From assembly GCA_036379875.1 (NCBI GenBank), contig DASVFV010000120.1:1223-65222 (forward strand): DNA of 64,000 bases, in the 5' to 3' direction. The stretch's first letter is position 1. The number at the start of each line of letters is the position of its first letter. The DNA is from Burkholderiales bacterium (GTDB lineage: Bacteria; Pseudomonadota; Gammaproteobacteria; Burkholderiales; SG8-39). The notes beneath the pieces are model-generated. The model did no database searches and had not been told where the DNA came from. It saw only the letters and a list, made by a program, of their open reading frames with translations. Both the position numbers and the translations under genes were made by a program. Below are positions 1 through 64,000 of the stretch, piece by piece.

Positions 1-802
1 AGCGCGGATGCGGAGCGTCGCGCAACGTCGCGCAGTCGCCGAGCGCGAAGACCTCGGGATGCGACACGCTCTGCAGCGTGGCGTGCACCAGCACGAAGCC
101 GCGCGGGTCGGTGGCGAGGCCCGAGCGGCCGAGCCATGGGAGCGGCGCGGGGCCGGTGGCGAGCAGCGCCAGCTCGAACTCCTGGCGCGCGGCGCCGGCG
201 ATCACCACCGGCCCGGGCTCGATCGCGGTGACCGGCATGCCCGGCCGGTAGTCGACCTTGCGCCGCCTTAACTGGCGAATCACCCGCGCAGACAGCTGAG
301 GATGGTCGGAGTAGAGCGTGACCAGCGCGCCGCGGTGGCGCAGCGCCATGGCGAGCTCGGCGCCCGCCACGCCGGCACCCACCACGGCGACGCGCTCGGC
401 GATGCGCAGGCGCGCGAGGAACTCGTCGAACGGCTTGACCGGCAGCGCGTGCTCGGCGCCGGGCACCGAGGCGTCGATCATCGAGCCGCAATTGAGCGAG
501 GCCAGGTCGTAGCCGAGGCTGCGCCCGTCGGCGAGGAACGCGAGGCGCTTTTCCACGTCCAGGCGCTCGACCGTCGCGTACTCGACCTCCACGTAGCCGC
601 GCTCGGCGAGCGCCGCGATGTCGATCTCCGCCTCGGCGCGCCGGTAGTGGCCGGCGAGGATGCCGGGCAGCATGCCGGAATAGACCTGCCGCTGGTGCGG
701 AGTGACGAGCGTAATGCGCGCGCCGTAGAGCGGCTTGTGCGCCAGGCTGCGCAGCACCACGAGGTGCCCATGGCCGGCGCCGATCAGCAGGACGCGCTTC
801 AC
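1..802 (-). CDS. FAD/NAD(P)-binding pyridine nucleotide-disulfide oxidoreductase family protein (3' end outside window)
   Basis: Not in the ORF track because it is truncated and starts with GTG. My reverse-strand translation from GTG (802-800) reads VKRVLLIGAGHGHLVVLRSLAHKPLYGARITLVTPH...RVAVVGAGVAGAELAMALRHRG..., with two GxGxxG dinucleotide-binding motifs and no in-frame stop down to position 2. The start forms a GTGA overlap with the stop of the upstream ligase gene. Confidence 0.7.
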   Translation of the reverse strand, partial: MKRVLLIGAGHGHLVVLRSLAHKPLYGARITLVTPHQRQVYSGMLPGILAGHYRRAEAEIDIAALAERGYVEVEYATVERLDVEKRLAFLADGRSLGYDLASLNCGSMIDASVPGAEHALPVKPFDEFLARLRIAERVAVVGAGVAGAELAMALRHRGALVTLYSDHPQLSARVIRQLRRRKVDYRPGMPVTAIEPGPVVIAGAARQEFELALLATGPAPLPWLGRSGLATDPRGFVLVHATLQSVSHPEVFALGDCATLRDAPHPR

Positions 803-2439
803 GCCTTGTGCGGCTTGCGCTCTTCCAGTTTGCGCAATTCCTTGCGCTGCACCTTGCCGGTGGTGGTCATGGGCAGCGCGTCGATGAACTCGATCTCTTT
901 CGGATACTCGTAGGGCGCGAGGCGGCCGCGCACGTGCGCCTGGATGTTTTCGATCAAGTCTTCGGAGCGGGAAAATCCAGGCTGCAAAACCACGAAGGCC
1001 TTGACCACGGCGCCGCGCGTGGCGTCGGGCTTGCCGATCACCGCCGCGTTCAGCACCGCCGGGTGCTTGACCAGGCAGCTCTCGATCTCGGCCGGGCCGA
1101 TGCGGTAGCCCGAGCTCTTGATCACGTCGTCGGAGCGGCCCTGGTACCAGAGGTAGCCGTCCTCGTCGCGCTTCGCCTGGTCGCCGGTGCAGCCCCAGTC
1201 GCCGATGAACTTGTCCTTCGTGGCCTGCGGATTTTTCCAGTACTCGAGGAAGAACACCGGGTCGGCCTGGCCGTTGAACGAGCGGTGAATCGCGACTTCT
1301 CCCAGTTCTCCCGGTTTTTTTTCAACACCCTCTTCGTCGATTACCGCGACGCGATGCCCGGGGTACGGCCGGCCGATCGAGCCGGGCTTCGCCGGCCACG
1401 CGCTCTGGCAATTGCCCACCACGTAGTTGATCTCGGTCTGGCCGAACATCTCGTTGATGGTCACGCCGAGCTCCTGCTTGGCCCACTCGAACACCGTGAC
1501 GCCGACCGATTCTCCGGCGCTCATCACCGATCGAAGGTTGATCGAGAATTTCTTTCTCGGCTCCGGGAACGCCTTCATCATCAGCTTCAAAGCCGTGGGA
1601 AACAGGAACGAGTTGCGCACCCCGTACTTGTCGAGCAGGTAGTAGGCACGCTCGGCATCGAAGCGCCCGCGGTAGCCGAGGATCGGCATGCCGAACATCC
1701 ACGCCGGCAGCAGCGCGTCCATCAGGCCGCCGGTCCAGGCCCAGTCGGCCGGCGACCAGAACATGTCGCCGGGGCGCGGGAAGAAGTCGTGCGAGTGCAC
1801 GAAGCCCGGCACGTTGCCGATCAGCGTGCGGTGGGCCTTGAGCGCCCCCTTCGGCGGCCCGGTGGTGCCGCTCGTGTAGATGATCAGCGCCGGCTCGTCG
1901 GCCGCGGTGTCCACCGGCGAGAAGCGGGAACTCGCCTTTTCCAAAAGCTTCTTCCACTGGTGCAAGCCGGCTTCCGCCGTGTCCACCGCTATGACGTGCC
2001 GCAGGTGCGTCAGCCGGTCCCGCACCGCGAGGAGGTTCGCGACGGTGGCCGGCTCGACGATCGCGATGGACGCCTCGGCGTGCTCCATGCGGTACTCGAG
2101 CGCGTCGGGGCCGAAGAGATGCGAGAGCGGCAGCGCGATCGCGCCCATCTGGAACACCGCCATGTAGGCGATCGCGGTCTCGGGGCGCTGCGGCAGGATG
2201 ATCGCGACTCTGTCGCCTCTCGCGACGCCCAGCGCCGCGAGAGCGTTCGACAGGCGGTTCGCGGCCTGCTGGATGTCCCAGAACGAGTACGCGGCGGTGG
2301 CGCCCGACTCGTCCTCCCAATAAAGCGCGAAGCGCGTGCGGTCCCCGGCCCAGTTGCCGCAGCAGGCGCGCGCCATGTTGTAGCGCGCGGGCACCTCCCA
2401 CCGAAAGCTTTTATAAAGCTCTTCGTAGCGGTCCTGCAT
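799..2439 (-). CDS. AMP-dependent acyl-CoA synthetase/ligase
   Basis: 546-aa ORF with the adenylate-forming signature IIYTSGTTGPPKG and the C-terminal ...PMTTTGKVQRKELR motif. The composition is not low-complexity. Confidence 0.9.
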   Translation of the reverse strand: MQDRYEELYKSFRWEVPARYNMARACCGNWAGDRTRFALYWEDESGATAAYSFWDIQQAANRLSNALAALGVARGDRVAIILPQRPETAIAYMAVFQMGAIALPLSHLFGPDALEYRMEHAEASIAIVEPATVANLLAVRDRLTHLRHVIAVDTAEAGLHQWKKLLEKASSRFSPVDTAADEPALIIYTSGTTGPPKGALKAHRTLIGNVPGFVHSHDFFPRPGDMFWSPADWAWTGGLMDALLPAWMFGMPILGYRGRFDAERAYYLLDKYGVRNSFLFPTALKLMMKAFPEPRKKFSINLRSVMSAGESVGVTVFEWAKQELGVTINEMFGQTEINYVVGNCQSAWPAKPGSIGRPYPGHRVAVIDEEGVEKKPGELGEVAIHRSFNGQADPVFFLEYWKNPQATKDKFIGDWGCTGDQAKRDEDGYLWYQGRSDDVIKSSGYRIGPAEIESCLVKHPAVLNAAVIGKPDATRGAVVKAFVVLQPGFSRSEDLIENIQAHVRGRLAPYEYPKEIEFIDALPMTTTGKVQRKELRKLEERKPHKA

Positions 2440-2461
2440 GCGGGGATTCTATACTTGCCCC

Positions 2462-3097
2462 ATGGCCGCCGAAGCGTTCGTATTCGATGCGTACGGAACG
2501 CTCTACGACGTGCATTCGGTGGTGCAGCGCTGCGAAAGCTGCTGGCCGGGAAAGGGCGCGGCGCTCTCGCAGCTGTGGCGCGCGAAGCAGCTCGAATACA
2601 CCTGGCAGCGCAGCCTGATGAAGCGCTATGCGCCCTTCTCCACCGTGACGCGCGAGGCCCTCGCGTACGCATGCGAGGCGCTGCGCCTGGAGCTGAGCGT
2701 GGCGCAGATGGAAGGGCTGATGGGCGAGTACCAGCGCCTCTCGCTGTTCCCCGAAGTCCCCGATGCCTTGAAGAAGATAAAACGTAAGGCGATCCTCTCG
2801 AACGGGTCGCCCGACATGCTGCTGCCGCTGGTGCAGAACTCCGCCCTGCAGCTCGACGCGGTGATCAGCGTCGACGAGCTGAAGGTCTACAAGCCGGCGC
2901 CGCAGGTCTACGCGCTCGCCGAGCAGAGGCTGCAGACGAAGAACATCGGCTTCGTTTCCTCGAACTGCTGGGACGCGCTGGGCGCGAAGTCGTACGGCTT
3001 CACGGTCTACTGGATCAACCGCGCCGGCGCGCCGCTCGACCGCCTCGGCTTCCGGCCCGACCGCGTGCTCTCCTCGCTCGATGAAATTCTGCAGTAA
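2462..3097 (+). CDS. Haloacid dehalogenase type II (HAD superfamily)
   Basis: FDAYGTLYDV nucleophile motif, SNG motif and a C-terminal SSNxWD-like motif, typical of L-2-haloacid dehalogenases. I prefer ATG 2462 over the track start at 2438, which overlaps the divergent ligase start. Confidence 0.85.
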   Translation: MAAEAFVFDAYGTLYDVHSVVQRCESCWPGKGAALSQLWRAKQLEYTWQRSLMKRYAPFSTVTREALAYACEALRLELSVAQMEGLMGEYQRLSLFPEVPDALKKIKRKAILSNGSPDMLLPLVQNSALQLDAVISVDELKVYKPAPQVYALAEQRLQTKNIGFVSSNCWDALGAKSYGFTVYWINRAGAPLDRLGFRPDRVLSSLDEILQ

Positions 3098-3608
3098 CTG
3101 CGCGGCGCCGGTCGCGCAGCGCGTGCCGCCCGGCGACAACCTGCCGCGCTGGGTGTGCGACCAGTGCGGCGAGATCCACTACGAGAATCCGAAGCTGGTG
3201 GTCGGCACGATCCCGGAGTTCGAGGGCAAGGTGCTGCTCTGCCGGCGCGCCATCGAGCCGCGCTACGGCTACTGGACGCTGCCCGCGGGCTTCATGGAGA
3301 ACGACGAGAGCACCGCGCAGGCCGCGCTGCGCGAGACCCTGGAGGAAGCCGGCGCGCAGGTCGAGCTCGGCGCGCCTTTCACCCTCCTCTCGGTGCCGCG
3401 CGTGAACCAGGTGCACCTCTTCTATCGCGCGCGGGTGCTCGCGCTCGAGTTCAAGCCCGGCGAGGAATCGCTCGAGGTGGCGCTCTGGGAAGAAGCGCGC
3501 ATCCCGTGGAAGGACATCGCGTTCCGCACCGTGGGCCTCACGCTCAAGCGCTGGCTCGCCGACCGCGCGGGCGGCGCTTTCGGCTTCCATGCGGAGGACA
3601 TAGAATAG
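3081..3608 (+). CDS. NUDIX hydrolase with N-terminal zinc ribbon
   Basis: CSNC...CDQC zinc ribbon followed by the Nudix box GFMENDESTAQAALRETLEEAG. Confidence 0.85.
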   Translation: MKFCSNCAAPVAQRVPPGDNLPRWVCDQCGEIHYENPKLVVGTIPEFEGKVLLCRRAIEPRYGYWTLPAGFMENDESTAQAALRETLEEAGAQVELGAPFTLLSVPRVNQVHLFYRARVLALEFKPGEESLEVALWEEARIPWKDIAFRTVGLTLKRWLADRAGGAFGFHAEDIE

Positions 3609-3633
3609 CCCGCACCAAAAAGGGGAGGCTGGG

Positions 3634-4932
<1,299 letters not shown>

Positions 4933-4937
4933 AGGGC

Positions 4938-5627
4938 ATGGAGCGCCGTGACTTCATCAAGTTCTGCGCGGCTTCGGCGGCCGCGCTCGGCGCCCCCGAG
5001 GTGGGCGCCGACGCGCGCGTGCACCTCTACTCCAGGGCGCGCCTGGTCGACGAGAAAGGCGCGCCGCTGCGCGCCGCGGCGATCCCGGCGAACCGCAACT
5101 TCATCTTCCATTACCCCTACGCCGCCACGCCCTGCTTCCTGCTGAACCTGGGCAAGCCGGTGAAGCCGGTGCAGCTCAAGACCGTGGCCGGCGAGGCGTA
5201 CGAATGGAGGGGTGGCGTCGGCACCCGGCAATCGGTGGTGGCGTATTCCGCCATCTGCGCGCACCGCATGTCCTATCCGACCAAGGACATCAGCTTCATC
5301 AGCTACCGCACCGAGAAGAGCGCGCGCAACAAGCTCGCCAACGTGATCCATTGCTGCTCGGAGCACAGCCAGTACGACCCCGCCCAGGGCGCGCGCGTCC
5401 TGGCCGGACCGGCGCCTCAACCTCTGGCCGCGATCCTCCTGGAACACGACCCGGGAACCGATGAGATTCACGCCGTGGGCACGCTCGGCGGCGAGATGTT
5501 CAACGAGTTCTTCCAGAAGTTCGGCTTCAAGCTCCAGATGGAGCACGCCTCTCCCCAGGCCGCGGTGTCCGGGTCCTGCCTGGTCCAGGAGCTCGACAAC
5601 TACTGCCGACAACAGGTGAAGTGTTAG
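4938..5627 (+). CDS. Tat-exported Rieske-type [2Fe-2S] protein
   Basis: Twin-arginine signal MERRDFIKFCAASAAALGA. CAH...(28 aa)...CSEH matches the Rieske CxH/CxxH ligand spacing. It resembles arsenite-oxidase small-subunit-like Rieske proteins. Confidence 0.7.
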   Translation: MERRDFIKFCAASAAALGAPEVGADARVHLYSRARLVDEKGAPLRAAAIPANRNFIFHYPYAATPCFLLNLGKPVKPVQLKTVAGEAYEWRGGVGTRQSVVAYSAICAHRMSYPTKDISFISYRTEKSARNKLANVIHCCSEHSQYDPAQGARVLAGPAPQPLAAILLEHDPGTDEIHAVGTLGGEMFNEFFQKFGFKLQMEHASPQAAVSGSCLVQELDNYCRQQVKC

Positions 5628-6298
5628 CGTGGCTTGAAGCCAAGGATCCGTTTCCGCCGGTCGAGCGGGCGCTGAAGAATCCCAACGGGCTGCTCGCCGC
5701 CGGCGGCGAGCTGTCGCTCGAGCGCCTGCTCGACGCCTACCGCCGCGGCGTGTTCCCCTGGTACTCCGGCACCGAGCCGGTGCTCTGGTGGTCGCCCGAC
5801 CCGCGCATGGTGCTCTACTGCGACGAGCTCAAGGTGCCGCGCTCGCTCGGCAAGAGCGTGCGCAACAAGGGCTACGAGGTGCGCGTGGACTCGGATTTCG
5901 CCGGGGTGCTGGAGGGCTGCTCCGACCGCCCGCAGACCTGGCTCGGCGCGGAGATGCGCAAGGCCTACCTGCGCCTGCACCGCGCCGGTTACGCGCATTC
6001 GTTCGAGACCTGGCGCGACGGCGATCTGGTCGGCGGCCTGTACGGGGTGGCGATCGGGCGCATGTTCTATGGAGAATCCATGTTTTCGCGCGCGACGGAC
6101 GCGTCCAAGGTGGCGCTGGTCGCGCTGGTCCGGGAACTCCAGGGGCGCAATTTCCCTCTCATCGACTGCCAGATGCACACCCCGCTCCTCGCCTCGCTCG
6201 GCGCCCGCGACATCCCGCGGCGCGCCTTCCTGCGCGAAATGACGGCGCTGGTAAACTACCCCGCGTCTCCTGGAAAGTGGAGCCGTGTCAAGACTTAA
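5621..6298 (+). CDS. aat: Leucyl/phenylalanyl-tRNA--protein transferase
   Basis: GTG start. Contains [23 protein letters not shown] and YGESMFS motifs typical of Aat. Confidence 0.9.
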
Positions 6299-7013
6299 CG
6301 ATCTACCGCATGCGGTCCTGCAGTTCTACGTAACTGCGCCCTACCCCTGCAGTTACCTCCCGGACCGCATGGCGCGCTCGCAGGTCGCGACGCCGAGCCA
6401 CCTGATCAATACCGAGCTGTACGGGGATCTGGTCAAGGCCGGCTTCCGCCGCAGCGGCATCTTCACGTACCGCCCGCATTGCGATGCGTGCCGCGCCTGC
6501 GTGCCGGTGCGCATCCCGGTCGGGCAGTTCGACGCCAACCGCTCGCAGCGCCGCGCCTGGAAGCAGCACCACACGCTCACCGCGCATCCGCAGCCGCTCA
6601 AGTTCCGCCTCGAGCACTACGCGCTCTACCTGCGCTACCAGTCCAAGCGCCACTCCGGCGGCGGCATGGACAACGACAGCCGCGATCAGTACTCGCACTT
6701 CCTGCTGCAGAGCCGCGTGGACACGCGCCTCATCGAGTTCCGCGACGCCGGCCAGCTCGTCATGGTGTCGATCGTCGACTACCTGCCCGACGGCCTGTCC
6801 TCCGTCTACACCTTCTACGAGCCCGACCGGCGCAACGCGAGCTTCGGCACCTACAACGTGCTGTGGCAGATCGAGCAGTGCCGGGCGCTCGCGCTGCCCT
6901 ACCTGTACCTGGGCTACTGGATCCGCGAGAGCCCGAAGATGGCCTACAAGTCGAAGTTCGAGCCGATCGAAGGCTTCGTCGGCGGCAGCTGGCGCCGACT
7001 CGGCCGCGTTTGA
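6285..7013 (+). CDS. bpt: Arginyl-tRNA--protein transferase (bacterial Bpt/Ate)
   Basis: GTG start. [15 protein letters not shown]...[15 protein letters not shown] is typical of Bpt. Canonical aat-bpt gene pair. Confidence 0.9.
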
Positions 7014-8002
7014 GCCTCTACCGGCTCTCCCGCCCCCTCCTTTTTTCGCTCGATCCCGAAACCGCGCACCGGCTCGGCCTGCGGCTGAGCGCCCTCGCGT
7101 TCCAGAAGCCGGTCCACGCGCCGCTGCGCGCCATGGGAATCGACTTCCCGAACCCGGTGGGCCTCGCCGCCGGCCTCGACAAGGACGCCGCGCACATCGA
7201 CGGCCTGGCGCGCATGGGCTTCGGCTTCATCGAGGTCGGCACCGTCACGCCGCGCCCGCAGCCGGGTAACGCGCCGCCCCGCCTGTTTCGAATTCCCGAG
7301 AAAGAAGCCCTCATCAACCGGTTCGGCTTCAATAACGTGGGCGTGGACGCTTTCCTGCAGAACGTGGCGCGCGCGCGCTGGCGCGGCGTGCTCGGCATCA
7401 ACATCGGCAAGAACGCCACCACGCCCGCGGAGCAGGCGGCGGACGACTACGCATACTGCCTGGAGCGCGTCTACGGGGCCGCGTCCTACGTGACCGTCAA
7501 CATCTCGTCGCCCAACACCGCCGGGCTGCGCGCGCTCCAGGAAAAGCAGGCCGTCGAAGCGCTGCTTTCGCGTCTCGCGAGAAGGCGCGAGGTCCTGGCC
7601 AGGAGCTACCGCAAGCGCGTGCCCCTCGTGCTCAAGGTCGCCCCGGACCTGGATGCGGCTGGAATCGAGGCCATCGCCGAAGCGGTGCGCGCTTACGGCA
7701 TCGACGGGGTGATCGCCACCAACACCACGACTTCGCGCGAGGGCGTCGAGAACCTGCCGCACGCGAACGAAGCCGGCGGCCTGTCGGGCGCGCCGGTGCT
7801 CGCGAAATCGACCCACGTGCTGCGCGAGCTGCGCCGGCTGCTGCCCGACATCACGCTGATCGGCGCGGGCGGCATCCTGTGCGGCGACGACGCGAGGCAG
7901 AAGCGCGAAGCCGGCGCGAACCTCGTCCAGCTCTACACCGGCCTCATCTACCGCGGACCGCGGCTCGTGCCCGAATGCGCCTCGGCATTCCTCGGGAAGT
8001 AA
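7010..8002 (+). CDS. pyrD: Dihydroorotate dehydrogenase (quinone), class 2
   Basis: The recognisable PyrD sequence begins at [22 protein letters not shown] (TTG 7010, overlapping the bpt stop). It continues with [18 protein letters not shown] and NISSPNT. The 507-aa track ORF upstream of this point is a shadow frame of bpt. Confidence 0.85.
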
Positions 8003-9006
8003 AGGACGGCGAGTTCCGGGTCGCTTTGTCGCCCCAGGCGATTCGCGGCCTTGCCGTGGTTGTCGAACCCGGCGCCGGGGCCGGCGTTGGTTTCACCGAT
8101 GATCAGTACCTCAAAGCAGGCGCCACGCTGGGCGACCCGTGGCAGTGCGAGCTGGTCGTCAAGGTGAAGGAGCTGCAGGAATCGGAGTACGAGAAGCCGC
8201 GCGCGGGCCAGATCATCTTCGGCTTCCAGCACTTCGGCCCCGATCCCGAGCTGCTCGACGCCGCGCTCGCCTCCGGGGCGACCTTCATCGCGTTCGAGAC
8301 CGTCGGCCAGTCGAGCGGCCTGCCGATCCTGTCCCCCATGTCGGCGATCGCCGGCCGGCTCGCGGTGCAGATGGGCGCCTGGTGCCTGCTCAAGCAGAAC
8401 GGCGGCAGCGGCGTGCTGCTCCCGGGCCTCGAGGGCGTGCCGCCCGGCAAGGTCGTGATCCTCGGCGCGGGCAACGTCGGGTCCAACGCGCTGGCAGTCG
8501 CGCATGGCATCGGCGCCGACGTGACGGTGTTCGCGAAATCGGCCAAGCGCTTTCCAAGTTTGAAACCCCAACATCCGCGCGCACGTTTTTCCACGGAGAA
8601 GCCGGCAGTGCGAGATGCCGATCTCATCGTGGCCGGTGTACTGACCCCCGGCCAGATGTCGCCCAAGCTCATTACGCGCGCCATGCTGCGCGAGATGCGG
8701 CCCGGGTCCGCGTTCGTCGACGTGGGCATCGACCAGGGCGGCGTGGCGGAGACGTCGCGCCCGACCTCGCACAGCGCGCCGACCTTCGTCGAGGAAGGCG
8801 TGGTGCACTACTGCGTGCCGAACATGCCGGCTGCCTGCGCGCGCACCGCGAGCCTCGCGCTCGAAGCCGCCGTCCTGCCTTTCGTTCAAAAGCTCTTGAA
8901 CGGAGAAACCGACGCGGATCTGCGCACCGGCATCCAGGTCAAGGCCGGGAAAGTCACCCACGAGCAGCTCGCACGCGACACCGGCAGGGCATACTCGGGG
9001 CTGTGA
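7975..9006 (+). CDS. Alanine dehydrogenase-family protein (shortened variant)
   Basis: [20 protein letters not shown] start, Rossmann motif [21 protein letters not shown] and VHYCVPNMP motifs. About 343 aa from ATG 7975. The track N-terminal extension is Arg-rich and overlaps pyrD. Confidence 0.75.
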
Positions 9007-9338
9007 AACGCGCCGCCGTAGCCCTGATCGACGAGAGCCGCTGCATCGGCTGCACGCTGTGCATCGACGCCTGCCCGGTCGACGCGATCGTCGGCGCCGC
9101 GCAGCTCATGCACACGGTGGTCGAGCCGTGGTGCATCGGCTGCGAGCTGTGCGTGCCGCCCTGCCCGGTCGACTGCATCGCCATGATTCCGGCGCGCGGC
9201 GAGTGGAACGCGACGCTCAAGCGCGCCGCCGGCCGGCGCGGCCTGGCGCGCCGCGTGCGGCTCGAGCAGGCGAAGGTCGTCGAGCGCCCGGTGGACCGCG
9301 GCGAGGTGCTGGCGAGGATCCTCAAGAAGCGCGCATGA
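9003..9338 (+). CDS. 4Fe-4S dicluster ferredoxin (RnfB C-terminal-like)
   Basis: GTG 9003 overlaps the upstream stop (GTGA). Two CxxCxxCxxxCP motifs ([24 protein letters not shown]). This is the conserved position upstream of nth. Confidence 0.8.
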
Positions 9339-9970
9339 ACCCGCAGAAGCGGCGCGAGATCTTTCGTCGGCTCGAGGCCGCGAATCCGAATCCCACGACC
9401 GAGCTCAGCTACAGCACGCCGTACGAGCTCCTGGTTGCCGTCGTGCTTTCTGCGCAAGCCACCGACAAATCGGTGAACCTGGCGACCGCCGAGCTGTTCA
9501 AGGCAGCCAATACGCCGCAAGCCATGGTGAAGCTCGGGGTGCCCGGACTGGAGCAGTACATCAAGCGGATCGGCCTGTACCGCATGAAAGCCAAGAACGT
9601 CGTGGCGCTCTCGAAGATGCTGCTCGACGAGCACTGCGGCGCGGTGCCGCAGAACCGCGAGGCGCTCGAGCGCCTGCCCGGGGTCGGGCGCAAGACCGCC
9701 AACGTGGTGCTGAACACCGCCTTCGGCCAGCCGACCGTGGCCGTGGATACGCATATTTTCCGGGTCGCGAACCGGACAGGACTGGCCCCCGGAAAAGATG
9801 TCGTTGAGGTGGAGAACAAATTGTTGAAATTCACTCCGCCCGAGTACCTGAAGAACGCGCACCACTGGCTGATCCTGCACGGGCGCTATGTCTGCCTGGC
9901 GCGCAAGCCGGGCTGCCCGCAGTGCCTGATCCGCGACCTGTGCGAGTTCCGGCCGAAGACCAAAGCCTGA
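9335..9970 (+). CDS. nth: Endonuclease III
   Basis: ATGA overlap with the ferredoxin gene. HhH-GPD motif [13 protein letters not shown] and C-terminal Fe-S loop [17 protein letters not shown]. Confidence 0.93.
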
Positions 9971-10395
9971 TGTTCAACCCGACGCGCGAGCAAGTCCGCG
10001 AGATGTTCTTCGAGACCTGGCGCAAATACCGCGCCGGGGCGCCGATCGCGGGCATCGAGACCATCGCGCTCGACGTGATCCTCGCGCACCCGGAGTACCA
10101 CGCGGCGCTCGAGGACCCGCAGCGCACGCGCGAGCGCGACTACGTCGACGAGTCGAACCCCTTCCTGCACATGAGCCTGCACCTCGCCCTCGAGGAGCAG
10201 CTCTCGATCGACCAGCCGCCCGGCATCGCAGGGCATTTCGAATCGCTGGTCCTGAAGTACCAGGACCGGCACGCGGCGCTGCACGAGGCGCTCGAATGCC
10301 TCGCGGAAACGGTGTGGCGCGCGCAGCGCGACAACGCGCCGCCCGATGCGGCCGCCTACCTCGAGTGCCTTGCGGTGCGCGCGCTACGCAAGTAG
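9970..10395 (+). CDS. DUF1841-like conserved protein
   Basis: ATG 9970 overlaps the nth stop (TGATG). 141 aa ([21 protein letters not shown]...NPFLHMSLHLALEEQ), recognised as DUF1841-type from memory. Confidence 0.65.
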   Translation: MFNPTREQVREMFFETWRKYRAGAPIAGIETIALDVILAHPEYHAALEDPQRTRERDYVDESNPFLHMSLHLALEEQLSIDQPPGIAGHFESLVLKYQDRHAALHEALECLAETVWRAQRDNAPPDAAAYLECLAVRALRK

Positions 10396-10506
10396 CGCGC
10401 CCGTGACAGGAGCGGAACTGAGCCGGAGGGACTAATTGCCCCTCGGAGCAGCCGGAATATTCGCAAGCGCATCATCGGCTCGAACAACGAACGAGAGATC
10501 CCCGCC

Positions 10507-11112
10507 ATGAACGAACGCTTGTCCATCCCGGCACTTTTCATGGCGGCCTGCGCGATCGCGGCGATCGCCTGGTGCGCGCCGGCGCGGCCCGCGGACCTCT
10601 CCGAATCGATCATCCTGGTGGCGAAGCGCCAGCTGCACGACAAGCTGTACGGCTCGACGATCCTCATCGCGCGCCCGATCGGCGCCGAGCGCCACGTCGG
10701 CTTCATCCTCAACAAGCCGACCCAGATGACGCTCGGCAAGCTGTTTCCCTCCCACGGGCCTTCGCAGAAGGTGCTCGATCCGGTGTTCCTCGGCGGGCCG
10801 GTGAGCCCGGAGGTGATCTTCGCGCTGGTGCAGGGCAAGGAGAGCCCGGGCGGGCGCTCGATCCGCATCCTCGACGACCTCTACCTCGCGATCGACAGCG
10901 ACGTGGTCGATCGCGTGATCGAGAACCGCCCCGCGCAGGCGCGCTTCCTCGCCGGCATGGTGCTGTGGCGCCCGGGCGAGCTCAACGAGGAAGTGCGCCG
11001 CGGCCTGTGGTTCCTGGTCGACCCGAAAGCCGACCTGGTGCTGCGCAAGCAGACCGAAAACCTCTGGGAAGAGCTGGTCGCGCGCTCCGAGCGGAAGGCG
11101 AACGCGATTTAA
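10507..11112 (+). CDS. YqgE/AlgH (UPF0301) family protein with N-terminal signal-like segment
   Basis: GFILNKP, FLGGPV and ...WRPGELNEEVRRGLW match the AlgH family layout. The N-terminus IPALFMAACAIAAIAWCAPARPA looks like a Sec signal peptide. Confidence 0.75.
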   Translation: MNERLSIPALFMAACAIAAIAWCAPARPADLSESIILVAKRQLHDKLYGSTILIARPIGAERHVGFILNKPTQMTLGKLFPSHGPSQKVLDPVFLGGPVSPEVIFALVQGKESPGGRSIRILDDLYLAIDSDVVDRVIENRPAQARFLAGMVLWRPGELNEEVRRGLWFLVDPKADLVLRKQTENLWEELVARSERKANAI

Positions 11113-11115
11113 GAA

Positions 11116-11439
11116 CTAGCGCTGGTCGTGCAGCGGGGACTTCTGGCTCGAGAACCAGGCCGCCAGGTCCTCGATGTCCTTCTTCGACAGCTGGGCCGCG
11201 AAGCCCTTCATGATGGGGTTGTTGCGCTTGCCGATCTTGTAGTCGGTGAGCGCGCGCACGAGGTAGTCGTAGTACTGGCCGGCGAGGATCGGCTGGTCGG
11301 GCGCAGAGGGCTTGTTGCCATCGGGGCCGTGGCACGCGGCGCACACCTGCGCGGCCTTGGCTTTGCCCGCCTCGGCATCCTTGGCGAGCGCCGGAGCGCT
11401 CATCGCCAGGCAGGCCAGGGCGACCAGGATGCGCGTCAT
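11116..11439 (-). CDS. Class I mono-haem cytochrome c
   Basis: 107 aa with a signal peptide, the haem motif CAACH and a distal Met (NPIMKGF). ATGA overlap with the upstream cytochrome gene. The track ORF N-terminal extension is spurious. Confidence 0.85.
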   Translation of the reverse strand: MTRILVALACLAMSAPALAKDAEAGKAKAAQVCAACHGPDGNKPSAPDQPILAGQYYDYLVRALTDYKIGKRNNPIMKGFAAQLSKKDIEDLAAWFSSQKSPLHDQR

Positions 11440-11759
11440 TTCTGCGGCCCCGCGTAGAAGTCGGCGAGCTTCTTCATGTCTTCCTCGGTCAGGCTCGCCG
11501 CGATGCCGCGCATCGACGGATGCGAGCGCTCGCCCGACTTGTAGGCCTTGAGCGCCGCGATGATGTAGCCGGGCTGCTGGCCGGCGATCTTCGGCACGTG
11601 ATAGACGGTGGGAAACGCGGTCTTGTACCCCGGGATGCCGTGGCAGCCGATGCACATGGCGTGCGCGTTCTCCAGGCCCAGCTCCTTGGGCGCGGCCTTC
11701 TTGTCCTGCGCGTGCGCGCCGAAGGCGACGGCGAGGAGGATGAGGATCAGGCGGGGCAT
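11436..11759 (-). CDS. Class I mono-haem cytochrome c
   Basis: 107 aa with a signal peptide, CIGCH and HPSMRG. Paralogue of the adjacent gene; together they resemble a split cytochrome c4. Confidence 0.85.
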   Translation of the reverse strand: MPRLILILLAVAFGAHAQDKKAAPKELGLENAHAMCIGCHGIPGYKTAFPTVYHVPKIAGQQPGYIIAALKAYKSGERSHPSMRGIAASLTEEDMKKLADFYAGPQK

Positions 11760-11832
11760 GCGATTTGTTCTAGGTCTCTGTTCGCAGCGGCGAATTCTAA
11801 CGCAAAAAAACCCGGCTGCTAGAATCCCCGGC

Positions 11833-12652
<820 letters not shown>

Positions 12653-12678
<26 letters not shown>

Positions 12679-13147
12679 GGAACACCGGCAGGTCGGTGGT
12701 CGGCGGCGCGACCCCCGCCTGGTACATCATGCTCGCCACGTTGCCGCGGTGATAAGTGCCGTGATTCGCCACGTGCAGCAGGATGTCCCGGCGTGCCATC
12801 GAAGCGGGACCGCCGCCGATGAAGCGGAAATCGACCACCTCGTTCACGTCGAAGCCGGAATCGGCATAGCGCACGTACCACTCGTCCATCGCCGCCTGCG
12901 CCTCGCCGAGCTTCGCGAGCGGCGGGCAGGCCTCCGGATTGCGGGTGGTGTAGCCATGCGGCCGGCCTTCAAGATGCGCGCGCCACACCTCGTCCATCGC
13001 ATAGACGTGGTTGAGCGTGCGCAGCAGGCTGCCGAACACGATCTTGCGCGGCGCGCTGAGCTCGGCCTCGGGAAGCTGCGCCGCCGCGGCGAACACCAGC
13101 TCGTTCGCCCACGCCTTGTAACGCATCAACGTCTGCAGGTAATTCAC
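12653..13147 (-). CDS. DinB-family (DinB_2-like) protein
   Basis: LMRYKAWANE...LNHVYAMDEVW...HVANHGTYHRG gives a DinB-like His triad layout. GTG 13147 is proposed as the start (ATG 13126 is the alternative). The track extension is a shadow frame. Confidence 0.7.
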
Positions 13148-13166
13148 CGCGGCTAGAGTACACGCA

Positions 13167-13808
13167 TTGAACGTCACCCTCACCTTCGACAACGGTCCGG
13201 AGCCCTCGGTCACGCCGCACGTGCTCGAGGTCCTCGAGCGCGAGCGCATCCTCGCCACCTTCTTCGTGCTCGGCGCCAAGCTCGCCGATCCCGCGCGCCG
13301 CAAGCTCGCCGAGCGAGCGCACGCCGCCGGCCACTGGATCGGCAACCACACCATGACCCATGGCACGCCGCTCGGGAAGCTGACCGAACCCGGCGCCGCG
13401 CGCCGCGAAATCCTCGACACGCAGAAGCTGCTCGGCAAGCTCGCGCACCCCGACCGCCTGTTCCGCCCATTCGGCGGCGGCGGCGCGCTCGGCCCTCACC
13501 TCCTCAACCAGGAAGCCCTCGACGTGCTCCAGCAGGAAAAGATGACCTGCGTGCTCTGGAACGCGATCCCGCGCGACTTCGAGCATCCGGACGGCTGGGT
13601 TGATGTCGCCATCGAGCAATGCCTCGCGCAGCCGTGGACGCTCCTGGTCCTGCACGATCTACCGAACGGCGCCATGAACCACCTTGGCGGTTTTATTAGT
13701 CAGTTGCGCCGTAAAGGCGCGGCCTTCCTACAGGATTTTCCGCCGGAATGTCTGCCGATCAGGCGCGGAAAGATCGTAGACGCCGTTCAGTCATACGTTA
13801 CGCCGTAG
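13167..13808 (+). CDS. Polysaccharide deacetylase (NodB homology) family protein
   Basis: TTG start. LTFDNGP and GNHTMTHG motifs of the NodB domain. Confidence 0.8.
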   Translation: MNVTLTFDNGPEPSVTPHVLEVLERERILATFFVLGAKLADPARRKLAERAHAAGHWIGNHTMTHGTPLGKLTEPGAARREILDTQKLLGKLAHPDRLFRPFGGGGALGPHLLNQEALDVLQQEKMTCVLWNAIPRDFEHPDGWVDVAIEQCLAQPWTLLVLHDLPNGAMNHLGGFISQLRRKGAAFLQDFPPECLPIRRGKIVDAVQSYVTP

Positions 13809-13828
13809 GTTCTGACGCACACGATGAT

Positions 13829-13843
13829 GTCACAGATTGTGAC
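13829..13843. promoter_or_regulatory. Operator-like palindrome GTCACA-GAT-TGTGAC
   Basis: Perfect 6-bp arms with a 3-bp centre, in an AT-richer intergenic region upstream of the amidohydrolase/TctC pair. Confidence 0.45.
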
Positions 13844-13890
13844 TTCATCTTGCTCGCGCCCAAGTCATTGCAACGTGTGATGCCTTCAAG

Positions 13891-13905
13891 ATCACAAACT
13901 GTGAC
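13891..13905. promoter_or_regulatory. Second copy of the TCACA-N3-TGTGA palindrome (ATCACA-AAC-TGTGAC)
   Basis: Same half-sites as 13829-13843, lying 62 bp downstream and about 60 bp upstream of ATG 13964. Confidence 0.45.
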
Positions 13906-13963
13906 CTTGATCGTCCGCTGGGCAGTCTGGCGGCCATTTTGGCCATAGAATCGCGTCGCCATC

Positions 13964-14818
13964 ATGAGCTATCACAACAACCCGACCGAACCGAAGCTCA
14001 AGCTGCCGGCCGGCGCGTGCGACGCGCACTTCCACGTGTTCGGGCCGAAGGACAAGTTCCCCTACGCGAAGGACGCGCCGTACGTGCCTAAGGTCGACGC
14101 CCCGAAGGACGTGCTGATCGACCGGCACATGTTCCTCGGCATCGAGCGCGGCGTGGTGGTGCAGTCCGCCGCGCACGGCTACGACAACTCGGCGGCGGCC
14201 GACCTGCTCGCGGAAAAGAAGGGCAGCTACGTCGGCGTGGCGCTGGTGCCGGTCAACACCGACATCTCGGAGCTGAAGAAGCTGCACGCGCAGGGCTTCC
14301 GCGGCGTGCGCTTCAATTTCCTGCAGCGGCTCGGCGGCGGTCCCGCGGTCGCGGACGTGATGAGGTTCGCCACCAAGCTCGCCGTGCTCGGCTGGCACCT
14401 GCAGCTGCACGTCGAGCCGCAGCACATCCTGCCGATGACGCCGGAGCTCAAGCTCTCGCCGGTGCCGGTGGTGATCGACCACATGGGCCGCGTCGACGCC
14501 TCGCGCGGCCTCGACCAGCCCGGCTTCACGCACCTCCTCAAGCTCATGGAGGACCAGCGCTTCTGGGTCAAGGTGAGCGGCCTCGAGCGCGCCTCGCGCC
14601 AGGGCGCGCCGTACGCCGACGCGGTGCCGTTCGCGCGCAAGCTGGTCGCCGACTTCGGCAGCCGCGTGCTGTGGGGCAGCGACTGGCCGCACCCGAATCT
14701 CGACTCGGTGCCCGACGACGGCCAGCTCGTCGACCTGATCGGCGAGTTCGCGAACGAGATGCAGCGCCAGGCGCTGCTGGTCGACAACCCGCAGAAGCTC
14801 TACAAGTTCGAGTCATGA
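13964..14818 (+). CDS. Amidohydrolase_2 family hydrolase (LigI / 2-pyrone-4,6-dicarboxylate hydrolase-like)
   Basis: CDAHFHVFGP...VVIDHMGR...WGSDWPHP metal-ligand pattern of the amidohydrolase-2 family. Confidence 0.85.
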   Translation: MSYHNNPTEPKLKLPAGACDAHFHVFGPKDKFPYAKDAPYVPKVDAPKDVLIDRHMFLGIERGVVVQSAAHGYDNSAAADLLAEKKGSYVGVALVPVNTDISELKKLHAQGFRGVRFNFLQRLGGGPAVADVMRFATKLAVLGWHLQLHVEPQHILPMTPELKLSPVPVVIDHMGRVDASRGLDQPGFTHLLKLMEDQRFWVKVSGLERASRQGAPYADAVPFARKLVADFGSRVLWGSDWPHPNLDSVPDDGQLVDLIGEFANEMQRQALLVDNPQKLYKFES

Positions 14819-15765
14819 AAAAAATCCTCGCCGTGCTGCTGCTTCTTCCCCTCCTCGCGTTCGCGCAAAGCTATCCGAGCAAGCCGGTGCGGCTCATCGT
14901 CGGCTTCCCGGCCGGCGGGCCGGCCGACATCTTCGGCCGCGCGCTCGCGCAGGGCATGGCGGCCGAGCTCGGCCAGCCGGTCGTGGTGGAGAACGTGGCC
15001 GGCGTGGGCGGCGTGCTCGGTGTCGACCGCGCCGCCAAGGCCGCGCCGGACGGCTACACGCTATGCATCAACAGCGCCTCGCCGCTCGTCATCGCGCCCT
15101 ACTCGCTCTCGAAAATCCCGTTCGACGTGAAGAAGGACTTCGCTTTCCTCACGCTCGTAGTCCGCGTACCGGAAGTGCTCGCCGTCCATCCGGCATTGCC
15201 GGTGGCAAGCTTGAGTGAGTTGGTTGCCTATGCAAAGGCAAACCCGGGCAAGGTGAACTTCGGCTCGGCGGGCAGCGGCAGCATCACGCACCTCGCGGGC
15301 GAGCTGCTCAAGTCGGAGGCCAAGGTGGACCTGGTGCACGTCCCTTACAAGGGTGCCGCACCGGCGGTGAACGATCTCCTCGGCGGCCAGGTGCAGATGG
15401 GCATCTTCGATGTGCCGGTGCTGCTCGGCCATATCCGCAGCGGCAAGCTCAAGGCGCTCGCGATCACCAGCGCAAGCCGGGCCCCATCGCTGCCCGACGT
15501 GCCGACCACGGGGGAGCTCAGCTACCCGAACGTCAACTCGGACAACTGGTACGGGCTGGTCGCCGCGGCCGCCACGCCGCCGGAAGTGCAGAAGCGCATC
15601 CACGCCGCCGCGATCGCGGCGCTCAAATCCAAAGCCGTGGAGGAGCAGTTCTCGAAGGTGGGCGGCATCGCCTCGCCGGGCACGCCGCAGGAATATCAGG
15701 CCTTCATCGCCGCCGAGCAGGCCAAGTGGTCGCGCATCGTGCAGGCGATCGGCTTCAAAGAATAG
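14815..15765 (+). CDS. Bug/TctC-family tripartite tricarboxylate transporter substrate-binding protein
   Basis: ATGA overlap with the upstream gene. Signal peptide followed by QSYPSKPVRLIVGFPAGGPADI, the hallmark Bug N-terminus. Confidence 0.9.
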   Translation: MKKILAVLLLLPLLAFAQSYPSKPVRLIVGFPAGGPADIFGRALAQGMAAELGQPVVVENVAGVGGVLGVDRAAKAAPDGYTLCINSASPLVIAPYSLSKIPFDVKKDFAFLTLVVRVPEVLAVHPALPVASLSELVAYAKANPGKVNFGSAGSGSITHLAGELLKSEAKVDLVHVPYKGAAPAVNDLLGGQVQMGIFDVPVLLGHIRSGKLKALAITSASRAPSLPDVPTTGELSYPNVNSDNWYGLVAAAATPPEVQKRIHAAAIAALKSKAVEEQFSKVGGIASPGTPQEYQAFIAAEQAKWSRIVQAIGFKE

Positions 15766-16177
15766 CCTCGAGCTTGTTGCGCAGGTCATCGGGCAGCGCG
15801 ACGCCCTTGCGCGCCTTCGTGTCGAAGCACACCTCGACCGACTTCTGCGTCGCGCAGTGCGTCATGGAGTCCGCCTCGTAGAGCCGCATCTCGTGGGCGA
15901 AGCTCTTCGTGCCCACTTTCGTCACCGCGCCGCGCACCAGCACCAGCTGTCCCGAGGTGATCTCGTGGTGGAAGTCGATGGTCAGCGAGGCCATCACGGT
16001 GCCCAGCCCGCGCGCCCACACCTCCTGCAGCGAGATGCCCGCCATCGCCGGGATGTGCCAGCCCGCGTCGTCGAAGAACGCGGCGTACTGGCGCACGTTC
16101 ATGTGCCCGTAGCGGTCGCAGTGCGCGGGCAGCACCACGGTGCGCATCAGGTCGAACCATTTCATCTCGTTTGCCAT
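15755..16177 (-). CDS. Hotdog-fold acyl-CoA thioesterase (4HBT/YbgC-like)
   Basis: 140 aa from MANEMKWFDLMRTVVLPAHCDRYGHMNVRQYAAFFD, a typical 4HBT N-terminal motif. The track N-terminal extension was removed. Confidence 0.8.
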   Translation of the reverse strand: MANEMKWFDLMRTVVLPAHCDRYGHMNVRQYAAFFDDAGWHIPAMAGISLQEVWARGLGTVMASLTIDFHHEITSGQLVLVRGAVTKVGTKSFAHEMRLYEADSMTHCATQKSVEVCFDTKARKGVALPDDLRNKLEAIL

Positions 16178-16204
16178 TTGGCACGATGATTGCGTGGCGC
16201 GGGC

Positions 16205-16348
16205 ATGGACCGCAAGCGCAATTCCGAAAGACCGCAGCCCCTGGAGCACCCGATCGAGCCGGAGATGGACAAGCGGCCCGAGGATTCCGAGCACGGCCGC
16301 GACCCGGCGACCGAGCCGCCCAAGGACAAGCGCACCGACAATCTCTGA
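16205..16348 (+). CDS. Possible 47-aa highly charged small protein
   Basis: My own translation: MDRKRNSERPQPLEHPIEPEMDKRPEDSEHGRDPATEPPKDKRTDNL. GC3-rich codons match local usage, and the REP hairpin follows immediately. No clear Shine-Dalgarno sequence, and it is below the ORF-track size cut-off. Confidence 0.3.
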   Translation: MDRKRNSERPQPLEHPIEPEMDKRPEDSEHGRDPATEPPKDKRTDNL

Positions 16349-16351
16349 TTC

Positions 16352-16391
16352 GGGGACGGAGCCCTAACGAATCAGTTAGGGCTCCGTCCCC
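16352..16391. repeat. REP-like hairpin, family A (GGGGACGGAGCCCTAAC-gaatca-GTTAGGGCTCCGTCCCC)
   Basis: Perfect 17-bp inverted arms with a 6-nt loop. The right arm contains the TAA stop (16376-16378) of the M20 gene. Confidence 0.9.
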
Positions 16392-17556
16392 GATTTCCCC
16401 AAATCGAGTGCCGCGCGCGCGAGGACTTTGACCCCCACCGGGATGGCCAGCTCGTTGCAGTCGTAGTTCGAGCGGTGGATCGCGGTGTCGAGGCCGTCGA
16501 TCTTCGAGCCGATGCGCAAATGCGCGGCCGGCACGCGCTCGGCGAACCAGGCGAAGTCCTCGCTCCCCATCGATGGCTCGGGGAGCTCATAGACGTTCTG
16601 CGCACCGATACTGGCCCGTGCGCTCTTAAGCAAGGACTCCAAAATCTTCGTGTCATTACGGAGCGGCGGCGCCACGCGCTTCCAGTCGAGCGTGTAGTCG
16701 ATGCGCATGCCGAGCTTCATGCCCTCGAGCATGCGGCGCACCGCGGCCTCGATCTTCTCGGAGAGCCCGGGCTCCAAGGTGCGCACGATGCCTTTCAACT
16801 CGGCAGTACCGGCGATCACGTTGCGCGCGCGCCCGGCGTGGAACTCGCCGATGGTGAGCACCGCCGGCGAGACCGGCTTCACTTCGCGGCTCACGATGGT
16901 CTGGAGCTGCGCGACGAGGTGCGCGCCGGCGGCGAGCGCATCGACCGCGAGGTGCGGATGCGCGCCGTGGCCGTCCTTGCCCTTGAGCGTGATGTCGAAG
17001 GCGTCCGCGGCCGACATCACCGCGCCGGCGTTGTAGCCCACCTTCCCGGCCTGCACCGCCGGCCAGTTGTGGTAGCCGAGGATGAGGTCGAGCTTGGGAT
17101 TTTCCAGCGCGCCGTCGGCGATCATGGCGCGCGCGCCGCTCAGCGTCTCCTCGGCCGGCTGGAAGATGAACTTCACCGTTCCATGCAGCTCGTTCTTCAG
17201 CTGCGCGAGCACCGCCGCCACGCCGAGCGCGATCACCGTGTGTACGTCGTGGCCGCACGCGTGCATCTTTCCCCCGATCTTCGACGCGAACGCGAGGCCG
17301 GTCTGCTCGTGGATCGGCAGCGCGTCCATGTCGGCGCGGATACCGATGGTGCGACCGGGCTTCGCGCCTTTGAGGACCGCGACGACGCCGGTCTTGCCGA
17401 TGCCTGTCTTGGTTTGCAAGCCAAGCTGGTGAAGAAAATCCGTCACGGCCTTGGCCGTCTCGTGCTCCTCGAACGCGAGCTCGGGATGCTCATGCAGCTT
17501 CTTGCGCAGCTCTACGAGGCGCGGGGTGAGACGGGCGGCGATCGACTCGATGTCGC

Positions 17557-17560
<4 letters not shown>
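16376..17560 (-). CDS. M20-family amidohydrolase (N-acyl-L-amino acid amidohydrolase / hippurate hydrolase-like)
   Basis: ELRKKLHEHPELAFEEHETA, ADMDALP and MHACGHDVH motifs. ATG 17560 forms an ATGA overlap with the ABC-F stop. Confidence 0.88.
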
Positions 17561-19389
<1,829 letters not shown>

Positions 19390-19406
19390 TTCACTACAAT
19401 AGCAGC

Positions 19407-20579
19407 GTGCTGATCGATTTTTTCCTGAAACTGAAGAGCCACAAGCTGCCGGTCTCGATCAAGGAGTACCTCACGCTCCTCGAGGCGATGGGCAAGGGCG
19501 TGATCGGCCCGTCGATCGACGAGTTCTACTATCTCTCGCGCGCCGCGCTGGTGAAGGACGAGGCGAACTTCGACAAATTCGACCGCGCGTTCTCGGAGTT
19601 CTGGCAGGGCGTCGAGACCATTCCCGGCATCGACTCGCAGATCCCGCTCGAGTGGCTGCTCAAGCAGGTCGAGCTCAACCTCACCGACGAGGAGAAGAAG
19701 CAGATCGAGGCGCTCGGCGGCTGGGAAAAGCTGATGGAGACGCTGAAGAAGCGCCTCGAGGAGCAGAAAGGCCGCCACCAGGGCGGCAACAAGTGGATCG
19801 GCACCGGCGGCACCTCGCCGTTCGGCGCCTACGGCTACAACCCGGAAGGCATCCGCATCGGCCAGGAGAAGTCGCGCAACCGCAGCGCGGTCAAGGTGTG
19901 GGACCAGCGCGAATACCGCAACCTCGACGATTCGGTCGAGCTTGGCACGCGCAACATCAAGGTTGCCCTGAGACGATTGAGAAAGTTCGCCCGCGAAGGC
20001 GCGCCCGACGAATTCGACCTCGCGACGACCATCGACGAGACCGCGAAGAAGACCTACCTCGACATCCACATGCGGCCGGAGCGCCGCAACGCGATCAAGG
20101 TGCTGATGCTGATGGACATCGGCGGCACCATGGACGACCACATCAAGCTCGCCGAGGAGCTGTTCTCCGCCGCGAAGACCGAGTTCAAGCACCTCGAGTT
20201 CTACTACTTCCACAACTGCCTGTACGACTTCGTCTGGAAGGACAACCGCCGCCGCCACTCCGAGCGCACGCGCACCTGGGAGCTGCTGCACAAGTACGGC
20301 CACGACTACAAGGTGATCTTCGTCGGCGACGCGACCATGAGCCCGTACGAGATCCTGCAGCCGGGCGGCTCGGTCGAGTACTTCAACGAGGAGCCCGGCG
20401 CGGTGTGGATCAAGCGCTTCACCGACGTCTATCCGAAGTGCGTGTGGCTCAACCCCGAGCCCGAGGAGATCTGGTCCTACCGCCAGTCGATCGGCGTGAT
20501 CAAGGAGCTCATGAACGGGCGCATGTACCCGACCACGCTGAACGGCCTCGAGCGCGCCATGAAACTGCTGGCAAAATAA
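19407..20579 (+). CDS. VWA domain protein (CoxE-like)
   Basis: GTG start. The N-terminus MLIDFFLKLKSHKLPVSIKEYLTLLEAM is typical of CoxE-like VWA proteins. The C-terminal half carries a MIDAS-like LMLMDIGGTMD. Confidence 0.8.
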   Translation: MLIDFFLKLKSHKLPVSIKEYLTLLEAMGKGVIGPSIDEFYYLSRAALVKDEANFDKFDRAFSEFWQGVETIPGIDSQIPLEWLLKQVELNLTDEEKKQIEALGGWEKLMETLKKRLEEQKGRHQGGNKWIGTGGTSPFGAYGYNPEGIRIGQEKSRNRSAVKVWDQREYRNLDDSVELGTRNIKVALRRLRKFAREGAPDEFDLATTIDETAKKTYLDIHMRPERRNAIKVLMLMDIGGTMDDHIKLAEELFSAAKTEFKHLEFYYFHNCLYDFVWKDNRRRHSERTRTWELLHKYGHDYKVIFVGDATMSPYEILQPGGSVEYFNEEPGAVWIKRFTDVYPKCVWLNPEPEEIWSYRQSIGVIKELMNGRMYPTTLNGLERAMKLLAK

Positions 20580-20654
20580 ATGGGGACGGACCCCATTTTT
20601 CGCATTCGGGAATCGATCGCAGATGAGAAAAATGGGGTCCGTCCCCATTTATTT
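20574..20654. repeat. 81-bp palindromic element, family B (27-nt arm / 27-nt spacer / 27-nt arm)
   Basis: The left arm AAATAAATGGGGACGGACCCCATTTTT is exactly complementary to the right arm AAAAATGGGGTCCGTCCCCATTTATTT. The element fills the whole intergenic space and contains the VWA TAA stop. Confidence 0.9.
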
Positions 20655-20656
20655 CC

Positions 20657-21736
20657 ATGAACGCCCCTGAAACGCAGCAGTTCCTCACCCTTTCCGAGAT
20701 CATCGCCGCGGCGCGCGCCAATCTCGCGCCCGGGCCCTGGAGCTACCTGATCGGCGGCGCGGAGACCGAGACCACGGTCAAGCGCAACCGCCACGCCATC
20801 GACTCCGTCGCTTTTCGCCCCCGGGTCCTCAAGAACGTGAGCAAGATCGACAGCACGAGCACCTTCCTCGGCCAGAAGGTACGACTGCCCGTGATGCTCG
20901 CGCCGATCGGCGGGCTGGAATCCATCGTGCCGGAAGGCGCGGCGGCCGCGGCGCGCGCGTCGGAGCAGTTCGGCGTGCCGCAGATGCTGTCTTCCGTCTG
21001 TCAGCCGGGCCTGGAAAAAACCGCGGCCGCGGCGAAGAACCTGCGCGTGTTCCAACTCTATGTGCGCGGCAACGATGCGTGGGTGGATGACCACGTGCGC
21101 CGCGCGCAGGACCACGGCTACTCGGCCTTCTGCTTCACCGTCGACGTCGCCGTCTATAGCCGGCGCGAGCGCGACCTGATCGGGCGCTTCGTCAAGCCGT
21201 GGCGCGCCGCCGCGGGCGAAGGCGCGCCGTTCCAGGCCGGCCTGTCGTGGGACCAGGTCAAGCGCTACAAGGACAAGTACCCGTCCTATCCGCTCATCAT
21301 CAAGGGCATCGCCACCGCGGAAGACGCGCAGATCGCCGTGCAGCACGGCGTCGAGGTGGTGTACGTGTCGAACCACGGCGGCCGCCAGCTCGACCACGGG
21401 CTCGGCAGCATGGCGGTGCTGCCGGAGGTCATCAAAGCAGTGAAAGGGAAAGCCGAAGTGTGGGTGGACGGCGGCTTCATGCGCGGCACCGACGTGGTGA
21501 AGGCGATCGCGCTCGGCGCGAAGGCGGTCGGCATCGGCCGCCTGTGCGGCCTGGGGCTCGGCGCGGCCGGCGTGCCGGGCCTGGTGCGCGCGCTCGAGCT
21601 GCTCGAGGACGAGGTGCGCACCGCGCTCGGCCTGCTCGGCGTCACGTCCTACGCCGAGCTCACCCCGGCGCACCTTTGTCCCGCGCCCATGGTCACGCTG
21701 CCGGATACCTTCAGCGCCTTCCCGTTCCTGCAGTGA
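20657..21736 (+). CDS. FMN-dependent alpha-hydroxy acid dehydrogenase/oxidase (LldD/glycolate oxidase family)
   Basis: RNRHAIDSVAFRPRVL...VSNHGGRQLD...GGFMRGTDVVKAIALGA are hallmark motifs of the family. Confidence 0.88.
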   Translation: MNAPETQQFLTLSEIIAAARANLAPGPWSYLIGGAETETTVKRNRHAIDSVAFRPRVLKNVSKIDSTSTFLGQKVRLPVMLAPIGGLESIVPEGAAAAARASEQFGVPQMLSSVCQPGLEKTAAAAKNLRVFQLYVRGNDAWVDDHVRRAQDHGYSAFCFTVDVAVYSRRERDLIGRFVKPWRAAAGEGAPFQAGLSWDQVKRYKDKYPSYPLIIKGIATAEDAQIAVQHGVEVVYVSNHGGRQLDHGLGSMAVLPEVIKAVKGKAEVWVDGGFMRGTDVVKAIALGAKAVGIGRLCGLGLGAAGVPGLVRALELLEDEVRTALGLLGVTSYAELTPAHLCPAPMVTLPDTFSAFPFLQ

Positions 21737-22068
21737 AGATCTACGGCATCCGGAACTGCGACACGATGAAGAAGGCGTTCGCCTTCCTCGAGTCGAAGAA
21801 GCTCGCGTACGAGTTCCACGACTACAAGAAGGACGGCGTGCCGCCCGGCAAGCTCGGCGAGTGGGCGAAGCGCGTCGGCTGGGAGAAGCTCGCCAACACG
21901 CGCGGCCCGACCTGGCGCAACATCCCGGACGCGGAGAAGGCAGGCCTCACCGAGGCGCGCGCGCTCAGGCTGCTCGAGAGATACCCGAGCGCCATCAAGC
22001 GCCCGGTGCTGGAAGCGGGATCGAAGCTGCTGGTCGGCTTCGATCCCGGCGAATACTCGAAGCTCTAG
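21733..22068 (+). CDS. ArsC/Spx/MgsR-family protein (YffB-like)
   Basis: GTG 21733 forms a GTGA overlap. VKIYGIRNCDTMKKAFAFLE...IKRPVL is typical of YffB-type ArsC-family proteins. Confidence 0.85.
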   Translation: MKIYGIRNCDTMKKAFAFLESKKLAYEFHDYKKDGVPPGKLGEWAKRVGWEKLANTRGPTWRNIPDAEKAGLTEARALRLLERYPSAIKRPVLEAGSKLLVGFDPGEYSKL

Positions 22069-24098
22069 CGGCTCTTCGCGCCCAGGTAGGTCGCGACGTC
22101 CTCGAGCAGCGCGCGCGGGTAGATCGTCACCTCGCCCGAGCTCGGATAGCACGACGCGCCGGCCTTGCCGCCGCGCGATTGCAGCCCGAAGCCGGCCGAT
22201 CCCTTGATGCGGATGCCGAGGTATTCGCGGTTGTTCCAGGGATTCACCGCGGTGGTGAAGCTGGCGTCGGCCTTGCCGGCGAAGGGGCCGTAGCTCACCT
22301 TGCGCCCGACGCTGGAGGAGCCGCTGGTGTCCACCCCGACGCCGACGCCGTAGACCTTGCCGCTCGCGCTGCCCGACACCTTCACCCCGTCCTTGCCGAC
22401 GTTGGCCGAGCCGGTGGCGGAAAAACCGCCCTTGGTCCACTTGTAGCTGAACTTGCCTTCGCCGAGGTCGTTCAGGTCCGCCGAGCCCGACAGCGGCCCG
22501 ATGCTGAAGTCGCACGGCAGGTTGGTGAGCGTGCGGCTGTCCACGCCCCACGCCATGCGATCGCGCAGGTGCGCGAGGTACGCCTGGTATTGCTCCGCGA
22601 GCAGCTCGAGGCGCAATTCGGCCATCACCGGCTCGCATTGCTGGTCGTGGTCGCGCTTCGCGAGCGCGATGCCCTCCTCGATCCAGCCGCGCTCCTGGCC
22701 GAACCAGCGCGACTGCTCCTCGAGGAACGCGGGCACCCTGCCGCCGGCGAGGAGATGCGGCTGCAGCAGCAGGGTCGACCCATAGGCCTGGTTGATCTGC
22801 CAGACCGCGAAGGCGAACGCGTCGGCCGGCTTTCCGTCCGGCCCCGGAAAGGACGGCCCGCCCTTGCGCAGGTCGCGCAGCAGGCCGACCGCGAACTCGC
22901 GCGCCGCGCCGATCTCGCCCTCGGCGAGCGAGATCACCCAGCGCGACTCATTGTCGAAATTGCGGCTCGCGGTGTTGACGCGCTGCTGGCGCGCCTGCGC
23001 CCACTGCTCGATGAGCACCTTGTTGGTCGCGCACTCCCGCGCCCGCGCGCGCAGGCGGCAGCCGCTCGAGTCGCCCTTGATCGCGTTGCATGCGTCGATA
23101 TCGCGCCAGTACTGCCGGGTGGCCTCTTCGCGTCCGAAGTGGCGCCGGTCCTCCACCGCCTGGCTGAGCAGCGACTTGCCCGGCTGGACGCGCTGGCCGC
23201 AGTCGTTGCCCGGGCTGCCGCACGGCAGGTCGCGCACGTACGCCTGGGGATCGAGGCCCAGCGCGTCGGCCCAGAACACCAGCTCGAACCCCGACTCAAC
23301 GAAGTAGTAGCTGTCGAGCAGCATCCCGGTGAGCATGAAGTACGCGGTGGCGCACTGGCTGAGGGCCATGTTGTGCTGCAAGGCGTCGCCAGGGACGCGA
23401 CGAGCGTTGCGCGCCAGCTCGCGCAGGTTCTTCGCCAGTTCCTGCGGGATCTGCGCCTCGGTGGCGAAGGCCTTCTGCCGGTGGTCGACGCTCTGCAACC
23501 GGTCGTGGCGCAGGTGGTTTTGCTTGCGCACCGAGAGCACGCGCTGCGCATGGCGCTCGAATGCCGCGATGCAGCGCCCAATCGCGTCGTTCGCATCGGG
23601 CTTGGGCGCCGGCGGCGGCTTGCCGGTCTCGATGAGCGACGCCTGCAGCTCGACGAGCGGATCGCCCGGCGCGAGCCGAACCGCCTCGCCGATCGCCTGG
23701 CGGGCCTCCGCGGCGGCGCCCTGCGCCTTGTGCACCACCGCGAGCGCCTCGAAGAGATGCGGCGAGCGATAGCCCATGGCGTGCGCGCAGGTGAGAAGCC
23801 GCAGCGCATCGGGCTTGCGCTCGAGGTAATGCAGGTAGATGCCGGCGTCGGCGACCGTCTTGCCGTTCCAGTCCGCCGCGGCCACCTTGAGCCCGAGCCA
23901 CGCGGCGAGGCGCACTTCGCCCGCGAGCAGCGCGGCGGCCGCGCTCTCCGCCGAGGGCTTCGCGGCCTTGTCCGCGATGCTCTTCTCGAGCTCGGCGCGG
24001 ATCTCTTCGGCGCGCTCCCGCGCGCCGCCGCAGGCCTGCTGCGCTTGCGCCGCGCCGGCGCCGAGCAGTGCCAACAACGCGATCGCAATCGCTTTCAC
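22065..24098 (-). CDS. Secreted Cys-rich protein of unknown function (677 aa)
   Basis: GTG start with a GGGGAGGG Shine-Dalgarno sequence. Signal peptide KAIAIALLALLGAGAAQA, about 14 Cys, non-repetitive composition and a Gly/Ser-rich C-terminal ~130 aa with alternating pattern. I recognise no domain. Confidence 0.7.
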   Translation of the reverse strand: MKAIAIALLALLGAGAAQAQQACGGARERAEEIRAELEKSIADKAAKPSAESAAAALLAGEVRLAAWLGLKVAAADWNGKTVADAGIYLHYLERKPDALRLLTCAHAMGYRSPHLFEALAVVHKAQGAAAEARQAIGEAVRLAPGDPLVELQASLIETGKPPPAPKPDANDAIGRCIAAFERHAQRVLSVRKQNHLRHDRLQSVDHRQKAFATEAQIPQELAKNLRELARNARRVPGDALQHNMALSQCATAYFMLTGMLLDSYYFVESGFELVFWADALGLDPQAYVRDLPCGSPGNDCGQRVQPGKSLLSQAVEDRRHFGREEATRQYWRDIDACNAIKGDSSGCRLRARARECATNKVLIEQWAQARQQRVNTASRNFDNESRWVISLAEGEIGAAREFAVGLLRDLRKGGPSFPGPDGKPADAFAFAVWQINQAYGSTLLLQPHLLAGGRVPAFLEEQSRWFGQERGWIEEGIALAKRDHDQQCEPVMAELRLELLAEQYQAYLAHLRDRMAWGVDSRTLTNLPCDFSIGPLSGSADLNDLGEGKFSYKWTKGGFSATGSANVGKDGVKVSGSASGKVYGVGVGVDTSGSSSVGRKVSYGPFAGKADASFTTAVNPWNNREYLGIRIKGSAGFGLQSRGGKAGASCYPSSGEVTIYPRALLEDVATYLGAKSR

Positions 24099-24159
24099 GG
24101 CGTGCCCTCCCCGGCGCTCAGTTTAGCGCCGCGCGGGTGATGTGCTTTAATCGCGGCGC

Positions 24160-25449
24160 GTGGCTACAAAATTTCTGTTCGTTTCGTGGGAAGGCCTGAT
24201 CGCCGACATCGCGTGGCAGGTGGTGAAGGAAGGCCACGAGGCGCGGCTGTGGATCCAGAACCCGGAGGAGAGCGGCATCGCCGACGGGTTCGTGCCGAAG
24301 ACCGGCGACTGGCGCAAGGAGGTCGACTGGGCCGACGTGGTGGTGTTCGACGACGTGCTCGGCATGGGCGCGCTCGCCGAGGAGCTGCGCCAGGCCGGCA
24401 AGCCGGTGGTGGGCGGCTCGCCCTACACCGACAAGCTCGAGGACGACCGCGCCTTCGGCCAGCAGGAGCTGAAGGCGGCCGGCGTGTCGATCATCTCGCA
24501 CGAGAACTTCACCTCGTTCGACGAAGCGGTCGCCTATGTCCAGCAGAACCCCAACCGCTACGTGCTCAAGCCGAGCGGCGAGGCGCAGAACATCAAGCGC
24601 CTGCTCTTCGTCGGCGAGGAGGACGACGGGCGCGACATCCTCCAGGTGCTGCAGGACTGGAAGCGCGCCTGGTCGGACAAGGTGAAGGAGTTCCAGCTGC
24701 AGCGCCGCATCATGGGGGTGGAAGTGGCGGTGGGGGCTTTCTTCAACGGCAGGGAGTTCGTCACCCCGGTGTGCATCAACTTCGAGCACAAGAAGCTCTT
24801 CCCCGGCGACATCGGCCCGCCCACCGGCGAGATGGGCACCTCGATGTTCTGGAGCGAGCCGAACCGGCTGTTCAACGCCACGCTGAAGAAGATGGAAGCG
24901 AAGCTCGCGGAAGCGCGCTACACCGGCTACATCGACATCAACTGCATCGTGAACAACAACGGCATCTACCCGCTGGAGTTCACCTCGCGCTTCGGCTACC
25001 CGGCGATCAGCATCCAGCAGGAAGGCATCCTCACCCCGATGGGCGAGCTCCTGCAGGGCCTCGCCAACGGCACGGCCAGCCGGCTGCGCGCGCGCAGCGG
25101 CTTCCAGATCGGCGTGCGCATCGTGGTGCCGCCCTTCCCCTACAACGACCCCGAGACCCTGGAAAACACCTCCAAGGACTCGGTGATCCTGTTCAAGACG
25201 CCGAGCCGCGAGGGCTACCACATCGAGGACGTGAGGAGCGCGAACGGCGAGTGGCTGGTGACCGGCACCTCCGGCGTGGTGCTGATCGTCTGCGGCGCCG
25301 GCCCGACCATGAAGCAGGCCCAGCGCCAGGCCTACAACAGGGTGCGCAACGTGATGATCCCCCATATGTACTACCGCGACGACATAGGGGAGCGGTGGTA
25401 CGAGGACAGCGATCGCCTTCACGCTTGGGGGTATTTGAGAGAGGCGTAA
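24160..25449 (+). CDS. Divergent PurD-like ATP-grasp enzyme
   Basis: GTG start. GPPTGEMGT and EFTSRFGYP resemble the PurD motifs GPNTGGMG and EFNCRFGDPE, but the canonical N-terminal GGREHA motif is absent. Confidence 0.8.
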   Translation: MATKFLFVSWEGLIADIAWQVVKEGHEARLWIQNPEESGIADGFVPKTGDWRKEVDWADVVVFDDVLGMGALAEELRQAGKPVVGGSPYTDKLEDDRAFGQQELKAAGVSIISHENFTSFDEAVAYVQQNPNRYVLKPSGEAQNIKRLLFVGEEDDGRDILQVLQDWKRAWSDKVKEFQLQRRIMGVEVAVGAFFNGREFVTPVCINFEHKKLFPGDIGPPTGEMGTSMFWSEPNRLFNATLKKMEAKLAEARYTGYIDINCIVNNNGIYPLEFTSRFGYPAISIQQEGILTPMGELLQGLANGTASRLRARSGFQIGVRIVVPPFPYNDPETLENTSKDSVILFKTPSREGYHIEDVRSANGEWLVTGTSGVVLIVCGAGPTMKQAQRQAYNRVRNVMIPHMYYRDDIGERWYEDSDRLHAWGYLREA

Positions 25450-26142
25450 TTGCCGTATCCCTTCGCGCACCCGGCGGCCGTGCTTCCCCTCGCCCGTCCG
25501 CTGGGACGCTTCGCAGTCCCCTCGGCGCTCGCCATCGGCAGCATCGCGCCCGACCTGTGGCACTTCGTGCCGCTCGTCGACCGCGCGCACAGCCACGGCG
25601 CCGAGGCACTGCTGTGGTTCTGCCTGCCGGTTGGGCTCGCGGCGTATCTGCTTTTCCATCTTGTCCTGAAGGCGCCGCTGATCGCGCTCGTGTGGCCGCG
25701 GCTTGGCGTGTTTACCACTGCCGGATTGCCGTCGCGTTCGTGGCTTGCGGTCGTTACTTCAATCGTGGCGGGCGCCGCGACGCATCTCATCTGGGATGCG
25801 CTGACACACTCTAACGATCTGACTTTGCCCGGTCCGAACTGGGCGCAGCACGCGAGCACGATAGCGGGCACTGTAATTCTTGCCGGGTGGGGATGGCGGA
25901 AACTCCGCGCGGCGCCGAAAGCGCCGCCCGGAACGGGCCTGCCGGTATTTTTTCGCGCTTGCGTGGCGCTTGCCACGCTCGGCGCAATGACGATCGCGGC
26001 TTTGTGGTCGGCCGACAGCTGGCTCGCGTTCGATCTGCCCGCGCTGCGCCATCTTTTCCGCACCGCCGGGCTCGGCGCGCTCGACGGCCTGGCGCTCGCC
26101 CTGCTCGTCTACTGCGCGCTCTTTCAGCGTAAGATGCCTTAA
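25450..26142 (+). CDS. DUF4184-family membrane protein (putative metal-dependent membrane hydrolase fold)
   Basis: TTG start directly after the upstream TAA. The N-terminus MPYPFAHPAAVLPL is typical of DUF4184. Several transmembrane segments and conserved His residues (HLIWDALTH). Confidence 0.7.
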   Translation: MPYPFAHPAAVLPLARPLGRFAVPSALAIGSIAPDLWHFVPLVDRAHSHGAEALLWFCLPVGLAAYLLFHLVLKAPLIALVWPRLGVFTTAGLPSRSWLAVVTSIVAGAATHLIWDALTHSNDLTLPGPNWAQHASTIAGTVILAGWGWRKLRAAPKAPPGTGLPVFFRACVALATLGAMTIAALWSADSWLAFDLPALRHLFRTAGLGALDGLALALLVYCALFQRKMP

Positions 26143-26167
26143 GAATCAGAACCTAGGGGAGGGAACG

Positions 26168-26944
26168 ATGCTCGCCATGTACCGCGAGCTCGAAGGCGCC
26201 GCCTACCTGCTGATGCACGCCATCCGCAGGATCGGCGTGCTGCGCCTGCCGCCCGTGGCCGAGGAGCTGGTGCGCCAGATCTACTTCACCGGCGCCGCCG
26301 CCACCGGCGGCATCGTGCTGCGCGGCGCGTTCATCGGCACGCTCATCATCGCCTACGTGATCGAGGTGCTGAACGCCGACGCGGCGCTCGCGGTGAAAAT
26401 GCTCCTTTGGGTCGTGCTGCGCGAGGTCGGGCCGCTGATCGCCGCGGTGCTGGTGATCCAGAGGAGCGGCACCGCGGTCGCCACCGAGCTCGCGCTGCGC
26501 GAGATCTCGGGCGAGATCGCGAGCCTGCGGCGCATGCGCATCGACCCTTACGACTACCTCGTGGTGCCGCGCGTGGTCGGCATGGCGCTCTCCAACGCCG
26601 CGCTCACGCTCTACGTGCAGCTGATCGCGGTGGGCGGCGGCATGTTCCTCGCCTCGCTCACCATCGACGTGCCGTTCGACGAGATGCTCTCCGCGTTCTT
26701 TCTGCTCGCGCAGCCCTCCGATCTCGTTTACTCGCTGATCAAGAGCCTGATGTTCGGCGCCGCGATCGCGGTGGTGGCCTGCTACCACGGCCTGCATCCG
26801 CGCGGGCGCTCGATCAACGTGGTGCCGCAGGCGGCGATCCGCGCCGTCACCGAGGGGCTGCTGCTCGTCATGCTGCTCAACGTGGTGTTCGCCTACCTCG
26901 TGTACGGCGTGGCGCTGTTCGGCCTGGTGACGGCAGAGCAATGA
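26168..26944 (+). CDS. MlaE-family ABC transporter permease
   Basis: 258 aa. REVGPLIAAVLVIQRSGTAVATELA...MRIDPYDYLVVPRV are typical MlaE/Ttg2B motifs. GGGGAGGG Shine-Dalgarno sequence. Confidence 0.88.
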   Translation: MLAMYRELEGAAYLLMHAIRRIGVLRLPPVAEELVRQIYFTGAAATGGIVLRGAFIGTLIIAYVIEVLNADAALAVKMLLWVVLREVGPLIAAVLVIQRSGTAVATELALREISGEIASLRRMRIDPYDYLVVPRVVGMALSNAALTLYVQLIAVGGGMFLASLTIDVPFDEMLSAFFLLAQPSDLVYSLIKSLMFGAAIAVVACYHGLHPRGRSINVVPQAAIRAVTEGLLLVMLLNVVFAYLVYGVALFGLVTAEQ

Positions 26945-27516
26945 TCCTCAGCTACGAGCCGGTGCCGGACGACGAATCGCCGGAGCGCATCGCGGTGGAG
27001 GAGCCCGGCAGCCATTGCGTGAGCTGCGCCTACAAGGAGGAGATCGTCGCCGCGCTCCAGGACCTCAAGCCGCGCAACGGCGCGCGCCTGGTGCTGTTCG
27101 ACACCGACGTCGCGGGGCTGCGCGAAGCCGAGCGCCAGGCGCTCGCGCGGCGCGTGGGCTTCGTGCCCGCCTCCGGCGGCCTGATGAGCAGCCTGAACGC
27201 GTGGGAGAACATCGCGCTGCCGCTCGGCTACCACGCGCCGCAGAAGCTGCGCGGCGCGCACGCCGAAGTGCGCGCGCTGCTCGAAGAGCTGGGCGGCGTG
27301 GACGAGCGCCTGCTCGCCAAGCTGCCCGAGGACATGACGCTCTACGAGCGCCGGCTCGCCGCCTACCTGCGCGCGCTGCTCGAGAGCCCGGAGCTCCTGG
27401 TGGTGGAGAGCCTCGGCGCCGGGCTCGGGCCGACCAAGCGCGAGCGCGCGGCGCGCTTCGACGAGGTCTACCGCAAGCGCTGCCCCGGCGGCACGTTCGT
27501 GCAGTTCGACGGTTAA
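26941..27516 (+). CDS. MlaF-like ABC ATPase homologue with degenerate catalytic motifs (pseudo-ATPase)
   Basis: ATGA overlap with the permease gene. The 191 aa align by eye to an ABC nucleotide-binding domain (LNAWENIALPL in the Q-loop region). Walker A is replaced by EEPGSHCVS, the signature by DMTLYE, Walker B by LLVVES, and no H-loop His is present. Confidence 0.7.
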   Translation: MILSYEPVPDDESPERIAVEEPGSHCVSCAYKEEIVAALQDLKPRNGARLVLFDTDVAGLREAERQALARRVGFVPASGGLMSSLNAWENIALPLGYHAPQKLRGAHAEVRALLEELGGVDERLLAKLPEDMTLYERRLAAYLRALLESPELLVVESLGAGLGPTKRERAARFDEVYRKRCPGGTFVQFDG

Positions 27517-27526
27517 GGGAGGAAGC

Positions 27527-28504
27527 ATGGAAGACACCAAAGCCAGCCCGCCGCGGCGCTTCCGCGGCATCCGTAACCAGGTGAACGCGTTCCTGCTGAG
27601 CGCGCTGATCGGCTTCGCCGGCGTGCTCGGCCTGGTGGCCTACAAGCAGGGCATGTTCGCCCAGCACACCAACGTCTATTTCCACGCCCCCGACGCGACC
27701 GGCATCAACAAGGGCATGGCGGTGCGCCTGAACGGCGTGCCCGTCGGCTCGGTGAAGGACGTCGAGCTCGCCGACCGCGGGGTGCGCGTGCGCCTCGCCA
27801 TCAACAGCCAGTACATCCCGCGCCTGCCGCGCGGCGCGCAGGCGCGCCTGTCGCGCGAAGGCTACGTCGGCGCGGCGTCGATCCAGATCCTGCCCGGTAC
27901 CTCGGCGACCGACCGCACGCCGGTGGCCGAGGGCGACGAGATCCGCTTCGTCGCCCAGAAAGGCCTCACCGACATGCTCGACGAGGTGCGCCAGCAGATG
28001 ACCCCGGCGCTCCAGGAGCTGCGCCGCGCGGCCTCCGAGATGGCCGACCCGGACAGCGACTTCCGCCGCTCGGTGAGCGCGCTGCGCGAGCTGCTCGAGG
28101 AGCTGCCGCCCGCGACTCGCGAGCTGCGCGCGCTGGCGCGCAACACCGACCGCACCATGGCCGCGGTCGGCCGCCAGGCCGAGGAGACGCTCAGGATCGT
28201 GGCGCGCGTCGGCGAGCAGACCGAGGCGCACCTGCCGGTGATCGCGGGCAAGCTCGGCACCACGCTCGACTCGCTCAACGCCACCTCCAACCAGGTGCGC
28301 GAGACCACGCGCGCGAACGGCGACGCGCTGCGCGAGCTGCTCACCCAGGCCCCGGAGCTGGTGCGCGGCAGCAACGAAGTGGTGCGCGACACCCAGGAGC
28401 TCACCCAGGCGGCGCGCCGCACGTGGCTGCTGCGCGACTACATCGAGCCCACGCAGATGCGCACGCTGCCGGTCGACAGCTTCGAGTCCTTCGGCAAGCG
28501 ATGA
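27527..28504 (+). CDS. MCE/MlaD-domain protein with long helical C-terminal extension
   Basis: N-terminal transmembrane helix, MCE core (GINKGMAVRLNGVPVGSVKDVEL), then about 180 aa of helical heptad-like sequence. Confidence 0.85.
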   Translation: MEDTKASPPRRFRGIRNQVNAFLLSALIGFAGVLGLVAYKQGMFAQHTNVYFHAPDATGINKGMAVRLNGVPVGSVKDVELADRGVRVRLAINSQYIPRLPRGAQARLSREGYVGAASIQILPGTSATDRTPVAEGDEIRFVAQKGLTDMLDEVRQQMTPALQELRRAASEMADPDSDFRRSVSALRELLEELPPATRELRALARNTDRTMAAVGRQAEETLRIVARVGEQTEAHLPVIAGKLGTTLDSLNATSNQVRETTRANGDALRELLTQAPELVRGSNEVVRDTQELTQAARRTWLLRDYIEPTQMRTLPVDSFESFGKR

Positions 28505-29352
28505 GGCTTCAGGGGTTTTTACTGGTATTGCCTTTGCTCCTCCTAGGGTGCGGAGGCCAATCCGTCAAAAACACGACCGCGGCGCGGCAGGAAGCGGCCA
28601 TCGAAGCCAATCGCAAGGGCGAGGCGTACGTGCGCCACGGCGAGCTCGAGAGCGCGGCGCGCAGCTACCGCGAGGCGCTGCGCCTCTCGCAGTCCCTCGA
28701 GGACGCGGACGGCATCGCCGCCAACGCGATCAACCTGTCCATCGTGCGCCAGCGCCAGGGACGCTTCAACGACGCGCGCGAAAGCCTGAACGCGGTGCTC
28801 GACCAGCCGAACCTGCGCTTCCCGGCCACGCGCCTGACCGAGGTGGCGCTGCGCCACGCCCTCCTCGACCTCGACCAGAACCGCTTCGCCGCGGCGGAAC
28901 GCTGGGTCGCTCGTGCCGTGCAGCACTGCGGCGAGCGCTGCCCGATGTCCGGCACCATCGACAACGTGCGCGCGCAGCTCGCGCTGCAGGCCGGGCGCGT
29001 GGACGAAGCCGCGGCCGCAGCGCGCCGCGCCCAGCAGGCGAGCGAGGCCGCAGGCGACCGCAGCGAGACGGCGAACGCGCTGCGCCTGCTCGGCATCGCC
29101 GCGCTGCGCGCCGGCGACTTCGGCGCCGCGCGCCCGCACCTCGAGCAGGCGCTCGCCATCGACCGCGAGATCGGCGCGCCGCGCAAGATCGCGCTCGACC
29201 TGCTCTCGCTCGGGCGCGCCGCCGCGCTCGCCGGCGAAAGCGAAGCGGCGCGCGCCTACTACGCCCGCGCCCTCGCGGTCAGCCAGGCCGACCGCGACGA
29301 CGCCGGCGCGGCGGAGGCGCGCGCGATGCTCGACGCCTCCACCGGCAAATAG
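28501..29352 (+). CDS. TPR-repeat lipoprotein
   Basis: ATGA overlap with the upstream gene. Lipobox LLLLGC. Repeated A-rich helical pairs (ARSYREALRLSQ..., ALRLLGIAALRAGDFGAARPHLEQALAI...). Confidence 0.75.
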   Translation: MRLQGFLLVLPLLLLGCGGQSVKNTTAARQEAAIEANRKGEAYVRHGELESAARSYREALRLSQSLEDADGIAANAINLSIVRQRQGRFNDARESLNAVLDQPNLRFPATRLTEVALRHALLDLDQNRFAAAERWVARAVQHCGERCPMSGTIDNVRAQLALQAGRVDEAAAAARRAQQASEAAGDRSETANALRLLGIAALRAGDFGAARPHLEQALAIDREIGAPRKIALDLLSLGRAAALAGESEAARAYYARALAVSQADRDDAGAAEARAMLDASTGK

Positions 29353-29492
29353 CCTTGATTGGTCGTCGTTCCCGCGAACCTTGATTGGTCGTCGTTCCCG
29401 CGAACCTTGATTGGTTGTCGTTCCCGCGAAGGCGGGAACCCCGTTTAGAAAATCAAAAAGCCAAATGGGGTCCCCGCCTTCGCGGGGACGAC
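29353..29492. repeat. REP cluster, family C: three tandem 26-bp half-REP units plus two inverted hairpins
   Basis: CCTTGATTGGTCGTCGTTCCCGCGAA occurs at 29353-78, 29379-404 and 29405-30 (one mismatch in the third). The third copy completes the hairpin GTTCCCGC-GAAG-GCGGGAAC. The inverted partner GTCCCCGC-CTTC-GCGGGGAC lies at 29470-89. Confidence 0.9.
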
Positions 29493-29508
29493 TTATTCGC
29501 GCTCCCTT

Positions 29509-29727
29509 CTAGAAATACTCGTAAGCCTCGGGCTCGGCGGGGTTCGGCTTGAGCTCGTAGCTCGCCGGGAAGTAGCCCGACGGCTCGTAGGGCGGCGCGA
29601 CCGACACGGCCTGCGGCTCGATCTGCATCTCGTCGGCGTGGCCTCCCATCCCCATCCAGCCGGCGGTGAGCGCGGCGGCGGCGAGCGTGACGACGGCGGC
29701 GGTGCGAACCAGGTAAGGGCTTTGCAT
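29509..29727 (-). CDS. Small exported protein (72 aa), unknown function
   Basis: ATG 29727 preceded by an AAGGAG Shine-Dalgarno sequence. MQSPYLVRTAAVVTLAAAALTAGW signal or anchor, with a Pro/Tyr/Glu-rich tail. The track N-terminal extension was dropped. Confidence 0.55.
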   Translation of the reverse strand: MQSPYLVRTAAVVTLAAAALTAGWMGMGGHADEMQIEPQAVSVAPPYEPSGYFPASYELKPNPAEPEAYEYF

Positions 29728-29798
29728 GGACGGCTCCTTTCGAGAGAACTGCGTCCACGCTACGCGCGCGCTGCGGCGGACGAAATGATCGGACGCAC

Positions 29799-29818
29799 GA
29801 ATAACCGGTGCGTTATTC
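29799..29818. promoter_or_regulatory. Palindrome GAATAAC-N6-GTTATTC upstream of the small exported protein gene
   Basis: 7-bp perfect arms, 72-91 nt upstream of ATG 29727. Confidence 0.3.
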
Positions 29819-29834
29819 ACCGCGGCGAGCACAG

Positions 29835-29862
29835 AAAAAAAAGAGGGCCGCTTTCGCGGCCC
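29835..29862 (-). terminator. Rho-independent terminator
   Basis: On the minus strand: GGGCCGC-GAAA-GCGGCCC followed by T8, about 25 nt after the stop at 29888. Confidence 0.7.
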
Positions 29863-29887
29863 AGGAGGAGGAGCCTTTGGAGGAGGT

Positions 29888-30034
29888 TCAGTACTTGGCC
29901 AGCACCAGCTCGTCGCTCGGCGTGAGCACCTGCGCGGTACGCTTGCGCGCCGGCATCAGGACCAGGAATGCTCCGTAGAGCAGCAGCAGCGCGGACGCTG
30001 CCTGGCCGGTGATGAACAAGTAGTCGAGGATCAT
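29888..30034 (-). CDS. Small membrane protein (48 aa), unknown function
   Basis: MILDYLFITGQAASALLLLYGAFLVLMPARKR... contains one transmembrane helix. It lies immediately downstream of the Crp/Fnr gene and is followed by a canonical terminator. Confidence 0.5.
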   Translation of the reverse strand: MILDYLFITGQAASALLLLYGAFLVLMPARKRTAQVLTPSDELVLAKY

Positions 30035-30124
30035 GCGGCCACTGTAGGACGCGCCGCTGGGAAGCGCTATTCCGGACCGCACAGGCGGCGTGTGCGATCT
30101 GCACACACCGTGCATCAATTCACG

Positions 30125-30820
30125 CTACCAGCGCGCGGGCGGCGCCTTGTTGATGGTGATGCGGCCGTCGGTCACGCTGACGTAGCCGCCGGTGGTGAGG
30201 TCGCGCAGGATGCGGTTGATCATCTCGCGCGAGGCACCGACGCGCGCCGCGATGTCCTTCTGCGTGAGCTTCTCCGGGATCACGAGCTTGCCGTCGCGCT
30301 CCACCGCGAGCTCGAGCAGGATGCGCGCCACGCGCCCGTACACGTCGAGCATCGCGAGGTTGCGCACGTTGCGGTTCAGGCCGCGCGCCACGCGGATCAG
30401 GTTCTGGATGAGCTGCAGCGAGACCGCGGGATGGCCGAGCAGGAAGGCGCGGAAATCGGCCCGCGACAGGATCGCGAACTGCGCGGCCTCGAGCGTCATC
30501 ACCGAGGCCGAGCGCGGCTGCTCGTCGAGCACCATCTCGCCGAAGTACTGGCCCGGCCCCTTGATGGCGAGGATCAGCTCCTTGCCGTGCTCGTCGGCGA
30601 GGTAGATCTTCACCCGCCCGCCCAGGATCAGATACAGCGAGTCGCTCTCGTCGCCCTCGGTGACGATGATGGCCTGCTTCGGGTAGCTGCGCGTCACGCT
30701 GCGCTCGGCGAGCGCGCGCAGCTCGGCGTCGGGGACGCCCTCGAAGAGGGGGATGCTTTTGAGATCGGCCGGCATCGCGCTGGTGGCCGGGGATTCTAGG
30801 ACCGCGCCTCCCGGCGTCAC
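30125..30820 (-). CDS. Crp/Fnr-family transcriptional regulator
   Basis: cNMP-binding domain (IPLFEGVPDAELRALA...GQYFGEMVL) and a C-terminal HTH (LTQKDIAARVGASREMINRILRDL). No Fnr-type N-terminal Cys cluster. Start is either GTG 30820 or ATG 30775. Confidence 0.88.
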   Translation of the reverse strand: MTPGGAVLESPATSAMPADLKSIPLFEGVPDAELRALAERSVTRSYPKQAIIVTEGDESDSLYLILGGRVKIYLADEHGKELILAIKGPGQYFGEMVLDEQPRSASVMTLEAAQFAILSRADFRAFLLGHPAVSLQLIQNLIRVARGLNRNVRNLAMLDVYGRVARILLELAVERDGKLVIPEKLTQKDIAARVGASREMINRILRDLTTGGYVSVTDGRITINKAPPARW

Positions 30821-30832
30821 AAGCGTAAATAT

Positions 30833-31885
30833 TCACCGGGTGCGGCGCTTGATCCACCTCAGCCAAGGGAGCGCCGCGGCGGCGAGCCGGCCCCAGGCGC
30901 CGACGCCGGCCGCCACGGTCTGCATGGCGCGCCGCTCGGGCCAGAGGCGCTCGACCGCGAGCACGTTCGCCTCGGTAAAGGAGTCCATCCACTGGATGGC
31001 CGGGTCGGCGTCGACCTGCCGCACGTTGGCGAGCTCGAGCAGCATGCCGGGCGAAGACCTGGCGAAAGCCTCGTCAAAGGTCGTCTTGAAGGCGTAGGCG
31101 GCGGGGCCGGCGGTGAAGCTGAAGCGCCGCGCGATGGCGCGACCCTCGGCGTCGACGCCGCAGCCGAGCAGCTGCCCGCGCCGGAACGCGGCCGTCACGA
31201 TCTCGGTGAAGTAGCGGCGGTTCGCCGCGTTGCAGGCCATCGCGCTGCCGTTGCGGCCCTTCCAGCCGGCCGCCTCGATGCGCAGGAAGTCCTCGATCCA
31301 GGCCCCGACGTCGTCGCCCGGGGCGAGGAAGCGGTAGGCGAAGCCCTTCAGGCTGCGCTCGTTCCTCGCCGCGCGGCGCCGGAAATTGCCCGAGATGGTG
31401 GCGCCGTGCTTGCGCAGCAGCCCGCGGCTGTAGGCATGGTTCACCACGCTCTCTCCGGGCAGCAGGCGGTGGAACGGCTCGCCCGCCGGGATATAGCGAA
31501 ATTCCACGAACGAGGCGTCGACCTGCTCGAACAGCGCCTCGAGGCACGGCCGCGCGAAGCCCGCATGCACGAGAGGCGTGCAGAGCAGCGTGTGCGAGTG
31601 CTGCCACGAGACGAGCGCGCTCGCCGGCAGGCGCTTGTAGCGCGGCACGCGCGCGAAGGGGAAAAGGCCGATCAGCTCCTCGCCCGCCCACACCAGCGCG
31701 ACCTCGACCCTGCCGGCGCCGAACGCGGCGAGCGCCGGGCGCAGCATCCAGTGCTCGTAGAACGGATTGGGCTCGAGCGCGGCGCGCGCGAGCGCCTCCC
31801 ACGCCGGGACGATGCAGTCGAGCTCGGTCAGGCTGCGCGCCACCGTCACGCGCGCGCGCTGGCCGACGAAAGGACGGGCGCCCAT
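30833..31885 (-). CDS. GNAT acetyltransferase, CelD/BioF2-like (Acetyltransf_6-type)
   Basis: 350 aa from ATG 31885. EPNPFYEHWMLRPAL...EAAGWKGRNGSAM...AFKTTFDEAFARSSPGMLL resembles CelD-like GNATs. The track ORF upstream part is a shadow frame. Confidence 0.75.
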   Translation of the reverse strand: MGARPFVGQRARVTVARSLTELDCIVPAWEALARAALEPNPFYEHWMLRPALAAFGAGRVEVALVWAGEELIGLFPFARVPRYKRLPASALVSWQHSHTLLCTPLVHAGFARPCLEALFEQVDASFVEFRYIPAGEPFHRLLPGESVVNHAYSRGLLRKHGATISGNFRRRAARNERSLKGFAYRFLAPGDDVGAWIEDFLRIEAAGWKGRNGSAMACNAANRRYFTEIVTAAFRRGQLLGCGVDAEGRAIARRFSFTAGPAAYAFKTTFDEAFARSSPGMLLELANVRQVDADPAIQWMDSFTEANVLAVERLWPERRAMQTVAAGVGAWGRLAAAALPWLRWIKRRTR

Positions 31886-31926
31886 TTTCTCGGGCGGTAG
31901 TGGAGCGCACTTGTGCCGACCGCATA

Positions 31927-33963
31927 ATGCGGCGCATGTGGTCTGGACGGACCATCGCCGCCGCGGCGCTGCTGGTCGCGGCCTGCGCGACGCCCTCGAT
32001 GCGCTATGGCGGGCTGGAGGACCGCGTCCACGCGGTGCTCGAGCAGCGCGCCCTCGGGCCGGACGCCCTGCGCGTGATCGACAACCTGCTCGAGCACGGC
32101 AGCTCCGCTCCGCCCGCCACCCCGCGCCTGGTGCGCGAGCTCCTCGCCCGGCCGCTCGATGCCGCCGACGCGGCGCGCATTTTCCGGGAAGCCGTGCCGC
32201 CTTCTTTGGCAGGCCTGGAACGCGCGCCGGCCGGTCCTTTTGAAGATCTACTGAAGGAATACCTCGCGGAGCTGGCCGAAGCGCAGCGGCTGCTGCGCGC
32301 CGGCATCCGGCCATGGGACGACGATGCGCTGCTGCGCGCGCTCGCCGAGGGCCTGCCCTCTTCCGCCCATCTCCTCGCGCTTGGCGATGTGCGCATCGAG
32401 CAGGCCAACGCGCTTTTCATCGAAGCGACGGCGCGCTTCGCCTCGCGCGTGCGCGATGTTCCGCTGCAGCCCGGCAGCTTCGAGTCGGCGATCGGCACGG
32501 TGGTGATCGGCACGCGCGGCAACGACCGGCACGGGCCGGGCGCGGCGCTCATTATCGACCCGGGCGGCGACGACGTGTACGAGCGCGCGCCGGCGCGCGG
32601 CGGCGCGGTGTCGGTGATCGTCGACCTCGCCGGCAACGACCGCTACGAGGGCAGCGACGTCGCGATCGGCGCGCTCTCGGCGATCGTCGAGCTGTCGGGC
32701 GACGACCGCTACGACCTGCAGGGCAGCGGGCTCGGCGCCGCCGTAGCGGGGGTTTCCCTGTTGCTCGATTTCGCCGGCAACGACAGCTACGCGGCGAAGT
32801 ACTTCGGGCTCGGCGCGGCGGCTTTCGGCTTCGGCGCGCTCGTCGATCTCGAAGGCGACGACACCTACCGCATCGAGGCGTGGGGCGAAGGCTTCGGCCT
32901 GGCGGGCGGCACCGGGCTTCTCTGGGATCGGCGCGGCAACGACCGCTATGTCGCCGGCGGCATCCCCGACGCGTTCGAGCGCGGCGCGGGGCTGAGCGGC
33001 GCGCAGGGCGCGGGCTTCGGCGCGCGCGGCCGCCTCGGCGGCGGCGTCGGCATCCTGCGCGACGACCAGGGCGACGACGCCTACGAGGCGCAGATGTTCG
33101 CGCAGGGCAGCGGCTACTACTACGCGCTCGGCCTGCTCTGGGATCGCGCCGGCGCCGACAAGTACCAGGCGCACCGCTACGCGCAGGGCAACGCCGCGCA
33201 CCAGGCCGTCGGCGTGCTGCGCGACGATGCAGGCGACGACAGCTATTCAGCCGACTGGTACGCGCAGGGCATGGGCCTCGACCTCGCGCTCGGCGTGCTA
33301 TTCGACGCGGCGGGCGCCGACTCGTTCTCCGCGCGCGGCGTCTCGCAAGGCAGCGCGACCGCGAACGGATTGGGCCTGCTCGTCGCGAGCGCCGGCCGCT
33401 TCTCCATCGCGACCGACACCACGGCGTGGGGAGAGGCGCAGTGGCTGCGCGGCTTGCCGAGCGTCGGCGTGCTGCTTTACGACGAGGGCGCGCGCTTCAC
33501 GCGCATCGGGAAGGAGGTCGACCCGCCCGGCGCAGGCGTGCCGCCCGCCGTGCAGCCGCCCACGCCGCAGACCTGCCCCTCGCCCGACCCCGGCGAAGCG
33601 CTGGTGTGCCGCGTGCTCGCGGCAGCCGATCTCGAACGCACCTGGCGCGAGCTCACCGCCACGCTGCCGGATACCGAGCTGGCGGGCTGGATCGCGGTGG
33701 CGCTCGCCAAGCGCCCGCCCTCGCCGCCGCAGGCCGAGTACATCGCCACGACACTGTCGAAGCGCACAAGCTGCAACGTGCGCGCGCTCGCGCTGCGGGC
33801 CTGGCCGACGATCACGGCCGCGCACGAAGGCGTGCGCTCGAGCTGCTACCGGCTGCAGGCGGCGGCGCTCGCGGGCTTCGCGCGGCTCGGCGAGCGCGCG
33901 CCGCCGGACGCCGCGCTGCCGAGCTTCCTGCGCGCCCTGCCGCCGCAGGACGATACGTTCTAG
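31927..33963 (+). CDS. Lipoprotein with about ten D-x-x-G-[NDA]-D-x-Y repeats (predicted beta-helix/beta-roll), unknown function
   Basis: Lipobox LLVAAC. Repeats about 20-22 aa apart: DPGGDDVY, DLAGNDRY, ELSGDDRY, DFAGNDSY, DLEGDDTY, DRRGNDRY, DDQGDDAY, DRAGADKY, DDAGDDSY, DAAGADSF. Start is either ATG 31927 or 31936. Confidence 0.7.
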   Translation: MRRMWSGRTIAAAALLVAACATPSMRYGGLEDRVHAVLEQRALGPDALRVIDNLLEHGSSAPPATPRLVRELLARPLDAADAARIFREAVPPSLAGLERAPAGPFEDLLKEYLAELAEAQRLLRAGIRPWDDDALLRALAEGLPSSAHLLALGDVRIEQANALFIEATARFASRVRDVPLQPGSFESAIGTVVIGTRGNDRHGPGAALIIDPGGDDVYERAPARGGAVSVIVDLAGNDRYEGSDVAIGALSAIVELSGDDRYDLQGSGLGAAVAGVSLLLDFAGNDSYAAKYFGLGAAAFGFGALVDLEGDDTYRIEAWGEGFGLAGGTGLLWDRRGNDRYVAGGIPDAFERGAGLSGAQGAGFGARGRLGGGVGILRDDQGDDAYEAQMFAQGSGYYYALGLLWDRAGADKYQAHRYAQGNAAHQAVGVLRDDAGDDSYSADWYAQGMGLDLALGVLFDAAGADSFSARGVSQGSATANGLGLLVASAGRFSIATDTTAWGEAQWLRGLPSVGVLLYDEGARFTRIGKEVDPPGAGVPPAVQPPTPQTCPSPDPGEALVCRVLAAADLERTWRELTATLPDTELAGWIAVALAKRPPSPPQAEYIATTLSKRTSCNVRALALRAWPTITAAHEGVRSSCYRLQAAALAGFARLGERAPPDAALPSFLRALPPQDDTF

Positions 33964-34524
33964 CTAGATTTTTCCGAGCACCTGCACGCTGGAAGCCTGC
34001 GGGCCGTCGTCGCCCTCCTGCGGCGTGAAGCGCACCTCGGTGCCGGCCGCGAGGCTCTCGAAGTCGTCGTGCAGCACGCTGTTGCGGTGGAAGTAGACCT
34101 GGCGCCCGTCGTCGAGCGCGCGCAGGAAGCCGTAGCCCTCGTCGAACACCTTCTCCACGATGCCGTGCAGCTGCCCGTCGTGGTGCTGCTTGACCTCGCC
34201 GCGGCGCAGCTGCGCGGTCTTCTTGAGCTGGCGCTCGATCGCGCCGAACGCGAGGTTGATGAGCGCCGGCAGCTGCGTCGGCATGTCGCGGATCACCTTC
34301 GCCTTGCGCGCCGCGAGATCGTGGTTCGGCGGCATGCGCACCTCGACCATCACGCTATAGCGATTGCCCTTGTGGTGCGAAGCTTGCTCCTGGGTCAGCG
34401 ACACGCGGCACGAGGTGATGCCGTCGGCGAAGCGGTCGAGCCGCTGCACGCGCTCGCCGATGTAACTTTCGACCCAGGGGGAACGGTCTACGTCGTGGAA
34501 TATGACTTCGGGAGGGGTTTGCAT
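33964..34524 (-). CDS. HPF/RaiA (ribosomal S30AE)-like domain fused to a cold-shock domain
   Basis: The N-terminal ~100 aa resemble hibernation-promoting factor (VESYIGERVQRLDRFADGITSCRVSL). The C-terminal ~65 aa form a CSD (HGIVEKVFDEGYGFLRALDDGRQVYFHRNSV). Confidence 0.8.
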   Translation of the reverse strand: MQTPPEVIFHDVDRSPWVESYIGERVQRLDRFADGITSCRVSLTQEQASHHKGNRYSVMVEVRMPPNHDLAARKAKVIRDMPTQLPALINLAFGAIERQLKKTAQLRRGEVKQHHDGQLHGIVEKVFDEGYGFLRALDDGRQVYFHRNSVLHDDFESLAAGTEVRFTPQEGDDGPQASSVQVLGKI

Positions 34525-34538
34525 ACCCCTTGGACAGC

Positions 34539-34554
34539 GGGGACGGAGCCCTAA
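34539..34554. repeat. Solo family-A REP half-site (GGGGACGGAGCCCTAA)
   Basis: Exact match to the left arm at 16352, with no inverted partner. It lies between two minus-strand genes. Confidence 0.8.
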
Positions 34555-34557
34555 TTC

Positions 34558-35178
34558 CTACAGCTTGTGCGAGACCCCGTTGCGCAGCCGCACCACCTTC
34601 TGGAACAGGTTGACGCGCGACACGTCGCCCATGTGGGACTCGGGCAGCACCTCGCGCAGGTCGAAGTCGGCGTGGAAGCCGAGCTGCGACGAGAAGCCGG
34701 CCAGCGCCTTCTCCACCGCGCCGAGGATGCGGTTGTCGGAGCGGAAGTGGTTCACGATGAAGATCTCGCCGTGCGGCTTGCACACGCGGTGCAGCTCCTC
34801 GATCAGCCGGGCCGGGCGCGCCACCACCGAGACCACGTACATCGCCACCACCTTGTCGAAGCTCGCGTCCGGGAACGTCATCTGCTCCGCGTCCATCTCG
34901 AGCAGCGCGTCGACGTTCTCCAGCTTGCGGCGCGCCACGCGGGCGCGCGCCTTGTGCAGCATCTCGCTCGACACGTCGATGCCGGTGATGCGCACGCTCT
35001 TCGGATAGAGCGGCAGGGAAAGCCCGGTGCCCACGCCGACCTCGAGCACCCGGTCGCCGGGCTTGAGCTCGAGCCGCTCGAGCAGCGCACGGCGCCCCGG
35101 CTGCAGCACCGGCCCGAACACCGTGTCGTAGATCCCGGCGTAGCGCCGGTAGGCCGCCTTGACGGCTTCGATGTGCAT
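34558..35178 (-). CDS. Class I SAM-dependent methyltransferase (PmtA/UbiE-like)
   Basis: SAM motif I VLEVGVGTGLSL. 206 aa from ATG 35178. Confidence 0.85.
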   Translation of the reverse strand: MHIEAVKAAYRRYAGIYDTVFGPVLQPGRRALLERLELKPGDRVLEVGVGTGLSLPLYPKSVRITGIDVSSEMLHKARARVARRKLENVDALLEMDAEQMTFPDASFDKVVAMYVVSVVARPARLIEELHRVCKPHGEIFIVNHFRSDNRILGAVEKALAGFSSQLGFHADFDLREVLPESHMGDVSRVNLFQKVVRLRNGVSHKL

Positions 35179-35246
35179 GAGTTGGCGGATTCTGCCAGCA
35201 ATCGGCATTCCCGGCACGCGGATTGCACCCGTGTTTCGACCGCTAA

Positions 35247-36290
35247 ATGAAGATCGCACAGATCGCACCCCTCGCGGAAAGCGTCCCGCCGAGGCTCTAC
35301 GGGGGCACCGAGCGGGTCGTGTCCTACCTCACCGAAGAGCTGGTCCGCCTCGGCCACGACGTCACCCTGTTCGCGAGCGGCGACTCGCAGACCGGCGCCC
35401 GGCTGGTGGCGTGCGCGCCGCGCGCGCTGCGCCTCGACCCGCGCGTGCGCGATGCCCTGCCCCATCACCTGCTGATGATCGAGCGCGTGCGCCGCCACGC
35501 GCACGAGTTCGACGTGCTGCACTTCCACGTCGAGCACGTGCACCTGCCGCTGTTCCGGCCGCTCGCGCGCAAGTCGGTCACCACGCTGCACGGCAGGCTC
35601 GACCTGCCCGACCTGCCGGCGCTCTACCGCGAGTTCGACGACATGCCGCTGGTCTCGATCTCGGACGCGCAGCGCCGGCCGCTCGGCTACGCGAGCTGGG
35701 TGGGCACGGTGTACCACGGGCTGCCCGAACCGGTCTGCCCGTTCAACCCGGTGCCGCGTGGCCAGTATCTGGCCTTCCTCGGCCGCATCTCGCCGGAGAA
35801 GGGCGTCGAGCGCGCCATCGAGATCGCGCGCCGCGCGGCGCGGCCGCTGCGCATCGCGGCCAAGATCGACCCGGCGGAGGAAGGCTACTGGCGTAGCCGC
35901 GTCGCGCCGCTCCTCTCCGGCCCCCTGGTCGACTTCCTCGGCGAGGTGACCGAGGAGGACAAGCCGGCCTTCCTCGGCAACGCAGTCGCGCTGCTCTTCC
36001 CGATCGACTGGCCCGAGCCGTTCGGCCTGGCGATGATCGAGGCGATGTCGTGCGGCACGCCGGTGATCGCCTGGCCGCACGGCTCGGTGCCCGAGATCGT
36101 CGAGCACGGCGTCACCGGCTTCATCGTGGATTCCATCGAGGAAGCGGTGGCCGCGGTGCACGAGGCGCCGCGCCTCGACCGCGCGCAGGTGCGCCGGCGC
36201 TTCGAGGAGCGCTTCAGCGCGGCGCGCATGGCGCGCGATTATCTGTCCGTCTACCGCAGCCTGGCCCGGCGCAAGGATCGCGCCGCGTGA
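35247..36290 (+). CDS. Glycosyltransferase family 4 (GT-B)
   Basis: MKIAQIAPLAESVPPRLYGGTERVV N-terminus and E-x7-E-like region EPFGLAMIEAMSCGTPVIA. Confidence 0.88.
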   Translation: MKIAQIAPLAESVPPRLYGGTERVVSYLTEELVRLGHDVTLFASGDSQTGARLVACAPRALRLDPRVRDALPHHLLMIERVRRHAHEFDVLHFHVEHVHLPLFRPLARKSVTTLHGRLDLPDLPALYREFDDMPLVSISDAQRRPLGYASWVGTVYHGLPEPVCPFNPVPRGQYLAFLGRISPEKGVERAIEIARRAARPLRIAAKIDPAEEGYWRSRVAPLLSGPLVDFLGEVTEEDKPAFLGNAVALLFPIDWPEPFGLAMIEAMSCGTPVIAWPHGSVPEIVEHGVTGFIVDSIEEAVAAVHEAPRLDRAQVRRRFEERFSAARMARDYLSVYRSLARRKDRAA

Positions 36291-38440
36291 AGCGCGAAGC
36301 CACCGTGTTCGTCCCGGGGGTGGTGTCGCTCGCGGCGTCGAGCCGGCGCACGCTCAAGCACGGCGACAGCTTCGCCATGTTCGACGAGTTCGGCGACGTG
36401 CTGGAAGTCGAGCACAGCCCGTACGGCCTGTTCCACCACGACACGCGCTACCTCTCGCGCCTGCATTTCGCGCTCGAGGGCCACCGGCCGCTCATGCTGT
36501 CCTCCACGGTGCAGACCGACAACGTGACCCTCGACGTCGACCTCACCAACCCGGACATCTTCGCCGGCGGCGAGCTCGCGCTCGCCAAGGACACCTTCCA
36601 CGTGGCGCGCGCCAAGTTCCTCTGGCAGGCGAGCTGCTACGAGCTGTTCACCGTGACGAGCTACGCCGAGCGAGCGGCGCGCCTGCGCCTCGCGTTCGAG
36701 TTCGACGCGGATTTCGCGGACCTCTTCGAGATCCGCGGCCACCGCCGCGCGCGGCGCGGCGAGGTGCGCGCCGAGGTGCGCGGGCCCGCGGAGGTCGCGT
36801 TCGCGTACGAGTCGCTCGACGGCGTGCCGCGCAGTACGCGAATTTGTTTTTCTCTTGCGCCAACGACATTAACCCCCGAAACCGCGCAGTTCGAGCTCGA
36901 GTTGCCCGCGCGCGGGCGTCGCGCCATCGGCGTGACGGTGCGCTGCGAGCACGGGCCGCAACGCTCGCCGGACACGCGCTTCTTCACCGCGCTGCGGCAG
37001 GCGCGGCGCACCTCGGCGCTCTCGCGCGCCAGCCTGCCGGCCATCGAGAGCTCGAATAGCGTGTTCAACAGCGTGCTGTCGCGCTCGGCGGCCGACCTCG
37101 CCATGCTGATGACCGAGACGCCGCACGGCCCCTACCCGTACGCCGGCGTGCCGTGGTTCTCCACCGCGTTCGGGCGCGACGGCCTGATCACCGCGCTCGA
37201 GATGCTGTGGTTCGATCCGTCCGTCGCGCGCGGGGTGCTGCGCTTCCTTGCCGCGCACCAGGCGCGCGAGCACGACCCGGCGGCGGACATGGAGCCGGGC
37301 AAGATCCTGCACGAGGTGCGCGAATGCGAGCTGGCGCGCCTCGGCGAGGTGCCGTTCCGGCGCTACTACGGCTCGGTGGACTCCACGCCGCTCTTCGTCG
37401 CGCTCGCCGGCCAGTACTTCCAGCGCACGCGCGACCGCCAGACCATCGAGGAGCTGTGGCCGGCGGTGCGCGCCGCCATCGACTGGATGGCGCGCTTCGG
37501 CGACCGCGACAAGGACGGCTTCCTCGACTACGGCCGGCGCCACGCGAGCGGCCTGCGCAACCAGGGCTGGAAGGACTCCGAGGACGCGGTGTTCCACGCC
37601 GACGGGCGCCTTGCCGAGCCGCCCATCGCGCTCGCCGAGGTGCAGGGCTACGCGTTCCTCGCCTACCGCGAAGCCGCGCTCCTCGCCTTCGAGCTCGGCG
37701 AAAAGGCGCTGTCGCAGGAGCTCGAGGAGGAAGCCGACCGCATCGCCACTCGCTTCGAAGTCTCCTACTGGTGCGAGGAGCTCGGCACGTACGCCATCGC
37801 GCTCGACGGCTCGGGCGAGCCCTGCCGCGTGCGCAGCTCGAACGCCGGGCAGCTCCTCTTCAGCGGCATGGTGCGCCCCGAGCGCGCCGCGCGCGTGGTG
37901 AAGGACCTGTTCGGCCCGGACTTCTTCACCGGCTGGGGCATCCGCACCCTCGGCGAGCGCGAGCGGCGCTTCAACCCGACCTCGTACCACAACGGCTCGG
38001 TCTGGCCGCACGACAACGCGCTCATCGCGCTCGGCCTGGCGCGCTACGGGCATACCGCGGAGGCGCTCGCGCTCACCACCGCGCTCTTCGACGCGGCGGC
38101 GCACATGCACCTGCGCCGGCTGCCCGAGCTGTTCTGCGGCTTCGACCGCAAGCGCGGCAAGGCGCCCACGCTCTACCCGGTGGCGTGCGCGCCGCAGGCG
38201 TGGGCCGCCTGCACGCCGCTGGCGCTGATCCAGGCTTGCCTCGGCCTCGAGGTCGACGCCGCCTCCGAGACCGTGCGCCTGCGCCAGCCCCGCCTGCCGC
38301 AGTTCCTCGAGTCGCTGGTGGTGCGGCGCCTGAGCGTCGGCAGGAGCAAGCTCGACCTGATGTTCCGCCGCCAGGATTCCAGCGTGGCGGTCACGCTCCT
38401 TTCGCGCGAAGGCAACGCCGAGGTCGAAGTCCTGCTCTGA
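36287..38440 (+). CDS. Amylo-alpha-1,6-glucosidase / glycogen-debranching-enzyme-like protein
   Basis: GTG 36287 forms a GTGA overlap. N-terminal GDE_N_bis-like region (GDSFAMFDEFGD) and C-terminal (alpha/alpha)6 region (GVPWFSTAFGRDGLIT...YHNGSVWPHDN). Confidence 0.88.
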   Translation: MKREATVFVPGVVSLAASSRRTLKHGDSFAMFDEFGDVLEVEHSPYGLFHHDTRYLSRLHFALEGHRPLMLSSTVQTDNVTLDVDLTNPDIFAGGELALAKDTFHVARAKFLWQASCYELFTVTSYAERAARLRLAFEFDADFADLFEIRGHRRARRGEVRAEVRGPAEVAFAYESLDGVPRSTRICFSLAPTTLTPETAQFELELPARGRRAIGVTVRCEHGPQRSPDTRFFTALRQARRTSALSRASLPAIESSNSVFNSVLSRSAADLAMLMTETPHGPYPYAGVPWFSTAFGRDGLITALEMLWFDPSVARGVLRFLAAHQAREHDPAADMEPGKILHEVRECELARLGEVPFRRYYGSVDSTPLFVALAGQYFQRTRDRQTIEELWPAVRAAIDWMARFGDRDKDGFLDYGRRHASGLRNQGWKDSEDAVFHADGRLAEPPIALAEVQGYAFLAYREAALLAFELGEKALSQELEEEADRIATRFEVSYWCEELGTYAIALDGSGEPCRVRSSNAGQLLFSGMVRPERAARVVKDLFGPDFFTGWGIRTLGERERRFNPTSYHNGSVWPHDNALIALGLARYGHTAEALALTTALFDAAAHMHLRRLPELFCGFDRKRGKAPTLYPVACAPQAWAACTPLALIQACLGLEVDAASETVRLRQPRLPQFLESLVVRRLSVGRSKLDLMFRRQDSSVAVTLLSREGNAEVEVLL

Positions 38441-38454
38441 AAGAGAATTCCCGC

Positions 38455-38715
38455 ATGGCCGCGCGCCACTTACTGACTTTCGAGCTGTCCGAGGCGGGCG
38501 ACGAGCTCACCATCCACGGCGATCCGCCCGGCCTGCGCCTGCTCTGCGAGCGCATCACCGACCTGGCCGCGAAAGCCGAGGCGCAAAGCAATCCGAGCGT
38601 CGCGTCGCTCTCGACCAGCGTGTGGGGCGGCAACGAGCTCTCGCTCGAGCCGCAGGGCAAGGACACGCGCCTCGTCTACCAGGTGCGCGTCGTCGCGCGA
38701 GCCGCGAAAAAGTAG
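38455..38715 (+). CDS. Small conserved hypothetical protein (possibly Imm32-like)
   Basis: 86 aa. LTFELSEAGDELTIHGDPPGLRLLCERI...VWGGNELS recalls the Imm32 immunity-protein pattern from memory. This assignment is tentative. Confidence 0.5.
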   Translation: MAARHLLTFELSEAGDELTIHGDPPGLRLLCERITDLAAKAEAQSNPSVASLSTSVWGGNELSLEPQGKDTRLVYQVRVVARAAKK

Positions 38716-38729
38716 TCATACTTCGCCCG

Positions 38730-39170
38730 ATGAGCATCCACGAAGGCGGCTGCCTTTGCGGCGCGGTGCGCTATCGCGTGACCGGCACGCCGATCCGCAT
38801 CAGCGTGTGCCACTGCACCTTCTGCCAGCGCCGCACCGGCAGCGCATTCGGCATCGGCGTCTACGTGAAGAAGGAGGACTTCCGGCTCCTGAAGGGCGAG
38901 CTCAGGTCCTACGAGCACCGCTCCGACGAAAGCGGCCGCTGGCTGCGCGTGGAGTTCTGCCCGAGCTGCGGCAACCCGCTCACCTGGACGCTCGAGGTGA
39001 TGCCCGAAGGCCGCGGCGTGGCGGCGGGCAGCTTCGACGACAGGAGCTGGATCAAGCCCGTGCGGCACAGCTGGACGCGCTCCAAGCACCCGTGGGTCGA
39101 GATTCCCCACGGCGTCGAGACGTTCGAGAAATCGTCGTTGCCGCCTGCCCATGAAACTGTGAAGCGCTGA
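38730..39170 (+). CDS. GFA-family (glutathione-dependent formaldehyde-activating/CENP-V-like) protein
   Basis: CLCGAV...CHCTFCQRRTGS...CPSCG zinc-ligand pattern. ATG 38730. Confidence 0.85.
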   Translation: MSIHEGGCLCGAVRYRVTGTPIRISVCHCTFCQRRTGSAFGIGVYVKKEDFRLLKGELRSYEHRSDESGRWLRVEFCPSCGNPLTWTLEVMPEGRGVAAGSFDDRSWIKPVRHSWTRSKHPWVEIPHGVETFEKSSLPPAHETVKR

Positions 39171-39173
39171 GCT

Positions 39174-39246
39174 GTCGTCCCCGCGAAGGCGGGGACCCCG
39201 TTTGCTTTCTCTGAAAACAATGGGATCCCCGCCTTCGCGGGATGAC
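39174..39246. repeat. REP pair, family C (two hairpins in inverted orientation)
   Basis: GTCGTCCCCGCGAAGGCGGGGACCCCGTTT at 39174-39203 and ATGGGATCCCCGCCTTCGCGGGATGAC at 39220-39246, between convergent genes. Confidence 0.9.
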
Positions 39247-39249
39247 TGG

Positions 39250-41442
39250 CTACGACGAGTTCCGCGTGCGCCACATCTTTTGCGCCGTGAGCGGCATGTC
39301 GAGGTGGCGCACGCCGAGCGCGTTGACCACCGCATTCACCACCGCGGCCGGCGCGCCGACCGCGCCGGCCTCGCCCGCGCCCTTCACGCCGAGCGGGTTG
39401 TTGGCGCACGGCACGTGGTGGAATCCACAGTCGATGGGCGGCATGTCGCCGGCGCGCGGCATCGCATAGTCCATGAACGAGCCGGTGAGGAGCTGGCCGC
39501 TCGCGGGGTCGTAGAGCGCGTGCTCGAGCAGCGCCTGGCCGATGCCCTGCACCGTGCCGCCCTGCACCTGGCCCTCGAGCAGCTTCGGGTTCATCGCGCG
39601 GCCGAAGTCGTCGACGATGGTATAGCGCTCGATCGAGATCTTGCCGGTGTCGGGATCGACCTCCACCTCGCAGATGTGGCAGCCGTTCGGATACGTGTAA
39701 TCCGCCGGGGCGTGCGTCTGCGTGCTCTCCAGCTTGCCGAGGTCGAAGAGCGAGAGCTTGCGGTCCGTGCCGGCGATCCTGAACTCGCCGTCGCGGTACT
39801 CGATGTCGGACGCGGCGGCCTCGAGGCGGCGCGCGGCTTCCTGCTTGCCTTTCTCGATCACCTCGTCCGCCGCGTTGGTCGCCGCCACCCCGCCGAGCGC
39901 GAGGAAGCGCGAGCCTCCGGTCAGGCCCTCGGCCGGCACCACGTCGGTGTCCCCCTGCACGACCTTGATCTTCGCCGCGTCGACGCCGAGCTTGTAGGAA
40001 AGAAGCTGCACGAACGTCGTGGTGTGCCCTTGCCCGTTGTCCTGCATGCCTGAATATGCAGTTACCCCCTCAGAAGATACCTCGACCCTCACAGTGTCCC
40101 CGGGCCCGCCGCCGCAGCGCTCGATGTACATCCCCACGCCGATGCCGCGCAGCTTTTTCGATTGCGCCTTGCGCTTCTCGAAGCCCTTCCAGTCGGCGCG
40201 CTCCATGGCGCGCTCGAGGAGCGCGGCGAAGTCGCCTGAGTCGTACTTGCTTTCGACCGGCGTCTGGTACGGCATTTCCGACGGCTTGATGAAATTGCGC
40301 CGCCGGATCTCGTCGGGCGCGAGGCCGAGCTCCTGCGCCGCGACGTCGACGGTGCGCTCGAGGAGATAGATCCCCTCGGGACGTCCGGCGCCGCGATACG
40401 CGTCGACCGGCACCGTGTGCGTCAGCGTGCCCTTGACGTTGAGATGAATGGCCGGGATCCGGTATACGCCGGACAGCACCGGCCCGGCGAGCTGCGGAAT
40501 GAACGGTCCGAAATTCGACAGATAGCCGCCCATCGCCGCCCACGTCGTCACCTTCAGCGCGACGAAGCGCCCGTCGCGATCGGTGCCGAGCTCGACGATC
40601 GTGTAGTTGTCGCGCCCCTGCGCGTCCGACACGAAGCTTTCGCTGCGATCGGCGGTCCAGCGCACCGAGCGCTTCAGCCGCCGCGCCGCCCACACCACCG
40701 CCGGCTGCTCGGGATAGAGGAAGATCTTCATCCCGAACGCGCCGCCGACATTCCCCGACACCACGCGCACCTTGTCGCGGCCGGTCTTCAGCACCGCATC
40801 CGCGATCTGCCCGTAGAGATGGTGCGGGCCCTGGCTCGGCGTGATGAGCGTAGTGCGCCCGCTCGCCGCGTCGTACTCCGCGAGCGCCGCGCGCGGCTCG
40901 ATCGGATTCGCGACCAGCCGGTTGTTGACGAGCTCCACGCGCGTCACATGTGCGGCGCTGCGTAACGCCTTGTCGGTTTCCGCTTTCAATCCGAGATCGA
41001 TATCGAACGCGACCTCGCCCTTCCTCGCATCCACCACCGCTGGCAACGGCTCGTAATCAACCTCGACCTCTTCCGCCGCATCCTTCGCCTGCTGCAGCGT
41101 CTCAGCGATCACCATCGCCACCGGATCGCCGACGTGCGACACCTTGCCGATCGCCAGAATCGGCCGCGGCGTTTCCTTGAGGCCGGGAATCGGAATCAGG
41201 CACGGCACATTCCCCAGCCCGTCCGCCGCCACCTCCTTGCCGGTCAGTACCGCCAGCACGCCCGGCGACTTCACCGCTTCGGCAGTCGAGACGCTCTTGA
41301 TCTTCGCGTGCGCATGCGGCGATCGAACGAAGCACACGTGCGCCGCGCGCGCCGGCGCGAAGTCGTCCGCGTAGCGCCCCGCGCCGCGCAGCAGCGTGTC
41401 GTCTTCAATGCGGGAGATGGATTGTCCGAGAGCGAATTTCAT
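39250..41442 (-). CDS. Molybdopterin-binding subunit of the xanthine dehydrogenase / aldehyde oxidase / CoxL family
   Basis: 730 aa. The N-terminus SISRIEDDTLLRGAGRYADD...FVRSPHAHAKI is typical of CoxL/XdhB-like large subunits. Confidence 0.9.
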   Translation of the reverse strand: MKFALGQSISRIEDDTLLRGAGRYADDFAPARAAHVCFVRSPHAHAKIKSVSTAEAVKSPGVLAVLTGKEVAADGLGNVPCLIPIPGLKETPRPILAIGKVSHVGDPVAMVIAETLQQAKDAAEEVEVDYEPLPAVVDARKGEVAFDIDLGLKAETDKALRSAAHVTRVELVNNRLVANPIEPRAALAEYDAASGRTTLITPSQGPHHLYGQIADAVLKTGRDKVRVVSGNVGGAFGMKIFLYPEQPAVVWAARRLKRSVRWTADRSESFVSDAQGRDNYTIVELGTDRDGRFVALKVTTWAAMGGYLSNFGPFIPQLAGPVLSGVYRIPAIHLNVKGTLTHTVPVDAYRGAGRPEGIYLLERTVDVAAQELGLAPDEIRRRNFIKPSEMPYQTPVESKYDSGDFAALLERAMERADWKGFEKRKAQSKKLRGIGVGMYIERCGGGPGDTVRVEVSSEGVTAYSGMQDNGQGHTTTFVQLLSYKLGVDAAKIKVVQGDTDVVPAEGLTGGSRFLALGGVAATNAADEVIEKGKQEAARRLEAAASDIEYRDGEFRIAGTDRKLSLFDLGKLESTQTHAPADYTYPNGCHICEVEVDPDTGKISIERYTIVDDFGRAMNPKLLEGQVQGGTVQGIGQALLEHALYDPASGQLLTGSFMDYAMPRAGDMPPIDCGFHHVPCANNPLGVKGAGEAGAVGAPAAVVNAVVNALGVRHLDMPLTAQKMWRTRNSS

Positions 41443-41546
41443 GTGGTTCAGCGGATATGGAAGATATTCAAGGAACTTGTCCCGACTATCCCGGGCACGA
41501 AGCGCGCAAACGCTTGATCAATTTGCCTCGCTGCAGACTAGCAGCC

Positions 41547-41876
41547 ATGATATCCCGCGTCTATGCAGATGATTTGACGTTAGACCTCATGTCCGTCCTT
41601 GCGACCGTCCTGATCGGCTTATTCGTCGTCGCATGGTTTGTCGCCGCCTGTGCCTTCCTAGCGCTGGCCTGGAATCTCTTTCGCATTCCTATGAGTCTGA
41701 AGCCTGGGGCTGGCGTTCCACTAGGTAATCCCTTCAACGCCATTCTTAGACCAGAGTTACTTTCCGAGTCCGGGTTGGCCGCACGGCGTCGCGCTGGCTT
41801 AGCGCTGTTAACCTTCGTTGTCATGCTGCTCGCCGGTGCGCTTAGCGGACTCTTGGCGAAAGTGTTGGCACCATGA
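41547..41876 (+). CDS. Hypothetical membrane protein
   Basis: Two or three hydrophobic helices (VLATVLIGLFVVAWFVAACAFLALAW; LALLTFVVMLLAGALSGLL). The start is uncertain (41457, 41547 or 41589). It lies in the AT-richer islet. Confidence 0.45.
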   Translation: MISRVYADDLTLDLMSVLATVLIGLFVVAWFVAACAFLALAWNLFRIPMSLKPGAGVPLGNPFNAILRPELLSESGLAARRRAGLALLTFVVMLLAGALSGLLAKVLAP

Positions 41877-41925
41877 GGTCTAACACCGCGTTGATGTCCG
41901 ACGCCTCCAGCTCGCTGCGCTGCGC

Positions 41926-42552
41926 ATGCGGCGCGGCAAGACGCGGACGTTAGCTCTCACCGATGCTCAGCGACATGCCGATACCGGAGGGCCTTTGAAA
42001 CCTCATGAGCTTGTAGCAAGGTTCGCGGTCGCAGCCAATTGCGCCGAGCCTATGGCCGCAGCACGAGCTGAACTCGAGCAGCTGAAGAGCAATATTGCTG
42101 AGGTCGACGAGGCGCTGCGCTACATCTCCGGAGTTGGCGGCAACGCGCGGCAAGTATTCTATCGTTCGCCCAACCTCACGCTGCTCAAGGTGTGCTTTCC
42201 CGCCGGGCGGCGCACGCCACCGCATGACCACGGGACGTGGGCAGCGATTCTGCTTCTTTCCGGCGAAGAGAAGAACACGCTCTATCGCGTCCAGAATGAA
42301 CAGCTGCGCAAGGCGACCGAGGTCACTATCAACCCCGGCATGATCCTCGGTATGCGAGCCGAGACGCCGCACGTCGTCGAATGCATCGGCAATGCACCCA
42401 CGATAGGACTGCATGTCTACGGCGGCGACATCTTCGAGCTGCCGCGCCACATGTGGCATCCGCAAACCCTTCAGGTACACCCGCTCGATTGGACACTCTA
42501 CGAAAGCTTCGCACGTATTGCATCCGAGGCGCCCGCGGCGCCGTCGCCGTAG
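41926..42552 (+). CDS. Cupin-fold protein, cysteine dioxygenase type I-like
   Basis: Cupin metal motif TPPHDHGTWAAILLLSGEE...HVVE. The antisense 201-aa ORF has no recognisable motif. Confidence 0.65.
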   Translation: MRRGKTRTLALTDAQRHADTGGPLKPHELVARFAVAANCAEPMAAARAELEQLKSNIAEVDEALRYISGVGGNARQVFYRSPNLTLLKVCFPAGRRTPPHDHGTWAAILLLSGEEKNTLYRVQNEQLRKATEVTINPGMILGMRAETPHVVECIGNAPTIGLHVYGGDIFELPRHMWHPQTLQVHPLDWTLYESFARIASEAPAAPSP

Positions 42553-42669
42553 CACGATGTGATGGCTTAGGCCCGTGAGACCTGAAAGCGCGTTGGTGAC
42601 CGACGCTTGCGCTGCGGCGCTCCTTCGTCGCGCCTCTCTCAGCGCGGCAAAAGGCGAACGTCAGGTGCC

Positions 42670-43025
42670 ATGACCGCAGCGCGCAAAGCGCTAATGAAGT
42701 GGGTTGCGTCAATCGCTTTCGTCGCCGTTGTCATCTTGTTGCTTCTAGTGGTTAACGACGCGGATATTGTCATCGTCCTGGGGCTGGTGCTCTTCTTCTT
42801 GGCGGCTCCCATGCTCGTCCTCTTGACCATCGATTGTTCGGCTTTGTGGCCGCGGCTCTCGGCGTGGCGATCACCCTTTGGACGGCGTACAACTTGCTTG
42901 TTGAACGTCAGCCGCAGTTCACTGGTGGACTTATCCCCTCGCTCGGCATAGGACCGGCGCTAGCCTTGGCCGGATACTGGTGGATGAGGACCGCATTCAC
43001 AAGAAAACGGGGCAGCGGACGTTAG
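42670..43025 (+). pseudogene. Frameshifted small membrane protein gene
   Basis: The hydrophobic reading MTAARKALMKWVASIAFVAVVILLLLVV...LVLLTI continues sensibly only in another frame (FGFVAAALGVAITLWTAYNLL... to stop 43025) after about 42830-42836. The original frame becomes Arg/Ser-rich. Confidence 0.45.
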
Positions 43026-43048
43026 AGAGCATCGTGTACATCACACGC

Positions 43049-43326
43049 ATGTGGTTCTCGGAGAACGAGCGCATTGGCTTTATGAGATGCACGCCCGCCG
43101 GCTACAGGCTGGTCGGCGTTGCTGGATGGGTCGGGATACTTGGTTGGCTCCAATTTCTTGTGCTTGTGGCGATTTTCATCCTCTTCGGGGTCACTCGCCT
43201 GTTAAGAACTTCGAGTACCACTACAAGCCGGACTTCGCTTCCTGGCTGGACGGCGACGCTCGGAAAACCTATCCACCGAATCGCGCCATAGAACCCGTGG
43301 GGGCTGGATTACCAAGTGCGCCCTAA
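43049..43326 (+). pseudogene. Frameshifted small membrane protein gene
   Basis: MWFSENERIGFMRCTPAGYRLVGVAGWVGILGWLQFLVLVAIFILFG is followed by S/T/R-rich junk in the same frame. A plausible continuation (SPVKNFEYHYKPDFASWLDGD...) is in another frame. The shift is near the G-run at 43187-43190. Confidence 0.4.
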
Positions 43327-43381
43327 GCCTCGCGTTGCAAGATCGGCGGCGGGCGCATCGCCAAGCCCTCGGGACGGTCGC

Positions 43382-43387
43382 TATAAT
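43382..43387 (+). promoter_or_regulatory. Consensus -10 hexamer TATAAT upstream of the SEC-C gene
   Basis: Exact TATAAT, followed by the hairpin GCCCCG-TCAT-CGGGGC (43393-43408) and a GGAGG Shine-Dalgarno sequence (43419-43423) 6 nt before ATG 43430. No good -35 hexamer was seen. Confidence 0.3.
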
Positions 43388-43429
43388 CCGCCGCCCCGTC
43401 ATCGGGGCATTCGCAAACGGAGGTGTGTC

Positions 43430-44073
43430 ATGAAGCACAAAGCCAAGCACCTCGACCAGTTCTGGTTTCGAGGCCACGAGCAAGCGTAGGAAGGGCTACC
43501 CTTCCGAAACCCGGGTCAAACGCGGGCATCGCGTCGTGAACGGGAACAAGGAGCTTCTCGAGAAGCTCGGCCGCAACGATCCATGCCCCTGCGGCTCCGG
43601 GCGCCGGTTTCAAGCACTGTTGCATGCTTACCGGCGAGTTCGATGGCTCCGATCGCGATCACTTCTTTCAGAGAGTGAGCACTGTGCCATGCATGGCCTC
43701 GTGCGCGCGCGCCGGTTGCTGCGAACATCAGGCAGAACAAATGCAAACTGACAGGAGCGGCCCGGCGCGCTATACGACACCCGACGGCAAGTTCACCCTC
43801 ATGGTCGTGCCGGAGCATGACTTGCTCGGTTTCGAGGGCTACCCGTGGCACACGCATGGCGAGTTCCTGCCCAATGTGTACCGGATCGCCTCGGTGGCGG
43901 AGTTTCTTGACGCACTATTCGCCGATCGCCTCGTGATGGCCGTGTCGTGGAGTGGAGATTCTGTTCACGATGTCTACGTCACCGACGATCCGGAAGGGGA
44001 GAATGAATGGGCAAAGGAAGGCAAAACGCTTGAGCTGCGCTATTGGAGCGGGCGGCCATATCATGCCGGCTGA
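43430..44073 (+). pseudogene. SEC-C-motif protein gene disrupted by two frameshifts
   Basis: Frame 1 reads [19 protein letters not shown] then TAG. Frame 2 reads ...[24 protein letters not shown]. Frame 3 reads [11 protein letters not shown]... to 44073. The SEC-C motif CPCGSG-x2-FKHCC is split exactly at the T-run 43608-43610. Confidence 0.55.
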
Positions 44074-44138
44074 CAGCGGATGACGAGCGCGATCACTTTT
44101 AGTCCGAGCCCGATCCGGCCGCTTTCTGTCGGCGGGTC

Positions 44139-44423
44139 GTGATGCTGTCGGACCGGGCGAAGGAACTGCTGCTCGCGCCGTTCGCGATCTCGCCGATCAT
44201 CGGGCGCTTTGCGTTTCCGGGCGTGGTCGGATGCGTGCTTTTCGGCATCGGCGTGTGGCAGCAGATGACCTGGCTCAAAGTCACCGGCGCGATCCTCGCG
44301 GCGCCGATTGTTTGGGCCTATGCTGTGCTGCTCTTCGTTTACTGTCCGATTCTGCTCATCGAGGGTATCCGTAAGGGAATAGACGCATGGCGAAAGCGCA
44401 CCCGGTTTCCGTCGCAACGCTGA
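44139..44423 (+). CDS. Hypothetical small membrane protein (94 aa)
   Basis: Three hydrophobic segments. It overlaps the SnoaL-like start by 37 nt. Confidence 0.4.
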   Translation: MMLSDRAKELLLAPFAISPIIGRFAFPGVVGCVLFGIGVWQQMTWLKVTGAILAAPIVWAYAVLLFVYCPILLIEGIRKGIDAWRKRTRFPSQR

Positions 44424-44776
44424 AGGCAATCGCCGATGCGTTCAACGCTCACGATCTGGACGCGATCATGGAGTTCTTCGCGGACGATTGCTCGCTCGAC
44501 ATGCCGCGCGGGCCGGATCCGTGGGGCAAGCGTTTCACTGGCAAGGCGGCAGTCCGGGAAGGGCTGGCGGCGCGGCTCAAGGGCCTGCCGGATGTCCACT
44601 ACGGCGAGGACCGGCACTGGGTGAGCGGCAACCTGGGCGTGTCCGAGTGGCTGCTGACCGGAACGACGCCGGACGGAACTCGAATCCGGGTGCGCGGCTG
44701 CGACCACTGGGAATTCCGCGACGGCAAGGTGATCCGCAAGGACTCGTACTGGAAGATCGTCGATCGATCGCCATGA
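44387..44776 (+). CDS. SnoaL-like / NTF2-fold protein
   Basis: LKAIADAFNAHDLDAIMEFFADDC is a typical SnoaL N-terminal motif. 129 aa. Confidence 0.8.
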   Translation: MAKAHPVSVATLKAIADAFNAHDLDAIMEFFADDCSLDMPRGPDPWGKRFTGKAAVREGLAARLKGLPDVHYGEDRHWVSGNLGVSEWLLTGTTPDGTRIRVRGCDHWEFRDGKVIRKDSYWKIVDRSP

Positions 44777-45771
44777 GGAGAGACTTGCGCGTCGCGGTGC
44801 TGGACGACTATCACGGCGTCTTCGATGCCGACCCGGCGATCCAGCGCCTGCGCCGGCGCGTCCCGGTGGACGTGCATACCGAGAAGCTTGCGCTGGAGCG
44901 CATCCGGCAGTATCCGATCCTCATTGCGATGCGCGAGCGCACGCGCTTCGACGCGGCGTTCTTCGCCGCCATGCCGGACCTCGAGCTGATCTCGCAAACC
45001 GGCAACCACGCGTACCACGTCGACATGGCGGCGGCGACGAAGGCCGGCGTGCTCGTCGGCATGGCATCGTCGGACGTGCAGGCGATGGGCGCCATCGCGC
45101 GCTCCACCCTCGAGCTCACGTTCGGCTTGATGATCGCCGTGCTTAGGCGCATCCCGCAGACCGACGCGGCGATGCGACGCGGCAAGTGGCCGTCGTTCGC
45201 GGGACGCACGCTCGCGGGCAAGAAGCTCGGCATTCTCGGCCTCGGCCGCATCGGCCGCGAGGTGGCTGCGGTGGCGCGCGCCTTCGGCATGCAGGTGCTC
45301 GCCTGGGGCCCGACGCTCGACGCGGCGCGCGCCGAGCGCTCGCAAGTAAAGTTCATGGAGCTCGAAGCGTTGCTCGAGGAGGCCGACGTCGTCACCGTGC
45401 AGCTCAGGCTTTCGGAGCAGAGCCGCGGGCTGCTCAACGAGGCGCGGCTGCGCCGCATCGGGCCGAAGGGCGTGCTGATCAATACGGCGCGCGGCGCGAT
45501 CGTGGACGAGAAGGCGCTGGCGCGCGTGCTCGCCGAGGGCGCGCTCGGCGCCGCCGGGATCGACGTGTTCGAGGAAGAGCCGCTGCCCGCCGACTCGCCG
45601 CTGCGGCGCCTCGACAACGTGGTGCTGACCTCGCACCTGGGCTGGCCGGCGGACCTCACTTATGCCACCTTCGCGCAGGCCGCGGTCGGGATCGTGGAAG
45701 CGTATCTCGACGGCAAGTACACGAGCGCGGTGAACCCGGACGCGCTCCAGCATCGAAAGGGACGCTCATGA
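44773..45771 (+). CDS. D-isomer-specific 2-hydroxyacid dehydrogenase family protein
   Basis: ATGA overlap with the upstream gene. NAD motif GILGLGRIGREVA, catalytic region INTARGAIVDE...TSHLGW. Confidence 0.9.
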   Translation: MRRDLRVAVLDDYHGVFDADPAIQRLRRRVPVDVHTEKLALERIRQYPILIAMRERTRFDAAFFAAMPDLELISQTGNHAYHVDMAAATKAGVLVGMASSDVQAMGAIARSTLELTFGLMIAVLRRIPQTDAAMRRGKWPSFAGRTLAGKKLGILGLGRIGREVAAVARAFGMQVLAWGPTLDAARAERSQVKFMELEALLEEADVVTVQLRLSEQSRGLLNEARLRRIGPKGVLINTARGAIVDEKALARVLAEGALGAAGIDVFEEEPLPADSPLRRLDNVVLTSHLGWPADLTYATFAQAAVGIVEAYLDGKYTSAVNPDALQHRKGRS

Positions 45772-46274
45772 ACGTCAGCGAAGCGATCGAGAAGCTGCGC
45801 AGCTCGATTTCCGCCGATCCATCCAAGGCGCGCGCGAAGAACGTGCCCGCCACTGCGCGGCTGGTGAGCGGGCTGCAGTGCGAGCTGAGAGGCCCGTACG
45901 GGGAGCGCGTGCTGACCGACATGCCGCCCGCCATGGGCGGCGCGGCGGGCGGCCCGAATCCCGGCTGGCTGATGCGCGGCGCGATCGCGTCGTGCACCGC
46001 CACCGTGATCGCGATGCGCGCGGCGCACGACGGCATCGAGCTGGGCGAGCTCGAGGTCACCGTGGAGAGCGACTCGGACCTGCGCGGCATCCTCGGCATC
46101 GACGAGAGCATCTCGGCCGGCCACCATGCGATCCGCATGAAGGTGAAGATCGGCTCGCCGAGCGCGTCGCCCCAGGCGCTGCGCGAGCTGGTGGAGTGGG
46201 CCGAGGCGCACTCGCCGGTCGGCTGCACGATCAAGGATGCGCCGGCGTGCAAGCTGGAAGTCCAGGTCCTGTAG
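45768..46274 (+). CDS. OsmC/Ohr-family protein
   Basis: ATGA overlap with the upstream gene. GPNPGWLMRGAIASCTA...HSPVGCT carries the two conserved Cys of the OsmC fold. Confidence 0.85.
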   Translation: MNVSEAIEKLRSSISADPSKARAKNVPATARLVSGLQCELRGPYGERVLTDMPPAMGGAAGGPNPGWLMRGAIASCTATVIAMRAAHDGIELGELEVTVESDSDLRGILGIDESISAGHHAIRMKVKIGSPSASPQALRELVEWAEAHSPVGCTIKDAPACKLEVQVL

Positions 46275-46291
46275 CCGATCTCCATGCCGCG

Positions 46292-46705
46292 GTGAAGCGC
46301 GGCGACCTGCCGGCGATGCGCCGGCTATTGGAGAAGAATCCCGCGCTCGCCAATGCGCGCAGCGCAACGGACCCGCGCGGCACCTATCCGCTGCACGTCG
46401 CCGCCGAGGCCGGGCAGGAAGGCGCGGCACGCCTGCTGCTCGAGTACGGCGCGGACGTTTCGCGGCTCGACCTCGAGAACGATTCCACTGCGCTCGGCTG
46501 GGCGGCGTTCTTCGGCCGGCCCGAAGTGGTGAAGGTGCTGCTCGGCGCCGGCTCGGAGGTGAACCAGCGCAACAAGCACGGCCTCACGCCGCTCGGCTGC
46601 GCGGTGGGCGGCACGCTCGGGCGCTGGCAGAAGTTCTCCAGCGCCTCGACCGACGACTGGCGCAAGGCGGCCGAGCTGATTCGCTCGCGCGGCGGCCAGG
46701 AGTAA
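46292..46705 (+). CDS. Ankyrin-repeat protein
   Basis: YPLHVAAEAGQEGAARLLLEYGADV and TALGWAAFFGRPEVVKVLLGAGSEVN repeats. The start is uncertain (GTG 46292 or ATG 46316). Confidence 0.7.
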   Translation: MKRGDLPAMRRLLEKNPALANARSATDPRGTYPLHVAAEAGQEGAARLLLEYGADVSRLDLENDSTALGWAAFFGRPEVVKVLLGAGSEVNQRNKHGLTPLGCAVGGTLGRWQKFSSASTDDWRKAAELIRSRGGQE

Positions 46706-46711
46706 AAATCC

Positions 46712-46795
46712 GGGGACGGAGCCCTAACTGCGGGAAAACGGGGTCCCCGCCCCCGACTGAACCACTCGGGGGTGACGTTCCTTCGCGGGGACGAC
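46712..46795. repeat. Composite REP cluster: family-A half-site plus family-C hairpin carrying an internal ~29-nt insertion
   Basis: GGGGACGGAGCCCTAAC at 46712-28. Then GGGGTCCCCGC...CTTCGCGGGGACGAC at 46740-95, interrupted in its loop by CCCCGACTGAACCACTCGGGGGTGACGTT. Confidence 0.8.
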
Positions 46796-46812
46796 TAACT
46801 GGTCTTTTCCCC

Positions 46813-47436
46813 TTAGGGGCAGGGCTTGGGCTTGCGCGGCTTGGCGAGGAACGCGCTGATCTGCCCGGCGATCTGCTTGTATTCGTCCACGTGGCCGTAG
46901 GCGGCGACGAAGTACTCGAGTAGCTCGCGGGCGTCCTGGCGCTCCTGCTCGAGGCGCCGGCACTCGCGCTCGGCGGCCTCGCGCGCTTCCTGCGCCGCGC
47001 GCTCGCGGGCCAGCGCTTCGGCCTCGGCCTTCTCGCGCGCTTCGCGCTCGGCCTGGGCCTTGCGCGCGGCCTCTTCCTCCTGGCGGCGGCGCTCGGCGGC
47101 GAGCCGCGCTTCCTCGGCCTCGCGCGCCTTGCGCGCGGCCTCTTCCGCGGCAAGCGCCGCGGCGCGCTCGCGCTCGAGGCGCTCGCGCTCCGCGCGCTCG
47201 GCGGCTTCCTTGCGCAGCCTGGCCTGGCGCTCCTCTTCCGCAGCCCGGGCGCGCCGCTCGGCCTCGGTGACCTCGCGGCATTTCAGGTTTCCGCCTTCGG
47301 TATCGAACTGTCGGCTGCAGTCCCGCTCGCTCACCTTGCGCGTCGGGTCCATTACCGGCCCGCTCGGTTCCTGCGGCGTGCTGGCGCAGCCGGCCGCAAG
47401 CGCAAGGAGCAGGACGACGGTTACGTTCTTATTCAT
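46813..47436 (-). CDS. Lipoprotein with long Glu/Arg/Ala-rich helical domain
   Basis: Lipobox LALAAGC. About 110 aa of EAERRARAAEEERQARLRKEAAERAERERLERERAA..., then a C-terminal globular tail with Cys residues. Confidence 0.7.
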   Translation of the reverse strand: MNKNVTVVLLLALAAGCASTPQEPSGPVMDPTRKVSERDCSRQFDTEGGNLKCREVTEAERRARAAEEERQARLRKEAAERAERERLERERAAALAAEEAARKAREAEEARLAAERRRQEEEAARKAQAEREAREKAEAEALARERAAQEAREAAERECRRLEQERQDARELLEYFVAAYGHVDEYKQIAGQISAFLAKPRKPKPCP

Positions 47437-47500
47437 GGCTCTCCCTTATTCGATCCACCGCTCGGAGCGAAGGATACGCGCAGCGCGCTCGGCGCGCGAA

Positions 47501-48937
47501 TTAGAGGAGGTCCTTCCACTTGGTGCGCATTTTTTCCTGCAATTCCCTGGAGGCCTCGGCCACCGCCGGGAACTCGTCGAGGTGCTCCCAGGGGCGGCAG
47601 GCGTCGATGATCGCCTTGGAGCTCAACGGCGCGTCGTACTGGTAGGCGACGAACATCGGGTCGTTCTTCGATCCCATGCCGCGCTGGATGATGTCGATGT
47701 CGAGCGCCGGGTCGGTGCGCGTCGCCACCGCCCACATCACTTCCTGCAGGTTGGCCGGGTCGATGTCGTCGTCGACCACCACCGAGTAGCGCGACATGTA
47801 CGCGCCCACGCCGCACTGGCTGAGCAGGTGCCCGGCCTGGCGCGCGTGCCCGGCGTAGCGCTGCCTGATCGCCACCACGTTGAACATGCGCGCGCCGCCG
47901 ATCTCGTGCGCCCACACGCCCTTCACTTCCGAGAGCCCGGCGGCAAGGAGCGCGTCGTGCAGGAGCGCGGAGCGCATCACCGCCTTCGAGTAGGAATAGT
48001 CGTTGGGCGGCTTGGCGGGCGGGCTGCCGACGATGATCGGGTCGTTCCTGAAGTAGACCCGCTCGACGGTCACGCACGGCGCGGTGCCTTCCTTGCCCGG
48101 GTAGTAGCCGTGGAATTCGCCGAACGGCCCCTCGGGGCGCTCGTCGTTCGGCTCGACGAAGCCTTCGAGCACGATTTCCGAGGCGGCCGGGAACGGCAGG
48201 CCGGTGAGCTCGCCGCGGATTACGGAGACCGGATTCCCCAGGATCGAACCCACATAGTTCCACTCGCACATGCCGAACGGGATCTCGATGCCGGAGATGA
48301 GATACCCGAGCGGATCGCCGCCGAGCACGATCGCCACCGGGAAGCGCTTGCCGGCCTTCTTGTGCTTCTCGTACTGGATGCGGCCGTGCTTGCCCGGAAC
48401 CATGTCGAGCGCGACATGGTTCCTGTCGAGCAGCTGCACGCGGTAGGTGCCGACGTTCACCCAGCCGGAGTCGAGGTCCTTCGTCACCACCGAGCAGCCG
48501 GTGCCGATGTAGCGCCCGCCGTCCTTCTCGTGCCAGAGCGGCGCGGGAAAGACCATCAGGTCGGGGGTTTTCTGGACGTTCTCCAGCACCGGGCCGGTGC
48601 CGGTGACAACCGGATCGAACCCTGCCGCCGCGGCCTGCCACTGCGCGGGCTTGCCGCGCAACGCCTCGACCAGGCCCTTGTGGGTCCTTTGCATCGGCAG
48701 GCGCAGGATGGACGACAGCCGGGCCGGGCTGCTCGTGGTGCAGGTCACCACCCGGAAGCCCTGTGGGTAGCCCTTGATCTCGTCGAAGACGAGCGCCGGC
48801 GGCGCGTCCTTCTTGACGTTCAGCTCGCTGATCGCGCCGAGCTCGAGGTTCCAGTCGGCGCCGCGCACGTGGCGCAGCTCGCCCAGCTTCTCGACCGCGT
48901 CGAGCCAGGCGCGCAGGTCGAGCGGGTCGGGCTTCAT
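47501..48937 (-). CDS. UbiD-family (prenylated-FMN-dependent) decarboxylase
   Basis: 478 aa. GRYIGTG...PEGPFGEFHGYY... are typical UbiD family motifs. Confidence 0.9.
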   Translation of the reverse strand: MKPDPLDLRAWLDAVEKLGELRHVRGADWNLELGAISELNVKKDAPPALVFDEIKGYPQGFRVVTCTTSSPARLSSILRLPMQRTHKGLVEALRGKPAQWQAAAAGFDPVVTGTGPVLENVQKTPDLMVFPAPLWHEKDGGRYIGTGCSVVTKDLDSGWVNVGTYRVQLLDRNHVALDMVPGKHGRIQYEKHKKAGKRFPVAIVLGGDPLGYLISGIEIPFGMCEWNYVGSILGNPVSVIRGELTGLPFPAASEIVLEGFVEPNDERPEGPFGEFHGYYPGKEGTAPCVTVERVYFRNDPIIVGSPPAKPPNDYSYSKAVMRSALLHDALLAAGLSEVKGVWAHEIGGARMFNVVAIRQRYAGHARQAGHLLSQCGVGAYMSRYSVVVDDDIDPANLQEVMWAVATRTDPALDIDIIQRGMGSKNDPMFVAYQYDAPLSSKAIIDACRPWEHLDEFPAVAEASRELQEKMRTKWKDLL

Positions 48938-48950
48938 CGCCCTAGTCTAC

Positions 48951-48978
48951 AAAAACAAAAGGGCCGCCATGGCGGCCC
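48951..48978 (-). terminator. Rho-independent terminator
   Basis: On the minus strand: GGGCCGCC-AT-GGCGGCCC (palindrome at 48961-78) followed by TTTTGTTTTT, downstream of the small gene ending at 49002. Confidence 0.7.
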
Positions 48979-49001
48979 TTTCGCGGCACGGCAAGCGTGC
49001 C

Positions 49002-49154
49002 TCAGTCGCTCATCAGGTTGGGGAAGATGAAGCCGAACGAAATGATCGATACCGCCAGCTTGAGGATGAATACGGCTTTCTGCTTCGGCGACATATCGCG
49101 GTACTTGGGCGACTGTTGAGCCGGCGCCGCACTCCCCTGCGCGTGCTTTTTCAT
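49002..49154 (-). CDS. Small membrane protein (50 aa), unknown function
   Basis: ATG 49154 with a GGAGG Shine-Dalgarno sequence. MKKHAQGSAAPAQQSPKYRDMSPKQKAVFILKLAVSIISFGFIFPNLMSD has one C-terminal transmembrane helix. Confidence 0.55.
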   Translation of the reverse strand: MKKHAQGSAAPAQQSPKYRDMSPKQKAVFILKLAVSIISFGFIFPNLMSD

Positions 49155-49261
49155 GAGACCTCCGGGTTGTAAGAAGGCCCGCCGGCGCCAGCAGGTTTGA
49201 CCCCGCCGCGGGAGTAAGCCGCCGGAATGGACCGCGGGCGAGTGTACTACCATTGCCCGTC

Positions 49262-50242
49262 ATGAAACTGACGCGCCACGCAAGCCTCGCCCTCCGCTTC
49301 GCGCTCAGCCTCGCCCTCGCCTTCTGCGCGCTGGGCGCGGCCGCGCAGTCCTATCCCTCGCGCGCGGTGCGCGTGGTGGTCGGGTTTCCGCCGGGCGGCG
49401 GCACCAACATCATGGCGCGCGTGCTCTCGCCGCGCTTGTCCGAATACCTCGGCCAGCCGTTCGTGGTCGAGAACCGGCCCGGCGCCACGACCAACATCGC
49501 GAGCGACCTGGTGGCGAAGAGCGCGCCCGACGGCCACACCCTCCTCTTCACCACCTCGGCGCTGGCGATCAACATGTCGCTCTACAAGAACCTGCCGTTC
49601 GACGCGCTGCGCGACTTCGCGCCGATCTCGGTGTTCGCCGAGAGCCCGAACCTGCTGGTCGCGCACTCGAGCGCGGGGGCGAGCGTGAAGGAGCTGCTCG
49701 CGCAGGCGAAGGCGAAGCCGGGCTCGATGAACTACTCCTCCGCCGGCTCCGGCACCTCGCAGCACCTCGCGGGCGAGCTCTTCAAGGCGCGCAGCGGCGC
49801 GTCGATCGCGCACATTCCGTACAAGGGCACCGCCGCCTCGCTCACCGCGGTGATCGCGGGCGAGGTGCATTTCAGCTTCGCCAACGTGCCGGCGATCCTC
49901 GGCCACGTGCGCAGCGGCCGGCTGCGCGCGCTCGCGGTGGCGGCGCCCCGGCGCTCCGACCTGATGCCCGACGTGCCGACCATGGAGGAAGCCGGGGTCG
50001 CCGGCGTCGAGGTCCCGGTGTGGTACGCGCTGCTCGGGCCCGCGGCGCTGCCGCGCGAGATCGTCAGGACGCTGAACGAGGCCACGGTGCGCGCGGCGCG
50101 CTCGCCGGACCTGCGGCAGAAGCTCGTCGAGCAAGGCGCCGACCCGGTCGGCAACACGCCGGAGGAGTTCGCGAAGCTGCTGAAGGAAGAAGTCGCGAAG
50201 TGGGCCGAAGTGGTGAAGATCTCGGGGGCCAAAGCGGAATAA
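49262..50242 (+). CDS. Bug/TctC-family substrate-binding protein
   Basis: Signal peptide followed by QSYPSRAVRVVVGFPPGGGTNI. ATG 49262; the track start at 49253 is a TTG. Confidence 0.9.
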   Translation: MKLTRHASLALRFALSLALAFCALGAAAQSYPSRAVRVVVGFPPGGGTNIMARVLSPRLSEYLGQPFVVENRPGATTNIASDLVAKSAPDGHTLLFTTSALAINMSLYKNLPFDALRDFAPISVFAESPNLLVAHSSAGASVKELLAQAKAKPGSMNYSSAGSGTSQHLAGELFKARSGASIAHIPYKGTAASLTAVIAGEVHFSFANVPAILGHVRSGRLRALAVAAPRRSDLMPDVPTMEEAGVAGVEVPVWYALLGPAALPREIVRTLNEATVRAARSPDLRQKLVEQGADPVGNTPEEFAKLLKEEVAKWAEVVKISGAKAE

Positions 50243-50267
50243 TTCGAAGCGCAACCAAGGGGGGAAC

Positions 50268-50783
50268 ATGGCCACAAACGTCAATCCGTACCAGGCGCCG
50301 TCGGCCGCCGTAGCCGACGCCGGCGGCGAGACCCAGCCGGTCAAGGTGTTCTCGGTCTCCGGCCGCATCGGCCGCGCGCGCTACATCGCCTACGGCATGG
50401 GCTTCTACATCCTGTTCGGCGCGCTCGCCGCCGGCCTGTCGATGGCGCTCGGCGCGGTGGGCGCCGCGCTCATGATGGTCGGCTGGGTGGCGCTGGTGGT
50501 GATCGGCTTCATGCTCACCATCCAGCGCTGCCACGACTTCAACATGAGCGGCTGGCTGTCGCTCCTCATGTTCGTCCCGCTCGCCAACCTGATCTTCCTC
50601 ATCATCCCGGGCACCGACGGACCGAACCGCTTCGGCGGGCCGACGCCGCCGAACAGCCTCGGCGTGCTGATCGCCGCCTGGTTCCTGCCCGCCATCATGG
50701 TGATCGGGATCGTCGCGGCAATCGCGCTTCCGGCGTACCAGGACTACCAGAAGCGCGCCGCCGGGCAGATTCAGAAGCGCTAG
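50268..50783 (+). CDS. DUF805 (YhaH-like) inner-membrane protein with pilin-helix-like C-terminus
   Basis: GRIGRARY...IQRCHDFNMSGW...PGTDGPNRFG are DUF805 hallmarks. The C-terminal GIVAAIALPAYQDYQKRA resembles the type IV pilin N-terminal helix. Confidence 0.8.
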   Translation: MATNVNPYQAPSAAVADAGGETQPVKVFSVSGRIGRARYIAYGMGFYILFGALAAGLSMALGAVGAALMMVGWVALVVIGFMLTIQRCHDFNMSGWLSLLMFVPLANLIFLIIPGTDGPNRFGGPTPPNSLGVLIAAWFLPAIMVIGIVAAIALPAYQDYQKRAAGQIQKR

Positions 50784-50796
50784 AAGCGTCGATGGG

Positions 50797-50864
50797 GTCG
50801 TCCCCGCGAAGGCGGGGACCCCGTTTGAATCCGGACCAATAAAACGTGGTCCGTCCCTGATTTT
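50797..50864. repeat. REP family C hairpin plus degenerate family-B-like half-site
   Basis: GTCGTCCCCGCGAAGGCGGGGACCCCGTTT at 50797-50826. GTGGTCCGTCCCTGATTTT at 50846-64 resembles the right arm at 20628-54. Confidence 0.8.
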
Positions 50865-50874
50865 GGTTTGCGCT

Positions 50875-51312
50875 TTACGACCGGCGCGCGATCCTCCAGT
50901 AGGTAATCCACCCGAGAAGGCCGAGGTCCGCCACGATCGCCACCGTGACGGGCAGCTGGACGCTGTGCCTGAAGAGCAGCATCCAGAGGAAGCCCAGGAT
51001 CACCGCAGCGACGAAGCCGGCGGGCACGGCCCACAGGCGCCGCCATTTCAGCCGCGCTTGCAGCCAGCGCGCGGCGAGCCAGCAGGCGAGCAGCGTGAGG
51101 ACGAGCGGCGGGAGACCGATCAGCGCCGCCGCGGCGAGGCGCGTCGCATGCAGGAGCGCCTCGCCAAGATAGATCGCGGCGGCCGCCAGGCCGCCCCAGG
51201 CCAGGCCGCGCCCGAGCGCCGAGACAATCGCGCCCGCGAGCGCGCCGAGAAGCACTCCGAGCACTGCGTGCGCCGCGATGATGACGTAGCCGGCTGCGGC
51301 TACCGGCTCCAC
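50875..51312 (-). CDS. Hypothetical polytopic membrane protein
   Basis: Hydrophobic sequence from VEPVAAAGYVIIAAHAVLGVLLGALAG... (GTG 51312, proposed). Last gene of the minus-strand cluster. Confidence 0.5.
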   Translation of the reverse strand: MEPVAAAGYVIIAAHAVLGVLLGALAGAIVSALGRGLAWGGLAAAAIYLGEALLHATRLAAAALIGLPPLVLTLLACWLAARWLQARLKWRRLWAVPAGFVAAVILGFLWMLLFRHSVQLPVTVAIVADLGLLGWITYWRIARRS

Positions 51313-52142
51313 GCCGCCCACACGCCAGCGCAGGCGAGCAGGTAGAGTCCCGCGCCCCACACGATGGCCTTGCGATAGACGGCGCGCTCCCAGGCCCGGT
51401 CGCGCGGCGGGCAGCTGAACGACGCCTCGTCCGAGAGCTTCGCGATGCGCCGGCCGAACAGCACTTCCGCCGTCCCATAGATCGCGACCGGCCACAGCGT
51501 GGAAACGACGATCCAGAGCAGCATCGCGCCGCCGCGCGCATGCACGAGCAGCGCCACCAGCACGCCGACCAGCGCGGCGCCGATGGTGGCGAGGACGAGC
51601 TTCCAGAACACCTCGTAGGTCCGCTCCCAGCCCTGGTCAGCGAATTCCGCGGTCTTCATGAAGGCGTACAGCCGCTTCGCGTCGTAGCTCGCGGACAGGC
51701 CGCGCGCATCGAGCGCGGCCTTCAGATCGCGCAACAAGGCGCCGATGCCTTCCACCACTACGGTGAGGCGGATGGTTTTCTCGCCCGAGCGCAGCGCCAC
51801 CCAGCCGCCCAGATAGGGCGCGCCCGGAAAGTGCAGCGGCCCGATGCGGTCGTACGGCAGGCGGTCCGCGCCGCGACGATGGCGGTAGACCAGCGCATCG
51901 GGCTCGAGCGAGATGGCGATGCCGGCCAGGCGCCAGTACAGCCACCACACCGGCGCACCCACCAGAATGGTGAGCACCGTGAGGAGGACGGCCAGGACGT
52001 AAACCGCTTGCGCTCCCGAGGAATCCGGGCGCAAGCCGAGCCAGAGGATCAGGATCCACGGCGAGACGCCGATGAACCCGAACAGCGCCGGCAACGCGTA
52101 CTGCCCCCAACGGATGTGCTTGCGGTAGCGGTACTCCCTCAC
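51300..52142 (-). CDS. Hypothetical membrane protein (280 aa)
   Basis: GTG 52142 forms a GTGA overlap with the acyl-CoA dehydrogenase stop. N- and C-terminal transmembrane helix pairs flank a soluble ~110-aa domain. The track upstream part is a shadow frame. Confidence 0.6.
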   Translation of the reverse strand: MREYRYRKHIRWGQYALPALFGFIGVSPWILILWLGLRPDSSGAQAVYVLAVLLTVLTILVGAPVWWLYWRLAGIAISLEPDALVYRHRRGADRLPYDRIGPLHFPGAPYLGGWVALRSGEKTIRLTVVVEGIGALLRDLKAALDARGLSASYDAKRLYAFMKTAEFADQGWERTYEVFWKLVLATIGAALVGVLVALLVHARGGAMLLWIVVSTLWPVAIYGTAEVLFGRRIAKLSDEASFSCPPRDRAWERAVYRKAIVWGAGLYLLACAGVWAAWSR

Positions 52143-53287
52143 TGGCCGCGCTGCGGGAAGCTGCGCCCGAACACGCCTTCGGCGATGCGGTTCTTGAGAA
52201 TCTCGATCGAGCCGCCGGCGATCATCCAGCCGCGGCAGCGCCGCGCGCAGTACTCGACCAGCTCCTCCTGGCTGTAGCCCATCGCGCCCATCACCTGCAG
52301 CGCCTCGTTCGCCACGTCGAAGCCGGCCTTGTTGCAGTAGGCCTTGGCGATCGCGGTCTCCTCGGGCGAGGGCAGGCCGCGATCCGCGTTGCTCGCCGCG
52401 CGGTAGAGGAGAAGCTGCGCGGCGTCGAGCTGCATCTTCATGTCGGCGAACTTCCACTGCAGGCCCTGGAACTCGGCGAGCAGCCGGCCGAACTGCCTGC
52501 GCTGCAGCGCCCACTCGCGCGCGCGCTCGAACGCGTAGCGCCCGAGCGCGAGCGAGCGCGAGGCGTTGCCGAGCCGCTCGACGTTGAAGCCGGCCATCTG
52601 CTTCTTGAAGCCGCCTTCGCCGAGCACCACCATGTCTTTCGGCACGTGCACGTTGTCGAAGTTGAGCTCGGCCCACTCCTCGCCGGACATGAATTTCGAC
52701 GGCTTGCCTCGTTTCAATCCTTTTGAATTCTTGTCAATCAAGACAGATCCGATGCCGCCCACGCCAGGACCAAACCGCACGTAGGCGAGGATCACATCGG
52801 CGTAGGCCGAGTGCGTGGTGAAGATCTTCGAGCCGTTGATGCGGTAGCCGTCGCCGTCCGGCGTAGCGCTGGTCCTGAGATCGGTGACCGCGGAGCCGGC
52901 GTCGGGCTCGGTCATGCCGACCGAGATCACCGCTTCACCGCTCAACAGGTTTTTCAGGAACTTGGTTTTCTGCAGGGAAGAACCGTATTCGGCGAGCACG
53001 CGGATCGGGCCGAAGTTGCCGGCCTGCACCACGTCGGCGCTGCGCGGGCACACCGAGGCCACGGTCTCGATCGCGATCACCGCGTCCATCAGCGTGCCGC
53101 CCTGCCCGCCGTCCTCCTCGCGCACCGTGATGCCGAGCAGGCCCTGCTTCGCCATCAGCTTGGCGACGTGCCACGGGTACTCCGGCGAATGCGCGCGCTC
53201 GCGCGCACCTGATTTCAAATTCTTCTGAGCAAACCCCAATACCGAGGTACGGAACTGTTCCTGCTCCGGCGTCAGCTGGAAGTCCAT
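52139..53287 (-). CDS. Acyl-CoA dehydrogenase
   Basis: 382 aa. MTEPDAGSAVTDL...GGSIEILKNRIA are typical ACAD motifs. Confidence 0.92.
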   Translation of the reverse strand: MDFQLTPEQEQFRTSVLGFAQKNLKSGARERAHSPEYPWHVAKLMAKQGLLGITVREEDGGQGGTLMDAVIAIETVASVCPRSADVVQAGNFGPIRVLAEYGSSLQKTKFLKNLLSGEAVISVGMTEPDAGSAVTDLRTSATPDGDGYRINGSKIFTTHSAYADVILAYVRFGPGVGGIGSVLIDKNSKGLKRGKPSKFMSGEEWAELNFDNVHVPKDMVVLGEGGFKKQMAGFNVERLGNASRSLALGRYAFERAREWALQRRQFGRLLAEFQGLQWKFADMKMQLDAAQLLLYRAASNADRGLPSPEETAIAKAYCNKAGFDVANEALQVMGAMGYSQEELVEYCARRCRGWMIAGGSIEILKNRIAEGVFGRSFPQRGQ

Positions 53288-54609
53288 GAAGCCGGATGGT
53301 AGCCGAGCGGGACCGGCGGCCTGGCGAAATACGGCGGCGTCTCGGAAAGGCCGAGCGCCGGCTTCAGATAACGCAGACGCCCGTCGGGCGCGTCCATCTC
53401 GGCCATCCAGGGCGCGAGCTCGGCGTCGGCGAGCTCGTCGGGTAAGCCTTCAAAACCCCGTGCCGTGCCGCTGTCGACGATCCACTTGCCGACCCGCGCG
53501 AGCGCCACGCGTACCAGCCAGCTGCCGCCCTCGCGCGCGCGGCGCGCAAGGGCGACCGAAACGCCGAACGCCATCAGGTAGCCGCTCACATAGTCGATCG
53601 CGGAAACCGGCAGAAGGCGCGGCTTGTCCCCTCCGTGCGCGCTCGCAATGCCGCTCACCGCCTGCACGATGCTGTCGAAGCCGCGCCGCTCCTTCCACGG
53701 GCCGCTCGGACCCCACGCGCTGAGCGAGGCGCACACGATGCCGGGACGCAGCTTCGCCAGCGCCTCGGGCGAGAAGCCGCGTGCCGCAAGCGAGCCGGGG
53801 CGATACGACTGGATGAACACGTCCGCGTCTTTCACGAGGTTCTTGAGGACCCCGGCGTCGCTGCGCAGATCGATGCGCGCCGAGCGCTTGCCGATCCCGG
53901 TGTCGAGATCGGCCATGCCGGAATCGGGCAGGTGCGCGGCGGTGATCTTCAGCACGTCGGCGCCGTGCTCGGCGAGGCTCTTGCCGCAGGTCGGGCCGGC
54001 CAGCACGCGCGTGAGGTCGAGCACGCGCACGCCGCCGAGCGGCCGTTCGTGCTGGCGCAGTTTCGCCGGGCCATGACCGATGCGCTCGATCTGCACCAGC
54101 GGCTGATTCGCCACGGCGAGCGCCTGGGCGTGGCGCCGCCACTCCTCGTGCGAGCGGACCAGCCCGGCGCAGCCGCCGGCGGCGTGGATCGCGTCTTCGA
54201 GCGCTTCGCCGTGCCACTTGCGGCTTGCATACTCGGCCTGCGCGCGGTCCTCGCCCACCCCGAGCACGCGCAGCGCGGCGTGGCGGTGGTTCGGGAAATT
54301 GCAGTGGATGCTGATCCAGCCGTCGCGCACCGGGTAGAAGCCGCTGAACGGATCCCACGGCGACGGCGGCGGCTTGCCGTTCACTCTCAGGTAGCGCGTG
54401 CTGCGCAGCGAAATGGCCGCGTGGCGGGCGTTCACGCTGACCTTTTGATTTCCATTTGTCACTGCAAGCCCGAGCGCGCCGAGCGCGGCCGCGGACGCCG
54501 CCGCGATGCGGTAGCGCACCGGGAGCACCGGATCGTCGCCGGTGATCTCGACCGGGGTTTCCTCGAGGCCTGCGGCGAGCAGGAGCTCGCGCAGCGCTGC
54601 CTGGGGCAT
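53272..54609 (-). CDS. Family III CoA-transferase (CaiB/BaiF)
   Basis: VRVLDLTRVLAGPTCGKSLAEHGADVLKI hallmark. The real start is ATG 54609 (TGATG junction). The 718-aa track ORF is extended by a shadow frame. Confidence 0.88.
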   Translation of the reverse strand: MPQAALRELLLAAGLEETPVEITGDDPVLPVRYRIAAASAAALGALGLAVTNGNQKVSVNARHAAISLRSTRYLRVNGKPPPSPWDPFSGFYPVRDGWISIHCNFPNHRHAALRVLGVGEDRAQAEYASRKWHGEALEDAIHAAGGCAGLVRSHEEWRRHAQALAVANQPLVQIERIGHGPAKLRQHERPLGGVRVLDLTRVLAGPTCGKSLAEHGADVLKITAAHLPDSGMADLDTGIGKRSARIDLRSDAGVLKNLVKDADVFIQSYRPGSLAARGFSPEALAKLRPGIVCASLSAWGPSGPWKERRGFDSIVQAVSGIASAHGGDKPRLLPVSAIDYVSGYLMAFGVSVALARRAREGGSWLVRVALARVGKWIVDSGTARGFEGLPDELADAELAPWMAEMDAPDGRLRYLKPALGLSETPPYFARPPVPLGYHPASWTSS

Positions 54610-55469
54610 CAGAGCGTCTTCACCAGCACCGGGAAGTATTTTTTGCCGTGGCCGCCGTCGGCAGCCCGCTCGAGCGCGTCCATCACCTGTCTTGCGCCTT
54701 TCAGCTCGGCGCGCGCCTGCCGCGCGAAGTCGAGCAGGTACTCCATGTCCTTCAGCGCGTACTCGACCGAGAACGCGCGCTCGGGAAACTCGTCGGCCAG
54801 CATGGCCTTCATGCCGTGGTTGCGCAGCGCGAAGCTGTCCGCCGAGCCGAGCATCAGCGTCTCGAACACCTTGGTGGCCGACAGGCCGGACTTGCGCGCC
54901 AGCGTGAGCGCCTCGGCGAGCGCGGCCACGTTCTGGAACAGCACCATGTTGTTGATCAGCTTGGTGGCCTGGCCGGCGCCCGGCCCGCCGCAGTGCGTGA
55001 TCTCGCTGCCGATGTGGGCGAGGAGCGGCTTCACGCGCTTGTACACCGGCTCGGTGCCGCCGACCATCACCGAGAGCGTGCCCTTTTCCGCCGCCGCGCG
55101 CGTGCGCGCGACCGGCGCGTCGGCGAAGTAGATGCCGCGCGCCGCGAAGCGCTCGTGCAGGTCGCGCGCCAGCGCGACGGTGACCGTGCTCAGGTCGACG
55201 ATGTAGCTGCTGGCGCGCATGTGCAGCATCAGGCTGCCCGGCCCGGCGCACACCGTCTTCACTTCCGCCACGCCCGGCAGCGAGAGAAACACCATGTTGC
55301 AGCGCTCGGCGACCTCGCGCACCGAGGCGGCGGGCTGCACGCCGAATTCCTTCAGGCGCTCGAGCGGCGCGGGGTTGAGGTCGTAGGCGATCACCTCGTC
55401 GCCGCTCTTCTCGGCGAGGTTGCGGCACATCGGCTCGCCCATCACGCCCAGGCCGATGAAGCCGATCAC
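54609..55469 (-). CDS. NAD(P)-dependent 3-hydroxyisobutyrate dehydrogenase-family oxidoreductase
   Basis: GTG 55469 forms a GTGA overlap. VIGFIGLGVMGEPM Rossmann motif and ...GPGAGQATKLINN motif. Confidence 0.88.
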   Translation of the reverse strand: MIGFIGLGVMGEPMCRNLAEKSGDEVIAYDLNPAPLERLKEFGVQPAASVREVAERCNMVFLSLPGVAEVKTVCAGPGSLMLHMRASSYIVDLSTVTVALARDLHERFAARGIYFADAPVARTRAAAEKGTLSVMVGGTEPVYKRVKPLLAHIGSEITHCGGPGAGQATKLINNMVLFQNVAALAEALTLARKSGLSATKVFETLMLGSADSFALRNHGMKAMLADEFPERAFSVEYALKDMEYLLDFARQARAELKGARQVMDALERAADGGHGKKYFPVLVKTL

Positions 55470-57379
55470 GCGCGCTCCCACGGCACCGCCAGCGCGTCCA
55501 CCGCCACCACGCCGTCGGCCTTCACGATGAGCGGGTTGATCTCGGCTTCGCGCACCGGCCGGCCCGCGACGAGCGCGAGGCGCGACAGCGCCGACACCGC
55601 GCGCGCGAGCGCGCGCACGTCGCCGCGCGGCAGATTGCGGTAGCCGCGGATCGCGGCCAGGCCTTTCACCTGCTCGATCATCTCGCCCGCCTCTCTCTCG
55701 TCCACCGGCGCGATGCGCAGCACGTAATCGCGGTAGATCTCGGTCATTACGCCGCCCGCCCCCACCAGCACCAACGGCCCGACCACCGGATCGTCTCGGT
55801 AGCCGACGATCGCTTCGGCGAGCCCGGATTGCATTGTTTGCGCGAGCAGGCGGTTTTGTCCCATCGCCTGAGCTTTTTTCACAAATTCGGCGTGACCTGC
55901 GATACCGAGGGCCACCCCGCCGCGCTCGGTCTTGTGCGCCTCCAGCCGCTTGAGCGCCACGGGGTACGGCAGATCGTGACGGAAGTCCGGCGCCTGCACC
56001 ATCGCCCATGGGGCGACCGGGATGCCGAGCGCCGCCAGCAGCTCGAAAGGATCGGTGGGCAGCGCGCCGGGCGCGGGCAAGGCCGGCGCGGCGCGCGGGG
56101 AGCGCCATGAGAGGAACGCCGCGACGCCGTCGGCGCACGCTTCGGGGGTACGGAACGCCGCGATGCCGGCGGAGGCCGCGAGCGCGAGCGAGCGGTCGGC
56201 CTGCGGCGTGAAGAACGCGACCACGGGCTTGGATTTTTCGCTCGCGACGATCGGATGCACGGCCACGTCGGGATGGAACTGCGCCGAGGAGCCGACGCAC
56301 GCGATCACGGCGTGGCAGTCGCTCTTCGAAGCCTTCGCGAGCGCCGCGCCGTAGTCCTGGGCGCCCGCCGCCATGGTGAGGTCCATCACCGGCACCGCGA
56401 GCTCGACGCCGCGCATGCCCAGCCGATCCACCACGCTCGCCGCGCCTCCGCCCGTGGTCGTGACCACCGCGACCTTGCCGACCGGGACGTCGAGCGGTTT
56501 TCGCCCCGCGAGCAGCGGCGGGATCTCGAGCAGCGTCTCGAGCATGTCGACGCGCACGATGCCGCAGTCGCGGAAGTAGGCGTCGAGCGCGGCGTCGCTG
56601 CCCGCGAGCGCGCCGGTATGCGACTTGGCCGCCGCTTCGCCGAGCGCCGAGCGGCCGAGCTTGTACGCCACGACGGGCTTCCCCGCATTGCGCGCGGCGC
56701 GCGCCAGGCGCTCGGCATCGCGCACCGTCTCGAGGAAGAGCAGGATCACCTTGGTGTGCGGATCCTCGGCGAGCAGCTCGACCAGCTCGCCCACCCCGAC
56801 GTCCGCCTCGTTGCCGACCGAAACGAGCTTGGCGAACCCCAGGCCGCGCGCCGCGCCGCGCGAGAGCAGCGTGCCGAGCATGGTGCCGCTCTGCGACACG
56901 ATGCTCGTGGTGCCTGCGGGCAGCGCGTCCATCTCGAGCACCGCGTTCACGCTCACCGCGAGCCCGCCCGGCACGTCGATCACGCCCATGCTGTTCGGGC
57001 CGAGCAGCCGCACGCCGAGCTCCCGCGCTCGAGCAACGAGTTTTCTCTGGCGTTGCAGACCATCGGGGCCGGCGTCGGCGAACCCGCCGCTGAAAATGCT
57101 CGCCACATTCACCCCGCGCCGCCCGCAGTCCTCGAGCGCCTGCTCCACGTCCTCGATCAGGATGTACGCGTGCTCGACCGGTTGCGGAACGTCCGACACG
57201 CGCGCGTACGCCTTCTCGCCGAAGATCTCCTTGCGCGTCGGGTTGATCGGAAAGACCTTGCCGGCGTAGCCGTGCTTCTTCAGGTAGCGCTGCGGCCTCG
57301 CGGTGTTCTTCGCCGCGTCGCCCGACGCGCCGATCAGGGCGACCGTCTTGGGCGCGAAGAGCGCTTGCGCGAGACTCAC
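55466..57379 (-). CDS. ADP-forming acyl-CoA synthetase (fused CoA-binding/ATP-grasp, acetate--CoA ligase family)
   Basis: GTG start. VALIGASGDAAKNTARP...GPNSMGVI...SQSGTM motifs of NDP-forming acyl-CoA synthetases. Confidence 0.88.
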   Translation of the reverse strand: MSLAQALFAPKTVALIGASGDAAKNTARPQRYLKKHGYAGKVFPINPTRKEIFGEKAYARVSDVPQPVEHAYILIEDVEQALEDCGRRGVNVASIFSGGFADAGPDGLQRQRKLVARARELGVRLLGPNSMGVIDVPGGLAVSVNAVLEMDALPAGTTSIVSQSGTMLGTLLSRGAARGLGFAKLVSVGNEADVGVGELVELLAEDPHTKVILLFLETVRDAERLARAARNAGKPVVAYKLGRSALGEAAAKSHTGALAGSDAALDAYFRDCGIVRVDMLETLLEIPPLLAGRKPLDVPVGKVAVVTTTGGGAASVVDRLGMRGVELAVPVMDLTMAAGAQDYGAALAKASKSDCHAVIACVGSSAQFHPDVAVHPIVASEKSKPVVAFFTPQADRSLALAASAGIAAFRTPEACADGVAAFLSWRSPRAAPALPAPGALPTDPFELLAALGIPVAPWAMVQAPDFRHDLPYPVALKRLEAHKTERGGVALGIAGHAEFVKKAQAMGQNRLLAQTMQSGLAEAIVGYRDDPVVGPLVLVGAGGVMTEIYRDYVLRIAPVDEREAGEMIEQVKGLAAIRGYRNLPRGDVRALARAVSALSRLALVAGRPVREAEINPLIVKADGVVAVDALAVPWERA

Positions 57380-57389
57380 TGCCGGTTTG

Positions 57390-57500
57390 CCCCCCTGACA
57401 AGGGGGGAAGCGAGCGGGTTTTTCGCGAGCGGGGGGGTTCGTTTTTTTAAAGTAAAACCCCCCGCTCGCCTGCGGCTCACGACCCCCTTGTCAGGGGGTC
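57390..57500. repeat. Nested palindromic intergenic element (three hairpins)
   Basis: Hairpin A is CCCCCC-TGACAA-GGGGGG (57390-407). Hairpin B is GCGAGCGGGGGGGTT-16 nt AT-rich loop-AACCCCCCGCTCGC (57425-69). Hairpin A' is GACCCCC-TTGTCA-GGGGGTC (57481-500), the inverse of A. Confidence 0.85.
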
Positions 57501-57506
57501 GGCAGG

Positions 57507-58739
57507 TCATTGCAGTTGCCAAAGATTCTTCAGCACTTCGCGCGCCTTCGCCTCGCCGATCACCGGCGTGACGAGCTCGAAGTACTTCTCCTCCAGCGCG
57601 CGGTCGGAGAGCGGCGCTTCGGGATCGCCGACGCGCGTGGGCTGCAGGAATTCCTCGCGCTTGCCGCGCGCCCGGATCGCCACGCGCGCCTGGCGCTTGT
57701 GCGGAAACGCCGCCTCGAGCTCGGGATCCACCGTGACGGAGGTTTTTTGCATCACCCGCTTCGTGGTTTCATCCGACAGCCGCTCCGGGGAAAAGGCGGC
57801 GAGGCGCACGGAGCCATGCGTGAGCGCAGTCGCGACGACGTACTTGAGCGAGAAGCGCCCTTCGGCCGGCGTAGTCGGGTTCTCGTAGCCTGCCACCTCG
57901 ACGCCCGCCTTGTACGTGGCCACCTCGATCTTCTCGATGTCCTCGGGCCTGAGCTGCATGCGCTTCTTCAGCTCGAGCGCGCCGTCGATCGCGGCGAAGG
58001 TGTGGCCGCAGCAGGCGTGGTTCTTGAACGTCATGCGCGTGATGTGGAAGTCGTTGCCGAGCGTCGCGAGGCCCTTTTCCCAGTCTGGCTTGTCGCCCAT
58101 CGCGGCGGCAAAGCCGGCCATCACGTCGAGCGAGCCCGTCACGCCTTCGCGCGCCATGAGCGCGGCGGTGACGCCGGCTTCGGCGGCGCGCCCGGCGTGC
58201 AAGGGCTTCGACATCGAGTCCATGCGGAACGCCTGCTGCAGGCCGGCGGCGAACGTGGTCACCGTCGCGAGCGCGTGCGCGAACTGTTCCTTATTGAGCT
58301 CCAGGGCCTCCGCGGCCGCGGCCGCCGCGCCGAAGCAGCCGATCGTGCCGGTGTTGTGCCAGTGCTTGTAGTGCGCCTTCCCCATCGCCGCGCCGATGCG
58401 CGTGGAGATTTCGTAGCCGACCACGACCGGCCTCAGCTTCTCGCTGAGCGCCCTTGCCGCAGCGATGGTCGGTGCGCCGGGGTGATAGATCCCGTCGCGG
58501 AAGATGTCATCGACCTCGACCGTATGCGCCGCGGTGCCATTGATGAGCGCCGTCAGCCTTGCCGAATTCTCATTCTTGAAAGCCTTCTGCATCAGCGTGA
58601 CGGGCGGCACTACCAGACCGGGGTAGAGCGCCGCGTGCCAGTCGATCACCGCGCGGCGGGCGTGGTGTACGACGTTCTTCTCCAGGGGAATGTTGCGAAA
58701 AGAGACTGCCCAGTCCGCGAATTTCTCGACCAGGTGCAT
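57507..58739 (-). CDS. MmgE/PrpD-family protein
   Basis: 410 aa from ATG 58739. AHTVEVDD...WHNTGTIG...KNHACCGHTFAAIDG are typical PrpD-family motifs. Confidence 0.88.
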   Translation of the reverse strand: MHLVEKFADWAVSFRNIPLEKNVVHHARRAVIDWHAALYPGLVVPPVTLMQKAFKNENSARLTALINGTAAHTVEVDDIFRDGIYHPGAPTIAAARALSEKLRPVVVGYEISTRIGAAMGKAHYKHWHNTGTIGCFGAAAAAAEALELNKEQFAHALATVTTFAAGLQQAFRMDSMSKPLHAGRAAEAGVTAALMAREGVTGSLDVMAGFAAAMGDKPDWEKGLATLGNDFHITRMTFKNHACCGHTFAAIDGALELKKRMQLRPEDIEKIEVATYKAGVEVAGYENPTTPAEGRFSLKYVVATALTHGSVRLAAFSPERLSDETTKRVMQKTSVTVDPELEAAFPHKRQARVAIRARGKREEFLQPTRVGDPEAPLSDRALEEKYFELVTPVIGEAKAREVLKNLWQLQ

Positions 58740-59923
58740 CAGTTCAGCGCCTGGCCGGCGGCGGCGATGCGCTTGCACGCCTCCTCGAGGTTGGCGAGCG
58801 CGCTCGCGAACGAGACGCGGAAGTACGGCGACAGGCCGTAGCCCGCGCCGTTCGGCAGCGCCACGCCGTGCTCGAGCAGATGCGCCGTCACGTCGGCGTC
58901 GGTCTTGATGTTGCGCTTGCCGATCCAGCCCGCGCACGACACGTAGACGTAGAACGCGCCGTGCGGCGGCTCGCACGCGAGGCCGGGAATCGCGTTCAGG
59001 CGCGGCACGATGAAGTCGCGCCGGTCCTGGAACTCCTTGCAGCGCTGGCGCACGATGTCCATCGGGCCGTTCAGCGCCGCGACCGCGGCGGCCTGCGTGA
59101 CCGAGGAAGGGTTGAGCGAGCTCTGGCCCTGCATGCGCGCCATGGCGCGGATCAGCTCGACCGGCCCGCACGCATAGCCGAGCCGCCAGCCGGTCATGGC
59201 GAAAGTCTTGGATACGCCGTTCACGGTGAGCGTGCGCGAAGCGAGCTGCGGTGCGACCTGCGCGAGCGTGGCGAACGGCCGGCCGTCGAACAGCACGTGC
59301 TCGTACATGTCGTCGCTGATCGCCCACACCGACGGATGGCGCTCGAGCACCGCGGCGAGCGCGCGCAGCTCCTCGGCGGTGTAGACCGCGCCGCTCGGGT
59401 TGGACGGCGAATTGAGCATCAGCCACTTGGTTTTCGGCGTGATCGCCTTGTCGAGCGCGGCAGGGCGGAGCTTGAATCCGTCCTCCGCTCGCGTCGGAAT
59501 CCACACCGGAACGCCCTCGCAAAAATGCGTGATGTCGGCGTACGCGACCCACGAAGGCGCGGGAATCAGCACCTCGTCGCCCGGGTCGAGCGTGGCCATG
59601 AGCGCGTTGTAGAGCACCTGCTTGCCGCCGGCGCCGGCCGAGACATTGGCGGGCTGGCACTCCAGGCCGTTCTCGCGCCGGAACTTGGCCGCGATCGCCT
59701 CCTTGAGGGCGGGCGTGCCGTCGACCGGGGTGTAGTGCGTCTGGCCGGCGTGCATCGCCCGGTATGCGGCCTCGATCACGTGGTCGGGCGTGTTGAAGTC
59801 GGGCTCGCCCTGCGCGAGCTCGACGATGCTCTTGCCCGCGGCGCGCAGCTCGCGCGCGCGCTGCGCGGCGGCCGCCGAGGCCGAGATGCGAGCCCGGGCG
59901 GCCCGTGCGGACAGAAAACCCAT
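58739..59923 (-). CDS. Class I/II pyridoxal-phosphate aminotransferase (aspartate aminotransferase-like)
   Basis: 394 aa from ATG 59923. GEPDFNTP, NSPSNPSG and the SKTFAMTGWRLGY PLP-lysine motif. Confidence 0.9.
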   Translation of the reverse strand: MGFLSARAARARISASAAAAQRARELRAAGKSIVELAQGEPDFNTPDHVIEAAYRAMHAGQTHYTPVDGTPALKEAIAAKFRRENGLECQPANVSAGAGGKQVLYNALMATLDPGDEVLIPAPSWVAYADITHFCEGVPVWIPTRAEDGFKLRPAALDKAITPKTKWLMLNSPSNPSGAVYTAEELRALAAVLERHPSVWAISDDMYEHVLFDGRPFATLAQVAPQLASRTLTVNGVSKTFAMTGWRLGYACGPVELIRAMARMQGQSSLNPSSVTQAAAVAALNGPMDIVRQRCKEFQDRRDFIVPRLNAIPGLACEPPHGAFYVYVSCAGWIGKRNIKTDADVTAHLLEHGVALPNGAGYGLSPYFRVSFASALANLEEACKRIAAAGQALN

Positions 59924-59960
59924 CGGAACGGCGAGTTTACCGTCCGGTCCCAGACAATGC

Positions 59961-61385
59961 ATGGAAGCGATTCGAACTGACATCCCGGCGCGGCTTGACC
60001 GCCTGCCATGGTCCGCCTGGCACTGGCGCGTGGTGATCGCGCTCGGCGTGAGCTGGCTGCTCGACGGGCTGGAGGTGACGGTGGTCGGCTCGCTCGGCCC
60101 GGCGCTGCAGCGTCCGGAAACGCTCGGCCTGTCGGCGGGCGAGATCGGCTGGGCGGCTTCGGCGTACATCGGCGGCGCGGTGCTGGGCGCGCTCTACTTC
60201 GGCCGCCTCGCCGACAAGCTGGGCCGCAAGCGCATGTTCCTCGTCACCCTGGTCGTGTACCTGATCGCCACGGTCCTCACTGCGTTCACCTGGGACCTCT
60301 ACTCGTTCGCGTTCTGCCGCTTCGTCACCGGCTTCGGCATCGGCGGGGAGTACGCGGCGATCAACTCGGCGATCGACGAGCTCATCCCGGCGCGGCTGCG
60401 CGGGCGCGTGGATCTCGCGATCAACGGCACCTTCTGGATCGGCGCGGCCATGGGCGCCGGCCTGTCGATCCTGCTGCTGAATCCGAGCTACATCGGACCC
60501 GAATACGGCTGGCGCATCGCCTTCGGCCTGGGCGGGATCCTCGCCTTCGCGATCCTGCTCGTACGGCGGCATGTCCCCGAGAGCCCGCGCTGGCTGCTCA
60601 TGCATGGACGGCACGACGAGGCGCAGGCCGTGGTGCGGCGCATTGAAGATGAAGTCGGCGTCACGCACCCCGCGGAAGGCTCGCTGGCCATCCGCCCGCT
60701 GCGCTCGATTCCATGGAGCGACGTGTTCCACGTGCTGATGGTGCGCCACCGCTCGCGCGCCATCTTCGGACTGACGCTGATGGCGTCGCAGGCCTTCTTC
60801 TACAACGCGATCTTCTTCACCTACGCGCTGGTGCTCGCGCGCTTCTACGGCATCGCCGACGACCGCGTCGGCTACTACATCTTCCCCTTCGCGCTCGGCA
60901 ACTTCCTCGGCCCGCTGGTCCTCGGCCATCTGTTCGACAGCGTCGGGCGGCGCTTCATGATCGCGGCCACCTACGCGGTGGCGGGCATCGGGCTGCTCGC
61001 CAGCGGCTACGCGTTCAGCCAGGAATGGCTCACCCCCACCACCCAGGCGCTCGCGTGGTCGGCGATCTTCTTCGTCGCCTCCGCCGCGGCGAGCTCCGCC
61101 TACCTCACGGTGAGCGAGGTGTTCCCGCTGGAGATGCGCGCGGTCTCGATCTCGCTCTTCTACGCCGCCGGCACCGCGCTCGGCGGCTTCCTCGGCCCGC
61201 CGCTCTACGGCGCGATGATCGAGAGCGGCAGCCGCAGCGCGCTGTTCGGCGCCTATGCGTTCGCCGCGCTGCTGATGGTCGTGGCCGCGCTCGTTACGCT
61301 CTTTCTCGGCGTGGACGCGGAGCGCAAGCCGCTCGAGGAAGTCTGCGCGCCGCTCGGCAGCGATCCGAAACGCGCGCTCCCGTAG
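59961..61385 (+). CDS. MFS transporter (metabolite:H+ symporter-like)
   Basis: 474 aa from ATG 59961. GRLADKLGRKR loop motif and about 12 transmembrane segments. Confidence 0.9.
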   Translation: MEAIRTDIPARLDRLPWSAWHWRVVIALGVSWLLDGLEVTVVGSLGPALQRPETLGLSAGEIGWAASAYIGGAVLGALYFGRLADKLGRKRMFLVTLVVYLIATVLTAFTWDLYSFAFCRFVTGFGIGGEYAAINSAIDELIPARLRGRVDLAINGTFWIGAAMGAGLSILLLNPSYIGPEYGWRIAFGLGGILAFAILLVRRHVPESPRWLLMHGRHDEAQAVVRRIEDEVGVTHPAEGSLAIRPLRSIPWSDVFHVLMVRHRSRAIFGLTLMASQAFFYNAIFFTYALVLARFYGIADDRVGYYIFPFALGNFLGPLVLGHLFDSVGRRFMIAATYAVAGIGLLASGYAFSQEWLTPTTQALAWSAIFFVASAAASSAYLTVSEVFPLEMRAVSISLFYAAGTALGGFLGPPLYGAMIESGSRSALFGAYAFAALLMVVAALVTLFLGVDAERKPLEEVCAPLGSDPKRALP

Positions 61386-61423
61386 TCATGGGACGGCGCG
61401 CATGCTGATTAAGATCGTGGGTG

Positions 61424-61768
61424 ATGCGACTCGCCGACATCGCGCCGGAGCTGGTTAGCGAGCTGACCACCGGATTGGTCGCCCAAGGCCGGCTCGATCT
61501 CGCCAAGCAACTGGAGGCAGTCGAGATCCTGCGGTGCAACTACGACGAATTTGCCGACGCCGGCACCATCTATCTCGTGCGTCCACGCCCGAGCTGGTAC
61601 TACGAGAAACTGTCCGCGCCGGTAAAAGAAACCATCGGCATCGGCGATTCGGACCTGCCGCTCAATGTCGACGTGGACCATGACGGCCATCTTTTTGGAA
61701 TCGAATTCATCGGTCGTGCCGACATTGTGGCCGCGCTCCAGCCCTATCTAACTCGGGGACGGAGTTAG
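61424..61768 (+). CDS. DUF2283-like small protein
   Basis: YDEFADAGTIYL...NVDVDHDGHLFGIEFIG resembles DUF2283 (recognised from memory). The stop TAG lies inside the REP. Confidence 0.5.
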   Translation: MRLADIAPELVSELTTGLVAQGRLDLAKQLEAVEILRCNYDEFADAGTIYLVRPRPSWYYEKLSAPVKETIGIGDSDLPLNVDVDHDGHLFGIEFIGRADIVAALQPYLTRGRS

Positions 61769-61804
61769 GGCTCCGTCCCCATCGGAGTTAGGGCTCCGTC
61801 CCCC
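61755..61804. repeat. REP family A, compact hairpin plus a second right-arm copy
   Basis: GGGGACGGAG-TTAGGG-CTCCGTCCCC at 61755-80, then ATCGGAG + TTAGGGCTCCGTCCCCC at 61781-804, between convergent genes. Confidence 0.85.
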
Positions 61805-61807
61805 AAT

Positions 61808-64000
61808 TCAGGCGGCGCGCATCGCGCCGCGGCGGTTGTCCTGGAGGGCGCTGCGGATAGCGAAGACCAGCTTGTCGGCGTCGATCGGCTTGTCGACGCG
61901 GTCGGCGAAGCCGGCGGCGAGGAGCTTGTCGCGCTCGACCTGGGTGAAGGCGGTGAGCGCGATGGCGGGGATGTAGCGCTCGGTACCGAGCGCCATCTCG
62001 AGCGCGCGCACGCGGCGCAAGGCCTCGAAGCCGTCCTCGCCGGGCATCGCGAGGTCGATGAGCAGGATGTCCGGCCGCCTGGCGGGCAGCGCCTGCTCGA
62101 GCATGGCGGCGAGCTCGGCGGCGCTGGTGGCGTTGCGCACCGTCGCGCCGCAGTGGCGCAGCGTGAGGGTCGCGACCTCGTGCGCGTCGGGGTCGTCGTC
62201 CAGCACCCAGATCTGCATGCCGGAGAGCGCGCCCTCGTTGGAGCCGCGCCGCTCCACGAGCTTCGGCCCGCTCGGCCGCAGCGCGCTGGCCGGCGCGGCG
62301 GGCATCTCGACGGTGAAGGTCGAGCCGCGGCCCACGCCCGCGCTGTCGGCGCGCACCTGCCCGCCGTGCAGCAGCGCGATATGGCGCACCAGCGCGAGGC
62401 CGATGCCGAGGCCGCCGGCGTGCCGCGCGGCCGAAGTGTCGGCCTGGCTGAAGCGGTCGAACACGTGCGGCAGGAATTCCGGCGCGATGCCGATGCCGTT
62501 GTCCTTCACGAGCAGCTGCACGCGCTCGGCGTTCTTCAGCAGCACCACGGCGATGGCGCCGCGCTCCGGGGTGAACTTGACCGCGTTCGACAGCAGGTTG
62601 GAGACCAGCTGCTGCAGGCGCCCGCCGTCGCCGACCACCATGATGCTCGCGTCGTCGGGGGTGAAGCGCAAATCGATCTGCTTGGCGGCCGCGCCCGGGC
62701 GCGCCGCGTCGAGGGCGGCGAGCACGATTTCCACCAGGTTCACCACGCGCCGCTCGATGGTCAGCTTGCCCGACACGATGCGCGAGGTGTCGAGCAGGTC
62801 GTCGATCAGGCGCGTCTGGTGGTCGACGTTGCGCTTGATGGCTTTGGCCGCCCTGTCGACGAGCGACGGCTCCAAAGGCCGCGTGGTAGCCATCAGGTGG
62901 CTCCACCCGCGCAGCGCGTTGAGCGGCGAGCGCAGCTCGTGCGACACGATGGCGAGGAACTCGTCCTTCGCGCGGTTGGCGCGCTCGGCCTCGGCGCGCA
63001 GGCGCTGCTCGGCGACCACCAGCTTCTCGAGGTCGCGCTGCGCCTGCTTGCGCTCGGTGATGTCGGTCGCCACGCCGATCAGGCCGATCACGCGGCCCTG
63101 CTCGTCGCGCAGCGGCGACTTGGTGGTGAGGTACGTATGCTGGGCGATCGTTTCCTCGAGGATCATGGTCTCGCCCGCCTCGAGCACCAGCTTCTCGTTC
63201 TCGTCCAGGCCGGCGGTTTCGCGCATCTCATCCCCATCCCCGAGGGTCCGGCCCACGGCCTTGAGCCAGGCCGGGTTCGCCATCAGCATGTGCCCGTCGC
63301 GGTCCTTGGCGAAGATCAGGTCCGGCGTGCTGGTGGTGATCGCGTTCAGCAATGCGTTGCGCTCCCGCAGGGCGGCGGAAGCGCGCTCCAGGGCGGCGGT
63401 GCGGCGCACCACGCGCTCATCGAGCTCCGTGTAGGCCTCGCGCATCGCGCGCTCGGCCTGGCGCTGCGCCGCGGCCTCGCGCAGCACCAGCACCGCGCCG
63501 ACCAGGCTGTCGGAGGCGTCGACGATCGGCGCCGCGTTGGCGTGCACCGGATGCACCTTGCCGTCGCGCGCGCGTAGCGCCGGCTCGCCGGGCGCGGAGG
63601 TGGTGGCGCGCGTCTTGAGCGCGGTCTTGAGCGGGTTGGGCAGCGCGTTGCGCTTGCCGCGCTCGTCGAAGAGCTGCAGCAGCTCGTCGATCGGCAGCCC
63701 GGCCGCCTCGCTCGCGCGCCAGCCGGTGAGGCGCTGCGCCGCCGCGTTCAGGAAGCGCACCCGCCCCTCGCGGTCGGTGGCGATCACGCCGTCGCCGATC
63801 GCGGTGAGCGTGACCTGCAGCCACTCGCGCGTCTCGCCGGCCTGCTCCTCGGCCTGCGCGCGCTTGCGCTCGTGGTCCTCCAGCGTGCGCGCCACCCACA
63901 GCACCAGCGCGCCGAACGCGGCGATCATCACGGTGGTGAAGAGCGCCATGCCGACCGCCTCGCCGAACAGGCCTTCGCGCTCCGCGAACAGGCGCGTCCA
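61808..64000 (-). CDS. Hybrid sensor histidine kinase/response regulator with PAS domains (5' end possibly outside window)
   Basis: Two PAS-like regions, H-box SHELRSPLNAL, N/G boxes (NLLSNAVKFT, DNGIGI, GGLGIGLALV) and a C-terminal receiver (LIDLAMPGEDG). The frame stays open upstream of Met 63949 to the window edge. Confidence 0.88.
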   Translation of the reverse strand, partial: WTRLFAEREGLFGEAVGMALFTTVMIAAFGALVLWVARTLEDHERKRAQAEEQAGETREWLQVTLTAIGDGVIATDREGRVRFLNAAAQRLTGWRASEAAGLPIDELLQLFDERGKRNALPNPLKTALKTRATTSAPGEPALRARDGKVHPVHANAAPIVDASDSLVGAVLVLREAAAQRQAERAMREAYTELDERVVRRTAALERASAALRERNALLNAITTSTPDLIFAKDRDGHMLMANPAWLKAVGRTLGDGDEMRETAGLDENEKLVLEAGETMILEETIAQHTYLTTKSPLRDEQGRVIGLIGVATDITERKQAQRDLEKLVVAEQRLRAEAERANRAKDEFLAIVSHELRSPLNALRGWSHLMATTRPLEPSLVDRAAKAIKRNVDHQTRLIDDLLDTSRIVSGKLTIERRVVNLVEIVLAALDAARPGAAAKQIDLRFTPDDASIMVVGDGGRLQQLVSNLLSNAVKFTPERGAIAVVLLKNAERVQLLVKDNGIGIAPEFLPHVFDRFSQADTSAARHAGGLGIGLALVRHIALLHGGQVRADSAGVGRGSTFTVEMPAAPASALRPSGPKLVERRGSNEGALSGMQIWVLDDDPDAHEVATLTLRHCGATVRNATSAAELAAMLEQALPARRPDILLIDLAMPGEDGFEALRRVRALEMALGTERYIPAIALTAFTQVERDKLLAAGFADRVDKPIDADKLVFAIRSALQDNRRGAMRAA

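Follow-up and report, generated by a model that had tools for sequence, protein, structure and literature searches.

In Pseudomonas aeruginosa, PA3211–PA3214 encode, in this order, an MlaE-like permease, an NBD-fold protein that is the ATPase subunit (PA3212; PMC13631591, Fig. 1A), a single-MCE protein, PA3213, that ends in a long helical needle, and an outer-membrane lipoprotein, PA3214, which forms an octameric ring of the PqiC/DUF330 fold. The PA3213–PA3214 complex spans ~230 Å, and PA3213 and PqiB each bind their lipoprotein, PA3214 and PqiC respectively, through a C-terminal peptide (PMC13631591). MlaFEDB of E. coli and Acinetobacter, which works with MlaC and MlaA, combines an MlaE-family permease with an MlaD-type MCE domain, and MlaE, when free of nucleotide, adopts an outward-open form that is continuous with the MlaD pore (PMC7790496). 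In mycobacterial Mce1 and Mce4 (YrbE, MceA-F, MceG), a permease of the MlaE/YrbE type carries a needle formed by a heterohexamer of six MCE proteins, and the active, shared ATPase need not be encoded with the permease. E. coli PqiABC and LetAB provide a precedent for MCE tunnels without an ABC motor; their inner-membrane subunits, PqiA and LetA, belong to a non-ABC family, and their MCE proteins contain 3–7 MCE domains. The known outer-membrane partners are β-barrel, MlaA-like or PqiC-like, and a TPR type is not among them (PMC13631591).

The locus described here lies in a 64-kb window, by which we mean the whole stretch of DNA analysed, and comprises the following features:

24160–25449, plus strand: PurD-like ATP-grasp ligase paralogue (GARS_A 1.2e-13, GARS_C 6.7e-9), a co-oriented upstream neighbour
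25450–26142, plus strand: DUF4184 membrane protein (PF13803 2.3e-36; PF00882 Zn_dep_PLPC 4.5e-10)
26168–26944, plus strand: ABC permease of the MlaE family; inner-membrane subunit of the cassette (PF02405 MlaE 5.9e-46, 157 bits)
26941–27516, plus strand: pseudo-NBD, 191 residues, with an NBD fold lacking catalytic motifs; its start codon and the stop codon of MlaE overlap (ATGA)
27527–28504, plus strand: MCE protein with one MCE domain (residues 48–124) between an N-terminal membrane anchor and a helical C-terminal region of ~190 residues
28466–28486, plus strand: MCE C-terminal tail motif LPVDSFE (family pattern L-x-[VI]-D-S-[YF]-E, often at the extreme C-terminus)
28501–29352, plus strand: TPR lipoprotein, 283 residues; its start codon overlaps the stop codon of the MCE gene (ATGA), and the lipobox Cys17 is at 28549–28551
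29353–29492, no strand: REP-like repeat block, three copies of a 26-bp unit followed by GC-rich palindromes, closing the gene set
30125–30820, minus strand: Crp/Fnr-family regulator (cNMP_binding 4.7e-21, HTH_Crp_2 3e-14)

An ORF check of the window located all six plus-strand ORFs of 24160–29352 at these coordinates; the preliminary description, which had proposed six closely packed genes of these families, including ATP-grasp and DUF4184 genes upstream of the Mla-like genes, thus agrees with the ORFs, junctions and profile searches. The ATP-grasp TAA (25447–25449) is followed without a spacer by the TTG start of the DUF4184 gene at 25450, and a 25-nt gap containing GGGGAGGG separates the DUF4184 and MlaE genes. 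ATGA overlaps at 26941 and 28501 join the MlaE and pseudo-NBD genes and the MCE and TPR genes, respectively, indicating translational coupling, and a GGGAGG ribosome-binding site precedes the 10-nt gap at 27517–27526. Within the six-gene set, no intrinsic-terminator-like sites were found on the plus strand. Co-transcription of the six genes in this genome is possible, since the gaps from ATP-grasp through DUF4184 to MlaE are 0–25 nt and metatranscriptome contigs cross both of these junctions; one RNA contig also runs across the divergent intergenic region, which leaves DNA carry-over a possibility. If real, co-transcription would be a matter of how the operon is packed and would not point to a conserved functional link.

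The REP cluster claimed to follow the six genes is present as REP-like repeats, for which Tandem Repeats Finder reports a period of 26 with 3.0 copies and 98% matches at 29353–29430, with an inverted copy at 29479–29492. The core 14-mer GTCGTTCCCGCGAA occurs seven times in the window (≤2 mismatches), against 1.5 expected, and further copies at 39174, 46782 and 50797 each lie ~20 nt or less from an ORF end as placed by a rough GC3-based ORF call. Both metatranscriptome and metagenome depth peak over the block, as expected for a repeat.

Comparison with 27 related Burkholderiales MAG loci and ~80 metagenome loci enabled the identification of the functional unit, which is the set of four genes at 26168–29352 encoding MlaE, the pseudo-NBD, the MCE protein and the TPR lipoprotein; only these four co-travel. 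Their order is kept in 20/20 testable Burkholderiales loci and 33/42 testable metagenome loci, which range from 35 to 75% GC and carry the taxon labels Burkholderiales, Thermodesulfovibrionales/Nitrospirota and Desulfobacteraceae. MlaE lies directly 5′ of the pseudo-NBD in all 25 testable Burkholderiales loci and in 49 of the 60 testable metagenome loci, and the MCE gene lies 3′ of the pseudo-NBD in 24/24 and 52/59, respectively. Four metagenome loci (L108–L110 and L113) have no adjacent MlaE. TPR homologues with 26–38% identity are found 3′ of the MCE gene across the same GC range. The proposal of a non-canonical Mla-like system with a dead ATPase homologue, a TPR lipoprotein and no STAS protein therefore holds and extends to several phyla; a domain search confirmed that a STAS domain is absent from the six genes and their neighbours.

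The pseudo-NBD occupies the slot of MlaF in canonical operons. It has no match in Pfam and matches ABC ATPases weakly (NCBIfam 4e-9; PDB profiles 2e-8), and its family profile matches the NBDs of YbbA (2e-8), LolD (5e-7) and MlaF (~1e-3) in the PDB. An AlphaFold2 model built from a 114-sequence alignment (pLDDT 93.6, pTM 0.90) confidently predicts that the ABC nucleotide-binding-domain fold is kept, with the best Foldseek matches being MceG (8fed_H, 5e-11), FtsE and MlaF (6xbd_I, TM 0.79), all at TM 0.76–0.79. Column logos bear out the claimed loss of all catalytic motifs, in the pseudo-NBD and in 114 relatives: the P-loop is ~4 residues shorter and retains only G23, the Q-loop glutamine is replaced by A/S/E, LSGGQ by [LM][TPS]x[YH]E, the Walker B D-E, with its catalytic glutamate, by [DES][SN], and the H-loop histidine by Y/Q/F. 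These replacements are conserved in their own right. A Walker A motif is found in 0/117 distant relatives, and ~145 of the 150 top cluster representatives have neither Walker A nor LSGG. Judged from these motifs, the pseudo-NBD presumably cannot support canonical ATP binding or hydrolysis. Of 114 sequences, however, 73 keep a lysine or arginine at the position of residue 32 of the pseudo-NBD in the window, and 82 are acidic where the Walker B aspartate would stand; the missing canonical motifs do not prove that the protein binds no nucleotide or ligand.

In ABC NBDs, the Q-loop and the first helix of the helical subdomain line the groove that receives the coupling helix. This is the best-conserved stretch of the pseudo-NBD (V75–H98, VPxxGGLxSNLxxWENIxLPxxYH), consistent with retained docking on MlaE. 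The family, with 415 matches in a family search, spans Burkholderiales, Nitrospirota and Desulfobacterota. MlaE itself matches MlaE 6xbd_G (1.3e-16) and YrbE1A (1e-12) in the PDB.

The MCE protein matches PF02470 MlaD (1.9e-18) and, over residues 26–295, TIGR00996 Mtu_fam_mce (2.3e-23); its PDB matches include LetB/YebT, Mce4A and Mce1 subunits, and its relatives weakly match PF28544 Helical_needle. It is presumed to be a periplasm-spanning needle. The pattern W[PL][IL]...DS[YF]E is present near the end of nearly all of 71 non-identical cassette MCE proteins drawn from all lineages, and many low-GC members terminate exactly at ...DSYE. As PA3213 and PqiB bind their lipoproteins through C-terminal peptides, the DS[FY]E tail is, by analogy, the candidate site at which the TPR lipoprotein docks. 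The latter (TPR_12 1.6e-19, TPR_2 4.8e-15) has the lipobox LLLLGC, with Gly-Gly after Cys17; the lipobox cysteine is present in 59/59 aligned homologues and an N-terminal signal sequence in all 72 listed homologues. An asparagine ladder (N37, N78, N155, N192) and R195, D221 and R256 are 100% conserved, and K229 is 90% conserved. The lipoprotein is presumed to be the outer-membrane partner, with its sorting assumed from E. coli rules that perhaps do not apply here.

The cassette resembles PA3211–PA3214 in gene order, in the long helical needle, in a conserved MCE C-terminal tail that is the likely lipoprotein contact, and in a predicted architecture that spans the periplasm. In contrast to PA3212, however, its NBD lacks catalytic motifs, and its all-helical TPR lipoprotein is unrelated to the PA3214 ring. 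MlaFEDB shares the permease family, the MCE domain type and an NBD on which the predicted pseudo-NBD fold superposes, whereas the cassette locus lacks MlaB (STAS), MlaC and MlaA, replaces the short C-terminal helix of MlaD with a long helical needle, has a dead NBD and adds the TPR lipoprotein. Mce1 and Mce4 share the permease type and needle architecture, and their MceG is the top structural match of the pseudo-NBD; the cassette differs in having one MCE gene (its product presumably a homohexamer), in carrying the gene of its dead NBD within the operon, and in having a lipoprotein that is presumed to lie in the outer membrane of a diderm cell. Like PqiB, the MCE protein would bind an outer-membrane lipoprotein by a C-terminal peptide, but the cassette, unlike PqiABC and LetAB, retains an ABC scaffold in inactivated form. 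NBDs without catalytic residues are retained for structure or regulation in CFTR, SUR1, PatAB and TM287/288; these keep one competent site, and the degenerate site still binds ATP. In the cassette, by contrast, the NBD is presumably homodimeric and lacks the P-loop and signature motif, so neither ATP site is expected to form.

On balance, we think that the cassette forms a trans-envelope MCE conduit of the PA3211–PA3214 type, without ATP hydrolysis of its own and with TPR-to-tail docking at the outer membrane. An MlaE dimer would sit in the inner membrane with one pseudo-NBD docked on each MlaE coupling helix, an MCE hexamer would provide a hydrophobic pore and a needle across the periplasm, and the TPR lipoprotein would lie at the outer-membrane end of the needle, its concave groove probably capturing the acidic-aromatic DS[FY]E tail. 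The pseudo-NBD would be a structural or regulatory subunit and not a motor, so that MlaE would remain outward-open, as it is without nucleotide, and continuous with the MCE pore; movement of lipid, the presumed substrate, would then be either passive and gradient-driven or powered from outside the cassette.

An active MlaF/MceG-type ATPase encoded elsewhere might instead bind MlaE and drive the cassette with ATP, replacing or pairing with the pseudo-NBD, which would then be a regulator, assembly factor or inhibitor. There is a precedent in mycobacteria, where one ATPase, MceG, serves and stabilises both Mce1 and Mce4 (PMC9947336). The MlaE of the cassette looks canonical and shows good conservation; the 64-kb window, which is the part of this genome that was covered, contains no canonical mla operon, and one may well exist elsewhere in the genome. 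We nevertheless regard ATP supply in trans as unlikely: the pseudo-NBD is translationally coupled to MlaE in the MlaF slot, is kept across phyla, and retains the coupling-helix contact region, so that the docking sites on MlaE are expected to be filled by it; pairing it with a single live NBD would leave every ATP site incomplete, as the pseudo-NBD has neither a P-loop nor a signature motif. Somewhat less probable again is a static trans-envelope tether or envelope sensor made of transporter parts, in which the dead NBD would provide a surface for signalling or scaffolding in the cytoplasm, possibly in connection with the neighbouring Crp/Fnr regulator. The loss of every catalytic motif would fit such a role, as would TPR domains being generic protein-interaction modules and the recurrence of a cNMP-binding regulator beside the cassette in three arrangements; Crp/Fnr is the only neighbour family recurring across clades. 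This regulator is, however, present in just 16 of ~110 loci, the MCE domain and MlaE (dN/dS 0.06–0.25) are conserved as if a hydrophobic path matters, and the ATP-independent Pqi and Let systems still move lipid (PMC13631591, PMC13017536).

That the ATP-grasp and DUF4184 proteins belong to the system, ligating or modifying a lipid or envelope precursor for an MCE conduit whose energy coupling differs from that of MlaFEDB, was the proposal of the preliminary description; in such a model the pair might also supply the missing energy coupling. We now consider it highly improbable, and synteny has already largely refuted it. The short gaps and junction-crossing contigs described above favour a six-gene system, as does the distant similarity of DUF4184 to zinc-dependent phospholipase C, but possible DNA carry-over weakens the RNA evidence, and unrelated genes precede the cassette equally closely in other lineages, e.g. 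a solute-binding protein gene 4–12 nt upstream in L009, L011 and L013. The ATP-grasp protein matches PurD structures over most of its length (E 1e-24 to 3e-5; best match residues 61–413 of 429) and reaches 110 bits on the purD equivalog TIGR00877, whose cutoff is 288. Copies with ~91% identity adjoin the cassette, an adjacency maintained in the seven closest loci (L001–L007), but none of the remaining 20 Burkholderiales loci or the ~80 metagenome loci has the gene beside it. Five orthologues (79–87% identity) each lie in an unrelated neighbourhood, and the family, with at least 7363 matches, is >15 times larger than that of the pseudo-NBD. The window, L001 and L007 have DUF4184 (dN/dS 0.27), L002 has only a 29-residue remnant of it, and L003–L006 have lost it while their cassette is intact; all more distant loci lack it. 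From this synteny, the family sizes and the unrelated orthologue contexts, we conclude that one Burkholderiales sub-lineage gained the two genes as neighbours of the cassette, of which they are not components; they may be co-transcribed with it here. Decay of an ATPase gene in a dying operon, to which the absence of a Pfam match and the highest dN/dS in the cassette (0.29–0.60, the least constrained) might point, has a negligible probability and is ruled out by conservation of the pseudo-NBD: hundreds of sequences across several phyla keep an intact frame of ~190–225 residues, its replacement motifs are conserved, its fold is predicted confidently from co-variation, dN/dS is <1, and the adjoining genes show both conservation and translational coupling.

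The Crp/Fnr-type regulator next to the cassette may control it, as a recurrent neighbour and not a proven part. The cassette is widespread, conserved and so far undescribed, a probable envelope lipid-transport module and not an oddity of one genome.

Six plus-strand open reading frames were found at the positions assigned to them in the preliminary description, and their families are backed by Pfam and NCBIfam. They are listed here with two other genes of the window:

17557-19389, minus strand: ABC-F protein with two nucleotide-binding domains (NBDs), sole canonical ABC ATPase of the window
24160-25449, plus strand: ATP-grasp protein
25450-26142, plus strand: DUF4184 protein
26168-26944, plus strand: MlaE permease
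26941-27516, plus strand: pseudo-NBD (191 aa), an ABC NBD fold without catalytic motifs
27527-28504, plus strand: MCE protein (325 aa)
28501-29352, plus strand: TPR lipoprotein
30125-30820, minus strand: Crp/Fnr-type regulator (cNMP_binding and HTH_Crp_2)

The junctions are as originally described, with a TAA directly followed by a TTG, two ATGA overlaps, and a 10-nt gap between the pseudo-NBD and MCE genes, which contains GGGAGG; the 25-nt gap between the DUF4184 and MlaE genes contains GGGGAGGG. No terminator-like sites were found on the plus strand inside the gene set, and a scan for sigma-70-like promoter sites across the region, uninformative at the ~69% GC of the window, returned none. 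Soil and rhizosphere metatranscriptome contigs cover the six genes, span every junction, and are compatible with co-transcription in this organism; they were not used as proof of an operon because they are unstranded, of low depth, and may include DNA carry-over. One such contig (run X25, 23800-24222) spans the 61-bp divergent intergenic region (24099-24159) between the gene for a 677-aa protein and the ATP-grasp gene, which points to divergent transcripts that overlap or else to DNA carried over into the RNA library. The 677-aa protein (22065-24098, minus strand), predicted to be exported, has a signal peptide, and its gene is not kept beside the Mla-like genes in L001-L007, the closest related Burkholderiales loci; a 687-aa predicted exported protein (31900-33963, plus strand) has a lipoprotein-like N-terminus, and neither has a Pfam match. 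Downstream of the TPR gene (29353-29492) lie three tandem copies of a 26-bp unit, plus palindromes seen in the sequence. The 14-mer of the REP-like core, GTCGT[TC]CCCGCGAA, has seven matches in the 64-kb window versus 1.5 expected, and other REP-like copies, at 39174, 46782, and 50797, each lie ~20 nt or less from roughly called ORF ends. A short GC-rich palindrome repeated intergenically within the 64 kb surveyed, the element does form a REP cluster closing the gene set, as proposed; metagenome and metatranscriptome depth are highest at 29364-29577.

Only four of the six genes travel together. With the six window proteins as tblastn queries against 27 Burkholderiales loci, the genes for MlaE, the pseudo-NBD, the MCE protein, and the TPR lipoprotein (the cassette) were found in this order in 20/20 loci long enough to tell, with identities to the window of 38 to 92%. 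The ATP-grasp gene adjoins the cassette in the closest clade only (L001-L007), and DUF4184 occurs beyond the window in L001 and L007 only, with a 29-residue remnant in L002 and none in L003-L006. In the other 20 loci the gene upstream of the cassette varies (solute-binding protein, aspartate kinase, response-regulator/histidine kinase, or a divergent gene). Within one Burkholderiales sub-clade a gene for an amino-acid-type periplasmic binding protein lies 4-12 nt before the cassette (L009, 9202/9207; L011, 994/1007; L013, 3334/3347), so that the cassette recurrently packs tightly behind unrelated genes. A metagenome scan seeded with distant pseudo-NBDs yielded 80 loci of 35-75% GC, none with an ATP-grasp or DUF4184 homologue, and the four-gene order was present in 33 of the 42 that were testable. 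In the exceptions, either no MlaE gene adjoins the other three cassette genes upstream (L108, L109, L110, and L113; MlaE lies ~1.9 kb downstream in L108, and an OmpA-like gene is divergent upstream in L113), or the MCE gene has probably diverged beyond the reach of tblastn. The cassette synteny is matched by the precomputed Pfam annotation of three further contigs. The proposal of the preliminary description that the six genes form one conserved system therefore does not stand, since the first two are not co-conserved with the Mla-like genes.

The ATP-grasp protein scores 110 bits against the purD model TIGR00877 (equivalog cutoff 288), contains GARS_A and GARS_C (GARS_N was not found), and matches PurD structures with E values of 1e-24 to 3e-5. 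Its family has at least 7363 matches, with ~80-97% identity among the best 120 and dN/dS of 0.03-0.18, and the protein, a PurD-like paralogue, is probably an uncharacterised ligase in its own right. Five orthologues (79-87% identity) occupy five different neighbourhoods, none with Mla-like genes. The contexts observed (L029-L031, L115, L116) place the gene beside PPK2 plus an amidase, a Ser/Thr kinase, or a sensor kinase, or alone. The synteny and these contexts elsewhere lead us to regard the system as a four-gene cassette, its two upstream genes being lineage-specific neighbours; the ATP-grasp protein as the energy source of the cassette was rejected, also on synteny. The DUF4184 protein additionally matches Pfam Zn_dep_PLPC (4.5e-10), a similarity hinting at a membrane-bound metal-dependent hydrolase, and no mention of DUF4184 was found in the portion of the literature covered. 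In this respect the finding is less interesting than had been proposed, as it involves no ATP-grasp/DUF4184 partnership.

The 191-aa pseudo-NBD has no Pfam match, PF00005 included; NCBIfam gives weak ABC ATPase matches (4e-9), and the family profile matches NBDs in the PDB (YbbA, 2e-8; LolD, 5e-7; MlaF, about 1e-3). An AlphaFold2 model based on a 114-sequence alignment of near and distant relatives from both clades has a pLDDT of 93.6 and a pTM of 0.90 (a shallow 18-sequence alignment gave a pLDDT of 47 and was discarded). Foldseek ranked MceG from the mycobacterial Mce1 complex first for this model, with FtsE and MlaF (TM 0.79) next; the probability was 1.00 to MceG, FtsE, MlaF, and LolD (TM 0.71-0.79), and the predicted structure has the RecA-like plus helical-subdomain fold of an NBD. 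The claim that this homologue lacks catalytic motifs is borne out throughout, the Walker A, Q-loop glutamine, LSGGQ, Walker B D-E, and H-loop histidine all being replaced. Instead of Walker A GxxGxGK[ST], the window protein has G23-SHCVSCAYKEE, without the glycines, and Walker A is present in 0/117 distant relatives. Logos of the 114 sequences reveal a P-loop ~4 residues shorter, of which the glycine opening the P-loop strand is the sole survivor; A, S, or E at the Q-loop glutamine position; [LM][TPS]x[YH]E at the LSGGQ position (MTLYE in the window); [DES][SN] at the Walker B D-E position (E-S in the window); and Y, Q, or F at the H-loop histidine position (Q in the window). These replacing motifs are themselves conserved across the family. 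The best-conserved block (residues 75-98, VPxxGGLxSNLxxWENIxLPxxYH) comprises the Q-loop and the first helical-subdomain helix, the surface that in ABC NBDs receives the coupling helix of the permease. Since the catalytic motifs are gone while this surface is conserved, the sequence supports the reading of a dead ATPase that would still dock on its permease.

Close relatives of the pseudo-NBD number 415 and are nearly all metagenomic; the 27 loci from the scan of species-representative genomes are nearly all labelled as uncultured Burkholderiales soil MAGs, and many soil metagenomes hold contigs near-identical to the window, whose source is accordingly taken to be an uncultured organism of soil and of Burkholderiales type. 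When 1.84 billion cluster representatives were searched with HMMER, 2522 matched at E ≤ 1e-3, of which 226 reached E ≤ 1e-10; ~145 of the best 150 are without both Walker A and LSGG, and the best-matched relatives (200-225 aa) share the conserved block. Taxon labels among the relatives include Nitrospirota/Thermodesulfovibrionales and Desulfobacteraceae. Going beyond the preliminary description, the odd Mla-like module is thus an ancient, multi-phylum family. Public annotations of its members read “ATP-binding cassette domain-containing protein”, “MlaF”, or “hypothetical protein”, the first two of which overstate their activity.

The permease belongs to the MlaE/YrbE family (PF02405, 157 bits, cutoff 22.5) and is a divergent member of it, as judged by its score against NCBIfam TIGR00056 (124, below the cutoff of 212). 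The MCE protein (PF02470, 66.9 bits, cutoff 25.1, aa 48-124), whose PDB matches include LetB, Mce4A, and Mce1, has a hydrophobic N-terminal segment visible in the sequence (aa ~22-42), which is a putative anchor, and a single MCE domain followed by ~190 residues of predicted helix; its relatives show weak matches to Pfam “Helical_needle”. Across 71 distinct cassette MCE proteins of all lineages, the C-terminus follows a conserved pattern of W[PL][IL], ~12 residues, and then L-x-[VI]-D-S-[YF]-E. This tail (LPVDSFESFGKR in the window; 28466-28486, aa 314-320) is conserved from Burkholderiales to Nitrospirota-type loci, and many low-GC members terminate exactly at DSYE. The TPR protein matches TPR families only, with no match of the PqiC-like type (DUF330/ABC_trans_aux). 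A signal sequence is present in all 72 homologues listed and a lipobox cysteine in 59/59 aligned; an Asn ladder (N37, N78, N155, N192) accompanies invariant R195, D221, and R256, with K229 at 90%. Such a pattern is of the kind seen in peptide-binding TPR grooves. A CxxxC pair (CGERC, aa 143 and 147), found in ~76% of the 59 homologues, may form a periplasmic disulfide or metal site.

The Crp/Fnr-type regulator is the only neighbour family that recurs at the cassette across distant lineages (the window, L001-L004, L006, L007, L033, L038, L044-L047, L052, L070, and L112), which suggests that the two are coupled in regulation. Its gene may lie downstream and convergent with the cassette, upstream and divergent at a distance of 54-269 bp, or in the same orientation with an overlap of the TPR stop codon, three arrangements in all.

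Among characterised systems, P. aeruginosa PA3211-PA3214 comes closest in architecture; it encodes a permease, an ATPase, an MCE needle protein, and an outer-membrane lipoprotein of the PqiC-like kind (PMC13631591). The gene order of permease, NBD, MCE needle, and lipoprotein is shared; the cassette differs in having a dead NBD in place of the ATPase and a TPR lipoprotein in place of the PqiC-like one. The PA3213-PA3214 subcomplex measures ~230 Å in length; in it the MCE protein PA3213 binds a groove of the lipoprotein PA3214 through its C-terminal peptide, and the MCE outer-membrane partners listed as known are beta-barrel, MlaA-like, and PqiC-like (PMC13631591). In contrast to the Mla pathway (MlaFEDCB-MlaA), neither MlaC nor MlaA nor, as previously noted, a STAS protein (MlaB) is present in the gene set or among its annotated neighbours, and the 325-aa MCE protein has a long helical tail whereas MlaD is short; the 64-kb window contains no canonical mla operon. 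Pqi and Let are MCE systems independent of ATP, but their inner-membrane protein is of another family. Within the literature that our search covered, neither this cassette nor a TPR protein partnering an MCE protein was described, nor was any homodimeric ABC NBD that is fully dead.

The genes present and their synteny, the NBD fold, the lost motifs, the MCE tail, and the lipobox are shown by the data; how the four products contact one another, where they reside, and what they move and by what energy are inferred. An assembly of MlaE, pseudo-NBD, MCE needle, and TPR lipoprotein is, in our judgement, somewhat better than an even prospect. Two pseudo-NBDs would sit on an MlaE dimer as non-catalytic feet, the MCE protein would form the pore and a needle across the periplasm as a homohexamer, and the TPR lipoprotein at the outer membrane would capture the DS[FY]E tails. 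In the absence of nucleotide, MlaE is open outward and joins the MlaD pore continuously (PMC7790496); by analogy, a permease whose NBD cannot bind ATP would remain in this state. Hydrophobic cargo might then move down its gradient or be controlled by something outside the cassette. The passive-conduit detail is tentative, and we lean slightly against it.

It is unlikely that the cassette is energised in trans by an ATPase from another locus, although MceG is a precedent. The suggestion that a second ABC ATPase might pair with the permease was pursued within the 64-kb window; an ABC ATPase does occur there, the ABC-F protein (17557-19389), and it was rejected as a motor, as ABC-F proteins are not known to partner permeases. 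Rather less likely still is that the cassette, with its motor-dead NBD, serves as a tether or sensor and not as a transporter. The six-gene model, by which the ATP-grasp and DUF4184 proteins would modify a lipid or envelope precursor and pass it to the MCE conduit, is very improbable on present synteny, tight operon packing alone having misled that hypothesis. That the operon is decaying can practically be dismissed: dN/dS is below 1 for all cassette genes, with the pseudo-NBD least constrained (0.29-0.60), absolute values being inflated because ~95% GC3 compresses synonymous distances, so that only the ranking and the values all below 1 were used. The original observation is confirmed, and its interpretation is partly supported, as regards a non-canonical four-gene MCE system with a dead ATPase homologue.

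In envelope biology, the energy source of MCE systems and their connection to the outer membrane are still debated. A conserved MlaE/MCE system with a motor-dead NBD offers a natural test of passive lipid movement versus a borrowed ATPase, and would also reveal any role of an NBD other than hydrolysis. A third outer-membrane docking module, beside MlaA-like and PqiC-like lipoproteins, is suggested by the TPR lipoprotein together with the DS[FY]E tail, through a simple, testable peptide-in-groove interaction. It is possible, if somewhat doubtful, that the family represents a widespread ABC-derived MCE lipid bridge without any ATPase, the first ABC family in which a homodimeric NBD with both ATP sites lost is retained only as a structural or regulatory foot, and that the lipoprotein clamping the tail would be a new class of outer-membrane partner. 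For MCE transport, the cassette provides a natural experiment in both energy coupling and docking at the outer membrane.
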